Positions 1 to 64,000 of a stretch of DNA of 64,000 bases are shown here, piece by piece. Position numbers and translations under genes: made by a program. Below the pieces are notes generated by a model, which saw only the letters and a list, made by a program, of their open reading frames with translations, did no database searches and was not told the DNA's origin. Positions within the stretch are counted from its first letter, which is position 1. Each line of letters begins with the position of its first letter. This DNA comes from Haliotis rufescens (taxonomy: Eukaryota): the NCBI RefSeq assembly GCF_023055435.1, contig NW_025964001.1:1674001-1738000 (forward strand), given 5' to 3'.

Positions 1-99
1 AAAATTGTCAGTCTGTTAAAAACTGTGATATAAATGAGGTAAACGACCCCTCAAACCAAAATTATGTAAATCCCTCACCATGCCATTGTTTCAGGTAGT

Positions 100-1390
100 A
101 TCCTATGCTTTCTCAAGATCAAAGAAAATTGATACTGCATGTTGTTGTTTTACTTCAGAATATTTAACAAAATATTCAAATCGTACTGAATATTTGTAAT
201 ATAATAATAGGTTTCCAAATACCAAACTAATATATTGTTTACCAGTCGTTGCATGGTTTTGCAAACGCAACTGGTTGAAGTTTGAATGTTTGTTGTTTAA
301 TGCCGCACTCAGCAATATTCCAGCTATATGGCGGTGGTCAACTGGTTAAAGAATTAGGACAGTAATTTAAGGGATCTGTATCATCCCGGTCAGGTTTTGG
401 TATGGGGACGGCAATGGCATTATGATACGAAGGAGGAACATTCCCTGAAGTCCATACTTGTTCAAATACATCTAAAAGTGTCGCAAGACCTGATTCAGGC
501 AAATGCTTCAATAACTGACACATGAGCTTGCACAAGAACGGTTTGTGGATCATGCAATGAAAATACTTCATTATAATCTTCACCGTTATTACAATCAAAA
601 TTAACTTTTTTCTTTTCCTGTTGTTTCTGATGTCTCTGAAACACAGGGACATAAAATGAAGATGAAGAATATTTGGCAGGAGTTTCGCGAAGGGAAATTG
701 TCGGGTTTTAATTTTTCAGCACACAATACCAGAGCCATTTGGCCTTTGTAATATTCATTATGAAGAAGGGTTATCATCTGGTGTCATAGCTCTTAGTACA
801 GAAGGGAAGTGATAACCTCCACAAAGGTCATCACGCACACACCATTCAAATTCACCCGAGAGATATATCAAGGGCAGAATAAGTTCCAGTCGCGGGATGT
901 AAATAGGTGCTTGAATCACCATTAAATATATGTGAATTATTATCATCAAAAAAATCTTCAGTGACTTTTCCCTTATTGTTGGTACGTGCACTTTCCCAAT
1001 TAGGGTTATGCCCATTTCAATGATGATGATGTATGGCTTAGGAAGATGATCATCGATTCTGAAGATCGTCGAAGATTGTCGAAGTGCAGATATTGAGATA
1101 ACGATGGGATGTACAGATGGCGCAAAGTAAATGCAGTGTGCAATGAAAGCCGGATAGCAACAGCTTAAGAATTAGAATTTAAATGAACAACACTGTGATT
1201 GATGTCCTGCCTCACTAAAATAATAGAGCCTCTAGTCGCTTTATCTCCCGGACGAAAAAGAGTGACCCGATAATTTGATGTTCAACTGTTGTTTCTCAAT
1301 CTTCAGGAATCCAATTCAAACGTATGTGTTGTAACATAATCACAAAGGATGTTGCAGTAGTGTATTTGTAGGATAGATAGACTCATAGTT
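100..1390 (-). mobile_element. Degenerate Nimb-like LINE ORF2 fragment (APE to RT)
   Basis: Fragments QHAVSIFFDLEKA, QLLKHLPES...PIPKPDRDDTDPLNY, EFEWCVRDDLCG match ORF2 of the intact element; many frameshifts; interrupted by a SINE tail at about 285-340. Confidence 0.85.
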
Positions 1391-1710
1391 TTGTCTCTAT
1401 TGAGGAACTGATAATATTATTGATTATGGTTTGAACACAGGTCACACCTACCAACTAAATTTGTGACAAAACACCCGATAGTATATACAATATATCACAA
1501 GTTCCGACGTTCATACAGTCTGTCCCTCACTCGACGGAGATTCCTACGCCACTGAACTGACAAAGTAAAAGTGTTCATGTTTTGAACTATGTAGGACTCA
1601 ATAAATGTATTCGATGGTCTCTGGGACCGAGAGTACACGAAACATAACTGTACAAATAATCGAATTATACAGCATGGGTGTCCTTATCATTCACTGAATC
1701 TTTGTCCTAG

Positions 1711-1881
1711 GCCCACTTGGCGGAGACTGACATGGTGGAACAAGGCCAGCAGGTGGTGTCCAGATGGCTGGTCATACCTACCTCAGGATCTGTAGGGGAC
1801 ATCGCTAATACTCGTGTGATCATCAAGACAACTCAAATGATCATTTTGGAGGCCACACGATGTCATCATTTTCCTTGGCAT
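1711..1881 (+). CDS. gene A exon (N-terminal domain)
   Basis: cctag|GCC...CAT|gtgaga; AHLAETDM...SRWLVIPTSG is homologous to gene B exon 47564-47737. Confidence 0.75.
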
Positions 1882-4800
1882 GTGAGAGGGGTGGGTGTGA
1901 GTGTGTGGATTGGGAGTTTGAATACGTGTGTTCGAGAGAAAGAAAAGACTTGTGAATGGTTTCTTCGGTCGTAGTAATATGGAATGCATGCTTTCATGAT
2001 CTAATTGCAGCAAACTGTCAAGCATTAGGAGCCAAGGGTGTATCTCTCACTTGAAGAGAAACAAAACAAAACTTATGGGGCAAATACATAGGAACCGACA
2101 CTCATGAATAATTGTAAAGTGACAACGAGATTTGAACACAAATTGAGTTACCCGAGTGTGTATTGCTTGAAGATAGCTAACGTCCTTCTTGCAGAATATG
2201 TCCAGCGACGATTTTTGCTCTTTCACTGATCTGTATTCGGTGATTGGAACAAACGACAAAAGGACGCTACGTGCTCTAGGCTCCTTAAGAAGCATGGAAT
2301 GGTCGACGATTAAAGAAACTATTTTCCCAAAAGAGAAATATGGATTGCATAACAAGTCGCTAACTGTTGCTGTGTTGGAGGTAATGGGAACTCAATGTAA
2401 TTAATGTCAGTTATTGATAAGAATTGACGTATGATTTACCATGTCTCAGATATAAACTCAATAATAGGTAACTCAGGGCATTTGTGTCATTTCTCCCAGG
2501 TGCCTTGAACTGAATATAGCCGTAATGTTAGTGTGCTACGAAGGGATGTTCAAGGGGTGTTTAAATGAGACTTCCGTTTGCATTTCCACGATATCTATCA
2601 AAGTTATTCTAAACAGACAGCCTGAATCAACACCTGAATTTGGTTATGGACAGACGTAGATTGCCCGGAACGTGTGGTCCGAACTACTGAGACGATACCT
2701 TTTCTGTGTGGAGATATGACAACCCCTTCGAATCGTTATAACGATATGACATCAAACTGGCTCAAGAACCCGCACATGCTTGTTGTAACGGGGTCGGATG
2801 GCCAGGCTTGCTGACATGGTTGATGCATGTCATCGTATCCCAATTGCTTAGATCGATGCCCCTGATGTCAGTCACCGCCGATATATAGCTGGAATATTGC
2901 TGCAAGCGACGTTATACAACAAACAAGAACCCATACATCAATAGTTTTGAGGTGCGCTCAGGGTTAGCGCAGAGAGGTGTCGTAATAGAGTAACATATTT
3001 GATTTTAATGAGATTATTGTTTTATGTTGCTCATTATTTTACCAATGTTTTAAGAGTCCGCCGTTTGTGTTTCGAAGAGAGATGAATGATTCTGTCATCT
3101 TCAGCGGAGTTTCTATAGATCTACTAAATGAACTCTCACGGAGGCTCAATTTCAGGTATAAGTGATCTTGTATATGGTTGACCTACATATGTAACATAGA
3201 TTTGGGTATTACAATTGGCGTAACATTTGTACTTTTGTTTTGATGTAATTCCTTGCATTGGTTAGCAGTATCACATTTTTGTTTCTGTTCTTGAAAATAA
3301 GAAACATTACCTCTAAGTGTGAAGAATCACTTGAGGAAATTCCACACAGTCACAAAATGTTAGCATTCAGGATATTGTCACAAACAGTTACACCATTGTG
3401 GAGCCAGAAGATGGTGAATGGGGGATTCTGGTCGACGGCAAATGGACGGGTCTGATTGGACAGCTTGTTGAAAAGGTAGGAAATAAAAGATAAAAACGTT
3501 ATATATTTCAAAGAAAGTTTGTATACATTGTAGAAGCTTACCTGTGGTATCACTATAATCATGCATCAAATGACGTAAAATCCCAAACAATGATAAAAAC
3601 ACCTACACACAAGCAAGACCCTATGAAAGGAGCAAGGAACGTATAATGATTTTGAGGTACTTAAAATAATATTTTGGTCTCAGATTTTTCACACTCAAAA
3701 ATGTGTAAAAATAGAATGAAATTATTCCCTAAAGCAGTGACCATGAAAACTATCCTGTCTTTAACAACTGTCCAGGTGAAATTGTAGTTCTGTATTTTAA
3801 AGTCTCTTGACATGGTATGTCATATACTTCCCATGTACATTTGTCAGTTTACTCTTGTTGGTGCATTACGCTATCATGTATTCAACAAAACAAATAAGGT
3901 GCCGCTGGTATTTTCCTGAATGGCCAATACCCATTCTCAGTATGTTACGTTAAAGTTGAAAAAAACTTTTGGCATCGGTAAGACCTTTGTGACAATAACC
4001 AAACTACTAACCCTTCACAAAACAATGACAACTCAATATCAGCTGTTACATACATGGGCTGGAATCACACTTTGCCACTGCCTGGATTAATCGAATCTAT
4101 CAAAACCCGTGAAGATCCGGGGTAGAATAGGTCTTCAGAAACCAATGCTTGCCGTAGAAGGCGACTATGTTTGTCGTAAGAGGCGTGGAACGATGCTTAT
4201 GATATAAATCACTGGATTGTCTGGTCCAGACTCGATTATTTACAGACCGACGTCATACAGCTGGAATATTGCTGAGTGCGGCGTAAAACAACAAATCAAC
4301 CAACCAAATCTATCAATTTGCAACTGTCGTCTTTGACATGTGCCAGATCCTGACCAATTTGTCGGCCTTTGACACATGCGTAACATCTAGAAAACGGAGG
4401 TCGGATCTCATTACGATATCATGATATTTAGCACCACTCAATGTTCCACTTTCTTTTTTGCAGAAAGCAGACTTGGTTGTTGCGCCCATTACAGTCAGTA
4501 GATCCCGAAAGGAAGTTGTAGATTTCACTGTACCCTACTTGTACGTCGACTCGGGAATCATCATACGGATGCCATCAGCGGCAACATTTTTTACGCTTAT
4601 CTCCCCTTTCCGGTACCACGTCTTCATGTGTTTAGGTATAGCACTCGTCCTGACAACAACTTTCCTGCTCCTCTTGGAAGTGGCGACTCCACAATGCCCC
4701 CTAAACAGACCAGTTGACAAATTGAGGCGTTATGGAGATACAGCCTTCCAAATCTTTGGCTCCCTCATGTATAAAGGTTTGTATTGTGTAGAATATCTCA

Positions 4801-7800
4801 TGCGTGTTTCATGGTACACTTAACCCTATAGCCCATTCAGCCTTGTTTGTAGTCCTCTGATTCATACTGGGACACTACAGAACAAAGTAAATGTTGGCGG
4901 TATCACTCAAAAATGAACGTATTTATATAAGTATGTTCCAATGACCATCTCTAAAGCAGCGGCATCGTAACTTAAGGTAGGGAATGCCATGTGCACCTGC
5001 TTATTGCGGCTAAGGTGCATAGAAACAGAGGAATATACGCTGATTTTTCTCCACGTAGTGTTTTGTGTGAGGTTATGAAGGACGAAGTGTTTTATCCTCC
5101 TTCGTTTCGGGAAACTACAGATGCAACATAGGGGTGAGGTGAGGTGAAATTGGGTTTAACGTCGCGTCCAAGATTATTGCACTTATATAGCGACGTGCAT
5201 GTACGTGTATGTGTGTGTGGCTGCTTGTACTAGTCCGGACTGATGCCGATTTATAGTGCTAGCTCACTGAGATACCATGCCGCAGTTTAACATGAATACC
5301 CAACTCAGACACAGTATACTGACTCCGAGCTGACCAGTCCTTGTTTTAGCCCCTTAATGCCGAGCGCCAGACAGGGTAACAACAAGTACAATCTTTTAAC
5401 GTCTTTTTGTATGACGCGGCCCGGGATCGAACCCTGGACCTTCCGCTCTCCGGGCGGACGCTCTACCACAAGACCACGGAGGCGGTTACATAGGGGAGAA
5501 AGAGTTTTGCCGTAAATATCTCATTTCAGTTGTTAGATGCAAATGTCCAGACCAATATCATTCAACGATTGGTGAATGTAATCGTTACACGAAAAAATAC
5601 GTTCACAGTTTCTCACGCAGTCATACTTTCGTCCCATAAACGCGTCGTATCTTCGCCCAGTGCAAGGTAAAATTTTCTTTGTGTTTTTGCAAATCTCAAC
5701 CAGATATAAAAGCACTCAGGTAAAAACGAATGTTTGTAACATGTGAATGAAATATTTTGTGTAAAGAACTTGTAACCATTGTTTAAGGTGGCAATTCCAT
5801 ACCATCGATGGCGTCTTCGCGCATCCTACTGTGCGCCTGGCTGTTGTTCACGGTTATCATCGCAGCGATCTACAGTGGAAACCTGACAGCATTCATGGCT
5901 GAGGTGAAACAGAAATTACCTTTCTCCACCCTGGCAGAGTTGGCCAAGCAGGATACCTATAAGTGGGGCATCGACGGAGGATCAAACTATGTGGCTCTCT
6001 TCAGGGTAAGGGCTCTCACTTTTATCAAATCGCGCTGGACGTTAAGTTCGAATCGCATATGCGACTGTCTACATGGTTCATGATCAAGATACACAGGCAC
6101 GTGGTAATGCGTAACTTGTGCTTTTGAACCTCGTAATGTTGACAGGGCGTTATCTGAGACAATTCTTGTTCGTTAAGCACAACGTATCAATTCATACTAA
6201 GTCTTAGAAACCAGCAACAAAATAATTTCCAGGATCAATAGAGGCCATTTAGTCTTGTCGTTTTGGTCGAAATAAATGGCCAACCTCAAGAAAATTGCAA
6301 CAGAATTAATTCATACTTTATGTTATTTGGTAGCATGTCAGCTTTCAGGGAAAAAAAATCTACCAAAATCAACTCATGGGAATGACCTTTCTCAAGGTCA
6401 CAAGATATAGGCCTATATAATTCGTATTCTTGGATATTTGTAGGAAGGAAGAGATTCAAATTTATTATAGTTTTCTTTCTAATATAACTAAATTAAAGAA
6501 CAATCTGGGTATACAACTTTTATTTACTTTATAAAAAATATCACAGGGACAATTTAATTCATTATAATAGTTCAAGGTCAAATAGAGGAGATATATGAAG
6601 AGTGGCAAACTATTGTCGTATAAATCCCAACTTTTATAAACTCCGATGCTTATTCACAACTACTGATAGTTGAACACTCATTCGTTTAAGTAAATATATT
6701 GGTTGCATATTTCAGAAGTTAATTTTGTTGTTGTTGTATAATGCCGCACTCTGCAATATTGCAGCTATATGACGGCGGCCAGTAAATAATCGAGTCTGGA
6801 ACAGACAATCCAGGGATTGACATCATGAGCAGCGATCCACGCAATTGGCATGCATCATGGCATGACATGCATCAACCAAGTCAGCGAGTCTGACCACCCG
6901 ATACCGTTAGTAGTCGCCTTTAACGACAAGCACAGTCGCCTTTTACGGCAAGTATATATGATACTGTGATGTTGTGCTAGATGTAAATAAAATAACGTAG
7001 CTGTAGTTTCGAAAGATAATCCAGTAATAAAACACTTACAGAACAATAATCATCTTTAATGTCAATTATATCATGTATGCTATTTCTCATATCACTTTAA
7101 TACATTGTAATTTGTATGTGTATCATGTTTGGGAGAGGCATTCAAATAAGCAAAATTTGCTTGTTTGCCAATCCCTCCACTTTATGGAAATAAATATGTT
7201 GATATCATAAAGAACTGGAACTTGGTAACGCATGGGTAGTTGGCCTACTATTGTCTATTATGGTGAAAGGGGCCCCGGCGAAACTCATGTCAGCCGGTTA
7301 TATATTACTGTCGCTGATACGCTGAGTGAACACAGGCTATACTGACTATAGATTCATTTATTTTAGTGTGCGAATCTATTCAATTTGAGTATAAGTACAC
7401 GATAATCATAGACTATTGCATAGCATAGCAATATGGCAAACGCTCAAGTGAGTGAGTGAGTATGGTTTTACGCCGCTTTTAGCAATATTCCAGTTATATC
7501 AATGCGGGGGACACCTGAGTGAGTGCGTTGGGTTTGACGCCGCTTTTGACATTATTCAAGTTACACACGGTGTGTCAGCTTAATGTGGAAGGAAAGCCCG
7601 AAGTGATGCAGGTCTTAGGTGAAACCCACGAGCACGGGTATGGTGCTGACAAACCTAGAAACGTAATCGGGGCGAACCGGGATTCGAACCAACGATCATA
7701 GGTTTCTGATAAGAAGAACACTCTGGAATGGCTTATAGATGGCCTAGATTGTATGGATATAAACATAAAACCCGTAACTGTCGTTCGGAATACCCCGTGT

Positions 7801-10800
7801 CAAATATTTCGTGGTTGCATGATTAGAAAACACGTTCCGACTGTCACTTTCATGATCTGGTAAGCGACGCTCTGATTGGTCGAATGAAAGGTCGTTCTGA
7901 CGTGGCCACTAATGGGATGTCCTCAGATCTTTGTTTGGCGGTAGCGAGTACAAAGATTTGATTTTAATGAGATTGCCAAGATACACAAGATATGGGCTTC
8001 ACGCATTGCACCCATATGGGGAATCGAACCCGGGCCTTCGGCGAATAAACACACAAGTGCCTCGCTGTATTCCAAACAATCTATGGGGACAGAATTTGGT
8101 CTACTCCTGCTACAAATTTAGTTTCAAGTCAAGAAACGGAGACAGAATCCACTGGCGCTGTTGTCTGAGATGATGCCGTTCCAGAATGGTAGCCGTAATT
8201 CTGAAAGAAGAAAAATGTTTTACAGCATCGTGCCAAAAGAGAGTAAAGTTGTTTAAATTCCTATATATTTCAAGTAATAACATCTGCATATGCTGAAATT
8301 ACCTGGTTCCGTTTTTCACCAATTTACAAGACGAAACAAAAGTTACAAGCCGGTTAAAAGAGTTAATTTTGTGACTTTAAACAGTAAAACAAATGCACTC
8401 AAGACGAGAATTGTCAATATCGGGTGTTTTAGAAATAGGAAACTTGTTCCGATGTCAATGTTGGTTGTAAAACGTAATGGATTTAATGAATTGCAAATTA
8501 CGTACGCATTACGCAAATGATTATACATCATGTCACAGATGGGCTTCCGTAGATTTTTTATTTATCAAGAAGGGTCCACTTTTCGAAATAAATTTTCACA
8601 TAATTATGTTTCTAATAATTGTAACAATGTTGGATGAATTTATAAAAGACAGGAATATGGTTATCGGTCGTTTTTAACACGCATTGGAAGCATTGGAAGC
8701 CAACTGCTATTATTTTCATCATTATTAGTTACATTTTTAAATAAATGTGTATTTGTCAACTTACCATAAAATAATACGGCTCCGTTATCGTTGTTTTTTT
8801 CTGAATATTTTCCAAGGCACTAGCAGGATCACTACGAATTATCTCCCTTTGCGAGCTCTTCTTGATGTACGGCGGCCCGTAGATGCCATATTCTCCTCGT
8901 TGGTTTTTATCTTTTTTGATGCGGGAATTAACCATTTTCCCAAAGGTTGATTTTGGTAGACTTTTTAATACAAACTCAAATGCATTCAATTAAAAGGAAA
9001 CAGTCGTAAAATATTCTGTTGCAATTTTCTTGAGGTTAAATTACAGAATGACCAGACTAATTGAACGATCGTCAGCATGTGTTTAAGAATAACAATCAAA
9101 TAGTGATTATACCAGCTGGGGCGAGCGTATCCAGCACCACCAGAGGCACCCATCACAAACACATGAACAGGCAAGTCAAGTGTACACCTGAACAAACACA
9201 GCAAAGTGTGGGACAAGTCAAAATATGAAATTGCGTCGGACATTATTTTGGTCACTGATGCATCAAATTTGGAAATGTCCTCCACAAAAGCCAAAACTCC
9301 TGAAAGGTATACAGCGAACAAACTTTTTAGCAATAGTCGTATGACTCTCTTTGAAATCTTGGTAGAACCAGCATGACTTAGTCTATTGGTTATTCATCTT
9401 TCTTGTCATATAATCTTGTGAAACGTAATTGAGCAGGCGTCTCGATGGCAGCACAATTGGTACCCACGGGTGCCGACTTAATTTTAGATGAAATACAAAA
9501 TCCCCAACTTGAACACTGATGTCTTTGCAGATGCCTGACATTTGACATACTGTTTTCTCAGTAAACTTCAGCGGACATTTTCTGTCATTTTTGACAAATT
9601 GTTCTGAAGCTTTGAAGTTAGCGATGTACTATATCTATGATCATCACGTCTTATGACAAGTGTGGCATGGATCACGGAAACTTTGTCATGTTGGTTGGTT
9701 GGATCGTTTGTTGTTTAACGCCGCACTCTGTCAAGTCTGTCAATAATCGAGTCTGGACCAGACAATCCAGTGATTGATATCATGAGCATCGATCCACGCA
9801 ATTGGGTTGGTTGGTTTGTTGTTTTACGCCGCACTCAGCAATATTCCAGCTATATGACGGCGATCTGTAAATAAACGAGTCTGGACCAGACGCTCCAGTG
9901 ATTGATATCATGAGCATCGATCCACGCAATTGGGATCGATGACATGCATCAACCATGTGACCACCCAATCCCGTTAGTCGCCTTTTACGACAAGCATTGG
10001 TTGCTGAAGACCTATTCTACCCCGAATCTTCACGGGTCCCAAGCAATTGGGATACGATGACATTTATCAAACCAAGTCAGCGAGCTTGACCACGCGATCC
10101 CGTTCGTCGCCTCTTGCGATAACTTTGTCTTGTGGGATAGTGGTTTAAAGCATGGAAAAAGCAAAGGTTTTTAGAAACCTTGTGGTATTAATTCCACTTG
10201 CCTCGAATACTTTCTGTGAATATAAAGAAACTATTGAGTATTATAAAAAATATTCTTTTGTGTTTGCCCGCCTCAGTGGATAGAGAGTCTGTCCGGAGAG
10301 CGGAAGGTTGGGGTTTCGATCCCCGGCCGCGTCATTCCAAAAGACGTCAAAAGATACTGGTTGTTACCCTGCCTGACGCAAGGCATTAGGGAATAAAACA
10401 GAAACTGGTCAGCTCGGAGTTAAAACTGCGGCTTGTTGTGTCACTGTCACTATAACCTGGGCCTTAGTCCGTACTACAACAAGCAACCACAAACGTATCG
10501 ACTATACAAGAAACAGGATAGAACGAGTCGAGACATAACACATAACACTTCTGAACAGGAAGACACCCCTTCCCTCAGCATGTGAAAACTGGTGTTTGCG
10601 TAGAGACAAGGTGTGCGTTGCAAAGCGTCAATCGCTAGCAAGCGATGTACAGCGATTCGCCTTACAACAGTGCGCAACTTCCAGCCGCTTGCAAGCGAAA
10701 CAATCGCTGGCTGAGGTCGCTTCTTTCCTAAAACCAATATGGCGGCTGACTTTGATCGAGGAACAAGAAATTCTTGACTGGATCAACGAGGAAATGAGCA

Positions 10801-13800
10801 AAGGCAGCTAACACCCCATCATCCTCAGTCTACTCCACATCTTCAAAATAGTCATAAATGTCCTCAGCTCATCACCGAGCCTTTTCTATTACGTTATTCA
10901 TTACGTCAGGGCAACTAAGCGGCATTTGTGCCGCCATTTTGGAAGAGTGCGCAAGCGCTTCAAACTGTTGCAGACCCCGGGATGAGCAATAAATTTGCTT
11001 ACTCTAAGCGATTCGTGGCTTGCAACGCGCCCGAAATGTGCCGTGACGTCATACTAGTCATGACGTCACAGTGGACACTGGCTTTGATGTCACCTTTAGT
11101 AAGGATGTCATAGCTCATTTGCTACAGCAATGGTTGCAAAAAGCATCTCCAGTAATGTAGTTTGTTATATAGCTTTTGAATCCAGTGCAAGTGAAAGAGG
11201 AATGGACACATCTTCAGGTCTTAGAGACAAACCAAACGTTGATAGTATATGTATGTTTTAGTTTTGTCTTCTTCAGAAAAGATAACTTAAAAGATAACGG
11301 GTATCTGATATGTGGAATTATTTGCTGTTATTACGCGATGTTAAGGTATGTTACAACTCATATTTGAAATTTCTATCTGTATAAAATCAAGACGGTTGAG
11401 AAGCAGTGATGTGAATACGATCAGCTGATAACAACTTAAACAGATCCCATCCTAGGATATTACCATTGAAATTACCAAAAAAGTAAAAAGCCTTGCTTTT
11501 CACACAGCCACCCCTTCCATTACAGCGGCGCCTTGACAGTGATGCTGAACAACCACACATGAAGAAAATAAAACTATATAAATATAATTATACAAATTCT
11601 AATGGCAGTATGCTTTTAGGAAGAAAAAGTATTGCATGTCACCTTAACTGAAAATGATTCATACGTTTGAGTAGTATGGGTATCGCATGAAGTGGGAGAT
11701 GAGCAGTTATTTCTAAACATATTTAAGCAAAGAGTGTTGGATTGTGCAACACAGGATTGGCATTCAGATGTGGAACAAAAGAAAGTGCTTGTTTTGTATT
11801 CCTCATTTAAATCTTTGTTAGAATGTGAAAAATATGTGGTTTGTATAAATGTAACTAAATTTAGAAGAGCGTTGTTAAAATTCAGAAGTGGTTTTAATTC
11901 ATTTGGAATCCAGAATGTTAGAAAAGGTAAATGTGTTAAAGAGGATAAAGAATCAATTTGTTTTTTTTGTGATGTTCTTGAGAATGAAAATCATATTATA
12001 TTTCAATGTCCTAGGTATGAAGATAGTTGAAAGGTTTTTCTAGAGGAGTTGAGAAAAAAGAATAAATCATTTGTTACTATAAATATGTTGTGTACATCAG
12101 ATCAAAGTGAGATTTTATATTATTTCTCCAGATTTCTATATACTATTTTCAGTATCAGAGGGGATGTCTAGTATTTTTACAGTTATCACTATTTGAAATG
12201 TTTCAGGGTTCACTGTACTAAGAAAAGAAAACAACTAACTGAAGCGTCTGGAAATCTTAGTTTGTCAGATTTATAGAACACTTTATATAATCCCATCACT
12301 GTCAGTATGCTATCTGTTTCTATATTTATATTGAGGTTTATTAGCTAATAGAGCGCATCCAAAATATATTGTAACTATGGGTCATGTGGCCTTCTTTACT
12401 GAATAAAATTCTGTCTGTCTGTCTGTCTGTCATACGTTTGAACGTGGAGAATTAAAATACGGTCTAATTCCAGGACTCGAACCGCAGCGATTATCAAGCT
12501 ATATGGCAGGGTATACAGAGCAACAGTGACGAAGAACCGGATTCAGACAGCGTCGATATTGACGAGCACTTGCGTGGAATACTGGAAGGCCGCTACGCGT
12601 TCATTGGTGAGGAAACCTACCTTGAAATGTGGCAAGCCAAGAGTTGTGACATACAGTTCGTGAAACAACAGTTTTACATACAGCAGTTTGCAGTGGGTCT
12701 TCCTAAAAACAGTACAAACACCAAGGTCTTCTCAAATGAGTAAGTAAAGACGCAGCATAATATTGTTTTTCTGATATTTGTCCATATTCTTGTTTTGTCA
12801 AAACATTTATTTATTTGAAATCATTTTCTCTTGGCACATCTGAATATGACATCAAAGTGATGACATAATTGATTCAGATGATTGGTGTAAGTCAGCTGGA
12901 CATGTGAATGAGTGAGTATTAACTCACACCGCACTAAGAAAAAGAACTAACAGACCCTAGAAATTTCTCGGTTCATGAATCCAGAAGGGTGTTGGAAGCT
13001 GGCAGGAATTCGGTATTTGGAGATGGGAATCTAATCTCCACCTGACAATTAGATGAGACACGGGTGGTGTCGTAAAATGCCTCAAAACGCCCACGTGACG
13101 CACTTACCTAACAAAAGCTGTCTCAAAACTTCTCTTGGGATCAAGTTGGACCCTAAATAACGCAGAGCAATCATGTCTAAGAAACAACGAGTTTAAAGCC
13201 ATTTTGATATCTTCTCATTCAAATCAAAGTGTTGGTTCCATATTCAGACATTCACGATTTCACATTTAATCAGGACTCCATTCATTTTCATGGTTTGAGT
13301 GTTTAGTATTACCGGTTGGGCAGGACGTGCTTACCCTTTTTCGCAAACACCTAGTGCCATTACTGGTTGTCAGTGATCCATTCATACACTCTTCAAAAAC
13401 AGAAACGCACAGGGAAGATTTTTATTAATTTACTGTACCTAATAAAGTCGATATATTTAATTTAATATCATAGATACAAATAATGAATTTTGGAGCTCTA
13501 TAGTCACATGTTGTCTTTGTACAAAGGCATTGAAAACTGTTCATTGTCATGTCACATACGGCCACAAGGTAGCTCTGAACTCAGTATCTCGTGTGACCGC
13601 TCCGGGCAGCAATCACGGCTCTGCATCTCCTCGGCACTGACTGGATAAGTGTACGAATTCTGACGTTGATGGACACATCGATTGAGTTCGTCCCAGAGGT
13701 GTTCGATTGGGTGGAGATCTCGACGGCCAGGGCAAGTCGTTGATGTTGGCATTATGAAGGTAGTCTATCGTGACACGAGCGGTGTGCGGTGGAGAGGTGT

Positions 13801-15939
13801 CTTGTTGAAACAGCTCCCTCTGGCGGTCAATGAATGAAAGAATGATTGTAGCGATTTGCTGTCAAATTTCCCTGAACCACAACCAAGTCAGATCTCGTGG
13901 TGTAGGATATGGCACCCCACGCCATGACACTACCGCCAGCGAATTTGTCGAATTCACGTACACAATGTGGGGCAAAATGCTCATTTCGACGACGATAAAA
14001 CACGTTGTCTTCCATCTCGCTGATTAAGAAGAAATCGTGATTAATCGCTAAACCACACTCGTCTCCAGTTTCTCAAATTCAAAGGCTGTAAGGTATGGCA
14101 CCAACGCAATCGTCGTTGTCGATGGACCTGTTGCAAAACAGGGACGATAACTGGTCTTCTGGGTCGGATTCTAGCCTCGCGAAGATGGTTACTTACAGTC
14201 AGGTCCGATATCCTCCTCAAACCAGGGATGCGTCATGCAGTCTCCGTAACTGTGGCTATGCGATAACGTAGGTGGAACAGTCGAATTTAGCGATAATGTG
14301 CACGGGTGGTAACTCTTGGTCGGCCCGTTCCCGGACGTTCTGCAGTGGAATTGAACTGACTATCTGGTGCTGTGGTGAACGTGGAAGTGGCGTGCCTCTT
14401 TGGATACGTCCTATGGCGATGTTCCGATCGACAGCGCTGACTCGCGGCATTTTCGGACTTGAAAAATGTTGACAGTTGAATAACAAATTATTTCCTAATG
14501 CTTGCCTTTTTATAGCCAATACCACGAGTTACGAATGTCATAACTTGCACATGCATTTTGCTTTACTGTTTTCTTCCATGACATTTTTGAACAAGTGTGA
14601 AAACAATGCCATTTAAGACATTGCAAATCGACAATGGCTGCGTTTTGACGCATCGTTTGTCGAATATCAGACCACCAACATCAATAACATATATTCAACT
14701 TATATACCAGATTGTTTGTGTAGTCAGGTTCAGTGAACTACATACTACCTGTGCGTTTCTTTTATTTTGAAGAGTGTATATTTTGCCACCCAATGGAATC
14801 TGTGCCGTGGGATTATCGAGACTGGTATTATTTCCGGGGTTCTTACAAACGTCGGATAGACTAAAACATTTGTTTGTATCAGAACATGAAAATATGAACG
14901 TCGACGCCGGATAATAACCAATCTCAGTTATCTGACTGATTCTTTTGGGCGTAAAAGACGAAAAAGCAGTGAAAGTTATATGAATGGATCACTGAGAGTC
15001 AATGCTGACATAGTCTTGTTCTTTTGTTGTTGTTTTAGGCGCAATCAAATAAGTTGGTAACATAGTCTTGTTCTTTTGTTGTTGTTTTAGGCGCAATCAA
15101 ATAAGTTGGTAATTGATCGATCTGTCAACTGAAACACTTGTTCGAATAATGGCTTAGGCTGACAACAGATGTAATTTGATGGAGTAAAAACACTAGAATA
15201 CCAATACAGGATTGAAACGAATGTTTTCGAATTTTCGAGTTGTAACGGACACACCAAGGATCATAATCAGGGCGAATTTGGTATTCGGGCCAACTAACAG
15301 CAGATTCTGTCATACCTGAGAGATACTGCATTGTCCATTTGCTGGGGCCTAGATGGTTTTGACACTCGTGTCTTACTTTGATAGGGAATCTTGCAAAATG
15401 GTCTATGAATATGTGCAAAGCTACCACCTACAGCCGGAGAACTCAATTCATTACAACAATAGCCAAAGTCGGGTATGATAGGAAAAGTGCATTGTGGGGA
15501 ACGTGGTTAATTCAGAATGTTTAGTTTTCCTCCAAAATATCAATCGTTGCTTTCTAACATCGTTTTTACCGTGTTATATACCTATATATATATAGCTAGT
15601 TGTTGGATAGCATATTGCGTCAGGTAAGATGTCCTAAACGGATCAATGGTTTAAGCACATTCATTATTAACCAAGCGTAACACTACACACACTCTTTTAT
15701 CTTCTTTCAGGGTGTTTCACATATATGAAAGAGGTCTTCCACGCTACTGGTATGATCGTTGGAAGTCTAAGAACCAGTGTGGGGTGCAGGACAGAGGACC
15801 CCACAGATTTCACCTACAGGCCTTACAGATCCTCTCCTATGTAGTTGGGGCGGGAGTTGTCCTGGCCGGGGGTGTGCTTGTTGCTGAAATCCTGTATAGC
15901 AAAAAATGTTATAAGAGGTACAGAAGCTCACCTTACTAG
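1711..15939 (+). CDS. iGluR/ionotropic receptor (IR)-like gene A, 5'-incomplete, 8 visible exons: 1711-1881, 2195-2380, 3055-3155, 3388-3475, 4464-4776, 5788-6005, 12474-12739, 15711-15939
   Basis: All introns are GT-AG with matching phases; the exons sum to 1572 nt in an open frame (523 aa + stop). Motifs: S1 PPFV...IDLLNELSRRLNF, EPEDGEWG...GKWTGLIGQL, ADLVVAPITVSRSRKEVVDFTVP; M1; pore FGSLMYKG; M3 AAIYSGNLTAF; S2 YAFIGEE, QFAVGLPKNS; M4. Exon lengths 186/101/88/218 are identical to gene B. Confidence 0.88.
2195..2380 (+). CDS. gene A exon (NTD end / S1 start)
   Basis: ttgcag|AAT...GAG|gtaat; IFPKEKYGLHNKSLTVAVLE; 186 nt as in gene B. Confidence 0.82.
3055..3155 (+). CDS. gene A exon (S1)
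   Basis: tttaag|AGT...AG|gtata; SPPFVFRREMNDSVIFSGVSIDLLNELSRRLNF; not in the ORF track. Confidence 0.88.
3388..3475 (+). CDS. gene A exon (S1)
   Basis: aacag|T...AAG|gtagg; YTIVEPEDGEWGILVDGKWTGLIGQLVEK. Confidence 0.9.
4104..4306 (+). mobile_element. Family A headless (bipartite) non-autonomous retroposon
   Basis: Starts CCCGTGAAGATCCGGGGTAGAATAGGTCTTCAG, ends CTGGAATATTGCTGAGTGCGGCGTAAAACAACAAATCAACCAACC; 10-bp TSD AATCTATCAA (4094-4103, 4307-4316). Confidence 0.85.
4464..4776 (+). CDS. gene A exon (S1 end, M1, pore loop)
   Basis: ttgcag|AAA...G|gtttg; KADLVVAPITVSRSRKEVVDF...FGSLMYKG. Confidence 0.92.
5135..5487 (-). mobile_element. tRNA-derived SINE family D (Meta-domain-like body, (CACCT)n tail)
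   Basis: A/B boxes (TGGTCTTGTGG, GGTTCGATCCC) on minus; TSD ACATAGGGG at 5126-5134 and 5488-5496; further copies at about 10267-10475, 31925-32235, 53490-53807, 58965-59092. Confidence 0.85.
5788..6005 (+). CDS. gene A exon (M3, S2 start)
   Basis: tttaag|GT...AGG|gtaag; SRILLCAWLLFTVIIAAIYSGNLTAF. Confidence 0.92.
6724..6950 (-). mobile_element. Family A retroposon, 5'-truncated copy
   Basis: Aligns with 22071-22338 from the tail to the hairpin repeats. Confidence 0.8.
7448..7705 (-). mobile_element. Adjacent SINE fragments (family B tail followed by partial family C)
   Basis: (GAGT)n tails; the body matches 17451-17734. Confidence 0.75.
9100..9620 (-). mobile_element. Possible degenerate Penelope-like RT fragment
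   Basis: Minus strand around 9450-9476 encodes a ...VGTNCA motif resembling the PLE GIPMGTNCAP motif; heavily frameshifted. Confidence 0.3.
9691..10120 (-). mobile_element. Nested family A retroposons (inner copy 9807-10037 inside an older copy)
   Basis: TSD GCAATTGGG at 9798-9806 and 10043-10051; the outer copy resumes after the second TSD. Confidence 0.82.
11671..12430 (+). mobile_element. 5'-truncated LINE 3' end (RTE-X/CR1-like)
   Basis: FKQRVLDCATQDW...CFFCDVLENENHIIFQC C-terminal zinc motif; AATAAA + (CTGT)n tail; TSD CATACGTTTGA at 11660-11670 and 12431-12441. Confidence 0.85.
12474..12739 (+). CDS. gene A exon (S2)
   Basis: ttccag|GAC...GA|gtaagt; DSNRSDYQAIWQGI...GRYAFIGEETYLEMWQAKSCD...QFAVGLPKNS; not in the ORF track. 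Confidence 0.9.
13387..14776 (-). mobile_element. Degenerate Tc1-like DNA transposon in the last intron of gene A
   Basis: TIRs CACTCTTCAAAA..AGAAACGCACAGG and its reverse complement, flanked by TA; fragments MPRVSAVDRNIAIG, GGSVMAWGAIS, DLHPIEHLWDEL. Confidence 0.9.
15008..15111. repeat. Perfect 52-bp tandem duplication
   Basis: ACATAGTCTTGTTCTTTTGTTGTTGTTTTAGGCGCAATCAAATAAGTTGGTA x2. Confidence 0.95.
15711..15939 (+). CDS. gene A last exon (S2 end, M4, C-tail)
   Basis: tttcag|G; VFHIYERGLPRYWYDRW...VVGAGVVLAGGVLVAEIL...stop TAG; AATAAA at 16222. Confidence 0.88.
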
Positions 15940-17399
15940 ATATACTGGTGAGGACGAGTGTAGCCATTTGTATGGGCTTCTCTTAAATGAACTTCCTTGA
16001 CATTCTGTGTGATACTGTTATACGGTGGCATGAACAGATCACATGACCAGTAATCACGTGATCAAATAATTCAATGATAATGTCACAGTGTGACCATTAA
16101 ACCTTGTTAAGATAGTCCCTGTGTTTGAAATATTTAAATAGTATACTGTAATCAAGGTTGTGGGTAATCAGTTATTTGACTGTCCTTCCTTTTCTGTCGG
16201 CCCTTTGTTAGCCAACCATTAAATAAAAAAAAGGCCCCTCCCCATTCCTTAATCCTCATCCAGTAGTTTCTCACTGTGGAAATGTTATATTCATGTCAGG
16301 GTGTTGAAACATGCTATGCAGATCAGTCTAGTGGTGAACTTGTTCCTTTTGATGTTTTGGGATTTGCAAAAGAACAGCATTATTTTGTCATCAATGTACT
16401 GAGGGAATGCAGTGGCAATGAACCACAAACGGGGTATAAGTAGCCTTCCTCGTCAGTACTAACATGTTTAGGTTGAACATTAAACCATTTAGAACTCAAA
16501 ATTGCAGTAGAGGTAAAATAACAGTTTTTGTGTGTCCATTCATCTGTTACAGTTTTGTCCATGTTTTTGTTAAAATGTACATCTTCTAGGCAATACAAAG
16601 CCGATCGTTTGCGCTTGTTTTCGTTTTAGCTTATCATGAATACATGCACAGTTCATTGACGTTACTTCTAATTTAGCATTCATGAATTATTTTTTTTCTC
16701 GTGTAAATTTAATGACTGTCTAGTCTGATCGATTTTTGCCAGGAAATTTTTTACAGTTCCAATTCAACAGTATTGTCTGAGCATAAAGGGTAATTTCTGA
16801 ATGGTTATTGATTGTTTACACACGGATATTTTAACGACAATGTAGCACAGTGAAATGTAATTGGGAGCACGAGCAGAGTAGATATTTGGCGTAAATGTAC
16901 AATAGCAATACTCCCAGACATCCATTAAGTCACAATAACACAGTATGATAGATAATATCAATGGGAAAATAAAATACGACCAAACAAGGAAAAAGGGTGA
17001 AACACAAGCACATAACACTGTGGCTGCTCACGCCTCATTGCCAAGGTCCCTGTCGCTGTAACCGACCTTCGCATTGGGATCACATGCTCTTCTAATATTG
17101 TCGTTTAAGCTAACAACTGGTTGTATTTGCACTTATGTGTCTTAAGAAATGATTTATGCAGTTACAATCGTTGAGATAAATGTTATGTATATGCATTTGT
17201 CAATGGGTTATTGTTAGATATAGGGATTTGTTTTTGAAAGTATAATCTCGTCCTTTATGAGTGATTGTAGTTGGCAATGGGTTATCCATGAATACATATC
17301 GGAAATAATGTCATTTCGATTTACACGTATTTCTGTAGAATTAGATGAGGGGGTCGCGGGCGTTTTGTTCAAAGGACTTCGGTTCCTTCCACTCGGATT

Positions 17400-20300
17400 C
17401 TGATCCAGAGTGTGTTGGTTTCAATGCATAAGTATGTTTCCAAATGTAAAGTGAGTGAGTGAGTGAGTTGGGTTTAACGCCGCTTTTAACAGTATTCCAG
17501 TTATATCGCAGCGTGTCAGCTTAATGTGGGAGGAAAGCCCGAAGTGATGCAGGTCTGAGACGTTTACCACTTCGGTGAAACCCACGAGCACGGGTATGGT
17601 GCTGACAAACCTAGAAACACAATCGGGGCGAACCGGGATTCGAACTCACAATCATAGGTTTCTGGCGTGCCCAAGGGACGCAACTCTGCACAGCGAATCG
17701 CGGCGCCTTAGACGACTGGGCCAGCCGTGCCCCCTCCAAATGTAAAAGTGTCTTGTATAACACATAGCACATTTATGAGAAGAGTGTAGTGTAGAATACC
17801 AGTTTTGTTTATCAAGTCTTGTTTTAAATAATCTGATAAAAATGTTAATATTTCTTGCGAATCCATACAAACCCAAATTGAAATAGAATATGTTTGATAT
17901 GTTTACCCCATGTGACTGCCTGCATCATCAAGAGACTTTAACATTAAAAAACATTGATGAGGTAGCTTATTTCTATCTAGAGTGATCAGTCTACACCAGT
18001 ACTTGACTGCCAATGACATGTATGTAAGCTGAAGTGGAGCTCTACTACATTCACCCAGTACCATACTATTGCATGTACTTTTACCAACTTTCAGGAAATA
18101 TTTGCACATTCTTATCTGAACATTTTCAGTCGTTTTACAATATGTTGTTCCCCAGATTTCTTACCCATAGCACAATATTTTTGTAACCATTGCATCAAAA
18201 ATCCTTAAAAGATCAGTACGATTAATATCACCTCCTCTCTTTTGATACCTGTATATTGCCCTTATGGCTTTATTTGCTTGTGATGCAAGACAGGACTGTG
18301 CTTTAGTCCAAAGTAGTCTGGGTGTAAATACTATACCTAAATATCTATAAAATGACACATGTGAATACATTGATGAAAGAATATTGAAGAATTTCCCATT
18401 TATACCAACATTTTTAAGGCTTGACAGTAATTTATCATGTTTAACAGGATCAAAGGCTTTTGCAAAAAATCAATAAACAAACAGTAGAATCTACCTTTCT
18501 TTTTGCAGGCATATTTCTGGATCATTGCACGGAGTGAAAATATATGATCAGCAGTGGAATAATTTGATCTGGATCCTGCTTGTGTCTCATGAATAATATT
18601 ATTTTGATCACACCACTGTCGTAACCGATTGTTTAAAACAGAAGTGAATATCTTACACATAGTGTCTATCAGTGATATGCCTCTGTAATTGTTGGGGTCA
18701 GCCTTCACACCAGATTTGAATATAATGCTTTCCCCCCAGATATCAGGAAAAGATCCATCTTGGAATATTTGATTAAATATTAATGTAAAGAGAGAAATTG
18801 TGTAAGGTTTTGATGCTTCAAAAGAACTCAGTTGAGATGCCATCTGGTCCTGGAGATTTATTGTTTGCAAGATTATCAATACAGCTAGAGACTTCCTGTT
18901 CAGTAATATCTTGATTTAAAGAAACTGTGTATGGATCCGGTTGTATACATGATTCGGGTTGGCTCGCATCACACGTAACCCCACCGAGATCAACATTCAA
19001 CAGATTAGAAAAGTGTGTGCTCCAGACTTGGGGACTAATTTCCTTACTTACTTACTGGTAGCTCTGCCCTGCTTCAGAATTTGCCAGAATTCTTTAGGAT
19101 TGTCTCTTGCAGCCACAAGTACTTCTTTCTGGGAATAAAAAAACGCATTTTATTTCTTGTTAAACTCAGTTTTGAACTTATTGCGAAATGATCTAAAATG
19201 ACTAAAAGCCAGCCCATGGTCCCTGTGAGCTCTAAGAGCTGCATACTTGTCATGTTTTATTTTGTCTAGTTCTTCATCCCACCATGGGGGCTGTGATTTG
19301 TTGACGTCTGCAGAATAACCTTTATAAGGTTTCTTAGTATGTTCAGCTGCTTGTTGATACAATCTAGTGAGATCTAAAACTGTTCTTTCTATGTCATGAC
19401 TAATACCATTAATTAAATCGTGATGCAAAGTGTCATATAATGAAGTAAACTTTGTACAACAGACCTTACTTCTCTTCAAACAGACCTTACTTCTCTTCAA
19501 ACAGTCTACCATTCATAACATGAATACCAAATGTTCTACATAATTCAGCAAGCCTTTTGCCATACTCATTATGAAAAAGATTATCCCTGCTTGACCTTGG
19601 TAGGTCAAAGTGATCCGAAGGGTAGTCATCAATATCCTTATCAATATAATCAATATTGTCATCTGGTATAAAATCTAGAAAATCTTTCAATCTAGCATTT
19701 AGATAACCCGCTAGAAATATGTGTTTGCCGGGATGGTCAGTCATGATAATATTTATATAATGTTCAAAAGTAGTGATACCATCATATTCACTATTTTCAT
19801 ATATTGGTGAACCTTCTGAGACATAAGTAAAAATCAGAACTGAGTCTCTGTCAATGTGAAGACGGCAAGTAGTAAACAGCAACACTACTGTATTCTCAAA
19901 ATAGTCATATAGTCTACTGATATATTTATCATCCAACCACTTTTCCTTGATAAGAATGGTTACACCGCCACTGTGGCGTCTTAATTCTCACACTGTTTAT
20001 CGAACGAAAAACGGACAGAATGTTTGAGAAATCGTTTTCCGCCTTCACAAAAGATTCACAAAAACAAACAAGGTCATAATTAGCACATAAGTATTTCACC
20101 TGAGAGTGCGGGTTGTCATGTTTTTGTAAACCATCAATATTCCACGACAGAATGTCGAACGTAGGGCCATGGACTTCAGACGGGGTTTCGTTTATGTTCT
20201 TCGGCCAGTGCGACCTTCACCCTGCGTATTTGCGACATTTCCGGGTCCAAACAAAGCACTTGCTCATGTGGTGCCACGCCCACCCACCTTGACAGATGAA

Positions 20301-20940
20301 TGTTGAGATCCTGTTACTCTCACGAGGTCCTTCACTTGTCCGTTCTACATGAAGACCTCACCTTTTTACAATAAGTTTATTTAACCTCATTTTGGGGTTA
20401 TCTCCTGCATCGCGTGCTTTAACAAACCATGGGGAAAGGGCACGTCTGTCGTCTTACGGGTGTTCGATTTTCTTGAAAGTCGCGATCTCGCCTCTTTGTA
20501 TATGTCACTCTTGTCCTTGGATTTAAGGAGTTTTGCTATTATAGGCGAATCCTTCTTTCTTGGATTGAGTCGATGTGCCCGGACAATGACAATATCAGCT
20601 GCGTTTCTCATTTCTAAGGACTCCGATAAAAACTCACGCACCTTTTCTTCCGACAGCTCCCAAGTTTCACCACTTTCACCACTTAATCCATGGAATATTA
20701 GGTTGTCCCTACGGTTTCGACACTCTAGATCTTCAAGTTTATTTTCTATACTTGTCAGTTTCAGTTTGAGTTGTTTATTCTCAGTTTTAAGTAAGTCGTG
20801 TTGCACGTGGAAATCCCGCGCCATGTTGTCCATTATGTGGTTGAGCGATTTGAAGTTCTGGTTCATTGCCTTTATGTCACCTTTAATGTCGTGTAAAAGA
20901 TTAAGAATATCAGTTTTTTCCTTTTCACTCGGTTAGTCAC
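17400..20940 (-). mobile_element. Degenerate near-full-length LINE (RTE-X/CR1-like): ORF1, APE, RT
   Basis: ORF1 coiled coil + RRDNLIFHGL...IVRAHRL; APE LAGYLNAR, GIHVMNGR; RT KSPGPDGI, NYRGISL, QAGSR, YCLFIDF, YLGIVF; many frameshifts; clade assignment uncertain. Confidence 0.85.
17451..17734 (-). mobile_element. tRNA-derived SINE family C (V-domain-like body, (ACTC)n tail)
   Basis: B box GTTCGAATCCC; TSD TCCAAATGTAAA at 17439-17450 and 17735-17746; inserted in the LINE. Confidence 0.88.
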
Positions 20941-20959
20941 TTTGATTTATTCCTAGCGA

Positions 20960-23616
20960 GGGCGAAGGCCTCCCGGCGAAAACTGGTTTTGAATGATTTT
21001 AAGACCATTTTAATGGCCTTAGAGAGCATGTATTCTGAAAAATATATTTTTCAAAAATTAAAAGAAAAGATGAAACACATACCTTGAGAAACTGTATTCA
21101 ATTCAAAGTAATCCATGTCCATCATATATAACAAATCATTGAACAAGATTTGTTGCCAAATAGTCACTTCCAAAGAGACTCTAACAATAAATGATTCACA
21201 GTTTTGATTCACATAACCATGATAACTCTTTCAATCTATTTAAAGCACATTATCAAGACATTTTCAAAATCAAAGAAAAGCAATTTCTGTCATGACACTT
21301 CATTATTTGCACAAATTTTACCAAACAACATTTTCATGAAAGAAACCATCTCATCATACAGAAGGTAGATGAGGGGTTCTTCTCTCTGGAGCAGTACATT
21401 GAGTCGAGTGAAAAGAGGCAATATTGAACTTAAAGGACAAGTACACCTTTGTCATTGGATTATTGAAGTAGCAGACCAGCCTCTTGAATCTTGCATTGCT
21501 TTCTTTACTTGACAAGAAACAGCTGCGGCTAGCTTCAAACAGATGAAGGTTTCTTTCCACTGCTGACTGCAAAGTAAGCCATCTTGTGAACACATGCTTA
21601 ACAACACACTTGTACCCCTGATCACAAAAGCGACATAATTCTGCTAAGGATGATTTTCTTTTGGTGGATTTATCAAACCAATAAAATATGTCAACAACAA
21701 GATCTCTCGTTCAAATGCCTCAGAGGCTTTGGATGCCATGTTATGTAGTAAATGACAACGGCAACCCACAAAATAACACTCATCATTTTTCTTCAAAACT
21801 CTTCATTTTATAGAGTCTCTTTTTCCCATGTTGACACTGGCATTGTCAACCCCAACAGCTACACAGTTAGTCCATGGAATGTCAAATCCTTCTAATGTTT
21901 CATTCATTTTGTTGAAGTTTGCTTCAGCTGTAGCAATTTCTACTCCTTGTGTGCAGCACATGTCCAAGAAATGAAATTCCACACTTGCTGCATTAATGTC
22001 AAAAAATCTTACTGTGAGAGGATTCATCTTTTCTATGCCTGTATCATTAGACCCATCTATGGCAAGGGAGTTGGGTGGTTGATTTGTTGTTTTACGCCGC
22101 ACTCAGCAATATTCCAGCTTTATGACGGCGGTCTACACAATAATCGAGTCTGGACCAGACAATCCAGTGATTGATATCATGAGCATCGATCCACGCAATT
22201 GGGATCGATGACATGCATCAGCCAAGTCAGCGAGCCTGAACACCCGATCCCGTTAGTCGCCTTTCACGACAAGCATAGTCGCCTTTTACGGCAAGCACGG
22301 GTTGCTGAAGACCTATTCTACCCCGGATCTTCACAGGTAAGGGAGAATGTCTGGATCTTCATCTTTTCCACAAGCTGAGCTAAAAAACAAACATAAAATA
22401 CAACACTCCTGGTAAAATATCCATTTCTGTTCAAAGTAAATTCTTACGATCATGGAAATGTTTTTATAGAATTATCTCGGTAAATAAAATCCAGTATTTT
22501 CAATAAAATAATAATAAATAACTTCATTGCTTATAAAATAATCTACTTATACTGCGAAAAGAAGGTGCAATGGCTCCATTCAACATGCATGTTGTCTTGG
22601 TCTTGGCAGATGAATAGTTCTTGGCAATCTTAGAAAAGTGAGAAACAGCATAAATAAAGGAGTACTGTTTAAGTGTATCACATTTGGATATGGAAAATGC
22701 ATTAAACTAAATATCAAATAAAACTTGTGAACATGGAGAGCACTCAAGGAAATTAATACACATGTCCTAATGTACTACACTTAATTACATGGCAAGAAAA
22801 ATGTCCCATCACCAAAAAAAGAAAAACAGAGAAAGAATATGTTGTTATATTTGTACATTATCAGATAATTACAATGCATAGCTGTTTTCATTCAATAACA
22901 TACCATGCAGATCATGCAACGGTTCTGTAAAAAAACCAATACATATAAACAAAAATTAACAGAAAATTAATTTGGCATGAATAGAAAGTAAAATTTTTTT
23001 TTGTAATTTTAGGCTTAAAACTTTCAATCATGTTGATAGATTCCAGTTTTATAAATTCAGAATGAAATTTTACAATAATCAAAATTACATGTTCACATTG
23101 TGTATTCTTGAGAAAAAATGAAGTGATGGACGTTGATGACGATCGTTGTTTGGCTAAATTCGAGTGAAGATCACTTTCAATGTGTCGTTGTACGTCTCGC
23201 AGTCCCATGTGTTTGCAACTCAATGTCCGACTGCATGTAGTGCAGCGAAAATTTATCTTGCTTGAAGAATCAGATACAATACATGGAAACATCTTTGTCC
23301 AGTTGGAATTGAATCTTGTATCGAACTTTGCAGACCCTCGATATTCGTCGTCGCTCATGTTGTATCTCGTGTCAATATGATCAAACATGGCGCGCGCTGA
23401 TTCTGGACTGGTTAATTAGTGTGGCTACAACAAGTAATTGCGCGAAAGGGGCAAGAATGAATCCAGCCTCGCCGTGTTGGTTGCAATCGCGATAAATCGA
23501 AAGAGAAGAGCGTTTCAAAATATTTTTATCTACATTTTATATGAATGCGTGAGAATTTCCCAACCTTGCGTGTGAGCGTGACATAGGTGATAAATGCGTG
23601 AGAGTTGACAGGTATG
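20960..23616 (-). mobile_element. hAT-superfamily DNA transposon remnant, apparently with an intron-split transposase
   Basis: BED-like FRCTTC...HMGLRDVQRHIESDLH; IAKNYSSAKTKTT; SLAIDGSND, GVDNASVN, GCRCHLLH, KHVFTRWLTL; terminus CATACCTGTCAACTCTCACGC at 23616; left end not identified. Confidence 0.8.
22071..22338 (-). mobile_element. Family A retroposon inserted in the hAT transposase
   Basis: Full copy; TSD AAGGGAG at 22064-22070 and 22339-22345. Confidence 0.88.
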
Positions 23617-24850
23617 TCTCAGACACCGAGGCGTCCACAAAAAACTGGAAGTCTGACAACAGATACGTAGTCTATATCACGTACTTTGTGTACCCCTCTG
23701 ACAAGTACAAATTGGCACGGCTCCCATGGCCGAAAGCTACGAACACAATGTGTCATGTAGAAAGTGGTCAAATGTAACAAATGTAATACTTGGGATATCA
23801 CTTTCTTAGTAAAGTACAGAATCTCGTACTTTTTGGGGGGATGAGTCCCGTCCGGGATTCAAACCCAAACTGCCAGAGTGAGGCACCGAATCACCAAAAA
23901 GTACATTTGTACATTTGTTACATTTGACCACTTTTTAAATGGCATTGTGTTCGATTTTTAGGCAGTTTTGTAAATACATTAGGCAGATACTGCCTGTAGG
24001 TTGCGGAGTCGATATATCTCATTATTAATCATTATTTATCCCTAACCGTGTCCCATGCGCAAAAGGTTTGGTGAATAATGCGGTAGGAATTACAGATGAT
24101 AAGCATGTACTGTTTAAGTGAGTGCCTTTCTCAAAGTAGCATGCAATACATGTTCCTGCTGTGGGAACTGCAGTTATAAGATCTGGCATATCTGATGTAT
24201 TGATATTATCAAACTGAGTAATAACCGTCGTGATTAGAGGGTATAACATGAGGCATCTTGGCGTTGGGGATGGGATTGTTATAAATAATTACACATATGG
24301 CGAATCTAATCAGGGCCTTCAGTGTGACGAATGAACTTTGATCATGTTTCTGATCTCCTTCACCTCGTAAGGTTCACCATATTATGATAGCATTTAGCAA
24401 AGTCCCACGATCATGTGACACAGGGTGGCGTCTGTAAACATAAAACGTCAATCCGCCGAAACAGATTCCATTTGGCCAAAGGAGAAAACGTCGTTACTGG
24501 TGGCATCACAGAAAATCAGTGATGCCACCAGGTGTTCGCGAAAAGGGTAAACGTCCTGCCCAACCGGTAGCACCCACCATTCACACAATTTGCATGAGAA
24601 AGCTAGTATTTATTGCCTGACGACGCACACCAGTACTCTTGCCATGCGATGTCAGCCTGTAAAGAACCAGACAATCAAGTGATCATTCAACCAGAAGATT
24701 CAGTGACTGGATAGAACATTTACTGTTTTTTTTCGAAGCAACTAAAAACGTGTACGTTATTTTGATTTAGGTTCAAAAACGTTTATTTGGAATGACATCT
24801 GCTGGGAAGAACAGCTGAGATCCTGCTGCAGAAATATATTCGTTTTGCAA

Positions 24851-24852
<2 letters not shown>

Positions 24853-24901
<49 letters not shown>
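24853..24901. repeat. (GT)n microsatellite
   Basis: About 24 perfect GT units. Confidence 0.98.
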
Positions 24902-24902
<1 letters not shown>

Positions 24903-26679
24903 TTCTCTTTACGTAGCCAATCACCCACATGAATATATTGTAAGAATATATTTCGTCACCAGGAATATCTACAGGGCGGATTTAATGAGGAGCCACGATG
25001 TTCCAACTGGTAGAAGTGTGTCATCAAAGGGCACAACATTGGTCTTTGGCTGACTGTGGCGATAAAACACATTTTGTTAATCTAACTTGTAATGGATGGT
25101 CACGGATCTGTGCTCCAAAGAACTGGGTATCATTAAATAAGAATAAAGTAATAATAGCATCACTAGAAAACGGGTATAAGTTCGCTCTGTGACATCAGAT
25201 TAAGTCAGTACACGATTGAAAACTGCCCCATAATTATGTATGACAGATTTGTGGGGTAGTGCTACATGTATATTGTGAAAACATGGGTATTAAAATGAAG
25301 AACATAACTATTGAAAGTTACTAATAAACGTGTGTAAGTGTTAAATCTCCCATCTCTGTGCAACAGAATAACTAATCTTTAATTTCTGCCGAAACAGATT
25401 CCATTTGGCGTAAAGGGCAAATTAGATGTGAAAATTAAATGAATGATACAGGTGTTCATTAAAAGGGTACCATGGTGGTGCCCAAATCTAGGGCTCAAGT
25501 CAGGAAAGTAGCCGGCCATTCAATCATGCGTATACATTGGCTCAGGTTTGAGGTGAAAGGACGGGTACATAAAGAGAATTGGTTTTCGTCTGTAGATACA
25601 ATGTGACTATGAACACAAGTCTTGGACTTGTGACAAAGGCGACAGGACGTCTCTTAACTCTACCACATCCACAATAATTAGTCCCTTCACATGATAATTC
25701 AATAGAGAACAATGTTGTACACAGATATTACTATCTCCGTACCTAATCAACATCTACAGCTACTGCCAATCAAATAACAGTCCCGTCAGCACATCAGTGT
25801 AATTACACAGTGGGTTTGCACCACGGATGGGCCATTGACATAAAGCTTGTTAAAAGACAAAAGATTTCACCAGATTTGCAGCGGAACCGAGCGGTGGTTA
25901 CCATGGCCTCGCGCCCCTCTCTTCATATCGATGCGAAGGATGTGCGGCCAAATGTGGTCACGAAGACAAGTAGAATTAAGTATACTTTTACCGATGTGTA
26001 TCCTTCTTCAGAAATTAAGAAACAACTCTCATCTCCCTACCCCGTCATTATATTAGAAACAAAGAATATTCTTTCTTAGACTGGCCTAACCTTGAAGAAC
26101 TTCTAAATCAAATATTTGTAGCACCGCACCCTCATTTAGTTCGGAAATTTCTTCATCGAGACGGCTTCATAATATGGTCCTTGATAAAACCCATTCTTTT
26201 TCATATGATTACAATATATTTCATTAACATTTTCACATCATGCAATGCCAGCGAGCGTTGTTCCTGGTGTGTTTAAAGCATTTTGATTGGAAATATGACA
26301 ACAAATTGTATTTAAGATGTCAGGCATCATCTTTGATGAGAAGGGGCTTGGTTGTGATTTTTTGGGCTGTAAGATAGATATCTCGAAAGGGATCTACAAA
26401 TCAACTCAACAAAACTGAGCTCCTCCATTATCACACGTGGTACTGAAAGAAGTTAAACAAATGCAAAAATCAATCCTGTCTTCATTTAATCGTTGCTTCG
26501 CATTCAGTTCTAAACATGGATCAAGAATTACAATAACCAATATAGAGTGAGGAATAAAATCATTACCACTCGACATCAATCATAGTGCAGACAGAAATAT
26601 CATCACCACTTGAACCAAATCAATTATTTTGAAATTCCTTCCACAGACAGTTGTCTTGAATTTGCCTGCCACAACAATA

Positions 26680-26961
26680 GTGAGTGAGTGAGTTGGGTTT
26701 AACGCCGCTTTTAACAGTATTCCAGTTATATCACGGCGTGTCAGCTTCTTGTGGGAGGAAAGCCCGAAGTGATGCAGGTCTCAGACGTTTACCACTTCGG
26801 TGAAACCCACGAGCACGGGTATGGTGCTGACAAACCTGAGACATAATTGGGGCGAACCGGGATTCGAACCCACAATCATAGGTAATTGACGTGCCCAAGG
26901 GACGCAACTCTGCACAGCGAAACGCGGCTCCTTAGACGACTGGGCCGCCACCCGTGCCCCC
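26680..26961 (-). mobile_element. tRNA-derived SINE family C
   Basis: Closely similar to 17451-17734; TSD TGCCACAACAATA at 26667-26679 and 26962-26974. Confidence 0.9.
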
Positions 26962-27354
26962 TGCCACAACAATAACACTGTTGCAACATGGTTTTTTTTG
27001 AAAAAATCAGGCTCACAGTTTTAAATAGTTCTAATCTCAATACCCCTCCCCTTTAAGTATCGATCTCGATACTGTTAACACACTGTCGCCCTTTAGTCAA
27101 TACGCCACCATTTGCACCCAGGAAGTATTTATTATTCAAATATCTTTAGTGCCAATCTACGTGTATATACCTTACAGCTTATATTTGATTCAATTGATCA
27201 TTAATAATCCTTGTATTTCGTACGGGAGATATTTACCAGAGGCAAATTTAGTCTGGCGCTTAGACAAACAGCTTCAAAAGGGAGGAGACAACGATAATGC
27301 TATCTTCAGACAAACAACTGCACATTTATCAGCCACTCTATGGTTCATGTAATA

Positions 27355-27745
27355 TGAGGGGCGTTCAATAAGTTTTGCAACTTCAATATAAGACCAAGTC
27401 GCAGAATATCTTTTGCACTTTTATTTTTCAATATAATCTCCATTCACCTCAATACACTTATTCCATTTGTCCTTCAAGCTTTTAATACCACTTTTATAGA
27501 AATCCGCAGATTGCCCCCCTAACCACGCCTCTGTGGCAGACTTTATGTCCTCGTCATCCTGGAAGCGTCTTCCAGGTAGGGCAGATTTCATTTGCCGGAA
27601 CAGGAAAAAGTCACTGGGGGCTAAGTCAGGGCTGTAGGGTGGGTGATTTAACTGTACAGCCCAGACTTGGCCCCCCGTGACTATTTCCTGTTCCGGCAAA
27701 TGAAATCTGCCCTACCTGGAAGACGCTTCATGGATGCTGAGGACA
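27355..27745 (-). mobile_element. Mariner transposase 3' fragment with one TIR and a foldback duplication
   Basis: TA + TGAGGGGCGTTCAATAAGT terminus; HPPYSPDLAPSDFFLF...WNKCIEVNGDYIEK. Confidence 0.9.
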
Positions 27746-29600
27746 ACATTGTTGTTGTTGTGGAAAAGAGCAGCAACGCCATAAATATATTGCCTAAATT
27801 CAGCAAAGTTCTGAATTTTTTAAGTAAGAAAAAGCGATCCATAAACAGGTTCAGAGAGACCAATATACTGATTGACCCGCATTACATGTCTTGTCTGTCC
27901 ACATCGATGACATGCTTTCCACATCGATGAATATAATTGTATATTTCAAAATCTTTTGTAAATGTTAAATTTGTCTTAATTATGGTGTAAGAACACACAC
28001 AACAATAATATTTAAGCACAAAACACAACAGTTCATATACCAGTTCAAAGACCGACAACAGGCACTGTCATCAGGCGAATGTATAGGAGCCACCTTCTGG
28101 TGCCTTCATCGCTGCACAGACATATTCTCTCTTGTATCTTTGTATATATCGTTATGCGCATTGAAGCCTTAGAGGTCACCTACATTGTAATGTTTATACG
28201 AGTTAGAAATGTAAGACTTGGGATGAGTCATGATGTCACAGCTGGAAGTTTTTTTAAAACAGTAGTAAACAGTGGACTGCAACATTCTACAAATGAAATA
28301 TGCAAAGAATGATAAATAGAACAGATAAATTATTATAAAAACGAAATGTTTTGTTCGAAACACTCCGTATTCCGGAGCTTTTTATTCCGAATATTGTTTA
28401 AGGGATTGAGTGTCATGGAATTTTTAAGCAATGAATACACACTATCTTTAAGTGACGTTGAAACCGTTGTAGCAATGTCAACATGATTGGTTCATGGATT
28501 TCATACTTCGTGTTCTTTCAATTCAACGTTTCGGTATTTTTCAGATTTTATTATAAATAAAAACGACAAAACCCTTTCCATATTCACAAGAAATATCTGC
28601 TGAAAGTAGAATCAGTTTTACGATTCCGATTATATCATAAAGGCACTGTGCACCATGCTGTAAATACTCGCATGGAAGACTGTGATGACGACTCCAGATG
28701 AACAGGGTTGGTAAAAGAGAGTCATGAAAAGATGTAAACTGCAGGGCAATAGCAAGCATATACCCATGTTTGATGGTGGCTAAAACTGACGAACAACACA
28801 TGGTTATTCGGTGGTGATGTATTTGATATAGGTACCATAGTTGTGATTTAGACCTTAAGTTTGCAGTGTTTTCAGCCTCGTAACGAATTAAATGTTTTGT
28901 CAACTCCAATTCTCAAGGGTATACTTGCTTGTGCCAGGCAGTTTCATACAATTTATATATTAAATACTACTTGTTTATCACTTTGGCGTTGTGAAGAGAG
29001 CCATAAATTACAAACTTCTGGTAGATAGTCATCAAGGAAAAATATGGAAAAAATAACATGGTTAACTCACCTGGATCAGTATGGCGCGTTGTCCGTATTC
29101 GAACCGGCCGCTGGTAAACTGAGCTTGGAATTTCAGGACATAATGAATTACCCCATAAAAGAAATGCTCACGGTGTCCAAAGTATATTTTATTTTTGTGT
29201 GTGTGCAAAGACAAATTCTACAGGAATGTCGTTCTCAGAAAAACACAAACTCAAGTAATCAGAAACACATATTGTGTAATTAGACAATAACATGCAAGTT
29301 ATATGTCAAAAGTTGGAAGAACATGAAGATATTTCATGGATTACTTCTTTATTGTTTGTAACGGCTATTCAGCCCTGAAGTTTGCCTCCTATTCAGGTGA
29401 ATACCGACTACATGAGTGTGAGTTAATATATACTCATGCTAATGTGTTTACACAGGTTAGAATATATGTACAAAGACAACGATATTATGGGAAGTCAACA
29501 ATCGAGAAGCCAGTTAAAAACAGTAAACTTCTGGAACATTGAAATTTTGTGGAGTAATGGGGATGACTTCAGTAATGTATATCTAAATACGTCCATTATC

Positions 29601-30012
29601 ATATAAACTGACGTCCAAAAGAAACTTTACCAACTGAAAATATAAATTTCAGACAAAGTATCATTTTCTTTCCGATGAAGTCTATCTAAAACACATAACC
29701 TAAATACAACAATAATGTATGCAGAAAATAAATAAAATCAATATTGTCATCTGGTATAAAATCTAGAAAATCTTTCATTCTAGCATTTAGATCACCCACT
29801 AGAAATATGTGTTTGTCGGGATGGTCAGTCATGATAATATTTATATAATGTTCAAGAGTAGTGATACCATCGTATTCACTATTTTCATATATTGATGAAC
29901 CTTCAGGTGAGACATAAGTAAAAATCAGAACTGAGTCTCTGTCAATGTGAACACGGCTAGTAGCAAACAGCAACAAAACTATATTCTCGAAATAGTCATA
30001 TAGTCTACTGAT
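29601..30012. mobile_element. Duplicated Tc1 left end plus captured LINE endonuclease fragment
   Basis: 29601-29728 repeats 30011-30138; 29737-30012 is a close copy of about 19648-19922. Confidence 0.85.
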
Positions 30013-30013
30013 A

Positions 30014-31558
30014 TAAACTGACGTCCAAAGGAAACTTTACCAACAGAAAATATAAATTTCAGACAAAGTATAATTTTTTTTCGATGAAGTCTATCTAAAA
30101 CACATAACCTAAATACAACAATAGTGTATGCAGAAAATGTTAATCGTCTGTTACATGTTTGCGAGATAACACGCGAAAAAGTGAAAAACACGTGCACCAC
30201 GGACAACTGCAAATGCACGTGCGGGTAAGGGTATAAAACGATTGCAACGGCAAGTCAGACATCCACAGTGATAAAAAAACACAAAAGAAATGCCACGACT
30301 CACAGTCGAACAACGTGAACTAGCCTTGGGTATGGTACAGATGGGAGCCACCCACGTCCATATTGCACGAACCTTCGGTTGCTCCCGTGTTGCCGTTACC
30401 AACTTGATACAACGTTACAGACAGACAGGGCGGACCGCTGACAGGCCAAGAACAGGCAGACCCAGGGTGATCGCGCCCCATGATGACCGGTACTTGCGTA
30501 CCGTGCACCTCCGAAATCGCTTCCTGACAGTGACGTCATCGGCGACAAATGCCTTAGGTCACAAGGTTAGTCGACAGACAGTGGCCAGGAGACTCAGGGC
30601 TCATGGAATCAGGGCTTTTAGACCATACAGAGGACAGCTATTGACAGCGCAACATCGTCGTCTGCGATTGAGATGGGCCCGGACTGTACGACGTTGGCAA
30701 CGACGTGACTGGCAAAGGGTTGTCTTCACTGACGAAAGTCGATTCTGTATGTTTAGGGCTGATGGAAGACAACGTGTTTACCGCCGAAGGGGTGAACGAA
30801 CGGCGGCGTGTTGCGTGCAGGAGGTCGTACCATATGGGGGAGGGAGTGTCATGGTGTTGGAAGGGATCTGTGGGCAGGTAAGGACACCGCTGGTCATCGT
30901 TGACGGAAACTTGACAGCTCAGCGTTACATGGATAACATTCTTCGTCCAGTTGTCCTACCATTTCTCCAACAGCAGCCAAGTGGTGTCATTTATCAGCAT
31001 GACAACGCTAGAGCCAATACAGCCAGAATTGTCACTAACTTCCTCGCAGCCAACAACGTCAACGTCCTGCCGTGGCCTGCACGCTCACCCAACATGGTCC
31101 CCCATAGAACACCTCTGGGACTTGATGGATCGTCGCGTTCGACAACGATCACACTCTCCAGCGAACCGGCAAGAACTGATCTTGGCCCTCCAAGAAGAAT
31201 GGCGTCAAATCCCACGTGACCTCATCAGACGACTGACTTTTTCTGTGAGTCGAAGAGTTTTTGCGTGTATTGAGGCATTTCGTGGTCACACACGCTTCTC
31301 ATGACTTGTTATTGAACGTGAGCGATTGTTTATGTACTCTGCCTATTGTCCATTATTCTGAAAGCTCGAGTTTTGTACCACACCCAACTTTGGGGTCTCT
31401 GACGTCATTCTCGGTCGCGGTATGATTGTCATTTTCAGTGTTGATTATGTTGATATATTGATCTTCTCAATACACTTTACTTCATGCATGTACGTTTTCT
31501 TGTTTTTGAGCAAGAGTGATTTCAAACTCTGGTAAAGTTTCTTTTTGACGTCAGTTTA
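30014..31558 (+). mobile_element. Tc1-like (DD34E) DNA transposon, near-intact
   Basis: TIRs TAAACTGACGTC(C/A)AAA(G/A)GAAACTTTACCA with TA flanks; transposase 30290-31304. Confidence 0.92.
30290..31304 (+). pseudogene. Tc1 transposase with a +1 frameshift near 31096
   Basis: GRPR, VFTDESRF, QHDNA, WPARSP then SPIEHLWD in another frame; VMVLEG and NARAN replace the usual VMVWGG and NARPH. Confidence 0.88.
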
Positions 31559-32118
31559 TATCCAGTGGAATATGAAGTACAGGACATGATCAAACATATC
31601 TTACGGGAATATAGGGACGTAACCCAGCACGGCGAACAGAGGTGCCTTAGACCACCATGGTCCCCATGGATGGCCGATATGACTGAAGTCCGGCCAATAC
31701 GCTGGCAAATAATTAGCTGCATTGTTTTCCTCTGAATGTTCCCGATGATGTATTATCGTCCATTGGCATCGCTGCATCGTTTATCCACCGGGGGAGGATC
31801 TCTTAGGAGGAGCTCGCAACATGGTCGTGTCGACGATCATCGAAAGCATCTGTGAAGTTCTTGGTTTTTATTTATCGAGATCGGGTAGGTTATCGGCAAA
31901 TAATCAAGACTGGTTATTCTCTTGCATTTAAAAGATGGTGCTTGTTGTACCTTACCTGGCGCTCGGTATTAAGGTACTAAAACAAGGACTGGTCGGCTCA
32001 GAGTGAGTGCACTGTGTCTGAGTTAGGTATTTATGTTAAACTGTGGCATGGTATCTCAGTAGGCTAGTACTATAACATTGCATTAGTCCGCACTAGTACA
32101 AGCTTTAAGCAGCCACAT

Positions 32119-32121
<3 letters not shown>

Positions 32122-32163
<42 letters not shown>
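32122..32163. repeat. (AC)n microsatellite expanded inside a family D SINE
   Basis: About 20 AC units at the position of the short ACACAC tract in other family D copies. Confidence 0.95.
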
Positions 32164-32167
<4 letters not shown>

Positions 32168-32500
32168 TCGCTATATCAGTGCAATTATCTTGGACACGAC
32201 ATTAAACCCAATTTCACCTAACCTCACCTCACCTCTCCATTTAGCGAAAGCAATGGTTGCTGTAAACATTAATAGGGGCATGTCGTTTGGTATTAAACGA
32301 CGTTCATTAATATAATACAAACTGACAACAATACTGTTTTTCATCACTGTGTCGGTGAGGCCACATTGATAGATGTTGGATGTTCGATGGTTGAATTGTT
32401 TTGGTCGATGGATAATTATCCCTATTGACGAAGTGTTGCTGGGCGAGTAGGAACGGAAATCGTCCGTCAATACATCCGCTTCTCAAAGGTCTATTTCTAG

Positions 32501-32754
32501 GACTGCAACCGCATCGATAATCAGACCATATGGCAGGGAATAGAGAGTGATGGAGACCCGGATTCGGACGGCGTCGATGTTTTGTCGCATTTGTGTGGCG
32601 TTATACAGACCGCTATGAGTTCATTGGCTAGAGAACCTACCTTGTACTATGGCAAGAGCTCCGACTTACAGTCAGTGAAACAACAGATTTCCTTACAGCA
32701 GTTTGCAGTGGGTCTTCCTAAAATCTCCACAAACACCAAGATCGTCTCATCAGG
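32501..32754 (+). pseudogene. Frameshifted orphan copy of the gene A S2 exon
   Basis: ttctag|GACTGCAACCGC...CAGTTTGCAGTGGGTCTTCCTAAA...|gtgagt aligns with 12474-12739 but has indels that break the frame; no neighbouring exons found. Confidence 0.88.
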
Positions 32755-33384
32755 GTGAGTAAAGTCAGAACAATTTCTTAAGATATTTGCTTCGCTTTAC
32801 ATTATCCTGACAGCTGTTAATATGCCACCAAAAATAGAATTATGTTTCATAATGTTTGTTTGGTTTTCTTCCAATGTGTCTCAAATACAACGATTACTCA
32901 CTAATGGTATGGTAGGGATCTAGCCATTTGGATACTTTTTCATTCATTTCAAACTTGTTTTTTCATAGTGTATATTATGCTTAGTTATATCGTTTTGTTT
33001 CCAAACACGTTTTAAACATACTTCTGTGATAGTTATTTTACTGTCCTTTGTTGACAAGTTTTTATACAGTCTAAATGCATTAGTGTTAATACGGTTGAAA
33101 TACTGCCGATGTGACTCCATATTTCACTCAATCACTCAAATCAAACAAAGGTTATGTATTTAGATTATTTCACAATTTTGCATGTATTAAGCATTCTCAA
33201 AAAGACATACCTCCTTCTCGGTTTACAGATTTCTTACCTTTTCGCGAACTGCTGGTATCATCACTGTTCAATAGTGATTTATCAATACATGTTCGTGATA
33301 TAGCCGGAAACGACTCTGCTTTAAGCAGATATTTCTTATGAACACGGAAAGGGTTTTGTCGCTTTTATTTACTGCCAAGAGTAG

Positions 33385-34140
33385 GATATTATTATTATTA
33401 TGATGATGAATAAAATAAAAAATGCAGCAAGAGGGTTTAGGCTCATCGTCAGCTCAGGGCCTTTGCCCCCTCCATATGCAGCCCAGTCAGCGAATGGGAC
33501 TTATCCCAGGAAGTGGTGCCTAGTCAAACCCAAACAGAACTTTTCGGAGAATGTGAAGACTCCCAAACACTGCAGCCTTCTGCATTACCTAGATTGTCTG
33601 AAGGGCTGTATTACAGGTAGCAAACCCGGGGACTCTCCCAATGTCAGTCAACAGATTGGGATGTACCAAACCTAAGGCACCGAGAACAATGTGGAGTCGG
33701 ACAACTTGGTACTTGGGATGCAAGCGTGACATTTCAAAGCAGGGTCTGCATATTTGCCATGTTTTTCCTGAATCGTGTCAACCACATTAGTGTCAAAAGG
33801 GGAAGAAAATTCAATAATACAAATGATTGCATTGGATTTATCAAAAAGGACAAGATCAGGTTTGTTGGCCGGGATAACTCTGAGACTGTATACAGGCCTA
33901 TTCCAAAGAATTTTGTATTTATCATTTTCCATGACGCCCTCTACATATTCTGGGTCGTACCATGGATGGACCTCTGTGTCAAAACCACAAGCATTGCGAG
34001 GACGGTAATAAAAGGATCGAGCCACACCATCATGTTGCTAAATATACTGTGTTTGTGCCAAAGCTGGGCATCCACTGACAATGTGGTGGACAGTCTCATT
34101 ACATTCATTGCATAATCTACATTTCATATTCACATTTTGA
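33385..34140 (-). mobile_element. R4/Dong-like (restriction-like endonuclease) non-LTR retrotransposon 3' fragment
   Basis: KCRLCNECNETVHHIVSGCPALAQTQY*QHDGVA; KILWN...NKPDLVLFDK...IIEFS...EKHGKY; TAA/TCA-repeat tail near 33390. Confidence 0.82.
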
Positions 34141-34149
34141 TGCATCTTT

Positions 34150-36356
34150 CGGCAAGCATGCCCTGCTGAAGACCTATTCTAACCCGGATCTTCACGGGTC
34201 TTCACGGGATCTTTATAAATTCCCCTTCTTAAAAATAGGAAGTATCATCACTGTTCTGGGCATTGGCCAGTTATTAATAGCAGCAGTTACATGTGAAGAC
34301 ATCAAGTTGTTGCAATTTTGAAGAGTTCAAACGGGATTTCATTGTCCACAATTCATAACAGCAAGTGAGAAAGTAAACCCGTTCATTGTTTTTCTTTCGT
34401 CCCAATCTTTATCTGTTTCAACTGTTTGCTCTCGTTGTTCTTCACAATTGGAACTTTGTCAGCATATTCATAAAACTTCATACATTTTTTCTCGTCTGTT
34501 TTCTTTGAAATACTTACTCTAAGTGTTAAATCCTGTCGTTTATGGGTATGCATTTTGGAGCAAAAATTACTTCTTAGTAATATCAGGACAAAAAATGATT
34601 TACTGTCACATTTCCACATTGATGACATCAAGTTGTCATTAAAACATCACATCATTGGGGAGATTTATTTTATGAAAGCATATGCAATATTTGAAACCCT
34701 GGACTTCCACATATCTTTGGGGATAGGACATTTAGGCTGGACGCAGGCACTACCATGCTCATGATACATGTTACACTCAGCTCATTGCTCGTCTGTTCTG
34801 TTATGCATACGAGTCATGGCAAAAGGGAATTTAGTAAAGAAATCTGTCTTATCTGATATTGTTCAATTATTCTCAAACAACTGGTTTACGCATGTGAGCT
34901 AGAAATAATAGAGATCAATGAAACCGCTACATCTGTTTTATATATAGGTTTATGCACAAATAGAAATATTTAAGAACGATTTGCCAAAAGCAGTTACGTG
35001 CAGTTAATAAGGCTTTGCTTGTAAACATTATGAAGGATGATGTAATATTTGCTCTCAACCTGGCATAGAAATCGGTCAACGTGAACATAACTGCCAGCAG
35101 TATGGTTACCAGGGCCAACACAGGGCCAACACCAATAAGAGCAATCATTAAAAGAATAGACATGTTAAACTCAAGGGACAGTCTATTGCACTGGTGAACT
35201 CAATACGTGCAAGCGTAATGCTTACTTCTGGAGATGCCTGAAGAAAACTAAATAAACAGTTAAATCGTTTTTAGGTTCCTCATAGTTGATGTGTTATAAT
35301 ACATCTGTATAGAGAGTCTAGATGGCTTCTGTCTGATTCAAGCAGCATAGTAAACATGTTGTATTCTATCAGCAGTGAATCTTACTCCAATATACCTTGC
35401 TATCAAAATAGGTGATCAGGATTTCTTGTTACTCATATTGTGAAATGCATTGTATGGTGGATGTTGAAACGTATCCCTGTGAAATATATCCCTGTGTTGC
35501 TCATGTCTATATCTAACTAATAGCTACAGAATATATTGTGGTTATGTAAGTCTTAAAATCATCATCTTATACAAGGTATTGCTACCCCCACACATCCTCA
35601 AGACCAAACCAAACCGACCCCTGTAATTGATCGTTCAAGAACATTTCCACAAATGTGTACATCTTACTATAAATCAACGTACGAGCTATGCATGTATCCT
35701 AACGTATTGTGAACATACCTGAAATGCAATCGTTGTAAAATTGGATTGTAGTTAAACTTTATATTTGCATTTCAAAGATATGCTTTTTCAAACAACCGGA
35801 AAATATCTCACGTCCACTTTGTCAAAAAAGTTAACTTATACATTACCTTACCAGTTAGTATATGTCTAACACCAAATATGTAAAATATATGTCTGTAAAA
35901 CCTGATACATAAGAAATCCATATATTAGTTTGACCTGTTTGGCTTATGGTCGGTTACAGAAAATTATGCTCCAGGCAGGTAGATATAGTTTTTTATTTTA
36001 ACTGTACGTATCTCCGAACCACAGTGGCAAGGGATATTATTTCAGTTTATGGTCGTTCCGGAAGGAGTACACTAATCCCTGGCGCCAAATGAACAATAGC
36101 TACATTCTACTCAGTCGGTTAAACGTGGACCATTCACGACAGTTTCACGTTGTATGCTTTGCATAGACCATGAAGGGTGCACGTTCATGCATGTAGAAAC
36201 CATGTAAATGTGTCATTATTTGTCGTCAGATTTCCAACTCACCATGTATGGCCAGTTACATAGTACCGTATCTTGTAAGTGTATAACCGACCTTGATATA
36301 AACCTGGACGGCTACCAATCACCAAGTAAATTAAGTCTTTCACTCCTTCTCAAAGG
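34150..36356 (+). repeat. Segmental duplication copy 1 (matches 59348-61495 + 63060-63120)
   Basis: Collinear non-coding alignment over about 2 kb, e.g. CGGGATTTCATTGT, CAATACGTGCAAGCGTAATG, AAATCAACGTACGAGCTATGCATGTATCCTAACGTATTG. Confidence 0.92.
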
Positions 36357-37037
36357 GGCGTCTGCGGTAGGAACGACCGCACTCTGAGTGGGCGGATCTT
36401 ACAGAGTGATCGGACAAATCACTATATGACGTCATGATAACAGACATTTCATTGGTTAATGCGTACACGGATGACGTCATGTAAGTGAGTGAGTGAGTGA
36501 GTTAATTTTAAGTCACATCGGCAATATTTCAGCCATATCGTGACTATCAATAGTTAAATAGAATACATATACTGAAACGATTGTAAAAACCTGCCAACGA
36601 GGGACAGTAAAACAACTAGACTTATCACAGCAATAAATTTAAAACTAGTATGTAATAATAAAATCAATAGCGCTATACATAACAATACATTATAAAAACG
36701 GGCTATAGATCGCCAACAACTGAAGGTAGATCACCATGCTAGGGTCCATGGGGACTTACAGTACTTTTGCTACCTGCATGGACCCCAGCCGGATTTACAT
36801 CATCCCTTCAGGTGTTGGCAATTATTGACAAATGTAGCCAAATTAAAAGAACACATATTCTACGATTAAAACTGTAGTTGGAAAAACATACTTTGAATGA
36901 TATGGACTTACGATACCCTCTCAGGGGGACAATAATTTTATACTACTTTAACCCCCTTTGAGGATACAGCCACGATCAATCACAGAGATTTATTTATTCC
37001 ACTAATGCTAAAATTCATTTATTATATACAAAGCTAA

Positions 37038-40000
37038 TTAACAAAATTTACTGAACAACTCTATTTCTTTTAAAAAGCCAATAATTAAATGAGAACTAAT
37101 AGTGTTAAAAAGATCCTTCATAGAATTAACCTTGAAATAGTTATCCCTTGTGATGGAAAAATCAACACAGTCAAGCAGGACATGCTTGACCGTGATTCTT
37201 TCATCACAAGGGATGCAAAACGGAGGATCCTCACCTTTCAATAGATATTCATTGGTGTAACGCGAATGGCCAATACGACATCGTCGTAAAATGACCTCTT
37301 CAAATCTGGACTGACAACCCAAGTAGGTGTAACCGATATTTGGTTTAATGTCATGTAATTTATTGATACCTACTTGGGTGTCCCACTTCTGTTGCATCAG
37401 ATCTCGTATATATGATCCAATCACAGGCCTGTAATCAGTGTATGGAACAAGAAGTGGTGTCACAGATTTGTTGAGTGCAGCTTTAGCAGCAGCATCGGCC
37501 ACTGTGTTACCTTTGATTCCAACATGGCTTGGTAACCAGGAAAAAACGATGTCGCATTGGCCAGTGGCAAGTTCATTATATAATTCAAGTATTTCGATTA
37601 AAAGTGGATGTTTTGTAGATTGATTTGTAATTGCCTGAAGACAGGAAAGAGAGTCGGAAAATATAATAAATTGTTTATGCTTCGATTGTTTACGAATGTA
37701 TTTTAGTGCTGTTAATATGGCGTTTGACTCGGCTGTAAAAATAGAACAGTTATCCGGTATTCTAGATGATATTGTCCTGGATCCGATGATGGTGGCGCTT
37801 GCAACTGCGTCACCATCCTTTGATCCGTCGGTAAATATAGATTGATAAGTATTATATTTGTTTCGTAACTGATTATACTCTTGTTGAAAAATTAGTTGAT
37901 TGGTTTCAGATTTTTTAAATTTAGTTAAGGTTAGATCCACCTCTGGTTTCACTAACTGCCATGGAGGGGAAGTCAAAAGTTGGGTGGGGGCTATATTTTC
38001 GAGAATTATTTGAGCAGCCAAAATGGACGATTGTATTCTTAGTCCAAGGGGTGGAGTGAGTGATGATTTTTTATTATATAGGTCTTCATAAAGAGGGTTA
38101 AAAACACAGTCATAGGCTGGATTGGAATTCAAAGAACGTAATTTAGAAACGTATTGTAAAGATAACTTAATGCGACGTTGTTTAAGTGAAGGCTCATCAG
38201 CCTCCACATACAAACTATGAATTGGAGAAGTTCGAAAGGCTCCAAGGCAAAGCCTCAGGCCCTGATGATGAACAGAATCCAGTTTTTTCAAATTGCTTTT
38301 ACATGCTCCACCATAGACGATGGAGCCGTAATCAAGTTTAGAGCGGATGAGGGCTCTGTACAATTGGAGGAGGGTTTTCTGATCCCCTCCCCATTTTGCG
38401 TTTGAAATTACTTTTATGATATCAAGAGCCTTCAGGCATTTAGTTTTTAAATAATTTATATGTGGCAGAAACGTCAAGTGATGGTCAAAAATAAGACCAA
38501 GAAACTTGGCCTCTTTGACAACTTTGATAGGAGCACCATCCAAAACTAAATCAGGGTCCTTATGTTGCTTATACTTTCTGCAAAAATGAATGCAGTTGGT
38601 CTTGGCTTTTGAAAATTTAAAGCCATTTTCCAGACACCATTTATTGATTTTGTTTAAACACAATTGTAGTTGTCTTTCAATGGTATGCATGTTTTTACCA
38701 CGACAAGAAACATTAAAATCATCCACAAATAATGATCCATCAAGTGAATCGTTTAAAACCTTCGACAAACTGTTTATCTTTATGCTGAACAATGTTACAG
38801 ACAAGATACTGCCTTGTGGGACACCCTGATCCTGATTGTAATGGTCAGACAGGGTTGAACCCACACGAACTTGAAATTGTCTATTTTTTAAAAACTGAGA
38901 TATAAATAGAGGCAAACGGCCCCTTAAACCAAAATCATGTAGATCTTTTAAAATACCATACTTCCATGTAGTATCATACGCTTTTTCGAGATCGAAAAAT
39001 ATTGATACAGCATGTTGTTTATTTATTATGGAATTTTTAATAAAAGATTCTAAACGGACTAAGTGATCGACAGTACTACGATTTTTGCGGAAACCACATT
39101 GAATGTTAGTAATGAGATTGTTGGTTTCCAAGTACCAAACTAAACGATTATTTATCATACGTTCCATAGTCTTACAAACACAGCTAGTGAGGGATATTGG
39201 TCTATAATTCGAGGGATCAGTATGATCACGACCAGGCTTAGGTATAGGAATGACAGTAGCATGTCGCCAAGATGATGGAAAATTTCCAGAAGTCCAAATA
39301 TTGTCAAAGATATTTAGCATAGTTTCTAAACACGATTCAGGTAAATGTTTAAGGAGCTGATAATGAATATTATCAGGCCCCGAAGCAGTATCGTGAGCTT
39401 GCCCAAGGGCAGTATGGAGCTCATGAATGGAAAATACTTCATTATAATCCTCACCGTTATCTGAGTGAAAATTAAGCTTCTTTTTTTCTTGTTGTTCCTT
39501 ATATTTCTGAAAGTTAGGCACATAATTAGATGATGAGGAATGTTGAGCTAATGTTGCACCTAATTTATTAGCAATATTAGATTTATCGGTTAGTAGAGTG
39601 TCACCCTCCTTGAGATGGTGAACACTGGATGTGGATCCTTTTCCTTTAATTTTCTGAACCATATTCCAAACCTTTGAAATAGGCGTTCGGGAATTAATTT
39701 TAGAAACATATGTTTGCCATGACTGTCGTTTATATTGCTTAAAGGTGCGACGAGCCTTGGCATTTGAAATTTTAAATTGATTCAAGTTATGGACTGTTGG
39801 ATGGCGACGAAAATATTTTTCAGCCTTTTTTCTAGCCTTTCTAGCTTGTTTGCAGTCCATGGTAAACCATGGTTTACGGATATGTGGAACCGTAGAGGAC
39901 TTTGGGATACATTCATCAGCTACTATATTCAATTCATCAGCAAAAACCTGAATAGGGTCATTATCATTTAGAAATAATTCGGGTTTTAGTCTTTCAGCGC

Positions 40001-40727
40001 ATAATGTTTGAAATAAAGACCAATTGGCCTTTGTAAAATTCCATCTTGTAGAAGGTGGAACATCAGTTGGATTAACAGTTGATAGTATAGTTTGGAAATG
40101 GTCACTTCCACATAGATCATTGTGAACTGACCATTCAAAATCGTTCAGTAAAGTAGAATCAGTGAGAGACACATCCAAAGATGAGTAAGTGCCAGTTGCA
40201 GGATGCAGATACGTATGGGAGTCATCATTGAAGATACACAGATCATAATTAGATATAAAATCTTCAAGTATTTTACCTTTAGCATTTGTGTTTGTACCAC
40301 CCCAGAGTGGATTGTGGCCGTTCAAATCACCCATGATAACACAGGGCTTAGGGAGCTGATCGTAGAGATTTTGAAGATCAGACTGCTGGAGAGCTGATGA
40401 CGGCGGAATATACAGAGAACACAATGTAAATGCAACGTGCAAAGTAAGTCTCACTGCAACAGCTTGCAGATTAGTATTGAGAACAACAGGACTGTGTATA
40501 ACGTTCTGTCGCACAATAATTGAAGATCCTCCTGTGGCCTTATCCCCTGGAGGAGAAAACGAATGATACGCACTGAACTGACGTAAATTAAAATTGTCTG
40601 TCTGCTTTAAATAGGTTTCTTGTAAGCAGAACGCTGATGGATTAAGATCCTGGACTAAGATATGTAATTCATTAAAATTAGTCTTTATCCCTCTACAATT
40701 CCACTGTACAATATTATTTGAAGACAT
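37038..40727 (-). CDS. LINE ORF2: APE endonuclease, reverse transcriptase, RNase H, C-terminal zinc motif (1229 aa)
   Basis: QWNCRG, LQET, GDLNGH, SDH (APE); YRPISL, QCGFR, FFDLEKAYD, GVPQGSILS, LFVDD (RT); IFTDGSK, AESNAI, FSDSLS, WLPSHVGIKGN (RNase H); CIPC..HVLLDC. Confidence 0.97.
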   Translation of the reverse strand: MSSNNIVQWNCRGIKTNFNELHILVQDLNPSAFCLQETYLKQTDNFNLRQFSAYHSFSPPGDKATGGSSIIVRQNVIHSPVVLNTNLQAVAVRLTLHVAFTLCSLYIPPSSALQQSDLQNLYDQLPKPCVIMGDLNGHNPLWGGTNTNAKGKILEDFISNYDLCIFNDDSHTYLHPATGTYSSLDVSLTDSTLLNDFEWSVHNDLCGSDHFQTILSTVNPTDVPPSTRWNFTKANWSLFQTLCAERLKPELFLNDNDPIQVFADELNIVADECIPKSSTVPHIRKPWFTMDCKQARKARKKAEKYFRRHPTVHNLNQFKISNAKARRTFKQYKRQSWQTYVSKINSRTPISKVWNMVQKIKGKGSTSSVHHLKEGDTLLTDKSNIANKLGATLAQHSSSSNYVPNFQKYKEQQEKKKLNFHSDNGEDYNEVFSIHELHTALGQAHDTASGPDNIHYQLLKHLPESCLETMLNIFDNIWTSGNFPSSWRHATVIPIPKPGRDHTDPSNYRPISLTSCVCKTMERMINNRLVWYLETNNLITNIQCGFRKNRSTVDHLVRLESFIKNSIINKQHAVSIFFDLEKAYDTTWKYGILKDLHDFGLRGRLPLFISQFLKNRQFQVRVGSTLSDHYNQDQGVPQGSILSVTLFSIKINSLSKVLNDSLDGSLFVDDFNVSCRGKNMHTIERQLQLCLNKINKWCLENGFKFSKAKTNCIHFCRKYKQHKDPDLVLDGAPIKVVKEAKFLGLIFDHHLTFLPHINYLKTKCLKALDIIKVISNAKWGGDQKTLLQLYRALIRSKLDYGSIVYGGACKSNLKKLDSVHHQGLRLCLGAFRTSPIHSLYVEADEPSLKQRRIKLSLQYVSKLRSLNSNPAYDCVFNPLYEDLYNKKSSLTPPLGLRIQSSILAAQIILENIAPTQLLTSPPWQLVKPEVDLTLTKFKKSETNQLIFQQEYNQLRNKYNTYQSIFTDGSKDGDAVASATIIGSRTISSRIPDNCSIFTAESNAILTALKYIRKQSKHKQFIIFSDSLSCLQAITNQSTKHPLLIEILELYNELATGQCDIVFSWLPSHVGIKGNTVADAAAKAALNKSVTPLLVPYTDYRPVIGSYIRDLMQQKWDTQVGINKLHDIKPNIGYTYLGCQSRFEEVILRRCRIGHSRYTNEYLLKGEDPPFCIPCDERITVKHVLLDCVDFSITRDNYFKVNSMKDLFNTISSHLIIGFLKEIELFSKFC

Positions 40728-42070
40728 TAACTTTTAGGGGGATTGACAGGAGATCTACCCCTCACCTTCCTTGAGGGTGACAAACTTTGTGCCCTTTGAT
40801 GGCTGATGTCGGACACATCCATGTCCTCAAGGGATCCATACTTATTAAAAAGTTGGATCATATTCTCTGCCCCTTTTGAGGCTCTACCACTCTGATACCT
40901 TTTGGAAGATTCTGATTTTGGTTTAGACTTGTTCTTAACAATTTGTTTGATATTTTTGTCTGAGTCAGATGGTTGAGCTGATAGAGTTGATGACTGTTCT
41001 CGAGTTATAGTTGAATCCTTACCACAAGAAGTCTTGGACTGAGTTATTTCTTGTGACGTGATGAGTGTTTGGGAACTAGAATTCTCATGTGAATGCCTCA
41101 CCTGGACAGCTGCAGACAATAATGTGGGACCAGATGTTTTAGTCCATGTGTAATCGGTCTGGCAACCGGTGGAGTGACATGTAACAGGTTTAGTCTTAGA
41201 AATCTGGAGTGAAGCTGAAAGAGCAGTAGAATAGGTTGGACCTGGATGTTCCTGATCAAGAACAATCTTTTTGGCATCGAAAAAAGAAATGTTGCGCTCG
41301 TGCTTGATTCGTGAAATTTTAGACTGGAGTTTCCATGTTGGACAATCTTTGGATGAAGAGGGGTGGTTGCCAGAGCAGTTGACACAGAGTGGAGGTTTGT
41401 CACAGATGGTATTGTTTTCACATGTGCCAGCACATCGATGACATGCAGCTGGAACATGGCATGACTTTGATCCATGGCCATACTTTTGGCAGGAGTAACA
41501 GCGCAAGGGATTTGGAATAAATGTATCTACCCTTAAATTACAGTAGCCAGCTTTGAGTGAGTCTGGACGCACTGGAAGACAGAATGTGAATAGATAAGTG
41601 TTGGTTTGGGTAATTTCATTATTTTTCTTTGCTGTGAAGCGTTTGACGGCAGTTACTCCTTGGGAAGTCAACTCTGTCACAATGTCATGTTCTGTCATGT
41701 CTGAAAGGCAACGTCCGATGTCACGTACGATGCCTTTACTGCTATTTAATGTTCTGTGAGGAGAAACCTGAACAGGAACATTAGCCAGTGATTTGGTTGA
41801 TAAGAGAATTTGAGATTGAGTGGGTGTTCTGCATTCAATTAGAAGAGAGCCAGATCGTAGTTTTTTCACTTCTTTCACATTGCCAGCCAAACCTTCTATG
41901 CCCTTTGCTATGGCAAACGGATTGAGTTTTAAAGGACTACCATCTGGAGCAGACATCACAAGAAATCGAGACCAATATTCAGGATTTGTGGGACGTTTAT
42001 GAGTATCATCATCCTCAGAAGAGAACGAATCATCAGATTCGTGAGAGCGTTTTTTGAGTGGGGGTGCCAT
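40727..42070 (-). CDS. LINE ORF1 gag-like nucleic-acid-binding protein (447 aa)
   Basis: VKKLRSGSLLIEC, PHRTLNSSKGIV, NPLRCYSCQKYGH; zinc knuckles CX2CX4HX4C and CVNCSGNHPSSSKDC. Confidence 0.93.
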   Translation of the reverse strand: MAPPLKKRSHESDDSFSSEDDDTHKRPTNPEYWSRFLVMSAPDGSPLKLNPFAIAKGIEGLAGNVKEVKKLRSGSLLIECRTPTQSQILLSTKSLANVPVQVSPHRTLNSSKGIVRDIGRCLSDMTEHDIVTELTSQGVTAVKRFTAKKNNEITQTNTYLFTFCLPVRPDSLKAGYCNLRVDTFIPNPLRCYSCQKYGHGSKSCHVPAACHRCAGTCENNTICDKPPLCVNCSGNHPSSSKDCPTWKLQSKISRIKHERNISFFDAKKIVLDQEHPGPTYSTALSASLQISKTKPVTCHSTGCQTDYTWTKTSGPTLLSAAVQVRHSHENSSSQTLITSQEITQSKTSCGKDSTITREQSSTLSAQPSDSDKNIKQIVKNKSKPKSESSKRYQSGRASKGAENMIQLFNKYGSLEDMDVSDISHQRAQSLSPSRKVRGRSPVNPPKS

Positions 42071-42597
42071 GGTAGTTTTAAATGTGGTTCACCCTCCTAG
42101 CTCCCCACCCACCATGGAGTGTCAACGTGGACGATGCCACACGTTTGTGGATCTCCAACAGACGGCACCAAGGATACCAGGAGGGTATACTCAAGCAGAA
42201 GTATTAATCGAAGATCAATATATCCACCGGATTGGCCCATGAGCCACCGCCTTCTGGCACTGGCATCTAGGCAAATTTTGAATTTATCAAGAACAAAATC
42301 AATAGTCATGTATATTCAAACATATGTCATAAATTCAAAAAATTCAAACAGTAAATCAAATACAGTTATACATTTCCAAGCCGAATATTTCGAAAATTGA
42401 GCAAAAAGGTAAGGTGCTCAGGGCTTGGCATGACCAGCCGATTGATAAGACCGGGCCCATCTTACCACCCGTCTAGGCGAAGTAAGGGTCGAAGTAGTGT
42501 GTTGGGCAAAGGAACACAGTTCCAGGAACCAGTGCCCTCAACTACCAGACTCCCGTCCTCCGCCGACACAGGGACGCAACCCACGGCAAACGGGCTG

Positions 42598-42668
42598 CCC
42601 ACTTTGGTCGCCTCTTACGACCAGCAATGGGGTGCTGTGGAAATATTCTACCCCGGTTCCACACGGGG
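42598..42668 (-). ncRNA. Conserved pseudoknot + hairpin RNA motif in the LINE 5' UTR
   Basis: CCCCG/CGGGG stem; loop TGTGGAA pairs with TTCCACA; then CCCA/TGGG encloses TGGTCG-TAAGAGG-CGACCA. The same architecture with compensatory changes starts the family-A repeats. Confidence 0.65.
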
Positions 42669-42726
42669 GAAGAGCTATTAGCGCTACCCAGCACTCACCA
42701 CGAGGAGGTTGCTCTTCACGAGTGCC
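42669..42726 (-). ncRNA. Minimal HDV-like self-cleaving ribozyme at the LINE 5' end (predicted)
   Basis: GGCACTC(P1) GT GAAGAGC(P2) A ACC(P3) TCCTCGT(L3) GGT(P3') GAGTGCT(P1', G1-U wobble) GG(P1.1 with L3 CC) GTAGCG CTAA(catalytic C at 42681) TA GCTCTTC(P2'); G1 abuts the TSD. Confidence 0.85.
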
Positions 42727-44385
42727 TGACGTCATGTAAAAGCACACCCATGTTGGTGGTTTGACAACAAGGACGTAAGTTATAATGGTAATAAATATCC
42801 ATCAAACGATTCCAAGACTTTTCAACAAACACTTAGGTCTTGGGTTTCAAAACCTACCTGCCATACCGTCTTCACATCTTCATAAAATGATCCTGTGGAA
42901 TGTCCACGATTTATCCAACACAGTCCAACACACAAATTATATAGTTCTGCCCTATTCTCTAGGCGAGAACGAAATACGTTTGTCATAGGGAGTAGCGTGA
43001 TTGAACAAAAAAAACATAAAATGTATCACGGCACCAATCGTAATCATGTGGTGTACGGTATATCTGCAGTTTATGAATAGTATTTCTCACAATATATACG
43101 GCAATCGGTGATTTCAACCGTGTTTTTTTCGTTGAGTTCGTCTTGCCTTCATCTGAAATCTGGATGTCAACGATCGTGTAAAAAAACCTGGTAATGGTCC
43201 AAAATATTTTCAAGTGATGAAATTATTTTTTCTCGTTTCCGTCACATGTTTTCATTGCCCAATAGCAATGTGTTTTGGCAAAGTCACACTTGTCCGAAAG
43301 TTCCTCATGCCGAAGTTACCCGATCCGTTAAAATTGACGGGTCCCATGCAGTGACCAAGATTCCCTGTTGATTGTCATGCCAAGTGTCATTTGCATAAGG
43401 CCATCCATATTTTTTGTATGTGTTTCTCCCCTCAAGCCTCAACTAACAAGAGAGCGGGCGGACGTAATAAGATATATTACTTTTTTTTAAATGTCTTTCA
43501 ATAATTGTGTAAGTTATTCTATGCCATTTAAAAAAAGAGTTTAAACTCTTGGTACTAGAATCTAGACTATGAATTAATTTATGATGTAGATCTAGTCGCG
43601 TTGCTTCGAAAACGAATTTTTGATAAACAAGTGAAGAAAGATATAGTTGACCTGGTTCTTTTATGACGGTGCGATGGTAGATCTAGTAGTATTTCTTTTA
43701 TTAGATCGGTGCGCATTATTCCACAGCGGCAAGAACGATTGATACATGAAATGAAATTTTATATTGTTTCAGTCGAAATGGAGATAAAATACGGACAGCC
43801 TCACATACTTCTAAACGATGTTCAGATAAATATTTGTTCACATAAATTCTGTCATGTGCGTGACCACGGATTTCAAAATTATTTTCATCAAGCTTATTCG
43901 GGTGGCTGGCTACACCTATCATCCCTTCTTCGGCATGAACACATGATTGGTCTCGAAACTCAAAGCAACAATGTTGCTCTCTGTTATAATGTCAATGCCT
44001 CGACAATGTTCCTGGTCAGTTAATTTTAACAATGTAATACACAGAGCCTCATTCACGGCCTCATCACAAGATTCCTTCCAAATACCGACCCATTGATGAG
44101 GGTCACGACCTTGGGATGAATTACTAAATATTTTCTTGAATACTATTATTAAAAACATCCTGTACATGGTACTTTTGGATTGCACTGCTGATTTCTTTTA
44201 TGACTTTCTAAAACCTTTTGTTTCCCCCCTTTCTAACCATGCGATCTCCGAGCAGCCACGCCCCATGAACCCATTAGATTGCTGCTTACAACTGTCAAGA
44301 ACTTTGCAAATTCGTTTGCCTTTAATATGAGCAACAAAACATTTTAATGTGACGCTTAATTTGACGGAGAGTTGATCGAGAGCCT

Positions 44386-44930
44386 TTGGTCATTTCGATA
44401 ATGACTTTGTCAATAAGTCTGTGGGGTCTTCACAACTCGACTGACCAGATATGCGAGATGAGTATACAAGAAACAGTGATATGTTCAACGCCAGCAATGT
44501 TCATTTCTATGTCTACATTAGAATACTATATTCTGTCACACACGTCATCACGTCATACCTTACCTGTAAGGTAACCAGCGTTACTAGTGCTAACTCTCCA
44601 AACGGATACGATATGAAAACGGACGCTGCACATGTCGATTACGTTTGTCAAGGGATGTCAACCTGAAGGTATCAGACAGAAGAACATCACTTTGAGGTTG
44701 CAATACGCGATCAGGTATATGTTTATAGTCTGTGCATTACACAAGGCATGGACTTTAACATTAGTCGTGTACATGAACGTGTTTTTATATTGACAGGCAA
44801 TCATGTCGGCTTTGATGTTTGTCAAATGGGTGCATGCAAGCATTAGCAGTAACATTGACTTTCGATGCCCAGGAGATGAGTATTAATCAAGACAGGCGTT
44901 GATCTGTAGCTGGGATGTTAGGTCGATGAC
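44386..44930 (+). repeat. Upstream block of gene B, duplicated at 63457-64000
   Basis: Highly similar collinear sequence (ORF-track peptides 44386/63457 and 44451/63486 are near-identical); ends about 210 bp before the gene B ATG. Confidence 0.92.
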
Positions 44931-45139
44931 GTACTTTGCAACAGCAATCGGAATTCAGACCGACGTATGCTAATCGACTCAACACAGTGTATCGTGACAG
45001 GTGTTGTTTTTCGTATATCCGGGTTTCACACATATAATGGCCTGAGGATAAAAGCCAACATCCAGTTTGAATTGACCAGTTTGAAAGAAGTTATCAGAGT
45101 TTGTCCAGACACACAGCCTCGGAAACAGACGCCCTTGCG

Positions 45140-45215
45140 ATGTCAGGGCTGTGTACCTTGCAGCTGATCATCTTCGTGATGTACTCATCCGCGCAGGTTT
45201 GGACACTGTCTCTGG
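45140..45215 (+). CDS. gene B exon 1 (signal peptide)
   Basis: ATG at 45140, hydrophobic 25 aa, strong donor G|gtaagt, phase fits the next exon. Confidence 0.7.
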
Positions 45216-48200
45216 GTAAGTTCAGTTCATTATGCTACTGTTTTCTCCAAATATATCTATATTAATTCACACGTATTGCGTATTTAGATTTGTGGAATTG
45301 GTAATGATGTTATAACATGTTTATCAAGTACCAATGTACACACGCACCCAAGAAACATATATTTGTGTGAGCATTCGGCAAAACATTGACACGTTGCAAA
45401 TGCGCATTAATGATTTATTCTGATGATACCCTTTCACCGTAATTAAACCTGTAGTTTTAATAATACCATTAGTACAATTTATTAAGTGATATGTTGATTG
45501 TAGTAGTTGTTACTTATTGAATAGCATAGTCAAATGTGATGAATAGAAGGTATGTAGTAAAGATCTATCAGAAACGCGTCAGTTAATTGTGTGTTTTCAA
45601 TGAGTAAAATGGTCTATGATTCTACTAGGTTCAAGCATCTACTCGGTATACTTTTCTTACCAGATATTTTGCTGAATATCAAGGAGCATGATAAATGCCC
45701 ACATCCTGTGATGTGCCATAGAAATGTGTCAGTCAATAGTCAGTTAAATGTGACCAACTGGCTGGTCTCTGCTGGGGAACAATTTGCTGCATCGAAGACA
45801 GGTAATATTTGCTACCTATTTAGAATATCGCTCAGTTCGTTCTTACATTCTTTTCTAAGGACTGCACAAAAAGATGCAACAGGATAAACAACTTCAGTTT
45901 AAATATGACTCATTCGACAACTTAAATAATGTATGTAGTTATATTGGTACATATGTCCTAGTGGCACAGTTACGGCATTACAGTTTGTTCATGAGTTTCA
46001 GTGAGATCGGTACATGGGGATCTGGTGGTCCTAGCATCTCTGTCTCCCTGTCAGCGTCACTTCAGTCCCTCCTGCCACAGGGATGACTTCAACATCAGCC
46101 TCTGTTCCGTGGTCTGCCCCGCCTTCCTTTCCAGCCATACAATATATATTCAATCAGTGTTCAGCGTCACAAACACAAAGCAGTCCTACTTTAATGCCCT
46201 TGTCAGACCCGATTCCATGGAGGTTGTCATTCGAGGCATTAACGTGATACTCGGTCATGTGAAGTGGAAGACGTTAGTTGTTATAACTTCATCCAATGAA
46301 GGTAGGATATACAACAATCCATGTTATCCAAAGTCCTGTGACAATGATAAAGGCGCATGGCCAGATAATATATAGTATTCTCCTAAAGTAACGTTTCTTG
46401 CAATTACAACCAGCAACTACGGACCGAATATGCCATGCAATTTCGGACACAACAGACATTTATGGATATAAATACAACTTCGGATGCCATAGTCAATTTT
46501 GGATATGGTGTACAACTAAACCAACAAGAGTCAGTTACGGATATAATACACAAATTAGTATTTAAATTGCCATTGAACAAAGCTATCGTAGTGTTATAGT
46601 AACTGATATGACAGTTATAAAGCTAGGCTGTGAATAGAGTGGGGACCTTTTACCTCCAGATGAAATTCCCCATCTGCAGACATAGTCAGTTGCATTAGAC
46701 CTCCGTGCGGAGTACGATATTTGGGGGTATATTTAATACCGCTCAGTCCGATGTAAAATATTAACCATTTTACACTGCAAGTATTACACTACCATACTGA
46801 CAATCTTTTTTAATATATGAAGTCGGACAAAGATATGTTTAATCTTCTATATGACTATCCCATCAGAAAATCAATATTAAACATATGAGCAAACGGATAT
46901 AATACCTATCAAATTACGTTATTAACAGTTTTGACTACACTGTCTGGAGGTAGACTGGCTTCTCTCAAGTTACTGCTGTATATGATAGATGATCCCAATA
47001 AGCCACAAGAAAGTATTGACCTCTCCAGCATATACCAGCTGCTTCCAGAGAAGGACCTCAACCTTCTTGTGATGTGTCCCTCTGAGTGTGCACAGAAGCT
47101 CCTCAATCAGGTAGTGCCTGAAAACTGCTGGAATGTTTACAGTTCAGTTTGACCCACAATAACCATTACATAGCTTTCTTAATGCTATGAGTTCTTCCCG
47201 GGAAACTGAAACCAAAACAGTTAAATGTTCATTATTGCGCATATTTCAAAAGGTGAACGAGATTTTACTATGGTTATGACATTTACAACAACTGCAGGAA
47301 AGATTCCAGTTTCACAACAATGTGCATGGGAATGCATAGTTCCTGAAGCATTACACCTGTCCTTGGGAATATTTATGAGTTCTATTTCGTTACGTATTTC
47401 GGATATTTTGTACAAGAATTTGAGTTAGGTGTAAGGGCATGTAATATTTTAATGAAGATCATATAATCAGTTCTGTACTGCATGAACATTGAATGGAAAT
47501 AGATATGTTATGGGAACGGAGTACAGATTTGGTTATATGATGTACTTGACTGTTTATTGTCAGGCTCACTTCCTGGAATCGAACATGTCAGTGACGAGGG
47601 GATCTGGGGTCTCACAGTGGCTGGTGGTTCCTTCTACTGGAAATGTCATGGACATTGCACACAATCGTGAACCATTTAAAACTGATGATGTTGTTTTCCT
47701 GGAGTTCAATCCGTGCCCTAGGTATTATTCACCACTGGTAAGCAACTGTGGGGTGTGGGTGTATAATATAGTGTAAGGGACTAACCATTCGGGCTGCAAA
47801 CCTTCAACAGAACAATTGTGTTACTAAATTGTTATTAATGGGAAATGAATTTCATGGAAAAAGAAAATAATTTGTATATGACTATGGATCATTACAATAT
47901 GGATATTTATTTTCTGTCAAAAGAATTTACATCAATAATACGAATTGAATTCCTTCATCAGAATCAATAACCTTGTAAGTACATATATTACGTATATTTA
48001 TATATATTACGTATATTACTTATATGATGTGTTCGCTCCTGTCTCTTTTTTAGAACCTGGAGATTATCACGAAGCATTTGTCAAGCTTGGAAAAGATTCT
48101 TATGACAGACCAGGCGGCTGACAAAACGCAATGGATACGGAAGGTATCTGTTTTCAATAGGGTGACTCACATGGGGGTCAGATTGCCACAGTACTCTCAT

Positions 48201-51200
48201 TGACTGTTTGAACAGAGTGATTAAAGCTCAGTTTATGCTCTTATTATCTACTACATGAATACCTGTCCCAAGTTCTATTAAGGCTTATATTTCCGGGCAA
48301 TACCTCAGAACTGTGTAAAACCCCATTTGTAAGCTCCATTATCAAAACTGCATAACTGGGGTAAGCTGTGCGAATATGTGGCCTGACTTTAAACCCATTG
48401 CTTAGACACTACAGTGTTATTGTCCAGCTACGGTATACCATAGTATATGTGTAATCAATTCTGGATGGATAAGAGAGCAGTCAAACAGTTCAGGTATTGT
48501 ACTAAGAGCAGATCGATACGTATGGTTTTTGTAAGATGACAGCGTCTGCTTCACTGTCTCACGTTAAGGATATTTGTCAGTTAATTCTCCACATGCTACA
48601 TAGGTTTTCATCATATCATTAAGGTTGTACTTTTGAATAATGTCAAACATTTCTGAGACAAAGTCGTTTGGCGAGCTCCATGCAAAATATTTACCAAGTT
48701 TCCAGTGGAATTGTTTCTTTGATTTTAATTTAATCGTCCGGCAAATAACAGTTTACATTTATCAATGTATGTCTTCATTGACCATAGTCCAAGTGTTCCT
48801 ACACTAGTTCTCGGTGATCTCTTTGGTAAACCTTGTACACGTCTAGCAAAAGCTCTTTGGACTCTTTAGAGGTTAGTAAAGTCTGATTTTGAGAGGTTGA
48901 TAAGTAGTTCACATCCATAAAGAGCAACTGAAAGTATTACACGCTTCCAGACATATACAGAGAGTTCATGGCTGTAGAAGATTTTTCACAGGCTGACTTG
49001 GCTCGGCATGTGGAGCTTCCTTTTGATGTGAACAAAAATTCCTACTTGTTGTGTTTCTTCTACTTGTTTTACAATAGTTTGTCCAAGTTTGCATCTTTGA
49101 TTTAAGTGTCTGCTTTGTGTCTTACTGAATGTCATGGAGCAGCTATGTTGGAGCTTTTCACGAGGCGCCACTTTTAGGCAAAGTCATGGATTGTGTCAAT
49201 ACGAGATTGCATGCCATCAGTGTTAAAGCTCACTAGAATAGAGACATGAGTCAAGTCCAGGTATGTTCACATGGGCCATGTTTTGCTAAATGGGGTAGAT
49301 CTCAATACTTTTATCAGGTCATCAAGAAAAACAAGAAAAAGGCCATGCAGACATAATTCTTCTCTGCCCAACACCACGTGAGATATGGAAGAAATCCGAC
49401 GAACACCCTTGAAACACAATAGATGCTCGTGCTAAAGTGTATGAATGCATGCTTTATCGCCAGCACTTTGACTTTATGCCCTTATCGTTTTCTTTGCGTA
49501 CCAACCATCTAGCCATATGCGGTCAGAAGCCTTTAAGTTATGTTGTGTAAAGAGGTGTATTAGAGTTGACGTAATGTTTGATGCACTCCAGAAGTATCCA
49601 TGCAGCCATTTAGGCTCCATTCGTCTTCTGGAAGTCAAACTGTAGCACAACTGGAACGTATAGGTCGTTTTCCTCAATTCACTGTTCTGTTCTATTAAGA
49701 ATGGTCTTTTCAAAGAGTGTTCCAATAGCAGATGTCAGTGTGATACCTCTGCAGTTCGAGAATCTGTTTTGTCATTGCTAATTTTTTATGAAGAGGAATG
49801 GTAAATCCCGTTCAGTATGATTAAGGAACATATTCAGACTTTATAATTTTGCAGCATATTTCAGATGTTATGGTTTTAGGAAGGATCTATATATGCCACG
49901 TGGAATGTATTTCTGTGACAATAGGCTTTGTACAACATGTTGCTCTAAATTCTTCAATTACTTCGTATTTCCATCCTCGCCTGCTGTAGACCATTTCATA
50001 ATTGTTTTCCTGCCTTTCATGTTTTGAATAGTTAAGTCTATTTTAGAGAATGTGAATATTGCTTTGTATTGGATAGTGGTCTCATATTTCAAATGTAACA
50101 TTCTGACCACCTTGATGGTCCTCAACACAACTCCGTATGTGTCCTGGAATAAGTACATAAGTCATTTGTGGATCTTACTGTCTTTTGATCTGTATGTACA
50201 CTGTGGGGGCAATGGTGAAATAGCCGATGTTGGGACTAGTGGTCTTTGTAGGCTCCGTTTTTTAGTAAGAGTTTGAATCCTGCATTTCAAGTGATACAGA
50301 ATATTGTTAATTTCTCTGGTTCGTAGATGAATGTCGGTTTCCAATTATGAAGTCACGTGTGTCACGATCATGTGATTAATAATTATGAAACTATTATTGC
50401 ACGAGAATACTTGCAACCGAGTCATTTTACGTTTGAATAGTGCAGAGGAATACTAAACATTATTACACTACACCAATATGGGGTAGAACAAGTTTTTTCT
50501 CAGATGCCAAATTTGTTTTAGTGGAAAATCGGCAATGTCGTCAAATCTGTTATAAGCAGCGCGGTAAATTGAAAATCCACGAATGTAAAATAATTAAACA
50601 AAATTTGATAGAAAAGAGCTGGTCGGTTGAGCTAAGGGGAACTTGTGCTGTATCACACGACTTTTACCGACTTGTAAAAGCATGTCTCTTCCCTGGCAAT
50701 ACAATAATGACAAAACCACATATACCCCGAGTGATAATGTTACACCGACTTTATCTTGCCGACATATTTCTATCTGCCATTGTAAAATAATTAAAACAAA
50801 ATTGAAGTTTTATAGAAAAGAGCTGTTTCGTTACGTTGGGGTCAACTTCTGCTGTATCTTGTGACTTTAATTGACTCGTAAATGACTTGTAGCTCTTTGG
50901 CTCGAAGCGTGTTAGGGTATAAGGGATTTATTCCCTGCTCAGAAATGTATAGCCTTCTCAGATGGGTTACCTGGTATTTTATCGAGATAACATGAATCAA
51001 TCAGATCTTAAAATTCTGACATTTCAAAGTCACCAATTTCACTGGTTCACTGATAAGGTATGTAGATTGCCTCGTAGCGGGGTGTGAGAGATTTATTGTT
51101 CCGCTGAGAAATGCACGTCCAGCCTGTTTTCTTCATGGTAGTGTATAACGGATTTGTTTACCGCTGTGAAATGTATTACCCTCTACTCTCAGGCGGGTTA

Positions 51201-54200
51201 TCAAATCAGAATTCGGATGTGGGAGTAAGAATCTAAAGAAACTAAAATTGAGTGATAGTAAAGACAGAACACTGTTACTAAGGATATGTTGGAGTATAAG
51301 GGAGCGACAGCGTCATGACATCAGCCCATTATGGCGCAACTCATAAGGTGTACGTTTTCGCAGGATACCTTTGATTTTCCAGTGAACCCCTCTTTGAACA
51401 GCTAATATAGGTGTATTGTATCACTAAGGTGTCAAACCCCAACTATCAGCTAAAACATATATCTGATATCCGATTACGGTGTAAAACACCATTCGTTAGC
51501 TCAAATGGACACCATCTATTTTTGCAGAACACATCCGTAAGTGAATGCCCCGTTCAAGCCAAGATGCAAATTCTCAGTAAAACCCAGACTGGAACACATG
51601 TTGAAACCGTGGGTTATATTGGGCGAGATGAAACAATGGAGCTGAAGCATCAGCTCTATCACGGCAGCAATTATGGATTTCACAACCGAACGTTGATTGT
51701 CGGGACTCTGGAGGTATTTAGAATACACTTCATAATTTCGTTGCTTTGTTCTGTGGTCTTCAGTGTAAACAGCGCACTTGAAGATCATATTGAGAACATC
51801 ATTGATTTTCTGCCGTTCTCTTTACATACCATTACATTCTGTATCACAGTTTGTTAATGTGTTGATTTATACACCTGTGCATCAACACCTGATGCTGTTC
51901 TGTATATGTCTTTAAGGCTGTTTATGAACAATTGTTTAAGACTTGCTTTAAACCCTTATTCCTTTCTCTTAGGCCGGTCAGTAACTGACTGAATAGTCGG
52001 GCTAAATTGAAAACCTCACGATAAGCGTTCACTTCCAAATTCAAAGGAACCGAGATCTAAATTGAAACACAGCATCTTTATCTCAATTCTACCATGATTA
52101 TTCTCTATGACTCTTTGGAGTGAAAACAATGAGGGAAGCGGAATAGGTGTACGCTGGATTAGAATGGGTTGTCTATTTCTATTCAGGAAAAATATGCTTT
52201 TCTCACATGTATGGCAGGCACAGAAATAGTGTAGCACAACTACTGTTTTCTGTGTAAGCCAGCATGAAATATGCACCAATATACACCATAGATACACCAT
52301 AAGTAAACCTGAAACTGATTGTGTCAAAACTTGTAAACAGATGTGGACGAGTTTACTGCTTCCGTCGCTGTGTTCAAACAAGGATAACAGAGTTCGCGGC
52401 AGTAAAAAAACTCATTCGTGTTTTAGACTTGTAACTCATATAAAAATTTGGAAGGGTCTGCCTTAAGGGAAATTGGTTTGGTAACCAGGAAGTATACACA
52501 TTTCATACATATTACATATTTACTTTGACGTAAATGACACTCTGTCAGTGCAAAATATATTTAGTAGGTTGTATATGAAGACGTCAATCATCTGGGGAGT
52601 GCATCGTAGCTTTGTATTACCGACCGGAAGCGAGCACATTTGCAAGAGTTTGCAGTTAGTTTAAGTTGTACTGAAGGTGGACCCTGAAGGGCTTCTAAAA
52701 ACTTACTTTTAATATCAATGTTTCAAATGTTAATTCTGCTCAGCTATTTTGGTTAATCGCATTATGTTTATGATTATATGTGTCATTAGCAACATGATCA
52801 GCAACATGTTCATAATGTTTATAAAGGAAACAGGCAATTGTTGAAATTCATCACAGGACAAGAACATGAAATAGCCCGGGCGAGGTTTTGTCATCGCAAT
52901 ATTCATTGTATTGATACAGTGGGCGCCATTTGTGATCAAGAGAGTGGAAAATGGTTCTGTCAGGTTCGGCGGCCTTTGCATCCAGCTGTTGCAGGAACTG
53001 GCCAAACAACTCAACTTCAGGTTTCATTTTTCAGTGTTTAATGTTTTTTCAATGTCTCTTTGTGAGTGTGTGTGTACTATCACGAGGTGTAAAATTGTTT
53101 TTGCTTAATCATGACACTAGTATCAGCATGCAAGGTAAATCCAAGGTTTCCTTTTCGTTGATGAACGGTTGTTACTGAAGTATACTTGTGTTTGTCAGCT
53201 ACACCCTCGTGGAGCCCGAAGATAGGGAGTGGAGTCGGGTACTGAACGGCAGTTGGACGGGCCTGGTGAAGTTACTTACTAATGAGGTAACAGTCATAAT
53301 ACACAGTAACATTTAGTGTCTGTTAAGTGTGCTGGCATAAATATAAGGTCCAACGTCATACGTCAATACTCTTATCATCGTTACATCGAAGTAAAACGTT
53401 ACCTTTCAATTTGGGCATGTACCAAATTTTTCCAGACGAGTAACATCACATCACGTTGGCGTCATAATAACTGCAGTTCATATAAATGGTGTTGAGGTGA
53501 AATGGGGTTTAACTTCGCGTCCAAGATTATTGCACTTATATAGTGACGTGCATGCACGTGTGTGTGTGTGATTGCTTGTGCAAAGTCCTGACTGATGCCG
53601 ATTATAGTGCTAGCACACTGAGATACCATGCCGCAGTTTAACATGAATACCCCACTCAGACACAGTATACTAACTCCGAGCCTACCAGTGCTTGTCTTAG
53701 CCCCTTAATACCAAGCGCCAGACAGGGTAACAACAAGTACCATCTTTTAACGTCTTTCGGACCTTCCGCTCTCCGGTGGACGCTATACCACTGGACCATG
53801 GAGGCTTGTCAGACCATATGAATGTTTATGGGTTAACGTGATAAAACGTTTCAAATGATGTCAGACTGGGAGTTCATTTAAAGTGATTATGAGCAACTGT
53901 GAAACCGACACATTGTATCTGTGTCATTAGCATTTGTGAGTGAATATGGGTTTACGTCACTTTTAGCAATATTCCAGCAATATGACGATGGGGGATATCA
54001 GAAATTGGCCTCACACATTGTATCAATGTGGGGAATCGCACCCGGGTCTTTGGCGTGACGAGCGAACGCTCAAACGACTAAGCTACCCCACCGCCACTTT
54101 GGCATAAGAATACGATCGGTCAACATATCAAATATTTAGTTACCAGACAAACAAAGTGGTATTCCAAAAGTGACTAGAAGTGCCAATTTTTGTGAACATA

Positions 54201-56890
54201 GTCCCCCTTTAATGTGCACACTTACAGCTTGTTTATTAATTCAGGAGTAAAAGTAGTTGTTTTCACACTTACAGGAAGTTGATTTAGTTGTGGCACCGAT
54301 GGCTGTGAGTGAGAGCAGATCAAAAGTCATCGACGTCACACTCCCATTCTTCTACGTCAACTCAGCTCTTATATTCGGAAAACAAGATCCCAATACCAAC
54401 AAATGGTTGACCCTACTCTCCCTGTTCCGCTATGAGGTTCTCATGTGTATCCTCGTCTCCCTCATCTTCTCCACTGTCTTCCTCTTCCTGATAGAAGAAG
54501 TGACACCTGTCCATTCGTGGACAGACGACAGACCCACGGATATGCCGACCCGTTATGGGGATATATTCTGGTATCATTTTGGAGCCCTAATGGCGAAAGG
54601 TAAATCAACATGGTCTCAACAGCAAAGTTTCCAAAATGCAATTCATAAGCGATGAATTATTATTGCAATATACATGTTCATTTGAAAACCTACGTTGTTT
54701 TGTGATTCTTCACAAGAATGCAAACTTGGTATCTCCGTGAAGGAATACCTGTCATATTAATTGTTGGCAACCTTTTATCTCGTTTGACATTGGTGTATAA
54801 AGCAACGGAAAAGATACCACATTACGCATTATCACCCGATGAGACAAAATCAGAAGACAGCTCATTATACTGTTGCAACGTTCGATGCAGATACCAGAAC
54901 ATTTATACACAGGTGCATTGATGTTTAATAAAGCCTTTATCATTATTTCAGGAGGAGCATATCTCCCCAACACAGAGTCCGGACGTACAATGCTCAGCTG
55001 CTGGTGGATGTTCACGGTGATAATGGCGGCTACCTACAGCGGTAATCTCATAGCCTTCCTCGCCGACGGGCGACAGAAACCTCCCTTCTCCAACCTGGCT
55101 GAGATGGCGCAGCAGGACACATACCGATGGGGTTTTCTCGGAGGATCGTCGTGGGTCACTCTTTTTCAGGTCAGTACATGTGCAATATGTATGAGTTTGG
55201 CTTGACCCAATACCGGACTTCTTGCGTGACGAGCCACCAGGCATGCCATACACAGTTACCCAAAAAACTGACTTCTCTTTAAACACATTACCATATGTTA
55301 CCAAATCTGAAGCTCTAGCAACTGATGTATTCAGTATGCTTTCTCTTTCTGCTCACCCCTTTCGAGAACACTTTATGTCATCACTGATTTTCGGTTGTCC
55401 ATTCATATAACTTTCACAGCTATTTTGGAATCTTGACGGCTATTTCACAGCTATTTTATAATCTAGACGGGTTAATCTCTTGCATTAACATTTATATTTA
55501 CTATAGTGGCTGCATGAACTACTAGCACAACGGAAACAGTTTTCACAGGCAATGACGGCAATGTAATCGTAGTGATCTGTGAAAGGGAGGCATAAGATTA
55601 TTAATAATATTTAATGATATATACAGAACCCATGGCCTGTTTTCAGGAATCCAACATATCCGTTTATCAGAAAATATGGCACCATGTGGAGGTAAACATG
55701 GCCAACGACCCTAATTGGTTGAGTAAAGAGGGCGATGAGCACCTGCGCCGAGCGGCCGAGAGCCAGTTCGTCTACCTCGCGGAAGAGTCTACTTTGGAGA
55801 TGTGGGACGACCCACGGAGGTGTGATTTACAAATGATAAGGGACAGCTTCCATTACAGCAAATATGCAGTTGGCCTACCCAAGCACAGTATATACACCCA
55901 GATAATCTCCAAACAGTAAGTACAGGAGTTTTTCATTTTTTGTTTTATAATTATCCTCATATTAAGGATTTTCGGACGCTTCAGAAACATTCGTCCCTAA
56001 TAACATCTCACTTACCTATAAAAGACATGTACACATCTTCAAAACAAGCCATCATCCAAGTATTTACGATGTCAGTGCATCTTTTTTGCTGATCAAAATT
56101 AATCTGACCTACCATGCTATGATACTTCAACTTGACCACCAATTGTTATTGAAGGATTAGCTGTGTCAGCAAGCGTCCCACCTGAATACTTTCAATAACC
56201 TCATTTCATGCTCTTTCGCACCCATCCATTCATTTAAATCTTATATCGGCTAAATACAGTCAATGAACGATGTTAGGCCTCCCACATATTTATTACATTG
56301 CAGCGATGTACACATATTAAATGATGTAACGTGAGGCGCATAGATACGTTTTTGCATAAATATTAGTTTGATGTTTTGGTAAATATTTCAAATATTTCAC
56401 CTTTTTCAAAAGTTTAAATTAAATCGCCATAAAGCTACCGTTTGCGTAAATCCTAGAAATAGATTGAGGGCAATATAACAATATTAATCCGGTTTCCGAA
56501 TAGACGTTTGCGCATCCCTGTTGAGGAGGATAATGTTGTATACTTTCCATTCACTTTTGCAGAATATTAAAAATATTTGAAAGTGGCCTCCTGCATATGT
56601 GGTGGAATCAATGGAAACCCAAACATCAGTGTGAGCCACTAAGCAGAAAATCGAAGAGGATGGACTTTTTAGCCTTGCAGAGCGCATTCTATGGCGCAGG
56701 GGTGGGTGTGGCCATGGCACTCGTGGTCCTTATGATTGAAATCATTAATAACCGGAGATGTAAACAAAGAGAGCAAGCACGGTCTGAGAGTGTTGAAGAG
56801 TCAGTTTGCCCTGTTAACGTATCTCAGGATCAATCCTACCAAGACACACCTTCTAGACCCTGTGTTGCAAAAGAAGGAGTGAGTAAGTGA
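45140..56890 (+). CDS. iGluR/ionotropic receptor (IR)-like gene B, complete, 13 exons: 45140-45215, 45664-45801, 46002-46301, 46929-47110, 47564-47737, 48054-48143, 51528-51713, 52920-53020, 53199-53286, 54275-54599, 54952-55169, 55647-55915, 56563-56890
   Basis: All introns are GT-AG with consistent phases; the exons sum to 2475 nt (824 aa + stop). Signal-peptide-like start MSGLCTLQLIIFVMYSSAQVWTLSL; N-terminal domain with WKTLVVI; S1 WAPFV, DLVVAPMAVSESRSKVID; pore FGALMAKG; M3 AATYSGNLIAF; S2 FVYLAEE, YAVGLPKHS; M4. The 5' exons are less certain than the core. Confidence 0.9.
45664..45801 (+). CDS. gene B exon 2
   Basis: cttaccag|AT...G|gtaat; open frame DILLNIKEHDKCPHPVMC... Confidence 0.65.
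46002..46301 (+). CDS. gene B exon 3 (NTD)
   Basis: tttcag|TG...G|gtagg; LVRPDSMEVVIRGINVILGHVKWKTLVVI resembles an iGluR amino-terminal domain segment. Confidence 0.72.
46929..47110 (+). CDS. gene B exon 4 (NTD)
   Basis: taacag|TT...CAG|gtagt; NLLVMCPSECAQKLLNQ. Confidence 0.78.
47564..47737 (+). CDS. gene B exon 5 (NTD)
   Basis: tgtcag|GCT...CTG|gtaag; homologous to gene A 1711-1881. Confidence 0.82.
48054..48143 (+). CDS. gene B exon 6 (90 nt, phase 0-0)
   Basis: tttttttag|AAC...AAG|gtatc; NLEIITKHLSSLEKILMTDQAADKTQWIRK. Confidence 0.6.
48400..50300 (-). mobile_element. Highly degenerate LINE RT remnant in gene B intron 6
   Basis: Minus strand 49690-49810: GFTIPLHKK...NCRGITLTSAIGTLFEKTILNR; 49310-49410: QGVR.. 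and LFLVFLDDLIK; boundaries approximate. Confidence 0.6.
51528..51713 (+). CDS. gene B exon 7
   Basis: ttgcag|AAC...GAG|gtatt; YGFHNRTLIVGTLE. Confidence 0.85.
52920..53020 (+). CDS. gene B exon 8 (S1)
   Basis: WAPFVIKRVENGSVRFGGLCIQLLQELAKQLNF. Confidence 0.9.
53199..53286 (+). CDS. gene B exon 9 (S1)
   Basis: YTLVEPEDREWSRVLNGSWTGLVKLLTNE. Confidence 0.9.
53936..54096 (-). mobile_element. tRNA-derived SINE family B
   Basis: Same sequence family as 56879-57048. Confidence 0.8.
54275..54599 (+). CDS. gene B exon 10 (S1 end, M1, pore)
   Basis: EVDLVVAPMAVSESRSKVIDVTLPF...FWYHFGALMAKG. Confidence 0.93.
54952..55169 (+). CDS. gene B exon 11 (M3, S2 start)
   Basis: PNTESGRTMLSCWWMFTVIMAATYSGNLIAFL. 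Confidence 0.93.
55647..55915 (+). CDS. gene B exon 12 (S2)
   Basis: ESNISVYQKIW...FVYLAEESTLEMW...YAVGLPKHS. Confidence 0.92.
56563..56890 (+). CDS. gene B exon 13 (M4, C-tail)
   Basis: ttgcag|A; ILKIFESGLLHMWWNQW...LQSAFYGAGVGVAMALVVLMIE; the stop TGA lies in a SINE tail. Confidence 0.88.
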
Positions 56891-57048
56891 GTGAGTATGG
56901 TTTTACGCCGTTTTTAGCAATATTCCAGCAATATCACAGCGGGGGACACCAGAAAAGGGCTTCACACATTGTACCAATGTCGGGAATTGAACCCGCGTCT
57001 TCGGCGTGACGAGCGAACGCTTTAACCACTAGGCTACCCGACCGCCCC
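56879..57048 (-). mobile_element. tRNA-derived SINE family B overlapping the gene B stop codon
   Basis: Minus strand GGGGCGGTCGGGTAGCCTAGTGGTTAAAGCG...GGTTCAATTCCC...(ACTC)n tail; imperfect TSD TGCAAAAGAAGGA / TGCACAATAAGGA; more copies at about 61582-61750, 61817-61955, 62086-62215. Confidence 0.88.
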
Positions 57049-57679
57049 TGCACAATAAGGACCTTATGGCGGCTTGGCGTATGTAACCCCATCTTAATTA
57101 TATCAGCAGATATTAGCAGCAGTATTAGATATGTCGATTATGTTGTAAGGTATTATCGTCCATTGGTATCGCTGTATCGTATAAAATCGGAAGAAGGATC
57201 TCATCAGGATCAGCTCGAAAATCGGTCGTGTCGACGACCGTCGTAAGCATCTGTGAATAGAACATACTGTCAAATCCAACTGACATTCCTGTTGACATAT
57301 CCACCAGGTAATTAGAAATGATCTACCCTGTCTGCACAAGGAGGCGTTGGAAGCTGGTTTGTTACAAGATTGAGACCCCTGCAAATTTGCCAAAATCCTT
57401 GTTGATGGCTGATTTTCTTTTAGCAATGGTCTCACCATGCGCTTGTTTTTCTTGGCAGTCTGTTTCCGTCTCCTGCGTATACAGTCTGCTAACATCAACA
57501 TCAAGATTGTTTAATGATTTTAAAGCGCTAACTACTTTGGAATGAACGACTTAATGTTGGTAATTAGTCATACGTGACTGAGAGAAGACTTGATAACTTT
57601 GCAAGAATGTACATTTTTACAATTTCATGTGTTACCACAAGATTTACCCAATGCACGAGAAATGGAATCTGTTGTGGCG

Positions 57680-58350
57680 GATAATCAAGACTGGTTATTC
57701 ACTAACATTGGCGTTTTATATTTACTTGAACTGGGTCGATGTTTATGCTGTTGGACTGAAGTCCCCGAGTTTCATCATAAGCTGAGTAGCATGTCCATTA
57801 GCCGGGGCAACTACAAGAGAAATGTTTGGGCCTGGACAGTAAAACTGAACCGCCCGCTCCCCCACTAATATGTTTTTAAACGTTTTTCTTCAGAAGCAGC
57901 AGAATCTCTGCACTTGTACATAGCAGTCGTAATACATATCGTTTTTGTAAGTTTCATCAAAATCAGTAAATGCACTATCGTGTCACTGGATTTTATGGTC
58001 GATCAATCACTTGATAATCAAGACTGGTTATTCGCTAACATTGACGTTTTATATTTACTTGAACTGGGTCGATATTTATGCTGTTGGACTGAAGTCCTCG
58101 AATTTCATCATAAGCTCAGTAGCATTCCTATGCTGAGACAACGACAAGAGAACTGTTAGGGCTAGACAGTAATACTACAGCAACCATACCCCCTCCTCCC
58201 CAAATAATATATCTAAACCGTTTTTCTTTATTTACAACAAGCAGAATTTCACTTCAAGAAGCGCTTGTACACAGCAGTCGTTATACCAAATTAACATATC
58301 GTTTTTATTTGTTTTAACAAAATCAGTAAATGCACTATCGTGTGACTGGA
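57680..58350. repeat. Diverged tandem duplication, about 330-bp unit (57680-57990 and 58013-58350)
   Basis: Both units start GATAATCAAGACTGGTTATTC and end AAAATCAGTAAATGCACTATCGTGT. Confidence 0.9.
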
Positions 58351-58594
58351 CAGATCACCGTCGCATGGCAGAAGTACTGCTGTGCGGCGTCAGAAAATTA
58401 ATACATTTTTATGCCAATTGTGTGAATAATGTATACTTTTCACATGTTTTTTTTGCTTTTTACGCTCAGTGGAATCCGTTTCGGCGGAAAATCTAAGACT
58501 AAGACTAAGATTTAGATCTAAAACTTTAAACGTGATCCCAGCTTCAACTGAAATCAATTTAACAAATTGTTTAACCCAATTCTTCGCGAAAGCG

Positions 58595-58632
58595 TGTGTG
58601 TGTGTGTGTGTGTGTGTGTGAGTGTGTGTGTG
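58595..58632. repeat. (GT)n microsatellite
   Basis: Direct observation. Confidence 0.95.
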
Positions 58633-59153
58633 ATTCACCCCTATCCGTGGTCCGCCATCACCACACCCGTGCACGTATAAAGACTGTGACATAAGTCATT
58701 TCTGTTTTTATCACATTAGGCTGATATTTTAATACCTTACCTGGGCCCACTTGCACAACGCGATCTCAGCGCTAAGATGATCTCAACTCCCATACTTTAA
58801 CATAGGCTTACAATACTTACAACAACCAAGATCTTCTCAACTGAACAAGTAAAGTCAAAATATTTGCTTCACTTTACATTATCCTCATTAGCCCCCTCCA
58901 CACGCAGCCCAGACAGCGAATGGGACTTCTCCCAGGCAGCGCTGCCTAGTCAAACCCACCAAGCCCCTTTATGCCGAGCGCCAGACAAAACGTGCCATCT
59001 TTTAACGTCTTTTGTTATGACATGGCCGGAGATCGAACCCCGTACCTTCCGCTCGCCGGGCGGACGCTCTACCACTAGACCACGGAGGCGATCTGTAAGA
59101 GTGAGAGTGATTTGGGACTGATGCCGATATTGAAGAACAGGGCACCGCGTATG

Positions 59154-59395
59154 TTTGTTTGGTTGTATTAAACGCCGCATTCAGCAAGATTCAAGCTACA
59201 GGACGACGGTCTGTGAATAATCGATATCACGAGCACCGATCCACGCAATTCATCCTGGTATACGATGATATGCATGAATCACGTCAGCGAGGATGACCAT
59301 CCGGTCCCTTCAGTCGCCTCTAAAGACAAGCATAGTCGGCTTTTATGGCAAGCATGGGTTGCTGAAGACCTATTCTACCCCCGATCGTCACGGGT
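59154..59395 (-). mobile_element. Family A retroposon, diverged copy
   Basis: Tail to pseudoknot start; the corresponding remnant in the other duplicate is at 34150-34209. Confidence 0.75.
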
Positions 59396-62300
59396 TGTGG
59401 TTACATCTAGGTGTTGCAGTTTTGAGGAGTTCCATCGGGATTTCATTGTACTCAATTCATAACAGCAAGTGTCAAAGTAAATTCATTTAATGCTTTTGTT
59501 TAGTCCTAATCTTATCCTGTTTCTACTGTATTTTCTCGTTGTTCTTCACAATTAGAACGTTGTCAGCTTATTCATAAAAAGATCATCCATATCTTTCTCG
59601 TCTGTTTTCTTTGAAATAGTGTTAAATCACGCTGTTTATCGGTACGTGTTTTGGTGCACACATTATTTCTCGTAAATATTATGGACAAATAATTATTTAC
59701 TGTCCCATTTCCACATGCATGACATCAAGTTGTCATTAAAGACAGCATATCATTGGTGAGATTTATTTTATCAAAGCATATGTCATCTTAACTTTACTAA
59801 ACAGCACTATTTGAAATCCTGGACTTCCACATATCTTTGTGAAATTTGGGGATAGGGCAGGACGCAGGCACTCCCATGGACACAAGTTACACTCACCTCC
59901 TTGCTCGACCGTTATGCATACAAGTCAGTGCAAAATCAAATCAAGGGATTTAGCCACGAAATCTAACCAATCTGATATCGATCAATTATTGTCAAACAGC
60001 CAGTTCCCTTTCCCTGGTTTACCCATCTGAGCTAGGAATAAAAAGGTCCAGTGAAACCGCTTCATCAGTTTCACATTTAGATTGATGCACACATACAAAT
60101 ATTTAAGAACCATTTGTGAAGGTGCTGTGAATAATGCTTTGCTTTCTCTATTTGCTCTCTACGTGACATAGCAATCGGCTTATTACATAACTGCCAGCAG
60201 TAGGGTTACCAGGGCCAACACAGAGACAACACAAATAAGAGCAATCATTAATGTATAGACATGTTAAACTCAAGAGACATTTTGTCTATTGCGCCGGTGA
60301 GCTCAATACGTGCAAGCGTAATGCCTACGTCAAGAGATGCCTGAAGATTACACTGCACTCAGCACGAAATACCTTCAACGTACCGCGGTCAAGTTATGTG
60401 AATACTGTGAACGTGAACCAAGAGACAACCGATGAGCATCACTGGCACGGTAGGGTAAAATTATAAGTTAAATTGGTTTTAGGTTCCTAATAGCTGATGT
60501 GTAATTATTCATCTTTTGAGAGTATATATAGCTTGTGTCTGATTCAAGCCGCGTAGTAAACATGTTGTATTCGAGCAGCAGTGAATCTTACTCCAATATA
60601 GATTGCTACCAAAAAAGGTGATCATGATTTCCTGATAGTAATCTTGTGAAATGCATTGTTTGGTGGATGTTGTAAAGTATTTTATCTTGAATCATAGGAA
60701 ATTATCCGTGTTGCTCATGTCTATATATAACTAATAGCTACGCAATATATTGTTGTTATGTCCGTCTCAAAATCATCATATTTTACAATGTATTGCTATC
60801 CCCTGACCGTCACAAGGTCCAACCGACCTCTGTAATTGATAGTTCAAGGATATTTCCACAAATGTGCACATCTTGCTGTAAATCAACGTACGAGCTATGC
60901 ATGTATCCTAACGTATTGTAAACATGCGTGAAATGCTATCATTGTAAAAAGAGATGTAGTTAAATTTTATTTTTGCATTTGAAAGATATGCTTATTCAAA
61001 CAACCAGAAAATATGCCACGTCTACTTTATCAAACACGGTAACTAATACATTATCTTACTAGTTAGTATAGGACCATAACAATTTATATAAACTACATGT
61101 ATGTAAACCTTTTACATAAGAAATCGATATGTCAGTTGGACTTGTTAGGCTTATGGTCGGTTACAGAAAATGACGCTTCAGACAGGTAATTATAGTTTTT
61201 ATTTAAAATGTGCGTATCTCCGAACCACAGTGGCAAGGGATATTATCTCAGTATATGTGAATGCCATGCAAGTCATTAAGAGGCAGCCTTCCGGAAGGAG
61301 TACACTGATTTCTGGCGCCAAATGAACAAAAGCTACATTCTACTCTGTCAGTTAAACGTGGACCATCCACGACAGTTTCACGTTGTATACTTGGAATAGA
61401 CCATGAAGGGGGCACGTTCCTGCATGTAGAAACCATGTAAAATGTGTCATTATTTGTCGTCAGATTTCCAACTCACCATGTATGGTCAGTTGCTTGATAC
61501 ATCGTAACGTATCTTGTGTACCGTCAATAAAACAAGAGAATCATCAAGAAGCCTATGTGCTTGTGATCGTCAATATACATAGTGAGTAAGTGAGTGAGTA
61601 TGGTTTCCTTCCGTCTTTAGCAATATTCCAGCAATATGAAGGCTGGGACACCAGAAATGGGCTTTACACAATATACCCATGTGGATAGTCGAACTATGAT
61701 CTTCGGCGTCATGAGCTAATGCTTTACCCACAAGGCTACCCCACCACCCCAGAATACAGAGAGAATGAGAACCATGATTGTACAGGCTATTATATTGATA
61801 TGTTCAGTATGTAGTGGGTGAGTGAGTATAGTTTTACGCTGCTTTTCACAATATTCCAGCAATATCACGAATATCACAAGAAATGGGCTTCACGCATTGT
61901 ACACATTGGGAATGGAACCCGGGTCTTCGGCGTAACGAACGAACGCTTTAACTAGGAGAGGAATCGGATCAGTGCAAACTAGAGGGCGGGTGGACGGACT
62001 TTGACGCTGACGTTAACGGTTCGACAACTTTTTCAAAAGACATTTAGTCATATCATTATGTTTCGTTGGCGTTTATTGTTTTACTGAGTGAGTGATTTGG
62101 GTTTTACACCACGTTAAGCAATATTCCAGCAACATCATGAAAAGGAATACCAGAAAGGGGCTTCGCAAAATTGTAGTCATATGGAGAATCGAACCCGAGT
62201 GTCGACGAGCAAAGGTGAATCCCACGGACTACCATTTTGGGTGAAATGGCACCGCGTGACGCTGACAGAGCAAGGAGTAAGATGAGGTTTTAACTGGTAA

Positions 62301-64000
62301 TCAAACTTCCTGGTGGGTACAATGAACACGTGATAGAGGAGCTTTAGATCACGTTTCTACTGGCATAAAGAGTAGTTCAGTATTAAGACCTGCTGAGCCA
62401 TAAAGAAATATTACCCATTATAACAGATTAACGAAAAAGTCTTGAGATAAACTTTGCTCTGTGGATGTATTTATATAGCCATGGGGTGTACTTAAAGCAT
62501 TAGTGACCGACCATTTGATATTGGGGGAACTGGGATTTTATGCAAAATAATACATTGTCCATCAAAAATTTTGAAAAAATAAATAACTGTGCTTTAGATT
62601 GTTCAAAGAAAATAAAAACTGTCTGCAACAAAATTACATTGTGGCAGGGTGTTTTAAGACTTAAAAAAACCCTTCCAACCCCGACCCCCAAACTAATATG
62701 GTAGGTCCCTTAGTTCCTCAAGCCGAAAGTCCGGGTTCGATTCGCACATGGGCATAACGTCGTATAAGATATATCATGTCGTTATGTTCTGGAACATTAA
62801 GTGTCATTGTACAGGAAAAGACGCAAGTCACTACATACCATAATGCCCTAAAAGAGATAACAGAGAGGTTGATCACCCGACCCAGTGTCTTACGACAAGC
62901 AAAGGCTGCTGAAGGTCTAGTCTGACCGAGATCTTCACGGGTCGGGCACCTGATATGAGTACCACCATACCAGATAGAGGATAATAAGGATTTTTCATTT
63001 ATACTTGAAATGTAGTTATACCTGATATCATTTTACCCAGAGAATATAATATATTCGAACATGATTTAAACCTGGACCGCTACCAATCACCAAGCAAATG
63101 AAGTCTTTCACTCCTCCTTAAATAAACGTCGATCAATGTGTGGAGCAAACATTCAATTTTACATTTCACGCAATATACGCAGACCTTCATTATTGCTTAT
63201 CACGAATACTGCCTCCGGGCTGGCTCCAAACAATGGCGTATCATGGGTAACGTCAATAACAAGAAAGTACATTTCCCAGGGGCTTTTTCGGGAACTTAAA
63301 GACAATGTATTTGAACTGATTGAAATATTCATCCAGCCGAAGCACAACATAATTCAATCTTTAGTAATGACGGTGTATTATCTCCACAAGGTAGGAAATC
63401 AATACCATTGATTTATTTAAACTCAATTATCCCGTTGCCGTCTGAAGTAGGTACCTGTGTTCACATCGACTTTGGCAGTTAGTCTGTGGGGTCTTCACAA
63501 CTCGACGGATCAGATTTGTTTCATGAGTATACAAGACACAGTGATATGGTCAACGCCAGCAGTGTTCATTTCTCTGTCTACACTAGAATACTATGTTCGG
63601 TTACACACGTCATCACGTCATACCTTACCTGTAAGGTAACCAGCGTTACTAGTGCTAATAATCCAAACGGATGCGATATGAAAACGGACGCTGCACATGT
63701 CGATAACGTTTGTCAAGGGATGTCAACCTGAAGGTATCAGACAGAAGAACATCACTTTGAGGTTGCAATACGCGATCAGGTAAAAGTTTATGGTCTGTGC
63801 TTTTCGTGCGTGTAGGTGGACTTTTACATTGTTTTCAGTCGTGTAACTGAAAGTTTATTTATACTGACAGGCAACCGTGTTGGCTTTGATGTTTGTCAAA
63901 TGGATCCATGCAAGCAATAGCAGTGACAGCGACTTTCGATGCCCGGGAGATGAATATTAATCAACACAGGCTTACTCTGTAGCTGGGATATTGAGTCGAT
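59348..64000 (+). repeat. Segmental duplication copy 2 (with about 1.5 kb SINE-rich insertion 61500-63060)
   Basis: Collinear with 34150-36356 and 44386-44930. Confidence 0.88.

Follow-up and report, generated by a model that had tools for sequence, protein, structure and literature searches.

The first 58 nt of an intact LINE in this stretch of Haliotis rufescens DNA (the 64,000 nt analysed here, referred to as the window) very probably form a minimal, P4-less HDV-like ribozyme that is self-cleaving and processes the 5´ end of the element, a reading made from sequence comparisons. The LINE, of 6,242 bp, lies on the minus strand, with the ribozyme-like motif at element nt 1-58 (window 42726->42669), and its features are the following:

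42727-42739, minus strand: 5´ copy of the target-site duplication (TSD), TTACATGACGTCA, 13 bp, directly against G1
42669-42726, minus strand: minimal (P4-less) HDV-like ribozyme motif, 58 nt, with predicted cleavage 5´ of the G at 42726
42416-42668, minus strand: conserved second 5´ module, nt 59-311, with 93.6% identity against 70.9% for ORF1 in relatives
40727-42070, minus strand: ORF1, 447 aa, gag-like, with three CCHC knuckles
37038-40727, minus strand: ORF2, 1229 aa, with APE endonuclease, reverse transcriptase and RNase H (Exo_endo_phos, RVT_1, RNase_H)
36485-36500, minus strand: (TCAC)4 3´ tail of the LINE
36472-36484, minus strand: 3´ copy of the TSD, 13 bp, immediately after the (TCAC)4 tail

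The initial annotation had placed G1 beside a 13-bp TSD and had called the element intact, and both statements hold: TTACATGACGTCA lies directly against G1, and the two ORFs are uninterrupted and carry APE, RT and RNase H domains. Given the TSD against G1 and its second copy after the tail, the insertion is therefore 6,242 bp long with G1 as its first base. The ORF1 stop overlaps the ORF2 start in a TAATG at 40725-40729 (minus), which suggests coupling of the two ORFs by termination and reinitiation. ORF1 had no match in Pfam. The architecture (APE, RT, RNase H and a gag-like ORF1 with CCHC knuckles) is compatible with the I superfamily, and Matetovici 2016 (PMC4758252) makes the label "Nimb-like" indirectly plausible.

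On direct reading, the 58 nt contain P1, P1.1, P2 and P3 as a nested double pseudoknot in the canonical HDV order and spacing (A3 is the alignment with phage sequences described below):

42720-42726, minus strand: P1 5´ strand, nt 1-7, GGCACTC, pairing with 42690-42696; columns covary in A3
42711-42717, minus strand: P2 5´ strand, nt 10-16, GAAGAGC; all 7 P2 pairs covary in A3
42697-42709, minus strand: P3, ACC/GGT (nt 18-20 with 28-30), around L3, TCCTCGT
42704-42705 with 42688-42689, minus strand: P1.1, C22 and C23 with G38 and G39
42690-42696, minus strand: P1 3´ strand, nt 31-37, GAGTGCT, 7 bp with nt 1-7, including the G1-U37 wobble
42682-42687, minus strand: linker (L4) GTAGCG, 6 nt in place of P4; G43 is subfamily-specific, most relatives having A
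42678-42681, minus strand: J4/2, CTAA, with the putative catalytic C46 at 42681; invariant in all aligned class members
42669-42675, minus strand: P2 3´ strand, nt 52-58, GCTCTTC, 7 bp with nt 10-16

Every helix, loop and joint of the double pseudoknot proposed in the initial annotation could thus be located, as could the reduction of P4 to the 6 nt GTAGCG that makes the motif one of the minimal P4-less type. Also present are the HDV-type C46 in J4/2 (C-N-R-A) and the G1-U wobble closing P1. The numbering of P1, P3 and P1.1 is that of the genomic HDV ribozyme (P1 nt 1-7 with 31-37).

A comparison with the Rfam HDV models by Infernal, which had been proposed as a check, gave a divided answer. 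In a cmscan of 8 kb with 4,227 Rfam families, RF02682 (HDV-F-prausnitzii) aligned end to end at 42670-42726, with J4/2 of the window against GCUAA of the model, but the score of 27.5 bits (E 0.064) falls below the curated gathering cut-off of 44. No other HDV-type Rfam family was found in the 8 kb at E<=10. The Rfam models expect a P4 helix, absent here, and cannot score the pseudoknotted P2 and P1.1. A generic HDV descriptor (7-bp P1, 3-bp P3, L3 with CC, GG after P1, C-N-R-A and a P2 of at least 5 bp) was run over the window and 84 genomic loci (~360 kb, both strands) and matched this ribozyme family alone. A covariance model built from phage sequences alone (R2) had its sole significant match in the 64-kb window at 42669-42726, with 48.3 bits and an E-value of 1.4e-9; model R1 gave 67.1 bits at the same site. 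Judged by the RF02682 alignment, the descriptor and R2, the match of the window to the HDV fold is beyond chance. The z-scores from nested MFE folding were non-significant, as expected because the fold is a pseudoknot, and were counted neither for nor against it.

The same core occurs in phages. With the pattern ACCTCCNCGTGGT-N7-GGGTARYGCTAA, derived from the abalone motif and a metagenome LINE locus (L119, described below) with P1 and P2 left free, matches were found in 66 IMG/VR phage contigs and 10 bacterial MAG contigs. The 22-nt invariant core of the window is identical to that of these 76 phage and bacterial minimal HDV-like ribozymes, an identity that holds by construction since the set was retrieved with the abalone core; the independent evidence from this set is the P1/P2 covariation and the tRNA adjacency only. 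The P3/L3/P1.1 segment is invariant, L3 nt 24 excepted, in the abalone copies, L119 and the 76 phage and bacterial ribozymes. Parsing of the phage and MAG loci yielded 65 unique ribozymes, 52-60 nt long, in 58 of which P1 is a perfect 7-bp helix; the set contains 51 different P1 and 55 different P2 sequences. Alignment A3 combines the abalone sequence with 15 phage sequences of the same geometry in 58 ungapped columns. When it was scored with pseudoknot notation, 99.7% of cells were paired, compared with 34-52% in slid controls, and 13 of the 14 P1 and P2 pairs were changed on both sides. ARAGORN placed a tRNA 3´ end at the ribozyme G1 in 4 of 10 loci checked (L168, L195, L223 and L237), the defining context of theta ribozymes, which marks them as such. 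One of the four, L237, has two ribozyme copies within a dense tRNA array, each at a tRNA 3´ end. The ten MAG contigs with the minimal core (L231-L240), assigned to Bacilli, Erysipelotrichaceae, Saccharibacteria, Omnitrophota and others, are probably prophages or phage contigs binned into MAGs.

Related LINEs outside the genome carry similar structures. ORF1 has numerous homologues in other species of Haliotis and in assembled metagenomes, and a scan of JGI metagenome contigs with the ORF1 alignment A1 returned 80 loci. Several of these related LINEs (ORF1 32-43% identical) have HDV-like ribozymes on the ORF1 strand with differing P1 and P2 sequences, ~470-760 nt upstream of the ORF1 match in the four loci measured (L119, L142, L146 and L118). 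Ribozymes of this type thus recur at the 5´ ends of this LINE group. L119 (nt 26-81) has a 56-nt minimal form that scores 45.3 bits with R2 and whose core is that of the abalone motif; its helices are P1 GGGGGCC/GGTCCCT and P2 AGGGGAG/CTCCCCT, so that, relative to abalone, both helices are changed on both strands. As read from these alignments, P1 and P2 covary both across the phage class and across the related LINEs. P4-bearing forms were found in L146 (RF02682 42.6 bits, E 6e-5), in L148 and, with C-rich P1 helices, in L116, L118, L142, L145, L151, L158 and L161. The P4 hairpin of L148 rises between GTA and TAG, at the position of GTARYG in the minimal form, which resembles the longer form with P4 deleted. 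Besides its 8-bp P4, L148 (125-245) contains 36 extra nt, including a hairpin, inserted between L3 and the 3´ strand of P3, an expansion unusually placed for an HDV-like fold, and this ribozyme may be inactive. A further locus, L101, was not counted, its motif being degenerate (L3 without CC and no GG after P1´).

Within the abalone genome (1.33 Gb, 615 contigs), which two H. rufescens RefSeq ORF1 proteins match at 100% identity, a first look with the initial 300 nt of the element turned up 2,184 candidates, and the 40 scored were all 100% identical. Other full-length copies had been expected to share the 5´ end if it is set by cleavage, and their comparison gave a common start at GGCACTC after unrelated flanks, in 30 of 30 loci from the search with the element's 5´ end and in 30 of 30 found with RF02682. 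All of the ~80 genomic copies examined begin exactly at G1, and the predicted cleavage site therefore coincides with the first inserted base in every other copy examined as it does in the window. Three copies (L025, L040 and L055) have the (TCAC)n tail of another copy just ahead of them, 4-8 nt from G1, which suggests insertion beside or into existing tails of the same family. Two loci considered as members of a SINE family were rejected. One, L033 (G000:C602), in which the ribozyme and 12 nt are followed directly by the ORF1 end and the ORF2 start and C46 is replaced by G, resembles an internally deleted LINE copy; the other, L034, resembles a copy interrupted after ~94 nt.

Among 88 copies there are 25 distinct 60-mers. 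The window type (G43) accounts for 39 of the 88, many of them 100% identical over 300 nt, and is the youngest and most numerous subfamily sampled; 18 copies differ from it by A43 alone, and 6 have A43 and C51. The differences common to more than one of the 88 copies fall at three unpaired sites, L3 nt 24, nt 43 and nt 51, with the exception of a small older group with an uncompensated change at P2 nt 13; L3 nt 24 and nt 43 are variable in the phage set too. A few old copies have uncompensated P2 mismatches. Compensatory changes in P1 and P2 were sought among the Haliotis copies and none were found, both helices being essentially invariant, so that the copies provide conservation there without covariation within the family.

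This conservation extends beyond close copies. In relatives selected by ORF1 similarity, with the ribozyme not used in the selection, identity to the window element was 97.5% over nt 1-58, 93.6% over nt 59-311, 74.9% over nt 312-656 and 70.9% over ORF1. The ribozyme segment is better conserved than the coding sequence. The identity breaks sharply at element nt 311, and the second module (nt 59-311) may act as a promoter, as an IRES or in protein binding. The initial annotation took the element to need no promoter of its own, but by analogy with the promoter/ribozyme system of L1Tc Pr77 this module could be an internal one. We compared window 42416-42726 with two sets of loci (L001-L030 and L061-L084). 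The nt 1-311 module of the window copy (minus strand) is shared at 99.4% identity with another abundant LINE family, which is <70% identical to the window element beyond nt 311. Two sister copies from the family of the window element itself (L063 and L065), 99.5% identical over 3.5 kb, have a version of the module that is ~97% identical over nt 59-311. These identities suggest that nt 1-311 is an exchangeable 5´ module that may have moved recently between LINE lineages by recombination or template switching.

Parts of the module also occur apart from the LINE. Four SINE-like copies in the window, at 4106-4165 (+), 9974-10036 (-), 22278-22337 (-) and 59335-59394 (-), begin at the equivalent of LINE nt 60 after unrelated flanks; they keep nt 60-120 of the module and lack the 58-nt head. 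Their first hairpin is compensatorily changed (GTGTGGAA/TTCCACA vs GTGAAGA/TCTTCA). Because these copies start behind the ribozyme, the second module can head an element without it. The 5´ region of the LINE is thus modular, made up of the putative ribozyme, a second conserved module and a variable UTR, and it has apparently been swapped between LINE lineages and partly borrowed by SINE-like elements.

Every copy most likely shares its start base because a self-cutting ribozyme lies at the 5´ end. The steps can be drawn from the HDV-like ribozymes of R2, RTE and L1Tc (PMC3774820, PMC3185411, PMC4035085). Read-through transcripts, or transcripts starting upstream, would fold co-transcriptionally at the junction and be cleaved immediately 5´ of G1 by general acid-base catalysis, in which C46 (42681) and a divalent metal close to the G1-U37 wobble would take part. 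The resulting LINE RNA would carry a 5´-OH and end, on its 5´ side, in the compact double pseudoknot, and target-primed reverse transcription to the end of this processed RNA would give insertions that begin at G1. Translation of ORF1 from an uncapped 5´-OH RNA would presumably require internal initiation, and the conserved nt 59-311 are a candidate for internal initiation or for an internal promoter.

A transcription start fixed at G1 would likewise make the 5´ ends uniform, and the conserved head might then serve chiefly as an internal (LINE) promoter, or as a binding site for protein, that sets the start of RNA polymerase at G1, the ribozyme-like fold being incidental or vestigial. Conservation of the entire 311-nt module, beyond the ribozyme alone, would fit such a function, as would the promoter function that Matetovici 2016 proposed for the LP head (PMC4758252). 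We nevertheless regard this explanation as improbable. It does not account for invariant bases that coincide with the HDV catalytic core, nor for P1 and P2 pairing that is kept despite sequence change between abalone, L119 and phage; moreover, the SINE-like copies keep nt 60-120 without the 58-nt head, and the head is therefore dispensable for the function of the second module. The two roles are in any case compatible, since L1Tc Pr77 is both promoter and ribozyme (PMC3383444). Very unlikely, in our judgement, is that the motif is a relic of an ancestrally active ribozyme that misfolds and does not cleave in the G43 subfamily, the 5´ end being set otherwise: G43, where A43 is usual in the relatives and almost universal in the phage members, strengthens an alternative hairpin of nt 32-37 with nt 42-47, 6 bp long and preferred by nested MFE folding, that competes with P1 and sequesters C46, but no subfamily sampled is younger or larger than that with G43, one phage ribozyme (L169) likewise has G43, and P1 would form co-transcriptionally before the competing 3´ strand is made.

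We therefore return to a self-cleaving 5´ head as the preferred reading. If the RNA cleaves, the minimal P4-less HDV-like ribozyme extends beyond phages (~99% of reported examples are from Caudoviricetes), and a core of phage type heads an active, high-copy animal LINE with 2,184 first-look candidate 5´ ends. Cleavage would also supply a mechanistic reading for the cross-phylum 5´ head left as an untested "promoter" in 2016, and a compact natural 58-nt module that defines the 5´ end for retrotransposon-based insertion tools, in which the 5´ structure of the template matters (PMC11331408).

That cross-phylum head is among the closest known counterparts of the abalone motif. Matetovici 2016 describes a ~70-bp head common to SINEs of Haliotis, Littorina, oyster and scallop and present at the 5´ ends of Nimb-17_LMi, I-3_DR and RTE-9_CPB; it is named the LINE promoter (LP), with the L1Tc ribozyme cited as an analogy only (PMC4758252). 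Like the abalone motif, the LP head (~68-70 bp) stands at the extreme 5´ end, with homology that stops right after it, in Haliotis and in Nimb-clade LINEs; unlike it, it was read there as a promoter and not as a ribozyme. Compared by description, the abalone ribozyme is probably the LP head of 2016. In the literature searched, we found no later study that takes up the LP head of PMC4758252. A wider reading, which we put forward tentatively and rate at somewhat under an even chance, is that the phage-type minimal ribozyme is a widespread 5´ head of animal retrotransposons, the LP head included, whose 5´ ends would arise by self-cleavage of read-through transcripts. Its scope would take in locust and zebrafish Nimb LINEs, a turtle RTE and mollusc SINEs, across which the LP head is conserved (PMC4758252). 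Going further, phage tRNA processing and metazoan retrotransposition may share the RNA module through transfer or through two separate origins.

Among ribozymes, the nearest relatives are minimal forms of this kind, of which the drz-Mtgn ribozymes were reportedly described by Riccitelli in 2014. Minimal P4-less forms have been described from metagenomes and phages, and the theta ribozymes, minimal HDV-like ribozymes of Caudoviricetes, self-cleave in vitro and are inactivated by a C-to-U change (PMC10879173). Theta and drz-Mtgn ribozymes resemble the abalone motif in length (52-60 nt, 58 here), in the absence of P4, in a 7-bp P1 starting with G-U, in a P2 of 6-9 bp and in the core ACC-TCCNCGT-GGT followed by P1´ and then GG-GTARYG-CTAA. 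Theta ribozymes differ in that they lie at the 3´ ends of phage tRNAs, which they release, whereas the abalone motif forms the extreme 5´ end of a non-LTR retrotransposon in an animal. On the strict theta criterion (a tRNA 3´ end no more than a few nt from the cleavage site in a Caudoviricetes genome), the window motif falls outside the class: upstream of G1 come a TSD and host DNA that is unrelated from copy to copy. The shared core could reflect either common descent or convergence on a universal HDV core. The search of Kienbeck 2024 covered, among eukaryotes, human, mouse and "complete" genomes, mostly of protists, and ~99% of its hits were in phages (PMC10879173). The literature searched gave no account of a minimal HDV-like ribozyme from a mollusc or a Nimb-type LINE, and as part of an animal LINE the phage-type minimal form seems not to have been described. 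A small eukaryotic HDV-like ribozyme from sea urchin, drz-Spur-3, is similar in its L3 (TCCCCGT) and in the GG-TAATG start after P1, as taken from primer sequences (PMC5984629), but keeps a P4 hairpin, is ~69 nt long and differs in the sequences of P3 and J4/2.

HDV-like ribozymes at the 5´ ends of non-LTR retrotransposons (R2, RTE and the Baggins group) were reportedly described by Eickbush in 2010 and Ruminski in 2011. Such ribozymes process the 5´ ends of R2, RTE and L1Tc/ingi LINEs (PMC3774820, PMC3185411, PMC4035085); with ribozymes at LINE 5´ ends established, the principle seen here is not new. The ribozymes of R2, RTE, Baggins, L1Tc and ingi resemble the abalone motif in lying at element nt 1, with predicted release of the element RNA from co-transcripts, and in L1Tc/ingi the likeness extends to a head common to otherwise diverged elements, as in the Pr77 hallmark. 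The abalone element is set apart from R2, RTE and L1Tc by its combination of APE, RT, RNase H and a gag-like ORF1 and by its random genomic targets. Unlike the abalone motif, the ribozymes of R2, RTE, Baggins, L1Tc and ingi include a P4 helix and in many cases extensive peripheral domains; P4-bearing ribozymes are found in the related LINEs L146, L148 and L118.
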